Both the position numbers and the translations under genes were made by a program. 64,000 nt of DNA from Chlorokybus atmophyticus (taxonomy: Eukaryota > Plantae > Mesostigma and Chlorokybus algae), in NCBI GenBank assembly GCA_009103225.1, contig RHPI01002888.1:205986-269985 (forward strand), read 5' to 3'. The number at the start of each line of letters is the position of its first letter. The stretch's first letter is position 1. Below the pieces are notes generated by a model. The model had not been told where the DNA came from. It made no database searches and saw only the letters and a list, made by a program, of their open reading frames with translations. This document shows, piece after piece, positions 1 to 64,000 of this stretch.

Positions 1-61
1 GCCGCCGCCGCCGCCGCCACCACCGCCAACGCCACCGCCGCCGTCGCCGCCGCCGCCGCCG
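1..61. repeat. (GCC)n trinucleotide microsatellite, imperfect
   Basis: gccgccgccg... read directly from the sequence. Confidence 0.9.
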
Positions 62-726
62 CACAACTGTCTTTGTAAATAAAGCCGTTCAGCGTTTGAA
101 ACGCTGCTGCGTTTCAAACGCTCAACGTCTTCAATGGTACAGTCGTACCACTAAAATAGTACGACAGCACCGTTGTACCATTGAATGATGAGTACCGTTT
201 AGGGTACTTTGTTGGGACTGTTGTACCATCGCAATGGTACTATTGTTCCATTATATGTGCCGAGTATAACTAACCGGACTGACAGGTGCTAGCCGCCATC
301 GCTCGTCCCTCTTAGAAGACTTAGTTGAGATTGAGTGGTCGCTTGCTTGCCAATGTAGGTTAGTCGCCACCGCGGCTTATGTACGGCCGACAGCCGGCCG
401 CGGGTCAACTCCGACTTACTGGTATCGACCGCCGCTTTTAGGGGCCTGTATATACACTTAATTGCCATTACAGGTAGGTCGACGTTACGGAAGCAGTATG
501 ACCGGCGGCCGGCCGTCAAAATATGTTGATGTCACGTCATCACCGGTAGGCAACAGTCCACTGTACTGTACGATCGGCGGTCGGCAATTCATTATTGTCC
601 ACAATACGCACCGGCAGCTTATTCGGTCCCTTTGTGGCCCAAGTCGTTAGGTCCGTTAGGGTCCGATAGGGTCAGGCAACCAACAGTCCCTCAGTCTCTC
701 GTCAGTCACCGTGTAAAATTTGCGAC

Positions 727-1070
727 ATTAGACCTTTCGCCAATAACTCAATGATCTGCTTTTCCATTTCTTCCCTCTCTACAGGACTTAGCCTGTAGGT
801 AGGTCGTGAAGGAGGGACAGAATCTGCTTCAATAGAAATGGTATGACCAATACCTCTATCCAGTGGTAGTTCCGAAAAAGCGTCAGCAAACACATCATTG
901 AATGTGTTCACCACTTGTTGCATTTCAGGTATGGCAGTTACAACATCGCTGGTGGCATCAGAAGATGCGCGTACATGAGCCAAAAAGGCCATTGATTCGT
1001 GCTTGCGATACACACGTTTGGCTTGCAGAGCATTCAAAAGCCCTGTAGGCTCAAGCAAGGCTCGTCGCAA
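727..1070 (-). pseudogene. Gypsy pol fragment: protease-RT linker and first RT residues, cut off after LLAKGL
   Basis: FNDVFADAFSELPLDRGIGHTISIEADSVPPSRPTYRLSPVEREEMEKQIIELLAKGL matches the typical Ty3/gypsy motif (F.DVF...LP..R...H.I......P.....YR.S..E...). Confidence 0.85.
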
Positions 1071-1149
1071 TTTTGTGGTGAGCGTAATTCTATGCTTACC
1101 TTTGCGTACAGATTATGTTTTCGCATACGTGTCTAGAGTTAGATGCACA

Positions 1150-1425
1150 GCTTGTTGCCAATAAAGCATCAGGATGACATCAGTATTGTCAATCCATAGA
1201 TTTGACTAACAGCTTAAACACGCCCGAGTATGCACCAACGCGCAAGCGTGCATTGACCACGCTATATGAAGGCAAAGTGTTACGCCCTGCGGCATGCAAC
1301 ATCATGTTTGATGGTGACATAGCTAACGATAAGCGTTTCACTAACGAATGAGTAATAAAGCTATGCGTAGCAGCGGTGTGCAATACAAATAAAGCATAAT
1401 AACCCGCTAAAAAACCCTAAAAGGT
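1150..1425 (-). pseudogene. Retroviral-type aspartic protease, catalytic Asp mutated (LHTAATHSFI for LDT/SGA..F)
   Basis: GFLAGYYALFVLHTAATHSFI...DVIL; in frame with the upstream 1426-1824 ORF across two stop codons. Confidence 0.75.
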
Positions 1426-1843
1426 CTATAGTAAGGGAATGAAATGACCATCAAATGCGGCCGCAAGTGCATGGTCACTGAGCGGCAGAAGCACCACCAA
1501 CTTCATAGAAGTAGGCATGTCAGTTGTCCGCTTGAACTTAGCCACAAGGCGTCCATGTGATGTCCATTTGGACCATGAGCCATGATAGCATGGCATTATG
1601 ACATACCCTGTGATAGCAGAATGCTGTTTGTGAAACATAGCAAACTCTGCTAAAGCAATTGTTAAGTCAGTTGGTTTGCTTGAAAGCAACACACGTGCAG
1701 CATGCGCTGGTTCATCACGCTGCAATACATGCAACGTATCATGATCAAACCAAGCATGTGTAACACCATATGTACGTAAAACAAATGTAATGTCCAAACC
1801 AACATTGCTAGGCACAATGGCCATGGTTAATACCTACCTACGG

Positions 1844-2620
1844 CTAAGTCTTCGGGCCTTTGCCCTTGCCCATATTCTGAGATGTAGAGGATTTGAGCTC
1901 AGGGTGCAGTTGCCAACAACGATCTGCCGTGTGACCAGGCTTCTTGCAAGAAGCACAAATCACCTTTGGTCATGGTCTTATCGAAGTGGGGCTTCTTGAA
2001 CTACTGTGGTGCCCCACCTTTGCCGTCTATGTGCTCTCTCTTCTTCTGCGCCGACACTACAGCTGTAGCCTCAGGATGAGTTGCCTTGGTTAATTGCAGA
2101 GAGTGGTCGAGACTCATGACAGCCTTGATATACTCTTCAAGCCCCCCACACAGTGTTATCTCCATTCAGCTGCAAGCTGATGACCAAATTTTTGCGTAGT
2201 TTACTGCGAAAGGAGCGCACCTGTGCAGCTGCATCATATGGAAGTGGTCCTTGGTTGGCGTCGTCAACCATTAGGCGCCACTCGCGCGCATACACATCAG
2301 CACTCTTGTTGCTCATCCGAAGTTGAGCACCAATTTCTCATCTGTTTCCACCCAAGGCGCAATACTCTGATAGTGACTGCGCAAGTAGTCCAGCACTGCT
2401 TGCATAGTACTGGCAAACTTGCCCTGCTTATGCTGCATCTGCACCTCAGCTGGTGCCAAGTTGAGAACAATGTTGAACTTGTCCGCCTTTGACATATAAG
2501 TGGCTAAGGCCAACTAGTTGTTGATGGACACAATCCACTTCTTGACAGTAGTCTTCCTGTCAGTTGGGTCAAATTTGGATGGCTTAATTAATTCCATCTT
2601 GGCACTAGCACACATAGTGC
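1844..2620 (-). pseudogene. Gag with CCHC zinc knuckle (frameshifted)
   Basis: C-F-(frameshift)-CKKPGHTADRCWQLHPE at ~1916-1955; gag TAG at 1844-1846 after KGKGPKT. Confidence 0.75.
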
Positions 2621-5600
2621 TCGTGGCGCGTGCAGAACGCAATGCCGTTACTTGCTAAGACAGATGAGAAATCAATGACTCTGCATTCTCCAATCTAGAA
2701 GTGATGCCTCGTGCCAATGCTTCCTGATGGCGACAACACTGTGCCAAGGGTTGAAATGCGCAACGCGGGCCATTAGAAGCAGCGTAAAAGACACGCAGTA
2801 AATTTTGAATGAATTTATCACTGATTTCAGTGGGTTGCAATGCAGTAGGTTCGTTCTGTTGAGCTCCCCTTGAAGTAGTGCGAGTACCTGCTTGTGCAGG
2901 TTGCTGTGTAATTTTCTTCCCAGGCTTATTGACCTCGACATGCACAATCTGAGCAAAATATGCAGGCAACTCTAATGGGGTCGCCCCCTGTTCAACTTCT
3001 TCCAACCGCTTCTCTACATCAAGTGCAAGGCGCTGTTGCCTAGCGGTTACAAGTTTATTAAACTGTTCACCAGCAAGAAGGTGCCTTCGTGCATCACCTG
3101 CAAAACGCTTCGCCTCTCCCATAGAGCAGGGTTGACTGCGGAGAAAACGTTCATGCTTCGTGAGCTCAAGCAGAATGGTCCCTTCGATCTCATCCTGTGG
3201 GTCCACTACATCCTCCTTTTGCCCTTCCACTTGCGTAGCGGTAGGTGGGGGATCCTCAATGCCCTGAGCTCTTCTTAACTTGCCTTTTGCCATGTCTGAC
3301 ACAGCAATACAGCTTGTAAGAACAACGCTATGCAAGCCAATAGAGTTGTGCAAGCAAAGCTCGCAACAACCAACAACAACAAGTCTTATGCCAGAGGCTG
3401 CTCGTGTTGTAACACTGAGTGTAAAACCACTTAAGAATGGTGTTAAAGTGAGTGAGTGTTGTCCTATTGCGATGCAAAGCAACTTGATGATCAAGTGTTC
3501 TACTGCAGCTTAGAGGAATATCCAGAGAGGCTCGCTCCATTGATGAGGGGATTATCTCAGAGGCTCTCTTTGCTAAATGTGCACATATACGCACACAATG
3601 CAAGCGAGCCAGCAAAAACACTCACGCACGTCCACTTAGCCTTGTGATAAAACCAACAAGGAAGAAGTGCCAAATTAGCACAAGGCAGCCCTGAACAAGT
3701 AAACTTTTCACTTGTAATGGTAGTGGTCTGGCTGGTCGCTGCGACTTGCTAGGCTGGGTTGCCGCTAGCTGGACGGCGACGACCTTAGGAGAGACTGACA
3801 CTCGCAGGTGATGGCAATCGGCGGTCGTGGTGCCTGCTGCGACGCAGGTTGGGCAGTAGGTGGCTTGCCAGGCTCCTCGCCTAGAGGTGAATGGCGGCGC
3901 TGCTAGCGGCCTGATGGCTTGCTGGCGGCGCTACTCCAGCACAATAATAATCACAACAATTATAATAAGGTCCAGCCACAAGGAGGACCTAGCTCCTATA
4001 CCAAATGTAAAGGGGAAAAGCCAAACTCCCCTTAAATCCTCTACCCCAACACCCACACCAATGACCGTACCAACGCCGCCGTCATTACTGTTGTGATAAG
4101 GATCTCCCCTCACCACTCACTATCAGCCATAGCTTTTACCAGTCTAGTTGATATCAACCAAATAGGGTAGGAGTCATGGATATCACTTTTTTTGACTCAT
4201 AACTTCAATAAGACTCATATAAGAGTCTTAACAAGCATAGAGCGAGGAACCAATGGAGCTTGGCAGACAATGGACCAATTAAGGCCAATTACAATAATGT
4301 CAAGATGAAAACCTTAAATAGGGGAAAAGCCCTTGACAATGTGTGCTTTTATAGTATAAGCAAGGCTGCATTACACAACTTGATAAACGATTACCAGTAG
4401 TCCACATGGACGGCACAAAACCACGTTCAACCCAACACAGGATGTATTAGAGAGCGACTTTCGCAAGCATTATATATGGTCGTCATCTGATATGATCATG
4501 TAAACATTGTTACATTAAAAAATTTGATGGTAATATTACCATATTTCGTCGAATACAACCCTCCCTCTATTACAACACCCCACCCCTGAAGTACCTGGGG
4601 GGGGCTTTGTTTGTCATACACACCCCCCTACCCTAATACACCCCCAAGGGAGTGGGGGAGTATATAGATGGGTAAAAGAATTGCATTATCTAGCACTTTA
4701 CATGTATCATAACGCTAGAGTCCTGCTCATGACCGTGGCATTGCCACGGCCGTGGGCGCCGCCGCCGCAGGCTACTGCGCCGTATGTTGCGACTGCCGCC
4801 TTGCGGTAGGTGCCGAATACGGCGCCGGGTTACGTTGCGTCGTGTCATTTGTAACAATTACTGACTTATACCAACCATGAGATAGCTACAAAGCACACAA
4901 TGATGAGCACGTGGAGCACAGCGCACACACGTGCCAATTTGACAATTACTGACAGTTACATTACGTTACAACGCCCCTACAGGTGTGGCTACTGCTGTTT
5001 ATATGTCAATAGCAACGGTATATATTTCGGCTGTTGTCCATGTTTGATGACTGAGTAACTATAGCGTGTAATCAATTAGCGATACATGGTAGAGTGGATT
5101 CGTTAGAACGAGGGCGAGTAGTGGCGGCATGTCTTTGGGGTATGGGGCCTGCCCCGACCTCGTACCGCCAAAAACGCGGCCGTTTTAACCACTAACTGTG
5201 CTGTAATTGCACCGAATCTCTAGCGATTTTGGGTCGCCGTTGGTCAGCAGTTACCGCTGAGATAGTTTTCAGCATCCTTTACGCAACTTTGCAATGATTG
5301 GCCATTTCGCTGCCTTTTTCAACAACGGCTATTGTCACCGTTGCGATCCCATTTGATCAATTTCATGCGTGACCAAATGATGGCCTAACGATGCGATTTT
5401 TCGTTTGGTTGAATCTTAACGTTAGAGTAACTCTGGTTAACATTATATTGGTGGTTGTAACCTCGGCATTACTTACTGAGTGACGCAGCACATACCGTGA
5501 CGTGAATGTTACGTTGAATATTAAGTTTTGAAACACTTAACTGCAGGTTGCCAACTCAATTGCACCATATTGCACCATACGTATTCATATCGCAACATAT

Positions 5601-6525
5601 GTGCCTCATATTACAACACATCAGAGATATTGTTTTGCCACCTTTTTTGGTGTGTTACATCTCAAATCATATGGACCATGTGCAACAATATGCCGGCATG
5701 GACCATGTGCATTGTGCACGTTGTGGTCATTATTAATTTATTCGCATATATTTTAAGCAATTGCATGAAGTGGAACGGTGCTTTGGACGGTCGAAATCTA
5801 TATTTTAAAAGATCAAACGGCTGATAGTTGATAAACGCCGCCTAGCCAATGAGCGGCATGCGGGCCGCGCAGCCTGGCAGTCGCGGGTGCCGCATGTGAT
5901 GCCCTGGATGAGGTTTGCGTGTGCCCTAATGCCGGCTGCCCCGCCCAATCAGCCGCACCGCTCGTTCAAGTATATATAAGATATACTTAAGTATATACTT
6001 GAGCATACATAAAAGCTCATATGCTGTTATCCGGGAGCACATTCCAATATATTCCGATTCTTACAAGAGATTGTTCCGATTACTACACGGTTATAGTCTC
6101 ATGTTATTAGGTGCGCATCGTTACACATTGACGCGACGCAGCGTAATGCCGCGCATAAATACTACCCCCTAGTATAATATATAATAGACCCCTCCTCAAA
6201 TACAACAACTCCCATAAAATATAGGGGTTTTGTTTGTAAGGGGCAGTTGTTTTTAACAAAATACGGTACAAGCACATTAAGTCTCTATAGCCAATGGAGA
6301 GTCTTTTCAGTGAGGCACTAACATAAAGAAGTCTGGAGATGCAGCGGTTGAGTATAAGCTTAATTATTCAAATCTGTGGTTTTAACAGAGTTAACCAATG
6401 CCGTGCCTATGGAACCAAAACATTACACAACTTCAAGGACACTCAAGAAAGTTACAACAATAGCAATTATCGCAAGCTTTGTGGTGGACTGAGCTCAAAA
6501 CGGAGGGGGGAAGTGCGTGTTGGGG

Positions 6526-7150
6526 TGGAAGGGCGCGGGTCTTGGGTAGACAACATGTTTACACCATTGAAGGGAACCTGCAAGAATATCAATTGGTCCC
6601 CGCACTCTCTTTACTACATAGGTATGATGATGTCCACGCGCACTACTCCTTACACCATATGTACCAAGCATACACACATCACAATCGAGTGTTATGTAAA
6701 ATGGTGCAAGGCTTGCATGCTCCATAGCTTGTGCCACAATCCTCGCAGAAATGTTGTGAAAACCGCATGTGAATCGCCTTGTGTGTTCATGCTGCACGCG
6801 ATGGCAATTTCATGACCAAATANATTCGTTGCTGTGCACTTACTCAACTTAAATATTTGGTCATGAAATTGCCATCGCGTGCAGCATGAACACACAAGGC
6901 GATTCACATGCGGTTTTCACAACATTTCTGCGAGGATTGTGGCACAAGCTATGGAGCATGCAAGCCTTGCACCATTTTACATAACACTCGATTGTGATGT
7001 GTGTATGCTTGGTACATATGGTGTAAGGAGTAGTGCGCGTGGACATCATCATACCTATGTAGTAAAGAGAGTGCGGGGACCAATTGATATTCTTGCAGGT
7101 TCCCTTCAATGGTGTAAACATGTTGTCTACCCAAGACCCGCGCCCTTCCA
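6526..7150. repeat. Long inverted repeat, arms 6526-6822 and 6854-7150 (297 bp each), 31-bp spacer containing one N
   Basis: Opposite-strand ORFs 6339..6815(+) and 6861..7121(-) give the same peptide; arm ends checked base by base (tggaagggcgcgggtcttgg / ccaagacccgcgcccttcca). Confidence 0.9.
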
Positions 7151-8049
7151 GGCTTACATGTATTCTCTGTCTATATCAAAACAACATACAAGCGCTTGAT
7201 TGTTAGCTGCTACCATGCCTGAGGCTCGCCGCTAGCCATGGAGCGGTGGCGATGGCGGTGATGCCGAGCCGGGCACTAGTGGCGCATATGACCCAGCCAC
7301 AGATGCTGATGCATCTGTTCGTATAGACAGTGCGCACGGTGCTGAGCTGGTGCGTGCGTGCATGAAAGATGTGCGCGCAGATTCAGACGCCATGCATGCC
7401 ATGTACAGTGAGCTTTGCCTCTATCCGTACACCCTTTTAGGGTCACAGTTCCCTATTGTATCTTTGATCACAACACTAGGTTGTTTGAGTCGCGAATCTG
7501 CATGGCTGCAATCCAGCATGCTTAGATGCTGTGCATGGGAAACTAATAGGTACAACCAGAAGCTAGCCTGTTTCAGGGCAGCTTTGCCATTGCATACACA
7601 TGTAATACATGTACACACGGGCGTACAAAAGATGCAAGCAACATCACGCGCATGCAAAGCACACTGCAATCACTGTGTAATACATAACATGCGAAGATTG
7701 TGCCATGCATGACTCATCTCGGAGAGTGTGACACGCACATGCATGTGCATAGCGCATTGTGCAGCTCTAACTCCGAAATGCCATCACCCGCACACACATG
7801 ACAAACATCACACATGACACACCTAGCAAGACCATGCCACCCACACCGTGGCCATGCCAGCAGGTCTGCAAAGCGTGATTAGTGATGACCTAATAGTGTA
7901 CCAGTGCAAGCCTGAAAACCAAATGCTTGAACTGAAGCGCATAGCAGCATCTACAAAGAACACTATACTGGCCTGTCCCAATAGCATACCTATTGGCTTG
8001 TTGAAGACAAGAAACAACTTTGCTTGTAAACACAATTATACAATTTGTC

Positions 8050-11000
8050 CTAAGTTTTGGCAGTGTTGTTAGTGCCGAGGACGCGCTTGCGGAAGTCCTC
8101 GACCATAAGGGGCAGTCCATCCTTCAGTGCAACCTTAGGCTCCCAGCCAAGCAGCTCCTTGGCCTTAGTGATGTCGGGCTTCCGCTTGTGCGGGTCATCC
8201 TCGGTGTTTGGCACGTATGTGACCTTCGCATTGCGATCAATGACTTCCTTGACCACCTGGTGCACATTGACCACCAGCATTACTGCTTATGTTGACAACG
8301 TAATGACATCTCAGCTCAGTTAACCTAAGAGAATTGTGCATGATGCAACAATCATGGCCATAGTTTGCATGAAAGTTAGGAGTTGATGGCTCTTTGTACC
8401 TCAGCAAGCTCATTCATTGTGAACTCGCCCGGGTTGCCAATATTGAATGGGCCGGTATGCTGATTATTGTCCATCAGCGCCATCAGACCCGCAACCTGTA
8501 AGATGGCAGAGATGTCAGTCAAGACACCAGAGAAGCTAATCAGTACCACTTGCAGTGCCTCCTCCAGTGTAAGCTTACCAGGTCAGACACATACTGGAAA
8601 CTTCTTGTCTGCATTCCATCGCCATAGATAGTCATGGGCTCCTTGCGCAGCGCCTGCCACAGGAGATCAGTCAATTGGCAAGAACCCCCCAACATACAAG
8701 CAGACTCAGCTCAGCACTTGGTCACTGTCACTGTCAGTGTCATTGCTTGATTGCAAACATAATCCCTACCTGAGCAACGAAGTTGCTGACCACACGACCA
8801 TCATCGAGCGACATGCGAGGACCATAAGTGTTAAAGATGCGTGCCACGCGAATCTCAATGCCCAGCCCGCGGTGGTAGTCGAAGCTGAGAGTCTCGGCAA
8901 CGCGCTTGCCCTCGTCGTAGCAGCTGCGCACACCTGACAAGAGATGCCCCCACAAGTCAACCAGCTGTGCATTATATATAGAAACATTTGCAGACCTATG
9001 CATGCTATATGCCCAAGTATCCAATGAGTGACACTTTGCAAATGACATGTCAATCTGGCACTTGAAAGCTGAGATAATAGACAACAACTCTTACCAATAG
9101 GGTTCACATTGCCCCAGTATTCCTCCTGCTGTGGATGCTGCAGGGGGTCGCCATAGATTTCCGATGTTGATGCCAGCAGGAACCTAGCTCCGACACGCTT
9201 GGCAAGACCAAGCATGTTGATGGTGCCCATGACACTGGTCTTGATGGTCTTCACAGGGTTGTATTTGTAGTGGACTGGCGATGCAGGGCACGCAAGATGA
9301 TATATCTGATCAACTTCTGCCAGGAGCGGCTCCACCACGTCATGCCTCAGCAGCTCAAACCTGATGCATGCATTGTTCAGTATGACGAAGGCAGCTGCAT
9401 CCACCTTGACCTTATGAACACGACGCAGGAAAAGTCTCCTAGTTGGGGTCGGCAACAACAGTACTCTGTAAAGGGACAGGGGGCCACGCATTGGAGTGTA
9501 CTAGGTGCACACCTATGCCGAAACCTCATACTGGTGTCCATGGTTGGCATAAGGAATAGCAAGAAACTCAACTTACAGCATGTCATGAGCCTTGCATCAG
9601 GCTGACATAAGGGATAGCAAATTCAGTTTTATCCATTGTTACTGTCATGCAAGCTGATTACATAAGGTGCTGATGTGACGCATGTGTAAGACAGTTCTGT
9701 GTGGTACAGCTTGACCATCACCTGGGGTTGTCAATGTGATGCAGGACATTCTCCTTGCGGCCGGTAAAGTAATTGTCCACAACAATGACCTCATGCCCTC
9801 TTTCCATCAGGCGGTCAACCAGGTGGCTGCCGACAAACCCGGCTCCTCCAGTAACCAGCACGCGGGGTAGCTTCGGCCGCAGAGAAAGTGGCGCCTTGCG
9901 AGGCTCCGGCAGACCACCAACTAGCAGGTCCCGGACTGTGTCGTCAGGCTGAGCAACAAGCCGTGAGGTGAGTAGCTACACATACCACCCATTGTCAGTC
10001 CTTGCAAGCAATAGCATGTGTACTCAACAGGTAGTGCTACACCTGTACTAAAAATTCAACATAGGCCACAGGATGGACTCAGGCATTCAGTCAGGGATTC
10101 ATTTTCTTGTTAACCACGCAAGCAATGCCATGCGAAACAAGCAATAACAGTAAAATTGCGTCTGGAATCATGCGCGGTGCAACCGCATGGCAATGTGGAA
10201 ATGACTTTATAGTGCATAAGCGCGCTGAGAGGTCAACAGATGCTTCTGACAAGATACTTGAGACAACCACCAACCTTTGGTTCAATGAGAACAGCATCAT
10301 CCTGCTCGACATCGTCTCCAGCCGCATCATCAGCATCTGCATTATCATCGCCGCGTGCATCATCATCAACATCATTCGCCTCCTCCCCGTCCACGTCTTC
10401 GTCCCCGTCATCTTGCAAATCATCCGCTTCAGCTTCGCGACGTTGTTGCTCGGCGACATCTAACTCCTGATGTTTCTGTTCCACAAGTTTATGCTCATCA
10501 TCGGCATCTACCAACTCCTCATTTTCTGCATCTTCCTCCTGCAAACATGCAAGGCAGGCAAAGCACAATCAAGTTAGAACAACAGTCGAAACCAGACTGT
10601 TCTTCAACCATGAAGACATAACGAGGTGCATGCTTGTATATAATGCATGCTAACTTTCTAAGATGACGTGTAGCTGGCATTTGCAATAGAGGGTTGTTCT
10701 GCCTGTACCTTCTCCAATGCTGCATCCTTCCCAGCAAGTGTCTCTTCGTCTTCCAAGTTCAAAGGCTGCTCCTGATGAACATTGGGCTGCATAGACAATG
10801 CACGGATCAGCAAGCATAGCAATTACTTCCTGATGTTGCTGAGCATACGCCAATACACCTTGCACTGTGCGAGGCAAAGAGACGCTCACAAGCCCACAAC
10901 ACAGGCGTTAATTGCAACCTGTCATGCTTCAGTGCTCGCGCAGCAAAGTAGCAAGGCATGGTCGTTCTTGCATGTATTGCAGATGCTGGAGCAACTATTG

Positions 11001-11340
11001 CGCACACATTGTATGCGCAAGCGTGCGCGCCATTTGGCCAGTGTTGCAAGTGCGACGACACAATGAGTCACATTACCTTTAGCTGCTTCAACTCCTTGAA
11101 CGGTCCCTTGGTGCGAGCAAGCTCCGCATCGCGCAAGCTAGTCAGCTCCTGGTTGTTGTCGCTCCGGGAGGGCAGCCGTGTGGGCACAGGAGCAAGGAAG
11201 TAGTATGCGATAAGTATGCACACAACAACACCGCCGAGCAGCAGCCGGCGGTGGCGAGCGGCCGCCTCCGCTGCCTGGCGCTGAGAGCGCACACTGTTAT
11301 TAGCCATCATGCTTCCCGGCGAAAAAACCTGCTTCGTCAT
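8050..11340 (-). CDS. UXS: UDP-glucuronate decarboxylase (UDP-xylose synthase), type II membrane form with long acidic stem; multi-exon
   Basis: Exon 1 11340-11077 has [22 protein letters not shown]. Catalytic exons: [93 protein letters not shown] introns keep frame; stop at 8050. Confidence 0.93.
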
Positions 11341-12400
11341 TACTCCGTCATGGCGGTAGAGCACAACCCTAATTCAGCCAGCGGGAGAGCTGGCGCCCTC
11401 ACTGCCCTGGTGCGCCCGAAGCGTGCACCACCGCACTCGACCGAGCGGACTCTGTGACAATGCCAACCTCCTGCTCCACCTCCTCTGCCTCCGCCTGTCG
11501 CTCCTCCTCCGCCGCCGCCACCTACGCAACGCTGGCTACCCTGCTACCAATGCCTCCAGCTACAGCAGCAGCGCAACACGCAAGGCTTTCCTGCCCCGTA
11601 CCGACAGTTCACGGTTTCAAGACTGATGGGTGAAGTCAATGAATCCGTGAATCACAAGTTGTCACTGACAACACTCTTCAAGCGTGGCGCCTGCTGAGCT
11701 GCCCTTCATGCAATCCATACTGCAATTATTAGGGACGTGGCAGCCGACTTTGGTGAGTGCAGGCATGTCTCAAGAGTCGGCCGGTCATGAGCCAGCGTGA
11801 GTCCGACACTAAAGCACAAAGTCGTACAACTTGGGCCGTCTTAAACCAGATAGAGTTGGGCTGCCTTCAATCGCCTTTGTCGCTACGTGCGCACGCGCAG
11901 TGTGTTTGCTGGACCGTCTGGATTGCATTGGCTGCACCATACTTGGTAATTTGGCTGCTGCCTGCATGTCGCGTCAGTCACATCAGACAATGATTGCCGG
12001 CCATATGCCCTTGCACGCCTCTGTCCCGACCGGTGCTCTACGCGGGAAACCGGACAGATTGCGCACAATATGCCAAAAGAGCTGCGAGATTGTCCGAAGG
12101 TCTCGACACCTGAACTGGCAATACATTAGCAGCTGGCAGGCTTCAATGCCTTGCATCACTCAACCGCTCACGCTGCGCACGCAAAGGTTTGGTATCGTCC
12201 GACCCGGGCTAACTTACTAACATTAAGTTGAGAATCCTGTGACTTGCAGGTGCCGAGTGCACAGCGCGGCGTAACGTTAACGTCCTTCAGCCCGGGTTGA
12301 ACGATACAAGCAAATACATGCACAAAGAGACAGCTGTGGCAAGCGTAGACGACAGGCGGGCGGAGGCGGGAGCGGCCGAGGGGTTGCCAGCGTCGTCGTC

Positions 12401-14666
12401 ATGGCGCGGCACCGCGCATTGTTGCTGCTTCTGCTCATTGCTGGAGCTTTCGCTGTGCAAGTTGCCGCCGAAGCCGACGGTGACTTCGTCACGGACCAGG
12501 ATGACGTGCAAGAGGTATGGGCGACACACACGGCTAGGGTTTCTGCTGCCTGACTGGCATTGGCACTTCAATGACTTTTCATGCTGGCATGCATCGATGC
12601 GCAAATGCCATCCCGCAAAGTTACTTGCAGTGCTTGCCACTGCATCATGGCTTTGCCGCCTTTGCTAAGGACTGAAGCTTTGATTGCAAATCTGAGACAG
12701 TCTCTGGCCTGTGTTGCTTGAGCTAAGGACATGGTTTGCATTACCGGTTGACACAAGTACACAAGCTAGTGCCAGCCGAAGCACTGTTGGCCGGTGACAG
12801 CTGCTTACCTGACGGCTTGTTGCTCAGCTCGACGACACAGACCGGGATTTGCCAGTTGGTCCTCTACCGGAGCCCCGTAAGGCGCCGCTGTCTTTGCGGC
12901 CGAAGCTGCCCCGGGTGGTGGTGACTGGAGGAGCCGGCTTCGTCGGCAGCCACCTGGTTGACCGCCTGATGGAAAGAGGGCATGAGGTCATTGTCGTTGA
13001 CAATTACTTCACCGGCCGCAAGGAGAACGTCCTGCATCACATCGGCAACCCCAGGTGATGCATAAGCAGTACAATGCAACAATGTCATACACGTGCGTCA
13101 TTAGCACATCCTACACTTAGCTGGCACGGTAGTCATTGCCTGAGGGAAAGCTCCCGACATGATGTAAGGTTGACAAAGGCTTGATGAGTTTCTTGCTATC
13201 CCTGATGCCGGCCATTCAGCATACCAGCACGTGGTTTCGACAGTGGTGTGCACCTAGTACACTCCAATGCAATGCCCCCTCGTTTTATGAGATAACACAG
13301 GGTCAGTCCCAATCTGCGGTAGACTTTGCCTCAGCGTTGTCCATAACGTGGAGTTGAATGCAGCTGCTTTTGGTATGCTGAACAATGCATGCATCAGGTT
13401 TGAGCTCCTGAGGCATGACGTGGTGGAGCCGCTCCTGGCAGAAGTCGATCAGATTTACCACCTTGCCTGCCCTGCGTCGCCGGTCCATTACAAGTACAAC
13501 CCTGTGAAGACCATCAAGACCAGTGTCATGGGCACCATCAACATGCTCGGTCTTGCCAAGCGCGTAGGAGCAAGGTTCCTTCTCGCATCAACCTCAGAGA
13601 TCTATGGCGACCCCCTTCAGCATCCACAGACGGAAGAATACTGGGGCAACGTGAATCCTATTGGTATGGGGTTGTATTTTGAATAACGTGTATTTGCAAG
13701 GTGCTTGTCAACTGGACGTACATCATTTGTGACATCTATTGTATTGTCGTGTATGTTACACAGCTGGATGACTCGTGTCGTATTTCTTGTCAGGTGTGCG
13801 CAGTTGCTACGACGAGGGCAAGCGTGTTGCTGAGACCCTCAGCTTTGACTACCATCGCGGGCTGGGCATTGAGATCCGTGTGGCACGCATCTTCAACACC
13901 TATGGTCCTCGTATGTCGCTTGATGACGGCCGTGTGGTCAGCAATTTCGTGGCTCAGGTAGGGAGTCTGTTTTCAGTGTGCAGCCAGCCTTTTATCTTGA
14001 AATTGATTGTGGTTCTGAGCTGAGCACTCTGTGTGGATATTCGGGTTCTTGTTTGTTGATTGGTCTCCTGTGGCAGGCGCTGCGTAAGGAGCCCATGACT
14101 ATTTATGGTGATGGCATGCAGACCAGGAGTTTCCAGTACGTGTCTGATCTGGTAAGCTTGCACTGCAGGCAATACAAATGTTGTACAGGTTGTCTGGTAT
14201 TGTGACACCTGTGCCACTCACAGGTTGCGGGTCTGATGGCGCTCATGGATAATGATAAGCATACTGGCCCGTTCAACATTGGCAACCCGGGCGAGTTCAC
14301 CATGAACGAGCTTGCTGAGGTATAAAGTAGACTTCAGCTCATTGTCACTGAGAACGTGCATGGATGCCATATAATTTGCGGTTGGATGCTGCCGTGGTCA
14401 AGCCAGGTTACTTACTTGGTTGTTAAAACTGGCACAAGCTGACTGTCAACATGCACCAGGTGGTGAAGGAGGTCATCGATCGTGATGCGAAGGTCACATA
14501 TGTGCCAAACACTGAGGATGACCCGCACAAGCGCAAGCCGGACATCACCAAGGCCAAGGAGCTCCTTGGCTGGGAACCGAAGGTCGCGTTGAAGGATGGA
14601 CTGCCACTTATGGTGGAGGACTTCCGCAAGCGCGTCCTCGGCGCTGACAAGACTGCCGAAAATTAA
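12401..14666 (+). CDS. UXS: UDP-glucuronate decarboxylase paralog with signal-peptide-like N-terminus; multi-exon
   Basis: Exon 1 12401-12514 [38 protein letters not shown] splices in phase 0 to 12830 ([40 protein letters not shown]). Same catalytic motifs and intron positions as the minus copy; stop at 14666. Confidence 0.93.
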
Positions 14667-16328
14667 GCTTGAACAAATTGTATATTGTGTGTGTACAAGC
14701 AACCGTTTATCTTTCTCAACAACCCAATAGGTATGCTATTGGGACAGGCCAGTGTAAGTGTCCTTTCAGCACGCTGATATGCAGCTTCAGTGCTTTTGAA
14801 TTCCAGGCTTGCGCTGCTACAGCAATAAAACTAGTGCGTTTTAGAGATGTAATCCGCAAGGGTGAATTGTATTCGCGCCATGAAGTGTGTGTTCCCCACT
14901 TGGCCAGGCAATAGCATGTGCTTGCGCACATTAATATGCAATCTGTGCATCTTGCCTAGTGCTCTCTTCATTGACACCCCTTCTCGAGCTTGTTTGCAAC
15001 TCGAGAATTTCATGCTTGCTATGCACCTCTCAGATTGTCATGGACATGCCAGTCAGAGGGTTGATGCCATTGAGCCTTTTTACTGAAGTGTCATCATCTG
15101 CAAGAATTATTACCTGATCGGTGGATGTGTGTACGGGTTGCTTGGACATACATGCGCAGATGGATATGCGTTCTGTTGCTGCATGATCAGTATGCATGCA
15201 CGCAGTCATCAACACATACCCAACATTCTGTTTCGACCGCCAGGCTATATGCCTACGCTGACTCTACTAACCCTAGCCCCCAAAGCAACCCGCAGTTGCT
15301 GTCATACCTGCCACACCACCATGATGACTAGGACGACCAGCAGACTCCCCCTGCCGCCGCTCCCCAACCCTCGACCGCCATGGTGGCCGCCGCCACTGCT
15401 GCCGCACTTTACGGTCTCGTCAGGTGTCAGACAGCACGCCATGCACGTCATCTCCAACGACATCTCCAAAACTAATAACTAATGTGCAATGTGTCCTGTG
15501 ATGGACGCTGTTGTGCGTGTTGTACGACGTTCTCCGTGTTAATCAGACATCGGCGGACGGTACATAGACACATAGACACGAACCCCGTAACTCGTAACTC
15601 GAGCTGGGAGGTAAACAAACTGTAGTAGAGGTAGATCATACTTGATAGAATTTTCTGGCTCGTATGACAAACTTCATGTGAAGTACACCATGAAGGTTGT
15701 TGCTGCATCGTCACTGCATCTGGCACTTTGATTCCAATGCAAGGTGACATAGTAGACGTTACACAACTCACTTGCAACTTCTGTCAAAAAGAGGGTTGAT
15801 ATATACAGCAAGCACGCATTGTATGTTTACAGCCAACAACAAAACAAGTCGGCACACATGAAACGGGGCTCGGCATAGAAGGAGGAGACTTCATGGGATA
15901 GCGTGGGAAATACTACAATGGGCACAACAGAGTTTATGGTTGCATCTCGACGCACACCCACTATCACTCACCTATCACTTACAATGCAACCTCTTTCGTG
16001 TGAAGCTGTGGCTCTTGTAACGCTGCATCCATAAGAATTGATGCATCACAGGCAACTGCATCATGTCCTCCTGTACAACACTAGCAATCCACAACCAGCC
16101 ACATGGACAGAGTATCAACTACTCTTTGTAGCTGGAATCCGGACCATTCTTGCACACATCAATGCTATTTGCAATTGGGTTCAAGACGAGGTTATTGTTT
16201 ATCAATGGACCCATGGCCGGCAAGCTAGCCATAGTCAAAAACACACCAGCATACAAAATTGTAATGAAATGGCAAAACAGCGCACACAATCGCTTGCCCT
16301 ACTACTCTGCTAGCATTCCTCGGTGCTA

Positions 16329-18875
16329 TTACCGCAACTTGGCATCATACAAAACCGCTCGCGCTCGCTGCTCCACCTCTGCGGACGCAATGGAGCTCAG
16401 CAGGGTAATGTTGTGCACAGAAACTGCAAGCAATCACGAAGGTGCAATCACCAACCTGCGAGATACTCTGCCAGCACCTTCTGCGTGTATGAACCAGAAG
16501 CCTGCCACAATTGTCCAGAGTCACACGGCTGTGCACTTGGACAACCAAAACCTTGCACATCGTGTTATATTTGGGCTAATCTATTGACTTGTTTGACAAA
16601 TGTCAGATTGATGAACAAAACTCGCAATAAGCTGTCCGGGTATGAGTAGCCATGTATGTGTCCGTGCACATACACGTGTACATCAGCCTGCATGGATGCA
16701 TGCATGCAGCACACATGAGATTGTACACACTGCCAACCACAAGACACCGACCATCACCTGTGGCAGCACCAGTTCTTTCTTGGCCTGCAGCGCAGCAAAG
16801 AAGCCCTCCTCATTTTCCTTTGTCAACCGTTGTTGTAGCAGCGAGTCCCATTGGCTCTCATCAGCTGCATGCCACACAGCAGCATGACAAATGAGCACCA
16901 AGAGGAAGGAGCGTGTAAAGAACCCACAGAATTTGGCTCATAATATTTACAGTTTGTGTCACGCACCTTGCAACACCTCATCTAACAGCGCAGCAGTTGA
17001 TTGCTCGCCACTGGCCACATCTGCACGCAGCGCATATTAATGGCCTCTACTGTATGCTCACTATGTTGCCAGAAACCAAACTGGTTGCAAGGAATGACAT
17101 GCAAGCATTAGAACAATGGACGCAACACTGCTCAACACCCGTGAATGCGCTGTATGAGGTGACCAAGACTGCCGCATCATCCGGCCAACCGCAACCACGC
17201 AACCACTTGCACAAGCAAGCAAGGAGTAGATAGACGCACCTGTAGCCGCCAGCATGCGACTGGCATACAACTGCAGAAAGGTCTGGAAGATGGCCACCAT
17301 ACCCGTCAACCCATCATCATTGGCCTGCAATCAGCACACGCTGCTACTGTTTGTGCATCGGCGCCAGTTGCCAAAACCCAAGAATGACTGTTGTGCGATA
17401 TACCGCAGACCAACAGCTTGACACACCTTTCTCATCCATGCCATTGCGTTGGACAAAAGGCCCTCATCTAAGTACTGTGCCCTTTGTTCCATGGCCTGCA
17501 GTACACAACATTTTTGAGGAGTCCTTCAAACCATAGGAGTCCTCCAAACAATAGGAGTCCTCCAAACAATACCTGCTGCTTTGTAAAACTGCTAGACCAC
17601 AAGGAGTACCTTCTTCATGCTTTTGGTCTGCTCCGCAGTCAAAGGCACAGAAAACTCTCCCGTGTCCTTGTCTGCAGCCGCAGCCAGAATCTCTTGCAAC
17701 ACTTGTGCAGAGAAGCCCATCTCAATCTGCGTCAGGAACACACAGCTTAACAAACTGCAATGCACACACGCTTGCCAGCACCTGCGCAAACAATGCGACA
17801 CACAATCGCACGCATGCACGCTAACACGCGCGCGGGCACCCACATGTGCACTCACACAAGTGCAATTAAGTACAGGAGCATTTTATCTTTTGTACTTGAT
17901 TTTCCAGGTATACGTGCACAGTTATTATGCATCTTTGTACCTTGGCCTGCTTGACAAGCGTATCGACAGTGCGCATGACAGAAGCTGCGAGCTCCGAGAG
18001 TTCATCCTTTACTTGTACATCGGTGGAAGTCTCCGCGCGGGTCGCAATGCGCAACCAAAAGGTGCGATCAAAACTGAGCAAGTTCTTTGCAACGAGCGTA
18101 ACCCTCTGCACAGAACCTGGAAGCGATAAATACACAATGAATGCCTGCACAGGCACGAGACCGCACGCACACATACAAACGCAACACAGGGATATGCCAT
18201 GCAATAGCGTTGGTTTCAAACTGCAGAACATGCTTGCTGTTACCTCAGACTCACTGGCGCCGCGCAAAGCATCTATCAACTTGTCTTGCTCCAATGTTGC
18301 ATTAAGCGCAGAGGCAGGATCCTCTGGAATAGAAGCGCGCACGGTGGCCCTGCACATCAGTAATGATGATGGTGATTTATAATGATCAACAAGGCAGCTA
18401 CTTTGTTCTCGCCCTAAGCCCCACACACATTCTATGCACGTTGCTCAATGCATGAAGAAATGAAGGTTTATCAACAATAATTGTTGACGTTGTGAAAGCG
18501 TGTACAGTCCCCTTCAGCTCCCCTTCAGCATGCAAGCATGTAGACACGTCCACATTCCCACATTGCACTGAAAACGAAGTAGTTTATGCGCACTGCACAA
18601 CGATGACTGTGAATGCTGTCTACGCTGCGTGGTAGTCGAACACAATGCTCCTCAAAGTTACCAGACACACACCGGCCACAGCGTGTCCACCTGCTTCGCC
18701 GCCGACCCACTGCATTTAACTTTACTCCGCCCACAGCTCCACCTTGTCGCCATTGGCGGACACCGGACGGCGCCGCAGCATTCGCAGGCAGAGAACCACG
18801 CAACCTCGCCTCAGGCTTCAACGCTGACAGCCCGCCCACCACGCCCGCCGCCGCCGCCGCCGCCGCCAACCCCAT
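16329..18875 (-). CDS. PRDA1: Plastid-targeted helical protein, PRDA1 (PEP-related development arrested 1)-like; multi-exon
   Basis: Ala/Arg-rich transit-like N-terminus ending RRRSRATVRA; QDKLIDALRGASESE, KNLLSFDRTFWLRIATRAET, GMVAIFQTFLQLYASRML, SGSYTQKVLAEYLAEVEQRA resemble recalled PRDA1 blocks (NVLAFNEGFWIRLAAR, LQKVLQLYA, GSYQQRILIEYL). Family call from memory. Confidence 0.65.
17518..17571. repeat. Three tandem copies of an 18-bp unit (ggagtcctccaaacaata), intronic
   Basis: Read directly; first copy has two mismatches. Confidence 0.85.
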
Positions 18876-19164
18876 GCTGCGCGCAAAGTTGCCACCACTA
18901 ACCCTAATTCCAACCCTGGAGGATTTACAAATTCCAAACAAAGCCTTGAATAGCAGAGTGGGACCAGAGGGAGAATTGCTGTGCCGTTTCTTTGCGCGGT
19001 TGTCCCGAAAGTACAAAATTACGAAATTGTGTGCCTGCGGCTAGTTGGGGTTTGGGCGTTGGCGACAGCGACGGTGGCGGTATGGGCGGTGTCGTCGGCG
19101 TTGTTGGTATGGATACGCGCTGTAACTAGTAGTTGGGCATGAGTTGGGCTAGATTATTTTGCTG

Positions 19165-22100
19165 ATGGCGGCGGCCGCCGCGTCAACGGCGTCAGAGTCA
19201 CGGCCGCCGCAGTGCATGGTAGGGGTGCGGCAGGGCCAGTCTCTGGATGGACGGCTTGCAATTTGCCTGTAGCAAGCATTCACATGACGTAGCAATTGAT
19301 GGCGTGTTAGCACTCTTATTCTGTTCTTGATTTCAGAAACGCTGTCAATACACTGCCTCTGTCGCATGAACATCAAGATGATGCTGGCCACAAAACTCTT
19401 TGTAGCTAGGCCAGTCAGGCCGACGAGCACACTCGCTGGCGTAACGCTCTCGTAGTCACGGGTTGTTATCTCACCAGGGTTTGTTGGTACGCATCAGTAG
19501 GTCTTTGTGTCCTCTAAACATACGCAAGCCGAAGCTTCTTGTCTTCGGTATGTAGCGTTTATATATAAAGTCGTTCTGGTTTACGCAAGGCAGGCTGACA
19601 GGTCCATTGTTGTTGACCTGATGTTAGTCCGGGCAGATTGCGTTGGCTCACATTGTCACTGTGAAACAGTGGTGGCACTGCGAAAGAAGTACTTAATCAG
19701 TGCAAACGAGCGTGTGCGTTTATGGCACTGTGAAACCAATGCTTAGTGTTGTGTTGGTCACAAAAGCAAGGAGCATATGGAGCATACCGGTTATGTCCAG
19801 AAGAGCGTGCAAGACTTGCACGAGAAGCCTTTGATGCTAGCAGAAGGCGCCGGTTGCTTCAGGTGTGTAGGCTGCCTTTCCAAGAGTGTGCAACTTGCGA
19901 CAATTACGTCTGGTTGTGTGTTAATCGGTTATGTACAACTACTAATGGAGTGTTGTCTGTTTGGGTTATCAGGTTCGCGCACAAGACAAGCTGCATGCAG
20001 CGCAGAAGAGGCGTGCGTATCAGGATAACTTGCGCCAAGTTCAGGAGCAGCTCATTCAAGCATTAAAGGTACCTTAAATGATGCGTGGGACATTGTGCTT
20101 GCTTGCTTGCTGAGGGCTTCATTGTCATCTTACTTTTGGTGGCAGGAACAATGGGGCCAAGATCAAGCTGGGAAGGTTGCTGCTCTCAATCAGAAGTATC
20201 AGTGGGCTTTGGGAACTATTGGTGAAGCACACAGAGATGCCGGAGATGAGAGAGACCTTGCTGTATGTGACGCATACCTGCCAACCTACATGGGCACAAC
20301 TGTCCGTTGATAGGCGTACCTTAGCTTTTGGCACACAGGCACACACAAACATGCGGGCACATGTGTGCATGCGCACGTGCACGCACAAACAATAGTATCA
20401 TTGCAGGCTAAGGCAGCTGCGGAACAAGCTGAGGCTGCAGTGCTGTACCAAATACGCGAACAGCAGCGCTTTCAGCTTGCCATTCAGGAGGTCAGTCTTG
20501 TATAAGTGCAGGTGTTGATTGGACTTCTTTAGGGCTTTGTATGCTGTATGCCCACACCGCACTGTGCAGGATGAGCAAGCGCAGATCGCCGCTGAACAGA
20601 AAAAGCTGCTTGAAGCGCAGAAAGTTCAGACAGCCCTGCAACGCGCAGCAGAGCAGCGGGAACTGTTACTGCTGCGCATGAACAAAATAAAGCGGGAAAT
20701 GGAGGAACAGGAGCTGGAGAAGGAGAAGCACAAGGTCCGCAAGCACTGTTGTTGTCACAGCGTATGTATTACACTGCTCACCAGTGAAGCACACACCAAT
20801 GCTACACACAGTGTATGAGAGCCATGCACGCTGTTGTCACAGAGTGTGCTACGCATGCACTGTATACTGCACTGACTGCTGACGTTAGGGTTATATCTTT
20901 GTTGGTATGGCTGCAGGAGGAAGTAGTGGCAGCCGTGACAGCCGAGAACATGAGACCCGCAAGGAGCGCGCGGCAGGTGGCTGGCAGAGAGCTTCTGAGG
21001 TCCGTACTGGAGGGTGAGAGGGCCGCTGCAATGCGCAAAGAGAGCGAGCTGAGGGCTCAAGAGCGCGCCTTTGCAGCAGAGCTGAGGCTGAGAGTGGAGA
21101 AGGTGGATGAGAATGCTATGTGTCACATGTCTCAGGCACAAAGCATGTCTTGCTGACTTTTGAATGGCCACTGGACAGGCACGCAAGGACATGCAGCAGG
21201 AGCTTGAGAGAGCAGCACGCGAGTCACGTCAGGCACGTGTGCGGGCATTGAGCAGGCCTGAGCACCCTGAAGCAGCCGCTGATCCATCCCAAGGTATGCA
21301 GAGCTACATTGGTGTTTGCTAACGAACGCCATAACACGAGCTCTCTCAATAGTTCCCCAAAGCAGATATGTGCATATGCTCTTGTTTTTGAAGTTTTGCT
21401 TGCAATACTGGGGTTGAAGCGCGGCATGGGTAGGCTGTCAATTTCAAGCAGTAGGTGTCAGTTTCATTCACATACAATATGTTTGAAATTGTGGGTGGGA
21501 GAAGGGGGGGGGAGGGGACCACAGCACGCAACACGTCTTTCCACATCTGACAGGCTTGCAGCGTCCACATCGAGTGAGGTTCCAGGAGGACCCGCAGCGA
21601 GGCACTCCAGAGAAGCTTTCAGAAAGGCCGGCTGCCACGACGCAATCCGCGACGCAGACGAGCCATGAGTTCAGCCAGCTGGAAACGGGCGAGATTGAAG
21701 CGGGAGTTCAGGTCGATGAGGACTTTCCATGTTCCTCGCAAGCCAATGAGATTGAGGGCATGCAAAACAGCCCCGTCCAACGGGCAAAGGTCGGACCACC
21801 CCCCTCATGCAGTTCACACACAGCTCTACACTGAATGTGGTTCAATGTGGAGTACCTCACATGACAATTTTCCTGCTTTTCGCCTGCAGAAACCGCTCTC
21901 ACCCATGCCAGAGCAGTCTCTTGACGCGCTGGAGAGGCTGTCGCTGTCGTCATCCTCCGGCATCAGCAGTCTCTGGGGCTCCGATTTGCAAGCGTTGCGC
22001 GAGGAGCTGGAATGGGAATACGGGATCATTGGCAAAGAGGTACGACACAGTCACGGTGCTCTGGTTCAGCAGAGCTTTCTTTGCAGCCATGCAGTGGCTC

Positions 22101-24298
22101 TCAGAGTCACAACATTGGTGTTGCGCAGCACGTGTCTGTGGATGGTGATGTGCATGCCGCGGCAGCGGCTGCCGCAGCTGTCACAGCGGCTGCAGTGGCT
22201 GAAGCAGAGAGATACGCACAGAAACAACGGCAAGGTACCGATGACATGGCCATAACATACCTGTAGCTCACAGACAAAGCTTGACACATTACAGGCCTAC
22301 CAAAGCTGCTATGTGCATGGGGGTATCCTTACTAGTGTGTAACCCTTTTTACAGACCAAAGCCTACATGTGCATCATATTGGCAGTCAAGAGGCTGCACT
22401 GCCCTCCTCTCCTGCCCCGTCCTTAGGGCTGAGTTTCCCGACGCTTTCGCCCATGTCCGGCCTCTCGCCGCTGTCCAGTCTGCTGTCACCGCTCAGCTTC
22501 GGAGCACAAGAAGAACTCCCGCTTCCTTTGAAACCAAAGCACGAACGCATTGGTCCGAGTGATCGTTCTTCCTCACCACTTGAGAGGTACATCTCCAATG
22601 ATGCAACAGCATGGGCACAGGTGCAGAGACAACTGGTAGTTGTTGAGAGAGTGACATGTGATGTGGCTGGCAGGGCCTTGCATGAGGCGCACCTGGCAAC
22701 TGAGAGCATGCCGACAACATTGTCGGCATCTTCAGATGCATCACAACAAATCTCAATTGTTCCTACCACAACCACAAGCAGCGGTACATCACCAGTCACA
22801 AATCTAACCCTCAGTCTTCCAGCTACCAGCAGGTAACTGGCTTGTTGTAGCTGCCTGCTTTTTTGTGGGTATGTTGGCTCCACATCACAATAACCACTCA
22901 TCAACTCTACCTCTGTGGCAGTGTCCCAAACCTAGAGCCTGTCAATGAGGGTGAATCCCCGCTCCCGCAGCTCAAGTCGCTCGACGCCATTCTTGGAGCT
23001 ATTGCAAGGCAGGTTCAGGACCTTGATTTGCAGCTGAGGTCGTCTCCTGCAGATGGTGCTTCATCTCGCGCATTACAGACCGACCACGAGGCCAGTGGGT
23101 TTGAAGAAAGGTCTTATACTCCAAGGCCTGCAGTCAACCCAACCAGCGAGGAAGCTTCACATTCGGTGTCACCACGCACACAAAGACTATTGGAGCATGC
23201 CTTTGACAGGTTGATGGAGGAAGAGCAGAAGCCATTGTTTCAGTCTACTGAACACCCACCTCACGAAACACCTGAGGAGGGAATGCGCAGTGAGGACACA
23301 TGTGACACATCTACACTGCAAAGCGTGTCCACGTCACCTTTGCCATCCACTGAAAGTCAGCCCGCAGGCAAACAGCAGCTGACTCAAACGGAGTCAGAAG
23401 ATGTCGTGAACCAAGAAATGAAAGCAGATGAGTCAGCAGCGGTACACACAGATGCAATTCCTTCACCCGGCGTGCTGCCTGCCTCAACATCGGCACAACA
23501 ACAGGAAGAAGACTGGCTTCAGCGACTGCGAAAGGGCAAAGCAGTGGCAGTAGTTGCGGAGGACGTGACCAAAAGCGAACGGAAGTCATCATCATCTCAA
23601 TACTCTTTTGGCTCAAGCCCTCATCAGCCGCGCTCATCAGCCGCATCATCGCTGTCAGTCCATCCGTCAGAGTTCAACACCAGCCTCTCCAACATCTCCG
23701 ACATCTCCAACATACTTGAAGACTTGCCAGAGGCTTTCAGTGATATCGGGTCCCCGCGAGCCATGAATGACTGGCAGAGCCTTATGCGGGGCTCGATCTC
23801 GGACGTAGAGGGGTTCTTTGCTACCGACGTGGACACAGTGATACAAGATCTCACGGGTGTGCAACCAGAACAACCATTGTTGCATCATCATCGGCCTCAA
23901 GGCGAAGAGGCTGCGCTGACCCAAGCCGAGAGCGACGAGTACGCGGACTTGCTGGAAGCACTTCAACGCAGCATTGAAGAGTATGACATCAGCGTGTCTC
24001 TCGGCCATGTGCCCGCAAGCACGTCTCGGATGCGAGGGTCGTCCCCGCAGTCAGCGTCCCAATCCAGAGCAGGCGCACCTGCTGTGGTCAGAAGTGAGTG
24101 CGCAAGGCATGAGTCTGAACCATGGTTGATGGTGATGTGTCTGATTGATTAACAAGGAAGGTCAACCCAATCCAACCAGTATGCTCACAGCTGGCTTTTG
24201 CAGTTACTCCCAGGTTTGTGTCCAATGACGTGCCGCAGCAGGAGACTTCCAGTGCGGAACGGGCTGGTCGGCAGCAAAATAGAAGGGCTTGGCACTAG
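19165..24298 (+). CDS. CEP295: CEP295/KIAA1731/Ana1-like centriolar protein: N-terminal coiled-coil domain plus long Ser/Glu-rich disordered tail; start codon uncertain
   Basis: Exons ~19765-19862, 19973-20068, 20146-~20260 give YRLCPEERARLAREAFDASRRRRLLQVRAQDK...EQW...K...L...Y..ALGTIGEAHRDA, colinear with recalled human CEP295 RLSPNEE...RRKLRLLQVREQ...AEW...MGEGHRQA. Later coiled-coil exons and a long open exon (~22920-24090); putative TAG at 24296-24298. Confidence 0.68.
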
Positions 24299-25224
24299 GT
24301 AGATAGCCTGCTTGATTGGGGTTGGGATCCCCATTAGTCGCAGGGATTATCATACCACATTATTGCGATGACGTATGCATTGCCAAACGCGGCGTGTGCT
24401 TGGGTGAATGGTGTTGCTACATTTAACATCGAGTTACAATGCAAGGCATTTAAGCGTTCATGAGCAATGTCATACATTAGCTTTGCATGTTAGTAAAACA
24501 ATACTGAGGGGTGGCGGACGATTACACATCGGTATGAACCTGTCCCTGCTCTGGTCAACGACATTCAACACTGCAATCCTGTCTGTAGAGTGCTTCATGA
24601 ACTGAACTACGTGGTGAAGCATGCAAACCCTGTATGCACATGTACATGAGTGCATGTCGTGTGCTTTGCTAATCTACCACACCCACACCCACACCCACAC
24701 CCACGCCCACGCGCACGCGCACACACACGCCCTGTGAAATCAGGTGTGTCATTGCTACCTACATTAGCATATGGTGGCATTGTGTGTGGCATGGTAGGAG
24801 TGGGGGCTAGGTGGGACCAGGTACGTGCAATGGCACATGATATGCAATGTGTTTGATGGATGTTGATTGTTGGGTTGTACCTATACATGTGAGTGCGACT
24901 CTCTCTCGCGCTCTCTCGCTGCCACTGCGTGTGGGTGTGACACGTGTCTTGGCATACGCATTATGCGTAGCGGTGCAACCCATACTATTCTGTGTACACA
25001 CACACAGGCCACGCACGCCCAGCGTCACGCCCAGCTTGCAACAGCACAATGCAATGTATGGAGTTGAGGGAGAAACGAAGTACACAGTGTAAGCTTTGAA
25101 GTCTGTTGTGACCCATTAATGAGGCAAGTACATGGGTAAAGTGGGAGTGTATAGCTACAAGGGAAGGGGGGGTGAGCGTATGATACATAGTGGTTGTTAT
25201 TTTCAACAACAAAACGGCCAACTC

Positions 25225-26200
25225 TGTCCGCAGCTATTGGCTGCATCCGTAGCAGTCAGGAGAGCCTTCTGCTTCGCTACGCATGTGCGGAAGCTGACGG
25301 TGGGCTCTGGTACTTTGACACCGCAAAGATCACCTGCACAATACACAATTGGACCGGGATGGGCAACATGCAAGCGGTGTTCAAACCCAATACTGTTGCA
25401 AATAGGTACATTTCAACCAGTGAAAGCAAGTGTCTAAAGAAACAGGAAGCAAGACATATCATATTAATTGCACAAGGTTGTCAAGCAACGCCGACTGGCC
25501 ATGTGGGTCATAATCCAAATGCATGTCAATTGAAAGGTATGCAGGGTATACTAAAGTGACTGCATTGTAGGGCACATGCAACATACCTCAATGAAGCCGT
25601 ACGCAAAGAAGTGACCGATCCCACACCCCACATTGACTGCAAATACTACCTACAGGGTACAGCACACGTGGTGTGATTAAACATGAACGTAAATGGACAC
25701 CAAATTGAGAGCAACACGCATGCACAATCCTATAGACAACATACTCATGTGCAGAACCAAAGTATGGAATGAATAAAACCAATGCAAACTTTTGATAACA
25801 AATGCTACCAGACAACCAAAAGTTGGTTAAGTGAACAAGCGGGCCAAAAAGCAAGAAGATGCAAATAAAATAATAGAGACACGTTAACAAACACACCGAG
25901 CCAGCTAGCCAGCTAAACACACGGAACAACAAATGAGGGAAGTAATAAGCATATAAGAACACAAGCAACTCAGATAACCAATAGCTACAGGTGAACAAAC
26001 AACCACACAAACAAGCAAGCAAGGTAGATAAGGCAACACAAACAACGGCTAACAAGCTAACCCTTGCCTTCTAGGCAGGACTTTTGCCGGAGGTAATCAA
26101 TGGCGACGCGAAGGGCGAGCCATCTCGCAAACCAGCCAAGCTTGCGGTTAAGGAGGGTGTGGTAGCCGACGTACACAATGGACACCTACTTGTAAGTAGA
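25225..26200 (-). pseudogene. Degenerate duplicate of the MPO1/DUF962 gene, 3' exons
   Basis: Remnants HTLLNRKLGWFARW, VVFAVNVGV and VIFAVSKY align with the intact copy at 29184-30800 but carry indels (KYEP becomes KYQSP* by a 2-bp insertion). Confidence 0.8.
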
Positions 26201-26809
26201 CCATGCATGTAACACACATACTAACATGTCTACATGCATGCAAGAACACCACACCTGTTTTGCACACGAAGAGACCTCATACACAAATGTACATGGGTGT
26301 ATTGTGAGTGCCTGGCTTACCACATCCGTCATGACTGTGCCAACGAATGGCAAACGTGACACGCCACAACAATGCATTTAAACTAACGAATTATTTTCGC
26401 AAAAAGTTGAAGCTGCTAATCAAATGCACGGATCGCGATCGATGCCAACAAGGGGCGCGATCCAGTTTGGCCTCCTCCCGCCGCCAAAGTTCAGTTTCTA
26501 ACGTCAAGTATGAGTGCTAGCATTCCTACCTCTTGATCGTGCAAGCAAGCTTGCTTGCATGAATGGGAAAGTCTCAAGATTCTTCAGGCGCATGAGCACG
26601 TGATTCCGCTGCTCCATGGTTTTGCAGTTGGAGCCACCAGCCACCGTTGGAAGCTCCCCGCCATCCCAACCCCACCATCTTTCAAAGCTTGAGCTGAGCC
26701 AACTGAACTATGTCCGACATGATGGTATCGAGCGTCATCTTGCCCGGTGGGCTCATCACTCAAGCAGGGAGCGCAAGCTGGTGATTCTTAGCAAGGTTGT
26801 TTACGTTCT

Positions 26810-28900
26810 GAGCGGCGGCCGTGGCTGAATCAGAGAGGCATGCACAGAAACACCGGCAAGGTACTGATGACATGGCCGTGGTATACCTGCTGCTCGCAGG
26901 CAAAATCTACCCTAAAAGCCCCACACAAGCTGCTTATGTGTGTTGAGACATCCTGACTAGTGTGTAATCCCTGTGCACAGATTAAAGCCTATTTGTGCAG
27001 CACGTTGGCAGTCAAGAGGCTGCGCTGGATTTCTCTCCTGCCCTCTCTACAGGGCTGAGTTTCCCGTCGCTGTTGCCCATGCATATGTCCCGCCTTCCTC
27101 AAGAAGCAAACAAACGAACAAGCCTAGATCGACCCAACTTTTGCACCACTCAACAACGTACATCTCCTCGACGCAACAGCATGCACACTGGTGGAGGGAT
27201 GATTGCCAATTGTTGAAAGAGTGACATGCGATGTGGTTGGGGGGCAGGGGCTTGCATAGTGCGCGCCTGGCGTCTCAGAGCGAACCGAAGAATTGTCAGC
27301 AGCATCTTCAGATGCATTGCAACAAGGCTCAATCAACCCTAACACAACCACAAGCAGCAGTCACAATCACAGGTTACAAGTCCAGCTACCAGCAGGTAAC
27401 TGGTTTGTTGTAGCAGCAGGTGACTGCCTGCTGGCTCGTGGGTATGTTGGCTCCCCATAACAACAACAACCAGTCAACAGATGTTTCTCTGTGGCAGTAT
27501 CCCAAGCTGGAGCATGTTAATAGAGGGCGAGTTCCCGGTCCCGCAGCTGAAGTCGCTCGACGCCATTCTTGAGGCCATTGCCAGGCAGGTTCAGGACCTC
27601 GACTCGCAGCCGAGGTCCTCTCGGTGCAGATGCTACTTCATCACCAGCCTTAGAGACCAACCGTGAGTGGGTCTGAGAAAAGGTCTCACACTCCAATTCA
27701 TGCAAGGTCATCTCGCTTAATGAAGTGTCAAGTCCCACATCATCATGCACAACGGCTGGAGCATGCCTTTGGTAGACTGGTGACAAGGGAGGAACATGAG
27801 CCATGTTCTTCAGGCAGCTGAACAGCCACCTCAAGACACATTTGAGAAGGGAGCTAGCAACCTGGACATGCCTGGTGCGTCCACACCTTAAAGCGCCACC
27901 TCATGTGTTAGGCGAACAACAGCTCGCTCAAACTGAGCTACAAGAACAAGTGAACCCAAACTTGAAGGCAAGTGATTAGCAGCGGTACAGGCAGATGCAC
28001 TTCTTGCACCCGGTGTGGAGCCTACCTCTCTACATCAGCAGAACAGGAAGAAGACACTGGCTTCAGCGTCTGCGAAAGGGCAAAGCGGTGGCAGTGGTAG
28101 CAGAGGATGTGCCCCAAAGCGACCAGGAGTCATCGTGGCTCCACCGCTCAGCTGCGCCCAGGCGCATCTCGCTTGCGGTCCATCCTTCTATAGTCAACAC
28201 CAACCTGTTCAACGTCTCCTAACATCCTCAAAAAACGTGCCGGAGGCGTTCAGCGGGGCTCTATGTTTGACGTGGAGGGGTTCTTGGCTACGGAGGTAGA
28301 CACGGTGATACAAGACATTGCAACCAGAAAAACTATTGTCATTGCAGCATCACTCTCGAGGCGAAGAGGCTGCGCTGACCCAAGCAGAGAGCGACGAGTA
28401 CGCGGACTTGCTGGAAGCACTTCAATGCAGTATTAAAGAGTATGACGTCAGCGTGTCTCCCGGACATGCGCCCTCAAGCACGTCTCGGATGCGACAGTTG
28501 TCCCGGCAGTCGCAGTCAATTCACGGTCAAGTGCGAGTGCGTCTGCTTCGGTCGAGAGGTGAGCGCGTGAAGACTGACTGTTAATCCTGTTGATTGTGGT
28601 GATGTGGTGATGCAATAGTCTAACAACAGAAGGTTGTGCTCACAGCTGATTCCACTACGCCAAGGTCAGTGTCCAGCGGTGTGCAGCAGCAGGACACTTC
28701 CAATACGGAGTGGTGTGATTGGCGGCTGCAGCCGTGTAGATGTGTAGGCGTGCTAGCGTGCGTGTGAGTTTACTGGTGCAGTGTGATAGGCATGGCTGAC
28801 AGTGCGTAGCTTTGTATGACGATGTTGCTGTACTATTAAACACACACAGATTGGCAGGAGCAGGAGAGCTTGGCACTAGGTATGTAGCCTGCCTAATCCA
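26810..28900 (+). pseudogene. Degenerate duplicate of the 3' half of the CEP295-like gene
   Basis: Aligns with ~22180-24330 (shared PQLKSLDAILxAIARQVQDLD, WLQRLRKGKAVAVVAEDV, GEEAALTQAESDEYADLLEALQ) but is broken into short ORFs by stops and frameshifts; no 5' coiled-coil exons. Confidence 0.8.
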
Positions 28901-29183
28901 ATGTGGTATTGCCCTCAGTTCACTAAGCAAGGCGTATTATCAAGACCCTAGAACTGATTCAAGTGTCATTACTGTCATAAGTTGTTCATTGCCGCACACG
29001 ATGTTGTTGATTGCTGCACACTTTGTGCAATGGGTTTTGCTGTTCTCAATAACCATTCACACTGTGAGGCAAGCAACCATTCATGGGACAGCATCGTACA
29101 ACAGATTTAGCATTCAGTGTAGGTGTATATAGCTACAGGGGAGGTTGAGGCGTATGGTACAGATTCGTCAAAATCCTCAGCGC

Positions 29184-30548
29184 TCAGCTATTGGTTGTGT
29201 CGGCAGCAGACAGCAGAGCCTTCTGCTGCGCATCCTTAAACTTAATCTGCTCTGCCACACGCGTATGGAAGCCGATGGTGGGCTCGTACTTTGACACAGC
29301 ACAGACTACCTGCACAATACAACGTGGCAATTGTCATCAATTGTCGTAAGCAACATGCAAGCAGTATGTATGACCCACCACAAGTGAAAATGGAAAAACA
29401 CACACATTTTGTGTTACACTTTTTGTTACACTATCCATAAAACTCACTATCAAAGTCGAGTGCATACCTCCAGAAACACGAAGTAAGGCGCCATCAGGAA
29501 TGATTGCACGAAGTTGTCAATCAATGCCGGCCGGCGACCCTGCGAGTATTGACCCACATGCATGTCTTTATTGCAATGAATACAGGGTCAAACTAACATG
29601 CCTGCAATGCGGGCACATGCAACATACCTCAAAGACGCCGTGCCCAATGAACTGAGCTATCCAACACAACACATTGACTCCAAGTGCTACCTGCAGGGTA
29701 TCGCAAACAACTGGTGGTGAGTCAGCAGAGAAGCAACTACAAACATTGAGAGCGAACAAAGAAAACAACAATGTAAGAGCAATGCGAGTGCACAACCAGA
29801 GGACGCAACAGAGCCAAGTCTCAAGAAGAGAGACAAAAAGAAACCAACAAAAGTCGATTGAATCAAGCAAGTGAACAAGTAAATAAGCAGCAAGCAGCCA
29901 CACACACACACACAGCGCGAGCGCGAGCGCGAGAGCGAGAGCGAGAGCGAGCGAGCGCGAGCGAGCGAGTGAGCGAGAGAGCGCGCGCGAGAGAGCGAGA
30001 GCGAGAGCGCGAGAGAGCGAGAGCGAGAGCGCGAGAGCGAGAGAGCGAGAGCGAGAGCGAGAGCGAGCGAGCGAGCGAGAGCGAGAGGGAGCGAGAGAGG
30101 GCGAGAGGGCGAGAGAGGGAGAGAGGGAGAGGGAGAGAGGGAGAGGGAGAGAGGGAGAGNNNNNNNNNNNNNNNNNNNNNNNNNNNNNNNNNNNNNNNNN
30201 NNNNNNNNNNNNNNNNNNNNNNNNNNNNNNNNNNNNNNNNNNNNNNNNNNNNNNNNNNNNNNNNNNNNNNNNNNNNNNNNNNNNNNNNNNNNNNNNNNNN
30301 NNNNNNNNNNNNNNNNNNNNNNNNNNNNNNNNNNNNNNNNNNNNNNNNNNNNNNNNNNNNNNNNNNNNNNNNNNNNNNNNNNNNNNNNNNNNNNNNNNNN
30401 NNNNNNNNNNNNNNNNNNNNNNNNNNNNNNNNNNNNNNNNNNNNNNNNNNNNNNNNNNNNNNNNNNNNNNNNNNNNNNNNNNNNNNNNNNNNNNNNNNNN
30501 NNNNNNNNNNNNNNNNNNNNNNNNNNNNNNNNNNNNNNNNNNNNNNNN

Positions 30549-30608
<60 letters not shown>

Positions 30609-31449
30609 AGCAGGTGAGCAAACAAGTTGCTTGCCTTCCATGCGAGGCTTCTGCCGAGGAAATCGACAGCGACGCGTGCTGCGACGCAGAGAGCGAGGAC
30701 GAACCACCCTGCGAGCCAGCCGAGCTTGCGGTCAAGGAGGGTGTAGTAGATGGTGTACACGAGGGACACCAGCAGCGCCGCGTCCACCACCGTGACGTAC
30801 GCGTATATTAAATGCACTGATGGCGGAGCGGATGGGGGAGCAGGGATGGGGCCCGCTATTCGTGGCACGCATGTCAACAGCACCTGCAAGTAAACGTGTT
30901 GGATGGGAAAGCGCACGCATGTGTACACACACGGGCATACACACACGCACGCAAAAGTGGGACAATGCGCGTGGAGATTGCACTTCCTATGCACGCATGT
31001 GAGGAGTGAGTGATGATGGTGCTTGCTACGTGTGAAAATGTAACAGTGCACTGGACATGCATGACTTGAGCGATGCCGGGCAGCATGCACTTAAGAGTTG
31101 TGATGATACGGGCATGCGTGTACTTGTGAGTTGCAAGTATGCTTCATGTATGCATGCACAAGGTCAGCAAAGTGGTGACCTTTTCTGATCGATATTTTCA
31201 GCTAGGCGCGTACATACAAATAAGGGACGTGTGTCTTCAATGTCGGAATCATGGTGAAACTTCACACTCGCGTACCTGAGCAGTAAACAGAATGGGCCAC
31301 ACGCACAAGATGTGGATGGCCTTGTTGAGCCCGTCCCGATGGTAGAACGCGTAAAAGCCGTAATGAGACTCCAAATCCAGCAGCGAAGCCTTTCGGCCAC
31401 TTGGCGAGGCCATTTCTTTCCTCTCAGCACTGGCCCTGTTTGATGACAT
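29184..31449 (-). CDS. MPO1: MPO1/YGL010w (DUF962) 2-hydroxy fatty acid dioxygenase-like membrane protein; multi-exon
   Basis: LDLESHYGFYAFYHRDGLNKAIHILCVWPILF, YYTLLDRKLGWLAG, CWIAQFIGHGVFE, GRRPALIDNFVQSFLMAPYFVFLE, KYEPTIGFHTRV. Alternative start at 31413. Confidence 0.88.
29905..30605. repeat. (GA)n/(GAGC)n microsatellite around an assembly gap (N 30160-30548), intronic
   Basis: Read directly. Confidence 0.9.
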
Positions 31450-32224
31450 GAGATTTTCACCAGGAGGAACGCCTATAGCAAGACTGCACAAAGGCAGAGC
31501 TGTCTGCTGCGAGAACAAACTGGCAATACCAAGCGCATGGGGCTGGGAACATACTTAAATACTGCAAAAGGCAGCATGACCTCAAAGGCAGTCAGATCAA
31601 CAAAGGCGGATGCTATGAGCCACTTTCGTTCCATTCGATAGCGTGAAGGTGTTTGTGCCTTATAGAATTGCTGTTCGCTTACTGCATGAGTAAGTGTTGG
31701 CGCATTCCTGTGACGTGCATGCCATTGCATGCATGTCAAAAGAGAAGCTTCCCCACAGAACAGTGACTAATGCAGGACAACTGCTCAGTCAGTAAAAGTC
31801 AATGACTAAGTGAACTCTTGTAGTAGTAGTAGTGATGACAACATAGTACTCTGCCAACGACCACATTATCCACAATGCAAGCCAATTGCAAATGTGTAAG
31901 CACGATCTCTCGCTCACCTAATGCTGGGGTTCCGGCCCTTGAGCGTCGCCTTCCCGGTCGCCGCCGCAGGAGCAGCAGCTGTGGGGGCGGCGACGGGGGC
32001 AACAGGCTTCCTGTCTCGTAACACCGCCGACGACAACGACGCCCCTCTCCCTGCCACCGCCGCTGCCTGCATAGAGTGAACTAAGCTTTAGATTCTGCTC
32101 TTTGACATCCAGCAGCTTTGGCTTTGCTTTGGCACACAGCGGCGGGGGTGTGGTTGTGGGCGTCGTCGTCGTCTTTGTTGTCGCCGGTGCCGTCGGACTC
32201 GTCTCTGTCCTCATCGTTGTCGGC

Positions 32225-35200
32225 ATGGCGGTGTTGCTGGACACCTCAGTCGGCGACCTGGTGGTGGACCTCTTCACGGATGAGTGCCCAATCACCACGA
32301 AGAATTTTCTCAAACTCTGCAAGTGAGTCGCCATTGGTTTTATATTGATATTTACACGCACACTGTTCCCCTTTTCGTTTGATTCTTCCTTACTATCTTC
32401 CCTGATGAAGTGAGCTTATCATTTTCCTCATGTGAGGGGCTTATAAAAGCATTCAGGCAACGCGTTCATGCCATGCGTCACGTCATAAGCCGTTTCTTTG
32501 TGTTTGCTGTGGACATCCTTTGAAGAGCTTAGCTGGTTGCAAGCTCAGAGATCAGAATTCAAGCATTGTGTTGTTTGTATTCGCTCACACATGTTCGGTT
32601 TTTGCTGTGTTTGTTCTCACGCATTGCGGTGGGGTAGATTAGCAGTCTATATCCTTATAAATGCACACTGTAAGTTCTGAAATGTTTCTCGATGTTGACG
32701 TCGCCATCGTCGTCATTATTGGCTTTGTTGCTGTTATTAGCAAAAGGACTTTGTTGACGACAGTGCTTTATGTGCTCTGTATGTATACCATATTCTACAT
32801 ACCTGTCATTTCTTGTTAAGGAGTTCCTGTGTTGCGCAGGATAAAGTACTACAACAACTGTCTTTTCCACAACGTGCAAAAGGACTTCATTGCGCAGACT
32901 GGGGACCCCACAGGCACGGGCAAGGGCGGAGACTCCATATACAAGTATGCATACTCATTGTGTTTATCTCTTTCCCTTTGCTTTGTTGTGCACATATCAA
33001 TGTTAATCTAGAGCCGCTATGAAACAGATTGCAACACATAGCACATTAGACTCTATGGCACGCATTGCGATGCACACTGTGACATGTGAGGATAAACACA
33101 TTTTCTTACATGTCCTGTTGTTGCGTGCAGATTTTTGTATGGCGATCAAGCGAAGTACTTTGACAATGAGTTGAGCAAGAAGCTGCGCCATAGGAAGAAA
33201 GGCACCGTGTCGATGGCTGGAGAGGACGCCAACGCCTCGCAAGTGAGAAACAGTGTGCATGGATGTGTGCTTCCGTGTGCGCTCGTGTGTGTGTTTTGGT
33301 GTGCAAATTTGTGGTACACATGCGTTGGTTGAGGTGCGCATAGTGTGCTGCACACGGCGATTGGATGTATATGTTGCCACGTTTTACATGCGCGCATGCA
33401 GGCACGCACGTGCATGTGTGCAGCGTAGGCAGTCGCACATGTGGACATGTACTTGGTCAGATTGATTGTCGTTTACTTTATGATGTTAAGTAGTGCATAT
33501 ATGCATGAACTGTATCGCATCAGCGTCTAATGGCCAGGACCCTCGTCCAGATATGAGTAACATATCGTATACATCATGATTACTTAGTTAAGATGATGCA
33601 CAGTAGAGCATGCGCGCTGTGCTTGCGCCTTCACCTTGCGCATGCATGTACATCTGCGCATACGCCTTTGCCTGAGCACATCGTCCACGCACACACACAC
33701 CTTGTGTGTGCATGCTTGCGCGTATCCATGAACGCACGGCCTACGTGTGCACACACATTTGCCGTCGTCCAACTGCGTGCCAACCTGATCATCTCACTGT
33801 CCCAACCAGTTCTTCGTCACGCTGCGCGACGGGCTGGACTACCTTGACGATCGCCACACGGTGTTTGGAGAGATCTCAGAGGGTCTCGAACACCTCGACT
33901 TGCTCAATGACACCTTTGTCGATGATGCCGGCCGCCCTCTGAAGAACATCAGGTTGGCAGCCCACCCACATTGTGTCTTTCGTCACTCGTTTGTTGGCTG
34001 TGTTTGTCTGCACTTGTTGTACTCATTGCAACCCGTGTTGTTTACTGGGCTTTGTGATCGGTTGTGATGGATCGGTCATGTCGTGTGTGTTTATGACAAA
34101 CGGAAACGTTTCTTTTATTCAATGTTGGTTGTGTGCTGGTTTGCTCAGTTTACATGCTCATAATGTGTTCATTTGTTTGATCTGCTTGGCAATCTAGGTA
34201 CCTTATCAGACTTGTGAGCGTGTGTACATCGATTGACACCCCTGTATGTTCGTGCATGTGACTTTGCAGCATTGTCGTAAGCAACTTGCTTGTATGCAGG
34301 ATCAAGCACACTGTGATACTGGATGACCCGTTCGACGACCCTCCCGGGTTGGCCGACCTGATACCGGACAAGTCCCCGGAGCTGAAGCCAGCCGAGGTGT
34401 GTTGTTGCTTGACGCTACTTGACGAATACACAGGAGTGTTTGTTACATCTGCATCACACTGCGCATGTGAACGCACTTATGCTGGTGTTGTTGAGCTATG
34501 TGTGTGTATGGCTTGAGCTGGATGGTGTGACATCTTTCATGCTTTGCCAGCTTGGTCGTGTGAAGGTTTGAGTAAGGTTTCTCGTGCATGTGCATGTGCA
34601 TGTGTGTGCACGCATGCAAGCACACACCAGCGTGCATGCTCATATGTGTCTCATCCAGCAGTGTTGTTTGCGCGAACAAACTGTACCTGTCACTACTTTT
34701 CGTCAGTGTATTGCTGTGCAACTGTGTATAGTTGCTGACTGATTTTACCTCTTATAGGGCGAGCCTGTGCGTGTGGAGTACGATTGGAAACCCGAAGACG
34801 ATTCTGGGAGAGACGCGGACGAGATCGAGAAGGAGCTGCGCAAGAAGGCATGTTGGTTTGTAGTCACGTCTTTTTTACTTGTTGGTCTATGTGGTATGTT
34901 GTATGTTCACAGCGTGTGTCTCTGACTCAACCTACCCTCGCTTGCAGGAAGCCAAGTCAAGGGCCGTTGTGCTTGAGATGATTGGCGATCTCCCCGAGGC
35001 GGACGTGCTCCCGCCCGAGAACGTTCTGTTCGTGTGCAAGCTCAACCCTGTCACTGAGGTAGCTTGCCAAGCCTTGCATGTGCGTGTTAGTGCGCACGCA
35101 CATGCTTATGCATAGGCACACGCACGTGAATGTGCGTGTGTTGCTTGCGCACAACACCAGTCCGCATATCCACGTATGTGTGCGTGCATGACTGCATTTT

Positions 35201-36576
35201 GGCGCGTGCTTGAGTGAATGCATGTCCAACACTGTCTGCTCTACACTGTTGTTTTGTTCAGGAAGAGGATTTGGAGATCATATTCTCGCGCTTTGGCAAG
35301 ATTGTATCGTGCGACATCATACGCGACCACAAAACGGGGGACTCGCTGTGCTACGCGTTCATTGGCTTCGAGCAGAAGGAGATGGCGGAGGTGAGAAGAT
35401 GTGCTGTTGTTGTCACACCTTCATCACCTTCATCACCACCACCATTATAATCATCATTGAAATGTACGTGTCCAGGGAGCGTACTTCAAGATGGACAATG
35501 TGCTAATCGACGATCGGCGCATACACGTGGACTTCAGCCAGTCAGTATCAAAGCTTTGGAACAGGTAGGCCGTTGTGTTCGTGATAATCCCTTGTGTATC
35601 AACTGTGCTGTGTGGTTGATCAACGGAAGTGTTCCCCCTCTCGCAGGTTCAAGAAAGTGGGCCCCAAAGACGAGGCCGATGATGAAACCCGCGCCGCGAG
35701 CAAGTTTGAGATCAAGGGGCAGGGCGGTCAAGTTGGTGGCAAGGCGTATCCTCATGCAGTTGCTGATTGCAAAGGCGGCTTTGTTGGCCCTTTGCACTTG
35801 TTGTGTCTATGCATACATACTCGTGTGTAGCTGCATGTACATGTGCGCGCGAGCGCATTTGTGCACTTGTGTGCACACAAGCACAACTGTGCGCGCTTGC
35901 ACCGTTGTGCTTGTGTATGTCGGTGAAGGTGATTGGGCGAGGTTGTTGTGTCTCTTCACGTGTTTCGCCTTGATACGGTGCGACAGCTATGACTTGGTGT
36001 TCGACACGCCGGCAACGGCAGAAGGCACCAATGGCAACTCGCACTCGAAGCGACCGCCACCTGAGGATGCGCGCAGAGCCCGCGGCGCAGAACATCCGCA
36101 CGCGGACAAAAGGAGCAAAAGGTCAGTGCCTTATCAGGCAGTACTCTTAACAACTCACACGCGCACTCACTTACGAGCATCGACGTTGTGTGTACATATG
36201 AGTACAATGTGGGGTTGTACATACATGACCATCATGTCTAAAATCGGGTTGGAACAGGGATGACGATCGGGTTCAGGATCGGGATCGGGATCGGGACTTG
36301 GACAGGGATCGGGACAGGGGCCGGGACAGGGACAGGGACCGGGAGCAGGACAAGGATCGAGGCAGGGAGCGGGATGGGGGCAAGGAAGAGCACCGTGAAA
36401 GGCGTGCAGAGAGGCCAAGGGATAAGGACACAGATAGGAGTAGGGACAGGGATAGGAGTGGGGATAGGAGGGATGCGGATAGGGATAGAAGTGGGGACAG
36501 GGACAGGCACAGGCACAGGGATAGGGATGGTGATAGGTCTAGGGGGCGGGATCGAGCTCGGGACCGGGCAAGGTGA
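32225..36576 (+). CDS. CYP59: Cyclophilin-RRM protein CYP59/PPIL4 with Arg/Asp-rich C-terminus; multi-exon
   Basis: [87 protein letters not shown]; RD dipeptide tail 36250-36576. Confidence 0.95.
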
Positions 36577-37339
36577 TGATGCTGGAGCTGTTATTCACTC
36601 ACGCTACTGTTATGAGTGTGCGTGTGTGCACCTATGCGCATTCAGTGCAATACTGGGATTGTTTTTGCGTGTCTTTCCATGGACTGTGCGCGCACACACT
36701 TGTGTGCATGCGTGTGCGTGCGCGTGTGAGTGTACGGAATGTGAAGTGGGGAGTGTCGTGAACAGTTGCTATACTTGCAGCCAGTCGGCTCATGCCATCC
36801 TTACTCTATCTTGCATATGCCACACACAAATAACACGTGCGTGCGCTGTGTGGCACTCATCGTAAATGTCCTCACCTGTTACTGGTCAAGGGTGCGCACA
36901 CGGGACATCCAGACAAGAGTTGGAGGGCAAAGGCAGGCAGTAAGGACGGTGTATCTCAAACATCATGATTCCCATTCATGGCTATGTGCATGCTGGTTGC
37001 TGTGGATCGAACTGTTGTGTGCATGTGGCTCAGCAACCTTCTCAATAAGTGCAAGCCCCAGCACTAGCAGACATGAGCAGATGTGTTGCCCTCACGGACA
37101 CGTACAGGTAAACACACTCACAACACAAACCTCACCAACGCCAGACACAAGTCTTACATCACTAGCACCAACACCGGACACATGTCCTTGCACACAACCC
37201 TAAGAACCCAACATTCCCATCTCCGCCAACCTCTGCGTCAACCGTTGCGCCAACTCCTCCTACGCACACGCACACATGCATCAAGGCGCAACCCCAACTC
37301 AACAAACATGTTGCACCAACCAGAATACAAGCAGGTACA

Positions 37340-39063
37340 AAAGTGCTTACCTGCGCTCTTCGCCGCAGCGCACTGATGCCCTCAGTGTACTCCCGCTCCA
37401 GCGCGCGCACCCTCTTCTGATGCTTCTGAAGCACCAACTCTGCCACAACACCACCCACACAACCGTTGCATCGGACAGCAGAGATGCCCGCACAGACGCA
37501 GATGCACTCATGCATTACACGCAGGTGCACGCGCACACTCAAGCACAGATGCGCATGCACGCGCACATGCATGTTCTTGTGTGCACGCATCCAATTGCAC
37601 AGACACACACACGCCATTCACACCCAATCGCACGCGTGTGTACACACAAACATTTGAAAATATGCAACTGACCTTCCCTCTCAACAGCTTGGCGCAGAGC
37701 GTCCTCAGCTTGTGCGCGTGCCCTCGCGCTCTCCGCCACCTCTGCACTTTTTGCCCGAAGGGCCGACAGCAGCCTGGACTGGAGTTCCGACTGGCAGACA
37801 GGAGATGGCATGTTGATTTGTTGCTGTTGATGACCTCACATGTGGTTTGGTCAACAGGGAGGCACCTGTAGTTGGGTTTCAGCCTCTTCTAGACGGGAGC
37901 GCATCTCACGCGCGAGGCGAGTCCTCTCGTTGCGTATAGCCAACTTCAACCTCGCTCTCTGCGAAGTAGGAGAGAGAGGCATTTACGGACCACTTTAGGT
38001 GATTTTATTGAAAGTCTTGAAGTCCAACATGAAGTCCTGCGGGCACGCATACAGGGGCACACAAGCACGTATGCGCATGCAGATGCGCAGAGTGCGGCCA
38101 CATGCGCACAAACTGCCACACGCATATATACACACATGCACACGCACGCACGTACGCACATGCACTCGCATATACACACACGCACGCGCACGCGGACACG
38201 CACACGTACAGTCACACTCGCACCTGCAAGCTTCTCATCTCCCCTTCAAGCTCCCTCGCGCGCTGTTCAAGCACCTTCTCACACTCCTCATCATTATCAT
38301 TCCCACAATCCTGCTCCATCCTTTGTGCCCTCTCCCCACAACCACCCAACGCAAAGCACACGCTGGGCGGGTGCACGCCATTCGCACTCGCAGATGTGGA
38401 CGCACAATTCTCATCCTCCTCGTTGTGCTGCTTGTCATTGTTGTTGTTGTTGTGCTTCTCGCCGCTCATGTCCTCCATGACCTTCTTGAAAGCGCTGAGC
38501 ACCTCTTCCTCTATGCTGCGCCGCATGTTGGAATGCGTGTCATGAGAGTCCTTAACCTCTTTACTCTCTTTCTGCTTTGTTCTATCTCGTGAGTGTGTAC
38601 GGCCCTTCTGACTATGGTCACCGATATCGCCTGCGTGCTTGATAGACTGAGCACTCTTGCCTTTGACTTGAGATCTGACATCCGCTTGGGGTCGGATATC
38701 TTTCTGGGGTCGAATGTCTACCTGGGCTTTGATATCCGCAGCTTGTTGGGTGAGATCAGCCTTTCGTGGCTGCTTGCTGCTTGTGGATATCAACTTGTGG
38801 CCCGGCAAGCAACACGCGTGCGCGTGTCTGTTCTGATATGTTAGCAGCGGCGTTGATATCCGATCACTTTTGCTTGCTGCGGGTGGCTCGGCTGTTGAAG
38901 TTGTAATGTTGTCGGCACCCCTGTCGGCTTCGGTATCGGAAGCCCACAGCTGCAAGTCTCGCTCTTCATCGTCATCATCCTCTTTGGCATGCGAGGCGCG
39001 TCGTCTTTGTGTGGGCTTGTAGGTGTGGTGGGAGGCCAACATTTTCCCACCTGGCCTGCACAA
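37340..39063 (-). CDS. Uncharacterised protein with disordered N-terminal part and C-terminal coiled coil; both ends uncertain
   Basis: 283-codon open exon 38212-39063 followed by in-frame helical exons [76 protein letters not shown] with GT-AG borders. Confidence 0.6.
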
Positions 39064-39487
39064 GGGGCAAGGTCAGAAACCAGACAGACACACACGTACA
39101 TGCTAACATGTACACGCGCATACACGCATGTGCAGACATACACCTGCACACGCGCGCAAGCGCACCCACCTGTGCAAAACTAGCAGCACACGCACACGCG
39201 CGCGCAATCACACATGCACGCGTGCACGCACTCACAAACATATACACACGTACGCACACGTACAGACGCGTGTTTTGTTTTCTGTGCGCGCACGCACAGA
39301 AGACAACAAAAGTAACAACAAGCGCACACGTGCCAAAGCGCATACGCGTGCAAGCACTCACACGCACAGGCACGCACCTCATCGTATGGGTGTACCACCC
39401 AGAGAGGCAATAGCCCAAGCAGAAGAAGCCGCCCGGCCTCGGATCGGATGATACAGATGTCACACCTGCAGTTCAACACCTCCACCA

Positions 39488-39489
<2 letters not shown>

Positions 39490-39536
<47 letters not shown>

Positions 39537-39625
39537 NNNNNNNNNNNNNNNNNNNNNNNNNNNNNNNNNNNNNNNNNNNNNNNNNNNNNNNNNNNNNNNN
39601 NNNNNNNNNNNNNNNNNNNNNNNNN

Positions 39626-39710
<85 letters not shown>

Positions 39711-39712
39711 CT
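39490..39712. repeat. (CT)n/(CA)n microsatellite around an assembly gap (N 39537-39625)
   Basis: Read directly. Confidence 0.9.
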
Positions 39713-40785
39713 CCTTTGCTTAAACACAACGCCAGCCAGCACCTTAGTCTATGCTATCATTCCATGTTATAACTGCAAGCACAACCCCCACACTGATCAC
39801 CCACATCATCCCCACTTGCCACACAGAGATACCACAAGCAACTTGAATTCAGCGATTTGTTGAGGGGCAACTGGCCGCCAGTCACGTGCGTGCAATGAGC
39901 ATCATCATATAGCAAATTTTTATGTCGTCCCAAAACAACTCGTGCAATGTCAGCCGTAAGCCTTGGCCCTGAAGATCCATCGCAAGGGCTACGCAAAGGC
40001 CACGCCACCCTTCCTCGGCGATATCACACCTACTGCCTGTAGAAAAGCCCGCACTGCAAGCCTCGATATCCATCCAGATCGCACGTGACAGCGTCGGTAG
40101 GCTAACGACTGCGCCGCTAACGATATGCTGCTTAGATCGTTGGCTCGTTGGTTAGTGGTTTCAGAGCAGACTACGCCGTACAGTTCGTGAACTTGAGTTA
40201 CATGCCGTACACCATACTTCGTGAATGGTGACCGACTACCAGGCTGGAGCCCTATTCGAGCCGTACATACAGCTTGTACGTAAAGATTCCCCTCATGTAT
40301 GCCTACACGCAATGCGGAGGCGCCACGCGAAGGCCAGGTTAGCTAAAGCCTACCAAAGTACTGCTTATGTATGTACAGTTCATGCAAGCCCCGTTGACGA
40401 CTCTCCACAGGTCTTGTATAGTCATTGACAGTACTTGAGCCTCATCATAATAGACCATCCATGCACATCCAGGACAGGGCGTGAACTCAGTGGGGTAACA
40501 GTGCTATGCACAATATTCCGAGGATTTTGCGTTAGCACGTTAGTGCGAACGGTAGTTGTTGTGTCGTGTACATTGTGTGTGATGTGACTGACACCACTCG
40601 TGAGCATGTAGTGAGCATGCACTGCATGGCGACAAAGTGGCGGCGGCGGGCGATGCGGACGAGGACATCGACGGTAACGAGGACAACGAGGACAAGGCGA
40701 AGCAGCTGTCATGGGGGAGTAGTAGGTTGAGACAGGGAGCGTGTTGATCTGGGGGAAGGCTTGCAGACGGCTTGCAAGGCTTGAA

Positions 40786-42964
40786 ATGGGCGGCTGTTTG
40801 TCCTGCTGTTCGGGTGGCGCTAAGGGGGCGCAGCAGGAGGAGGCGGGGAAGGGCGGCGGCAAGCAGGACGATAATTTCAGCCACGTCCAGCAGCACGAGG
40901 CTTCCCTCGGGGACGGCCACGTCGCTCTCCTGCGTGACATTCGCCATTTTGAGGCCACTGGACAAGTAAGCTAGAGGCTTTGTTGCATTTGCTTTTCAAC
41001 CCTAATTGCTGGAACGCTGACAGAGACAGCTATCGCAGTTGTGTAGTGTCGCTTGGTTGATTCAACATGTGCAATGCTTAGGTGCCCGCGGGACTATCAG
41101 CCTACTGCCAGTCTAATGTTCCAAAGACTCACGCAGGATGGTGAGTGAGAAATTGTGTGGATGTGTCTTTGCGCAAACAGTGTTGTCCAACAATGCATGC
41201 ATGCAACAAGAGAAACAATGCTTGTGTGTGTATCCCTTTGCTTAAGCACGTCACCACTCTATCTGTCTCTTTCTTGACATGCGTGCGTTCTTGTGTGAGT
41301 ACCGATTGCCTCGCTTTCCGCGCATGTGCAGTGTAACTGTTTGTCGATGCCAACACATGTCGCTGCCTGCTTGCAACAACTGATATTTCCCTTCAAACGC
41401 AAGGTATGGGCGGTTGGCAGCTGTGCTGAGGTCAGCCCAGTATCCCCCACAGACACCCGCGGAGGCCGCCAAGTTCGTCACTGGCGCGCTCGACCGCGTG
41501 CGCAAAGCCAACGTTGCGGTACATGCTGTGTTATTGTTACTGTTGCTGTCATGGTTGCTGTTGTTGTTCGTTGTTGTTGTTGTTGTGGTGGTGGTGGTGG
41601 TTGTCGTCGTTGTTGTCCTTGTATTTGACGTGATGCACATTGCGCAGGGTTTGTTGCAGTACTACAAGTTGCCGCTGCCGAAGAAGTTTGCATCCGACGC
41701 TTCCGCAAGCCCTGCTTCGCCTCCAGCAGGTCAACATTGTGATGGTTCTTGTTGACGGCTGTCTGCATGTTCTCTTTTGCTTGTCAAGGATGCTTACATG
41801 GCTTGTTCCTTTGTTCACTTGGGTTGGGCAGTTGTGGCGGTATTCACAGCGAACTCATACAGACCAGCAACAGTCTCGCCACCTCCTGCATTCTACTCAA
41901 GCTCCAGCAGCACCAACAGCCCAGCCCACACCCTTCATCACAACTACAGCAACCACAACAACAAACCCAACAGCAACCAACACAACAACAACCTCATCAA
42001 GCACGCCTTCCAGGCTCGAACTCTTCCGATTGATGCATTGAGCGTGTCAGATGGGGACACGTTTACAGCATTGGTGGACGTGTTCAAGAACCTTCAGGAG
42101 AGCAAAGTTGTGTCTCAACAAGTGTTGGATGCTGCCAAAGAGTGGGAGGGATGCTACAGGGAGAGGGATCATGTTGGGATGGCGCGCGTGGGGGACTACT
42201 TGCTTCAGAATGGCAACTATCGCATGGTAAAGAGGCCTACTGGGGGGACGACACACAACAAAGCGGTGTTGGCGAGGAAATATAGGGTTAGATTGCGAGG
42301 CATAGACTGCCCCGAGTCCTCGATGAAGCACGGCCCTGAGGCCACGCACGCCCTCAAGGACGTGCTTGTAAACAAGAGCGCTAGGCTGATTGTGTATGAG
42401 ACTGACCAGTACGGGAGGGCTGTCTGCGACGTGTTTGTTGGGAACGCGTTTGTACAGGTGAGCGGCACAGATCGTTGTTGTGTCTTGTGCGTGTGCCTGT
42501 GCGCGTGCCCGCGTGTGCGTGTGTGTGGACCATTATTGTTGTTTGCGCGCAGGAGTCGATGCTGCGTGCCGGGTGGGCGTGGCATTACACAGCTTTTGAC
42601 CAGAGACCAGAGTTTTCTCAGGTGGGTACAACCTTGTCTGCAACTTAACCCAAGCAAGCGTCATGCTGCCTTGTGTAATGTTGAGGGTGCTTGTTCACCA
42701 TACAGCACTGCTCGTTGGCCACATCACCCTTTGGATGTGCACTCATGGATGCTGACTTGCATGTACCGATGCATTCTCATACGTGTACTCATAGTGGGAG
42801 GGGGAGGCGCGGGCGGCCAAGCGTGGTTTGTGGGTTGATCCCAACCCAATCAGACCGTGGGAGTATCGCCGACAACACCGGACAGCTAGGTCCCTATGTT
42901 CCTTGCCTGTGTACGGGAGCTCTAACCAACAGAATGAAGCTCATTCATGTTGCATTGCAGGTGA
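40786..42964 (+). CDS. CAN: Ca2+-dependent staphylococcal-type nuclease (plant CAN1/CAN2 family) with N-terminal acylation motif; 3' end tentative
   Basis: MGGCLSCC (myristoylation/palmitoylation-type start), HVALLRDIRHFEATGQ, GLLQYYKLPLP, VSDGDTFT, RVRLRGIDCPES, DQYGRAVCDVF, ESMLRAGWAWHYTAFD, RGLWVDPNPIRPWEYRR. Confidence 0.92.
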
Positions 42965-45711
42965 ACGGCAAAGGTCCGAGTGATGGCTTAATCGCTACTT
43001 TCTTGACTGTTTTGTACATTATTCTTTCAATGCTGGCTTTGTGGTCAGCGGCACCAAAACTGCACAAAGCACACATTGTGTAAAATTTTGACACAACACT
43101 TGTTGGGTGAGTTGATTGTAGCTTGATAATTGTGGGTGTTAGCATAAGATACGGAGTTAACGAGAGTGTCTTAGTGAAAGTATGGTTGAGGTCAACAGTT
43201 TTTCGTGAGGTATGGGCTAGCAAACTGTTGTCTAATCCTACAAGCCTCATTGATTTCACTTATTCTAACATGTGCGCGTGAGATTCACCTCAAATGTTTG
43301 GCATACCGTGTACTGCACATTGCCAGGCTTACAAGCTGTGGAGAATCTTGATACATCGCATAATTCACATCGCCAAGTACACAGGGTTCAGGTCAATAAA
43401 GTGAAACACACATATTGTCGTGCCGGATACATGTCATGTGTTATATACGATTTGTTGCGCTTAATCAATATTTCCATTCTTTGATAGTAATGTTGCTAAT
43501 CGATACGTGCCCTTTGCAAAATAACATATTTGTCCAGTGCATGATGACGTACTGTAAATGAACATGCTTGGTAATGTTGAAAATGCATCTTGCCTTGTTG
43601 TTGTCTCAAAATAATCATAGCAGATTTCGCGCGCATAAGCTTTAAACAATTACACAAACCTGCATCCGATAGCTGATTTTATGTTAGCGCGTAGACTGAA
43701 ACAGTATTACAGCCCTTAATATGAGCTACTTGCTAAATAATAACTATCTTACTTGGAATGTAAGAACTTCAAAGTTCATTATGTATTGTTGTATCGAGTA
43801 AGTGCAATATGACCATCACAGAGACCAACACCATACGATGTAATTATTGATACGCACATGTACAGTGTTGTAAAATATGAGCACGGCGCTTTTGTTAACA
43901 GCAGCCATTCGGCAAGGTTTTAATGTAGCGGTTGTGCTCGGAACCGTTTTAACTGAATGTATTTGAGCACAATCTTAGTTAACAAAATAGTATGTATCAA
44001 TTTTTGACTGTTATACTATGTGATGAATAATAGCTAGAACTTGGCACAAACGTATTGCAGATGGTTGTATACACGTGTGCACACGTTCAGCAGAAAAGTG
44101 GACACTTCAAGCACATGAGCATGTTGACGTATTAGCAACATGCCGTGTTTCATGAGAAAGCAAAAGGCCCAACTTGCAGTGCCAAGAGTCTTATCGTATA
44201 TTCCCAAGCAAGCTCTCCGCAGTGATAGCGGTGCAACCTTTTCGTGCTTGACGAAAGGTGCATATGCCTCCGAGTGCAACTGACTATTAATGGCAAAACT
44301 GTGGCAAAAGTTATGCAGCATTTCATGCTAAGCTTGATTCAAAATAGCATTGAAGTTTGTCACTTTAAGAGCTTGTACACAATATAGACGCCTGCTTGCT
44401 CATGTCTGCTAGGCTTCGTCGTGCCCACTGATTGCTTGCCCACCCGCCCTGAGCGGGTGCAACGGTCGCATCATGCAACGAGCGGGCGGCGCTTAGTTAG
44501 TGCAAATATGCGTTAGTTGTCGCCCTGCTTTAATTGATATCTTGTTTGCTTGTGACTGTGTTTGTGCATGCACGTGTGATTGTCACGTTGATTAGCTTAT
44601 GCCATACACTTGTGTGATGGTATAACACAAGTGTATAGTAATAATAATATTAATACATCGATCCTACGTGCAAGTACAATAAATTGGTAGTGGGTACAGC
44701 AAGGGATTATAACATACATAACTGATAAACATAGTGGCAAGTATGATTTCACAAATAAATAAATAAACTTTGCGTAACTGTCATGCAACAGATTTTACAA
44801 TACGATCAATCTTTGCAATGATTAGCACTTGTCGCATTATTCCTCCTCCTACTCGGCATCCTCCCTTTGTACAATATCTCAATGCTACTTTGTATGGATG
44901 GTGTCATAGTGCAATTCCACCCACCAACAAGCATTTTTGGCAGGAATTTGCCGATTTATATCCAGAAATTGAACTCTACGAATAGATGATGCTGGCAAAA
45001 TGGCCATTACCGACACTCGCGAGAATTACCGCTATTACCAGTGATAATGATGCAACCTTTAGGGGCTTAGTAAAGGTGCATGCCATTGGGTGCAATCAAT
45101 GATCAATGGCGAAAACCTGACAACAGTTGTATATAATATATTAAGCTAATGCCATAAAGTATCATTGACCGAGAGCAATGAAGAGAAATTATATACATAT
45201 AACATTATACAATGTTATTTACTGACAAATGAAGCAATGATAAAGCAATTTTGTATACAAATGGAGTATATACGTAGAGTATACATAAATATAAAATGTA
45301 TGCGGCTTAGCGAAAGGTGCATGCCTCTTAGTGCAATTGACACTTGATGGCAATACCGTAGTAAAAGTTGTGCATATTATGCTAAGTCAATAACATCATT
45401 AATTGACAACACGACGAGATATTACCTATATGCGACGCTAAAAATTGTTATTTTTTGTTGAATTAACGATGATTACTACTTTTAAAAGCAAATTCGTATA
45501 CACATAAAGTAGAGCGTTTTAAGAACATGACTTATGTATGATGATTGATATAGTCGTAATTATACCCAATCACCTTGAAGTAATGTCCTTGAGAAGATCA
45601 TGACCATTTTACCATGATAGTATGGTTGACAGATTGAAAACATTCACGATGGCATTGTCAATGACAATGCCATCGTGAATGTCATTAAAAACACCTTTAC
45701 GCTGAGGATTA

Positions 45712-46098
45712 GGGTAAATTCACACCGTTTTCCTGTTCCGTTTTCTGTAACGGAGGAACAGCAGATTGTACCCATATTCGCACTCAGCCTCTCCGTTCCG
45801 TTTGGTGAACTACAATCAGCGCCAGTTGCGGCCCATATTTTGCCAGGTCAGTACAATGCAAAACCTTTGCCGCCAAACTCTGACACCTAGCGCATTGCGC
45901 CGACAAAGTTTTCGTTAGTATAGGCCTACCTACCCCCACCTTTATTCTCCGTCACATAAACGGAGTCGTTGTGGTTTCCGGAGACCAAAATGGCGAATGC
46001 GAATGCAAGTTTCGCAAAAGTTTCTGTTTTGGTATTTGCCGTCAAGTGGGTTGCAAAAACGGAACGGAGGCCGAAAAACGGCAAGTGTGAATGTACCC
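45712..46098. mobile_element. PIF/Harbinger (Tourist-like) MITE, 387 bp
   Basis: TIRs GGGTAAATTCACAC / GTGTGAATGTACCC (13 of 14 match), TTA target duplication at 45709-45711 and 46099-46101, internal inverted ctccgttccgttt / aaacggaacggag motifs. Confidence 0.8.
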
Positions 46099-48265
46099 TT
46101 ATGGACTATGTAATGGTACACATCCCCTCCAATAGCTGACGGGAATTAGCAGGTTTCGCCACTCACCGAATGGACGACCTCCGGTGCAACCTGTCTAGCC
46201 TCTGGCGGAATCCGAAACGGCGAACCCCACGCGTTGCACCGCTATCACTGGCAACGGTGACCGTGCTAGCACGTGACGTGACCATGCAAGCTATGAGCGC
46301 TGCAACGGTCATGTCCCTGGTGTTACTTGCTTGCGTCAGAATGTGGCCACCGTACGAGAGACCTGGATTCGCCCCATACTGTTGGCGCAAATTGCGGAGC
46401 CTGCTATTATCTCAAATGGTCACGTTTGTACAACAGTCAACTCAATAACATGATGGGACCTTGAACCACCCATGTCTCGGTACATGTACCGTAGCCTACA
46501 GTGTGTAGATAGGCCTGATTGGTTTGATGCGACTTACAATTGCAACTGAAGCGCTTGTCGGCGCAGCTTTTGTCTCCACTGGCGGGTTGTCACCTTTGGC
46601 GTCACGCGCGTAATTGCCTATCGGTCGGGACATCGCATGCTGACCGGCATTGCTACCCTGCTCAGGCCGGGATTGTGCTGCCAGTAAGGCTGGCAGATTT
46701 CGTACGTGGCCGAATGATGAACTGGGCCTTTGTCTGGCGTGATGATTGTGATGGTTGTTTGGGACCAAAATAGTCAAAAAGTGTATCAGATCGTACAGCC
46801 GTGACAGCCGTGGAATATTTTCTTTTCTGCATAGAACAGCTGTTAGGGCTAGCGGATCTAAATGTGAGCGACTGCGGCATGGAGGGAAGTAACAATTCAA
46901 ATTATGTTCCCTGTTCCCATTTGCTGCTCATAATCTAGTGTCAAGCGGTCGTTTTCCCTTACCCATGTTCCGGGATTGGATAGGCTATGCCAAAAAGAGC
47001 GTCATGATGAGCGCACACAGCGGCGCATCACACTTGTGTGTTTGTGCGTGTGTCACGCAGATGCAGGCACAAACACACTGTGTCACACGGTGTGACACAC
47101 ACGTGTGTGGGTACATCTTTGTGACTAGCATGCACGCAAGCAGTAGGGCCACACGTAGTCGGGCCGTGTACAGGCACGGGGTTGGCCACCTGTGTGCACC
47201 GAGAGGGACTAGGCCTTCAACCTTTTTCAATTGACAAGACCCTTGAGCACTTGTCTAGCTCAGCGCCATCATGCATGTCAATTGCTTCAAGACATTCATG
47301 CATTCATGCGCGGTACTTCTTGTTTGCCTGGCCAGTCACATCAGTGCATGCATCAACCGCACCAGTCTTGTCCCAAAAGCTCAATCTATCCTCGCATTGT
47401 GTACACTATTATCCATAAACAGCCCGCTTCAGCCCTCTTGCTCTCTCAAGGCATGCACATAGGCCTGTGGGTTTGTCGTAGGATAGATAGTGTACCGGAA
47501 AAGAGGTGTAAGCGGCGGCAATGTGTACGCTAGCGCTGTGGATTGACGAGTTGGGGGGAGGCATTGTAGTCTAGAAAGGGAGAGAGAGAGTGTGAGGAAG
47601 CGAGGGGAAGGAGTTGTCTTGTGTTGGGTGGGAGGCCTTGGGTTAGGCCACGTGGAGGTACAACCTGCTGCAGACGGCAGTGGGCGGCGGCAGTGGGTAA
47701 CAGGTGCGTGCGTGCATGTGTGTGTAGCATTGAGGGAGTCAAGAAGGTGCTGCTGTGCGTCGCCATTGTGCGTCGTCGCGTGCATACATGCGATTTTGCA
47801 ATATAGGAACAGAACAGCTTGTCAAGCACTCGCCAATTAGGCATTCTATCACACCTGTAGACTAAGGTTTGGACCCGACACTACCCGGTGTGGGTGGGTG
47901 TGTGGGGGAGAGAGGGGGGNNNNNNNNNNNNNNNNNNNNNNNNNNNNNNNNNNNNNNNNNNNNNNNNNNNNNNNNNNNNNNNNNNNNNNNNNNNNNNNNN
48001 NNNNNNNNNNNNNNNNNNNNNNNNNNNNNNNNNNNNNNNNNNNNNNNNNNNNNNNNNNNNNNNNNNNNNNNNNNNNNNNNNNNNNNNNNNNNNNNNNNNN
48101 NNNNNNNNNNNNNNNNNNNNNNNNNNNCGCACACACCGTGCTATAGTTCTTGTTGACACAAGTGCATGCATAGAACATGCCCAACCCACTTCGCACACGC
48201 CTCACTTGCAGCTTACACTCGTCTGCAGGTTGCCGCAAGCCGCAATCTGTACACTGCACTGCACA

Positions 48266-51200
48266 ATGACACTTCGACGCCACCAAGCAACGATATCCCT
48301 TCTATCCCTCCTCTTCCTCTTCTTCACCCTCTTCGTCACCCTCACCCTCGCCCAACCCGCCAAGAGCCCCACTCCCGTCCCGACCAAATGCCCGGGATAC
48401 AACAACGCCACCCTCCAACGCTGGTCTGAGGTGAGACACACATGCAGAGGTGTACACCAGGGCACACTCACAGTCACACTCACATGCACACACGCCGACA
48501 CTCATATGCTAACGCAGCAAAGTTTGCACACGCACAATTGCATGCACGAACACGCACACACCTACACGCGCATACACTCAACACGCATGTATCTCCTCCA
48601 GCGGTTCGGCCCCCGCGCCTACTACTACTCCCGCATCACCATCCCCCCCAACACTCATCTCCTCTTCGACCTCGGTTGGTTGTGGGCGAAAGGCGGTTTA
48701 GTCATCTCTCCCGGTGCCTCGCTTATAGTGGAAGATGCGAGGGACAGCGGGATCAAGGCAGACTTCGTCGCGGTGTACGGGGCGTTGCAAGTTGGCGCCG
48801 AGAACTGTCCGTTCAGACACAAGTTCCAGTTTGTGTTGGATGGGAATGCGACGGCGCCGGAGGCGTTCGCTGGACAGAAGGTGGGGGTGGGGAGGTTGTT
48901 GTTGCTGGTGGTGGTGACGTTGTTTGTCATGGTGGTGTGTGTGTGCATGTGCGCGTTTCTGTGTGTGTGAGTGTGCATATGTGCGCGCGCAAGCGTGTAC
49001 GTGCGTCGGTATCTGAATACATGCGTCCGTGTGCGTGTGCATGTCCACCCATAAGCATGCGCGTGTGGCCATGCGTGCGCACGCATACACATACATATGC
49101 TTCTCTGCAAGCACGCGCTGGTGCATGCGTCTAGGTCTGTCTCACCCACTCCCTCTCTCACTCACTCACCCTCTCTCCCTCTCCCTCTCCCTCTCTCTCC
49201 CCTCCCAGTGTCTCGCGGTCCTCTCCGGCGGTTCCCTCGACCTCCACGGTTCCAAAGGCCTCCTCTCCCCGTACTCCCGTCTTTCAGCAACCGCTGTTGC
49301 CGGGTCAGCCAGGTTGCAGCTTGCTAACCCCATCACTGGGGTGGCGGCGGGAGACGTGGTCGTGGTGGGGAGCACGGACTATGACCCGGGACAGGCGGAA
49401 GAGGTGAGAGAGGGGGTGTTGACTGGGGTGTGGGCGTGCGTGTGTGGGTGTGCACTTGCATGATGCGCAGGCGTGTGGACGCACCCACGCCTGCGTATCA
49501 GGCTGTGACTCTGCGCGTGTGCATGTTGAAAGATAACGCGGAGGTATGCTGTTTTGTATACAGTGTATCTGACTCTTATGCACTGCACTGTGACACACAT
49601 CGCAGGTGCGCGTCACTCAAGTTATCAGCCCCACACTATTAGCCATCAAGCCTCCCCTCCAGTACCTCCACTACGGCGAGGTACCCCTCACCCCAACACG
49701 TTACACCTTCTTGTCCAACACAACATGATCCCCAAACCCACTCACACAGGTCACCTTCGGCGTGGACGAGCGCGCCTCCGTGGCCCTCCTCTCCCGCTCC
49801 ATCCGCGTCGGGGCGCCGATCGACGCAAACGAGTCGACCTTCGGCGCGCACATGATTGCGATGAAGGGGTTCGCGGCCGTGAGGGTGGAAGGGGTGGAGG
49901 TGGTGAATGGGGGCCAGGGGAATCTGATCGGGAGGTGAGAGAAAGGAGGGGGAGTTATACATGTGCGCGTACGTGCGTATGAGAGCATGTCTATGCGTGC
50001 GTGTGCATATGCGTGCGTGCGTGCGTGTGTATGGAAACACGCATGCATGCATACGCACATGCACGCGCCTGTGACCACAGATGCGCATACCTTCGTGCAT
50101 ACGTGCGCGCGTATCATCATACACGCACGTTGCACACATGCCAACACATCTCACACGACTCACACTAGCATCACTCCCACCTCTCTCAGGTACCCTTTCC
50201 ACTTCCACCTCTGCGAGTGGGCCCCCGACGGCACGTACCTCCGCGACAACTCGGTTTACCGCTCCAACTTCCGCGCCTACACCATCCACGGCACGCAGAA
50301 CGTCCTCTTGCAGCGCAACATCGCCTACCGCGCACCCGGTAAGGGAGTGATGAGATGAGTGTATACGTGTGTGTGGGGGTGTGTGTGCTGATGGTGTGGT
50401 TGTGTCTCAAAGGACATGCGTTCTTCCTGGAGGATGCGTCGGAGTTTGGGAACATCCTGGACTCAAACTTGGCGATATCGACGGTGGCGAAGACCACGGG
50501 AGCGAGGCTGGGGTCGGACTTGCCGGGGAACTCCGTCTCTGGCTTCTGGATCACGAGTGAGTGGTGTTGTGGGAGAGTGTCTGTGCGTGTGGGTTTGCTT
50601 GTGGAGTTCATGTGAGTGTGTGTGGGTGGCGAGCACCCCCCGCACACTCGGTTGCACACTTGTGTGAATGCATGCGCGTAAGTGTGTATGCGCGCATGCA
50701 TGAGTGTGGACACCGACCAACGTCAGCAAGCATGCCACGAACGATAATATATAACAACGCGTGTCACAACAGATGCCAACAACAGCTTCACGAACAACAT
50801 CGCTGCCGGCTCCGAAGGCGCCGGCTTCTGGTTCCAAGTAAGCATGTACATACATGTGCATGTTCATACATGTGCATGTTCCCCCTCACCCCCNNNNNNN
50901 NNNNNNNNNNNNNNNNNNNNNNNNNNNNNNNNNNNNNNNNNNNNNNNNNNNNNNNNNNNNNNNNACCCCCACCCCAACATTTCCCCACACCCACATTCCC
51001 CCAGGTCCGTCAATCCGTGGAGGGTCTCTCCTCCCTCTTCCCCCTCTACTCCGGCTACCAACCCAACCAGGCTCCCTGGGCCTCCTTCCGCAACAACGTC
51101 GCGCACTCCACCCTCAGGGGACTCAACCTCGAGGGGGGACTGTTCGACGACAAGGACGTCATACCGGCACCGGGAACGCCGATAAAGCACTCGTACTTGG

Positions 51201-54200
51201 GACTGATTGCACCGAGCATAGGTATGTGGACATGTGGGTGGGTGGGTGGGTGGGTATGTGGGGTGACCAACTTGGGTTTACCAACAGGGAGGCCTGTGGT
51301 GGATGGGTTCACGGCGTTTCGGTGTACTTCGGATGGGGTGTGGGGACGGCTGTTCGCGCTGGACTTGGTCAACACCGTGTGGGCTGACACCGCGGGTGAG
51401 ATGGCGTGCGTGCGTGTGTGTGTGTAATCAAGTAGTATCATCACATCATACCATAGCACATGCAGAGCACTGATGCCATACACGACTCTGAAACACAGTC
51501 TCTCTCAACTATTTGGCACACGCAGAGGGCGTCCAGATCGCTGGTCAAGGCGGCCACCCTCCCCCCGGCACCATCCAACTCATAGACTCCCTCTTCATCG
51601 GATCCACGGGGAACCCCGGCTCCCCCGTCACGCCGGACTCGACGAGACAGAGCTGGGACGCGGCGCAAGGGAGGAGCGTGGCGCCGGGGAGCAGGTTCTG
51701 GCAAGTGGGGTGGAGGATGTATGATGGACCGATGCTATTGAAGGGAGTGAGGTGAGGAGGGGGGAAGTGTGTGTGTGTATGTTTGTCTGTCTGTCACGCG
51801 CGTATGCACGCATGCAAGTGTCTGAATCACCCACAGCCACATGCGTGCGTGCGTGCGCGTGCGTGCGTGCGTGTGGGCGTTGGTGTGTCTGTGTGTACAC
51901 ATACACTCACATGTTTATAGACATGTGTATACATACACACACTCACACCTAACCCACACACATGTCTCACCACAACACCCCTCACATCCCCCCCCTTCCC
52001 CAGGTTCGACCGTTTCCTCACTCCCTCCAACGCCGCCTTCCCCTCTTCGGCGATGGGTCCCCGTTTCTACAACTCCTTCTTCATGCACACGGCCACCTCC
52101 CTCCTCGCCACCTCTTTCGGTCCCTCCATCGACAAGGTGCTGTACAACCCCGACACGTCCGGCGACGGCGGGAAGGTCACTACATTGGTCGACGTGGATG
52201 GGAGTCTGACCAACAGGGCTGGGAGTACTGTGCTACCAGCGATGTGGAAGTTCTATCAGACTGCTGCGTGTGGGGTGGATGAGAGTATGGGGATGATATG
52301 TCCACATACTTACGCGAATGGCGAAGTGACTTGTCTCGAAGCCAACTGCGCCGATGATAATCTACTCTACATGATAAGGAGTAACTTCCCTGCGAGGGAC
52401 TTGCCCAGCTACAGGGATTATACGTTGTCTTTGATGGGTGGTGGGGGAAAGTATCAGCCGATTTGGTCTGTGGGAGCGAGCTATTTGTTGTACTATCAGA
52501 AGAGGGCGCCCGCGTCGGTGATGCTGCAGTTGAACAGCGCGCAGAAAGGGGATTTTGTGGAGATCGCGATGTGTTACCCGAATGGGACGAACGTGTCGGC
52601 GGTGTACAGAGGACAGGTGGGAAAGTGTGTGTGGGGCTCTACGATGCGCATCAGCATGGGCTTTTTGTCTGTCTTGCGCTGCGCGCAGACNNNNNNNNNN
52701 NNNNNNNNNNNNNNNNNNNNNNNNNNNNNNNNNNNNNNNNNNNNNNNNNNNNNNNNNNNNNNNNNNNNNNNNNNNNNNNNNNNNNNNNNNNNNNNNNNNN
52801 NNNNNNNNNNNNNNNNNNNNNNNNNNNNNNNNNNNNNNNNNNNNNNNNNNNNNNNNNNNNNNNNNNNNNNNNNNNNNNNNNNNNNNNNNNNNNNNNNNNN
52901 NNNNNNNNNNNNNNNNNNNNNNNNNNNNNNNNNNNNNNNNNNNNNNNNNNNNNNNNNNNNNNNNNNNNNNNNNNNNNNNNNNNNNNNNNNNNNNNNNNNN
53001 NNNNNNNNNNNNNNNNNNNNNNNNNNNNNNNNCCCCCCCCCCCCCCCCCCCCCCTCTTCAACAGGGTCTCTACGCCGACGCCATCCGTTCTCCCCTGCCC
53101 CCCTCCCCTTCCCTCTCCTCCATGCGCTCCTCCAACGGCTCTTCATATGTTTATGACACCCAGCGCTCCATACTGGTAGTCCGTATCATGCAACGCGCTT
53201 CAAGGAAACTGCCCCTCTACTGGGACATGAACATGGACTTCTGTCCGAGCCAGGGGTGCGACTACGTGGTGGTCAATGTGAATCTGCCGAATAGGACGGT
53301 CGGGGAGAGTGAGCTCGACTGCTCGACGGAGGCGTATAACGCGGGGTATGGGGCGGGGAGTTTGAGGAGGGAGGATGGGTGGTTGACGACGCCAGCAAAG
53401 CCGGTGGTGAGTCAGAGTTGTGGGAGAGTTGTAGTACACGGGATAGCATGCAGGTGCACATGTGCACTTGCACGCACGTGCGCGCACGTGCGCGGTGCGT
53501 GTGCGCACGCACGCGTGCCCTCGCATGCACGCACCCGCCCGCACGCACGCATACACGCATGTTCACACGCGTATGCGCACACCCACACCCACACCCATGA
53601 GCTCACTTGTCCATCCCCCTCTGTGACCCAGGGCAAGATTTCGGTGCCGTACCAGGCTCCCTTGCGCGCGTACGCGTGCGGCGGCTTCTGCCTGTTTGTC
53701 AACGCGGGCGGGGCGGGCGCGGACGCGTTCCAGGACGACTTGGGGGCAGACTGGGTAGCAGACAGGTGAGAGAGCGAGAGAGAGAGAGACACTCGTGTGC
53801 ACACGCACGCACACAGGATGCACACGCGCAAGCATACATTCAACATTCACGTTGTTGTCTTCATCATTGTGTACGATCCATCCACAGGGGTTTCACTGGG
53901 GGATACACTACGAGCCGTAACAGCGCCGTATTCGGGGTCGAGGACGGGAGCGAGCCGGTGAGTTGCACACACACACACACACACACACAAAATGTCATAT
54001 CAATGCCAGGATGTTGGTGGTGTTGTCAATAGAGATTGTTCTGAATATGTCTGTCAGGTTTACTTCACCGCAAGGGAGGGCGGCATGTCGTACACCTTCG
54101 ATGTGCCGAACGGCAGCTACCAAGTGGGCCTACACTTTTCCGGTACGCGTGCGTGTTTATATGCATGTGCATACATGTCATTCGCCGACTGTGTGTTGAA

Positions 54201-56205
54201 ACTGCCTTCGAGAACAGCTTGTGCGGGAAAGGTCGCTTGTGGCGCAGTCAGAGCACATGCACACATGGACACAAAGACACCTAGACACTCACACACATAC
54301 ACTGACATACACTGACATACACATATACGTTCACACATGCGCGCATACACGGGTATGCACAGTCACACACGCGCGCATGCGTACACCCACGTGCACACAG
54401 TCACACACGCACCCACCCACAGTCACGACCGCCCACACAAGCGCGCGCGCGCGCATATACACAATCTCCTACCCGCATGCACACACACACACACACATTC
54501 TCTCATACACAACTGTCCTGTTTCCCTTTCCCTTTCCACACCTCACTCACTCCCACTCTCTCACAACACTCCCTCCCTCCCAGAGGTGTACTGGACCTCC
54601 CCTGGCCAGCGCGTGTTCAACGTCTACGTCCAGTCCGCCCTCGTGCTGTCCCAGTTCGACATCCTCGCGGCGGCGGGCGGGCAGAGGTTCACCGCCGTCG
54701 TGTTCGAGACGATCGCGGTCGTAAGCGACGGACAGTTGACTGTCGAGTTCGAACGCATCGCGGATAACCCAAGGGTGAGTGTGTGTGTGTGTGTCATTGT
54801 CGAGTACACACATGGCTCGCGTGCGCGCGTGGTACGCACGCACGCACGCACGCAGTTGTCACGCGTGTGCGCGTGTGTCGTATGTGCGTGCTCGCATGCG
54901 TGCGCACAGCAATGCCAGAACAGCGATATCGCGAGTGGGTGCGTGGGTGAGACACGTGTGCGCATCGACACACGTACGTGCGCGTGCCTGCATGCCTGCC
55001 TCGATACTTGTCCTCCACACCCCACAAACACCCCTCTCCCCTCTCTCCCCTCCCCTCCCCTCCCCAGATCAACGGCATCTCCCTCACCCCCCCTCCCGCC
55101 GGCTCCGCCCTCCCCCCTCCCCCTCCTCCACCTCCGGTGCCTGTTGCCGCGACGGACGCCGTGCGGATCGACGTGGGAGCGAGCGCAGGCTCCGTCGACG
55201 CGCTCGGGTTCCAGTGGACGGCGGTGAGAGAGAGGATGATGCGTCCATGTGTATATACATGTGCGCATGCGTGCGTGCGTATCTCTCTGTGTGTGTGTGT
55301 GTGTGTGTGTGTGACGTAACCGTGCCGGTAACTGTACCTCCTCCATCAGGACACGAGCACAGAGGGTACCGTGAGGGTGTTCTCGAACGCGATAGCGGGC
55401 GTGCAGTACGGCCGTGAGAGTCTGTTTCAGGTGAGACAGGGTCATGTGTGCATTTCTATGCTGTGTGCGTGTGCGTGTGCGTGTGCGTGTGCGTGTGCGT
55501 GTGTTCAGCCAACTCAGGCTGATGTTGCTGATACGAGCAGAGCATCCGATTCGGCGCGACACTCACGTACGCCATCAGCGTCGCGCCCGGGACGTACAAC
55601 GTGGAGCTCTCCTTCGTGGAGAACTTCCAGACAGCGGTATGAGTGTTGACTGCCACACTGTCTTGTGCAAGCTTTCACACAGAACATGTGCGTGCGCGCG
55701 TGCGTGCGTCCGTGTTTGGCGCAATATGCGTGTCGCGCTCTGCGCTGAGACACAGCAAAAGCGCATACATTGCAATGCACAACATCCGCAATGGGTAGCA
55801 TTGTCGTCGTGCAAAGTGCACAGATGCGCACGCACGCGTTTGCACCCACACGCATGCACGCGCGTGCACCCACACTCATACCCACACGCACATGCCCATG
55901 CATCCAACACATCCACTCACCGACCCACCCATCCTCAGGCCGGCGGCCGGCTCTTCGACATCTACATCCAAACCGCCAAACTCACCTCTTCCCTCGACAT
56001 CTTCTCCGAATCCGGCGGCCGATTTGCCGGCCTCGTCAAAGCGTACCCCAACATCCAGGTTTCATCAACCACAGGAGGGAAGGTTACAATCAGTTTGCAA
56101 GCCGTCAAAGACAACACGTCGATCGCGGCGATACAGATCACGAGGAAGATCGCGAACACGGCGAGTACGAGCGTGCACACGACGGAGGAGACGCTCGTGA
56201 CGTGA
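48266..56205 (+). CDS. Secreted G8-domain CEMIP/TMEM2-like (PbH1 beta-helix) protein with two C-terminal malectin domains; ~20 exons, two internal assembly gaps
   Basis: Signal peptide MTLRRHQATISLLSLLFLFFTLFVTLTLA; G8-like GALQVGAENCPF...LDLHG; CEMIP-type motifs GRYPFHFHLC, TIHGT, GHAFFLED, SGFWITNANN, NIAAGSEGAGFWF, FRNNVAHS, MYDGP; malectin motifs VNAGG, YTFDVPNGSYQVGLHFSEVYW...GQRVFNV and GTYNVELSFVE...GRLFDIYI. Confidence 0.88.
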
Positions 56206-56696
56206 TGAGAGAGGATGAAGAGGTGTTTGGGTGTTGTGGTCAGAAAGGGTTTGATGTGAAGCCTTGGCACGACATCGGTGGTTGTGTTGCGGGTGAGGGT
56301 TAAACTGAATTTTGTAGGGTTCTATTTATTATTTTTGGCTGCCAGTCCACTGAAGTGGCAGCGGTTGACATTACCAGTAATTGATAGATGGATTATTCCT
56401 TTATGCTAGCGTTCAGGTTGATAGCACCTGCAAGACCAGCATAGAGATGGTCATTGTAGGCTGCATACAGCGAGTTGAAACCAACATTGGTTTACCAAAA
56501 GCTGACTTTAAGGTGTCAATTACCACCATCACGCTGTGTCTTGCCAGGCCTTCCTAGCACGTATGAATGTGCATGCGAGTGAGTGAGTGAGTGTACAGTG
56601 CGCTCGGAGTGTATACACAATGTGCGTGCAACCGTAACACACAACAGTAGAACCGTGAAACCATTTACAACACCACGCTCACCAACACCATTCTTA

Positions 56697-62605
<5,909 letters not shown>

Positions 62606-62830
62606 CCACTAGCTAGTATTTTGCCCAATGCTGCCAAACACGAAAGATTGATTATGATGCGAGACTAATTATAAACTAACTTGATGGGTCACCCTCACAC
62701 GCATACGCGTAAAACACGCACAAACGCACGCACACAGCCTTCCGCCGCCGCTCCCACAAGCACAGCCAGACAGCTTAGCCAGACCTCAACCGCAAAAGGT
62801 TTATGCAATAAGCGTGCACGCGAGCCAGGT

Positions 62831-62870
62831 TGATTGGCAAAAACTGCCTCTGCAGGCAGAAAGGTGGGCC
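62831..62870 (-). promoter_or_regulatory. Candidate CCAAT box and GGCCCA (site II-like) element upstream of the CHERP-like gene
   Basis: GCCAATCA on minus at 62831-62838 and GGCCCA near 62865, about 230-260 bp before the inferred ATG; short motifs only. Confidence 0.3.
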
Positions 62871-62901
62871 TAATCGCCATGGTTTGAACCAAGGCGTTTG
62901 G

Positions 62902-62973
62902 TGTGGCTGCTGGGATTCGAGCCCAGGTCTCCACGGCCACAACGTGGGATTCTCACCACTAAACTACAGCCAC
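62902..62973 (-). tRNA. trnH-GTG: tRNA-His (GTG)
   Basis: GTGGCTGTAGTTTAGTGGTGAGAATCCCACGTTGTGGCCGTGGAGACCTGGGCTCGAATCCCAGCAGCCACA: full cloverleaf, GTG anticodon, A and B boxes; close to recalled plant nuclear tRNA-His. Confidence 0.96.
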
Positions 62974-63627
62974 GAACGTCGCTGCAATCTCCAACTCAAG
63001 AAGTTATAAATGTTACTGCAGTAGGCAGTACATCATAATGTATGTCGTGCTACATTTCTGCAAATCTCAAGTTGCAATGTAACGTTCCTAATACCTCTTG
63101 TGTCGTTGCATGTATGAAAGTGTAGAAATGTTAATGACAGGTTACGCAATGTAAGTAATACTCATAAAGGATAGGATGGGGTAACAACGAGGCAAAGGAA
63201 CGAGAGCATGCAACCGAAGGTTCATTAATAACATAAGTAGTATAGTAATATGTTATTAGTATAACAATATAACTTACAGGCAGGGAAACCAAGCTTTGGT
63301 GCTTTGTTTTTACTAATATATACGCATGGAAAACAATGTAAGCATTTTCACGTTTCAATACTGTATCATATACCTTTATCGATCGATATGTGTGGTGCGT
63401 GGGTCATTTCTTTCGAAATTACTTGATAGAGCAGCACAACAGTCGATTTACAAACATTTTGGCTGCGTGCAATGATTGCACGCATTCACATATTCATTTG
63501 TGCTATACCGCAAGTCATGTTATTGCTGCTTGCGCACAGCTACATGCCCATATTCATGGCCATAGGTTTCGGTGGTGTTGAGGTTATGATTGTACCAAGA
63601 ATGAGGGGAGGTGGCATGTACGACTAT

Positions 63628-63631
<4 letters not shown>

Positions 63632-63704
<73 letters not shown>

Positions 63705-63750
63705 CGCTCTCTCGCGCTCTCCCTCTCGCTCTGTGTGTGTGTGTGTGTAC
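63632..63750. repeat. Compound (CT)n-(CG)n-(TG)n microsatellite
   Basis: Read directly. Confidence 0.9.
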
Positions 63751-64000
63751 ATGAGATGGAAGAGGGAATCCATACATGGCAACCTACGTGCACATGCAAT
63801 GTCACAAACACCACAAGCACTCACCAACTCGACCACCGGGCCTAAGCGCCTGCATGCTACTTACCAACTACTTCCAACTCTACCACTACTGCCCTCCTAT
63901 GTGCGTGTACGAACAATCTGAAACGGAAATGCACATGCATAGTGGCATGCACAGTCAGCAGCATGCAGAGTGACATAGCGCATACCAACAACACCATTGT

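Follow-up and report, generated by a model that had tools for sequence, protein, structure and literature searches.

A putative CEP295/Ana1 counterpart in the green alga Chlorokybus atmophyticus, recognized by homology to the N-terminal CR1 domain

Chlorokybus is an early-branching green (streptophyte) alga. The stretch of DNA analysed here, referred to as the window, comprises 64,000 nucleotides of C. atmophyticus and contains an expressed, spliced gene of 15 exons (19165-24298, + strand) that encodes a protein of 1020 residues. As read from the sequence, the exon lengths total 3063 nt, corresponding to 1020 codons plus the stop, with AG/GT borders and a closed frame. An earlier note on this DNA had placed a homolog of the centriole protein CEP295/Ana1 at 19765-21300; the locus was correctly found, but the interval covers exons 2 to 8 only. 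Contigs from run X1, and partly from run X2, were inspected over region 18700-24600 and contain GT..AG joints between exons 1 and 2, between exons 4 and 5, and at all later introns. Since these contigs skip introns, the two runs are considered transcript-like, and the joints thus show that the gene is expressed and spliced as modelled. The transcript contigs leave exon 3 and the exon 2-3 and exon 3-4 joints uncovered, and these two joints are based on canonical splice sites and on an exact 32-residue fit to the CEP295 family.

All exons lie on the + strand. Exon 1 (19165..19218) opens with the ATG and contributes 18 codons (MAAAAAST...QCM); its joint to the next exon is seen in a contig (19217/8 to 19766/7, GT..AG), and the frame closes with exon 2. 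The conserved domain is encoded by the following three exons. Exon 2 (19767..19862; phase 0, GT..AG) encodes the first part (YRLCPEE...RRRRLLQ), exon 3 (19973..20068; phase 0, AG/GT, 32 codons) the middle (VRAQDK...IQALK), and exon 4 (20146..20262; phase 0) the end (W..K..L..Y..L...GEAHRDA, then DERDLA), with an RNA joint from 20262 to 20407. Exons 5-8 (20407-20490, 20570-20734, 20917-21102, and 21179-21293) are charged, helical, and coiled-coil-like, and all of their joints are found in transcript contigs. A low-complexity tail rich in S, T, P, A, and Q is encoded by exons 9-13 (21554-21789, 21890-22039, 22129-22234, 22355-22586, and 22674-22832), with RNA joints and consistent frames. It continues in exon 14 (22922..24093), which is spanned by a transcript contig and contributes 390 codons of S/E/Q-rich sequence with a few hydrophobic islands. 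Exon 15 (24204..24298) ends with a TAG stop at 24296-24298, is joined to exon 14 in two runs (24093 to 24204), and is followed by a 3' UTR that extends to at least 24404. Along the protein, the domain at residues ∼24-125 (exons 2-4) gives way to ∼200 charged helical residues, and these to a disordered, Ser-, Thr-, Pro-, and Gln-rich tail of ∼690 residues.

The 3' part of the gene (22185-24258, exons 11-15) has a degenerate, frameshifted tandem copy without N-terminal exons at 26811..28709 (+ strand). The copy shows 68% identity over 2124 nt by blastn, yields tblastn pieces for exons 11-15 only, and has broken reading frames. The N-terminal exons were also sought elsewhere in the window by blastn and tblastn, and no further copy was found; the duplication is limited to the 3' part.

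CEP295 (KIAA1731) and its Drosophila counterpart Ana1 are scaffolds of the centriole wall that are required for centriole-to-centrosome conversion and elongation. The family is defined by an N-terminal conserved region, CR1, which in fly Ana1 spans aa 19-134 and has been described as 'found in all CEP295/Ana1 homologs'. A 43-aa PICA motif is located in the C-terminal part of the CEP295 family, and vertebrates carry a paralog, CEP295NL (DDC8), that consists mainly of the N-terminal domain.

In the algal gene, exons 2-4 read ...YRLCPEERARLAREAFDASRRRRLLQ in exon 2, VRAQDK...IQALK in exon 3, and EQWGQ...GTIGEAHRDAGDERDLA in exon 4, where the stretch from EQWGQ onward ends in GEAHRDAGDERDLA. The earlier note had described these exons as joining into RLLQVR, 55 residues, and GEAHRDA, with W, K, L, and Y at fixed offsets, and a direct count in the translations confirms this: exactly 55 residues separate RLLQVR from GEAHRDA, and W, K, L, and Y are at offsets 33, 40, 44, and 48. 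That note compared the arrangement with human CEP295; here it was compared with four other proteins of the family.

Family members were retrieved with a degenerate DNA pattern made from exon 4 (W, K, L, Y, and GE[A/G]HRxA at fixed spacing). The pattern had a single match in the window and none in 100 shuffles (0/100). In a metagenome collection it matched three contigs only (L001, L002, and L003), each of which encodes a CEP295-like N-terminus. All three contain ...LSPNEEAR...RRRKLRIxQ followed by VREQ..., in general form R(I/L)xQ-VREQ, ending exactly 55 residues before a G-x-x-H-R motif; this upstream part lies outside the exon 4 pattern. L002 is vertebrate-looking but appears to differ in many positions from the human CEP295 exon, and is therefore not taken to be human. 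A single matching exon and its splice borders were used from this contig, and GEGHRQA is present in that exon at the expected spot. L003 contains a complete intronless ORF of 719 codons, the first 170 residues of which retrieved three proteins: one from a snail, one derived from a transcript, and one from a fish (P0021), which is named "centrosomal protein of 295 kDa" by NCBI and UniRef. Each of these three has a precomputed match to the Pfam domain PF28375, which the protein atlas lists as CEP295NL, with clusters labelled CE295 or CEP295 N-terminal-like. The fish, snail, and transcript-derived proteins together with L003 made up the four family proteins used for comparison, and the gapless arrangement described in the earlier note holds on all four.

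The N-termini of three CEP295-family proteins outside the pattern selection were built into a profile, which was searched against the 1797 six-frame, stop-to-stop peptides of the window. Exon 4 ranked first of the 1797 (20.9 bits, profile positions 70-101, E 2.8e-5) and exon 2 second (14.5 bits for the domain and 14.6 for the whole peptide, positions 10-35, E 0.0027), while the best unrelated peptide in the window reached an E-value of 0.25. Exon 5 gave a weak, collinear fit (5.1 bits, positions 109-130, p ∼0.03), and exons 6-8 gave no signal with CEP295 profiles. Searched exon by exon with the three-protein profile, the window thus gave a specific match to exons 4 and 2 and not a generic coiled-coil hit.

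A chance resemblance between two charged coiled-coil segments rich in R, Q, E, L, and A, with motifs chosen after the fact, has to be weighed. Pairwise tblastn E-values within the window are modest, from 0.009 to 0.18, the former being that of exon 2 with the L003 ORF; exon 4 is the top match of fish P0021 within the window. A spurious 'YRLSP.E' match also comes from a retroelement fragment at 705-1112, and exon 3 alone scores no better than its own shuffles (3.5 bits, p ∼0.25). Composition-preserving shuffles of the other two exons behave differently: none of 3000 reached the score of exon 2 and none of 3000 that of exon 4, the best shuffles attaining 6.2 and 8.7 bits. The two exons that rank highest in the window also stand in the right order and at the exact spacing. 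When each exon was slid without gaps along the family proteins, the best offsets of exons 2 and 4 differed by exactly 64 on four out of four, and 64 is the combined length of exons 2 and 3. The length of exon 3 is exactly that needed by the gapless family fit, and on two of the four proteins this exon by itself also fits best at the collinear offset. Over exons 2-4, 30 of 103 residues are identical to fish P0021, and the BLOSUM62 scores of the individual exons at the collinear offsets sum to 127 (an arithmetic sum, not the score of a joined search). In this stretch the four members agree at 28 columns, and the alga retains 17 of them, including L-x-P-x-E, R..R..QVR.Q, Y, L, and G..H..A. A further correspondence is found in gene structure: the phase-0 intron that separates ...Q from VR... 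in the alga interrupts the two vertebrate-type loci L001 and L002 at this codon boundary as well; the two other introns within the algal domain are unshared with these loci. Because the profile ranks, the collinear gapless offsets, the invariant columns, and the shared intron all agree, the match reflects specific homology and not coiled-coil composition, and coincidence is a very improbable account of it. The N-terminal region of the algal protein is homologous to the N-terminal domain of CEP295/Ana1, variously named CR1, PINA, or DDC8-like and corresponding to PF28375 (CEP295NL).

Other types of searches returned no relatives. When exon 4 alone was run in a full HMMER search of 1.84 billion proteins, neither a eukaryotic relative nor the protein itself was recovered. 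Two length-filtered word searches were blank, one with the stop-free frame surrounding exon 2 (region 1-41) and one with exon 14, the latter for relatives of 215-683 aa; given the length filter, these two blanks carry little weight. Among PDB sequences exon 4 had no counterpart, and in the protein atlas it gave noise only. Single-exon and word-based searches thus fail to see the CEP295 family, for which profile methods are needed. The only matches of exon 4 at E≤0.001 among the 1.84 billion proteins were bacterial TPR proteins with the repeat 'AWALxxRGEAHRxAG', which would suggest that exon 4 is a TPR-like helix and the protein a relative of TPR repeat proteins rather than of CEP295. The bacterial scores are, however, sums over 3-13 repeats, each of which matches residues 12-34 only, and the algal protein has a single such stretch with no 34-residue periodicity and no Pfam TPR match. 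The corresponding region of the fish homolog is moreover modelled as one continuous helix (residues 12-100) and not as a hairpin. The TPR look thus appears coincidental, and the bacterial proteins were rejected as relatives of exon 4, kinship with them being hardly credible.

A Pfam search of each of the 15 exons was blank. The set searched was Pfam-A without PF28375, in which fish CEP295 is also blank, and the result is therefore uninformative with respect to the CEP295 domain. It does confirm that the ALMS motif (PF15309), which no exon matched, is missing, as the earlier note had observed. With a 420-residue profile of four animal proteins, exons 4 and 2 were the sole matches in the window, and the further animal N-terminal blocks that it covers (poly-Pro, DLxRRRQ..PxQIF, AFEDMY, and LKKLLNRI) are absent from the window. 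The 'second conserved helix' that the earlier note had seen in a later exon, exon 8, was not supported: it aligns to the expected block with 1.3 bits, a score matched by 835 of 3000 shuffles.

The resemblance to CEP295/Ana1 thus comprises the same domain (CR1/PINA/DDC8-like, PF28375) at the same position, a gapless fit over exons 2-4, and one intron position in common. In the alga the domain begins ∼24 residues past the ATG of a long, mostly coiled-coil or disordered protein, and as in CEP295/Ana1 it is followed by a coiled coil and a long disordered tail. There are also differences. With 1020 residues the algal protein is much shorter than fly Ana1 (1729), the ALMS motif of human CEP295 is absent, the other N-terminal blocks of the animal proteins were undetected, and the lineage lies outside Opisthokonta. 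The domain also links the alga to CEP295NL, after which PF28375 is named; in the atlas clusters examined, CEP295NL is listed for chordates only. Judged from its sequence, the algal protein appears to be a new, divergent member of the CEP295 family in an unexpected lineage, with homology at the domain level.

We consider the algal protein to be a putative counterpart of CEP295/Ana1, in which an N-terminal CR1 helix is combined with a scaffold at the wall of the centriole or basal body, and assign this reading a probability of roughly 70%. Exons 2-4 (residues ∼24-125), perhaps extending into exon 5, would constitute the conserved N-terminal CEP295/Ana1 helix. In the model of the fish domain (mean pLDDT 87, with a shallow underlying alignment), the long helix described above is interrupted briefly before another helix begins, so that LSPNEE caps the N-terminus of a helix of ∼90 residues. 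The CR1 helix may dock the elongated algal scaffold to the wall of a new centriole or basal body, and the coiled coil and long disordered tail could then serve as a flexible platform that stabilizes or elongates the centriole. In human CEP295, deletion of the DDC8-like domain abolishes localization to centrioles, and the ALMS motif is dispensable for centrosome formation in human cells (Tsuchiya et al. 2016). Because it is dispensable there, the ALMS motif is not taken here as defining the family. No homolog of the partner-binding blocks was detected in the alga, which makes docking on the centriole wall a likelier ancestral function than recruitment of pericentriolar material.

Orthology with CEP295/Ana1 and a role of the algal protein at the centriole are what we infer from this resemblance, and the same domain could be shared in a more limited manner. 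CR1-type helices may represent an old, portable coiled-coil docking module that in the alga belongs to a protein not orthologous to CEP295/Ana1, perhaps acting away from the centriole. A second vertebrate protein, CEP295NL/DDC8, already has the CR1 helix, and the Pfam family takes its name from this short paralog. No match to animal CEP295 was obtained beyond the first ∼100 residues, but outside CR1 conservation is poor even between the Ana1/CEP295 homologs of animals. The CR1 region of the fly protein is dispensable for Cep135 binding and microtubule association. The arrangement of the algal protein, with the domain at the extreme N-terminus and a coiled coil and long disordered tail behind it, is nevertheless that of CEP295/Ana1, and the host has centrioles and mitotic centrosomes: the zoospores of Chlorokybus are motile, and centrosomes are used when its spindle forms. 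On balance we find the sharing of a module without orthology unlikely, and favour a CEP295/Ana1 counterpart at the centriole or basal-body wall. The match spans ∼100 residues only, and the functional reading is extrapolated from it.

CEP295/Ana1 has a central part in the process by which a new centriole gains stability and competence, and has been studied in animals only. A literature search for CEP295 in plants or algae found no paper, in agreement with the earlier note, whose author knew of no such description, and no CEP295 homolog was found in Chlamydomonas (Tsuchiya et al. 2016). Outside animals, hmmsearch candidates for CEP295 have been listed for the choanoflagellate Monosiga brevicollis and the chytrid Batrachochytrium dendrobatidis (Ito et al. 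2019, eLife, Figure 1 source data). Like the algal protein these are non-animal and were detected by profile search only, which shows that the family predates animals and is easily missed by BLAST. In contrast to the algal protein both are from opisthokonts. The earlier note had suggested that a pathway characterized in animals could extend deep into eukaryotes. Since choanoflagellate and chytrid candidates were already reported, an extension to the green lineage would start from Opisthokonta as a whole rather than from animals. We found no earlier description of a CEP295-family member outside Opisthokonta, of which the algal protein would be the first, and the family probably exists in the green lineage too.

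A tentative evolutionary scenario, to which we give somewhat less than even odds, is that the ancestor shared by Opisthokonta and Archaeplastida, near the last eukaryotic common ancestor, already had a CEP295/Ana1 family defined by CR1. Docking on the wall of new centrioles and basal bodies, and stabilizing or elongating it, would have been its ancestral function, with recruitment of CEP152 and CEP192 for centrosome conversion added later in animals. Green lineages that have centrioles, Chlorokybus among them, would have kept the family, whereas in Chlamydomonas and in plants without centrioles it would have been lost or have become unrecognizable. A family member in this alga would move the origin of the family back to near the root of the eukaryotes and single out the CR1 helix as the ancient core of the protein. 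The alga would also provide a simple non-animal system for asking what the CR1 helix binds.

Sequence from one more run touches on this locus. In run X4, one contig shows 90-95% similarity to it, shares its exon 7-8 joint, and presumably derives from a sister species.

A degenerate DNA pattern taken from exon 4 of the CEP295-like gene, the exon that ends the conserved N-terminal helix (CR1), led to the metagenome contig L003. An intronless and complete ORF of 719 codons lies on the minus strand of this contig (positions 58-2217), and it contains the CEP295 N-terminal domain together with further blocks of the animal N-terminus. Its nearest named relative is a snail protein. L003 is a metagenomic transcript contig of invertebrate type, and the CEP295-like form encoded on it is short. 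In the protein atlas, an oomycete cluster (∼100 proteins of ∼163 aa) is among the nearest Pfam-less clusters to residues 1-140 of P0021, a fish protein named centrosomal protein of 295 kDa, at a score of 0.77, which is under the level that counts; at that score it is a lead to CR1-like helices in another flagellate lineage.

Exon 4 itself matches only multi-repeat TPR proteins in the database, because AALNQKYQWALGTIGEAHRDAG (window 20179-20247, residues 12-34 of the exon) is so close to the bacterial TPR repeat consensus AWALxxRGEAHRxAG. We judged this likeness to be coincidental. The LSPNEE start of CEP295 proteins is also matched, weakly and spuriously, by RPTYRLSPVEREE, which lies in a retroelement-derived frame on the minus strand (window 705-1112); the LSPNEE motif alone is therefore an unsafe criterion.

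A transcript contig from sequencing run X4 is 90–95% alike to window 21021-21247 and has an identical exon 7-8 splice, with changes from the gene at third positions and also at second positions. This contig probably comes from one of the cryptic sister species whose records carry the same organism name, and it provides an initial view of the divergence of the CEP295-like gene. Downstream, exons 11-15, which make up the gene's 3′ part, recur in tandem as a degenerate copy with frameshifts (window 26811-28709, 68% nucleotide identity). The N-terminal exons are missing from this copy, which is probably the pseudogene remnant of a partial duplication.

A pure-C run of ∼1.6 kb (about 58500-60100) and five N-runs (30160-30548, 39537-39625, 47920-48127, 50894-50964, and 52691-53032) are most likely assembly artefacts. 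A long GA/GAGA-type microsatellite (29880-30620), which reads as ERERER in every frame, adjoins an assembly gap.
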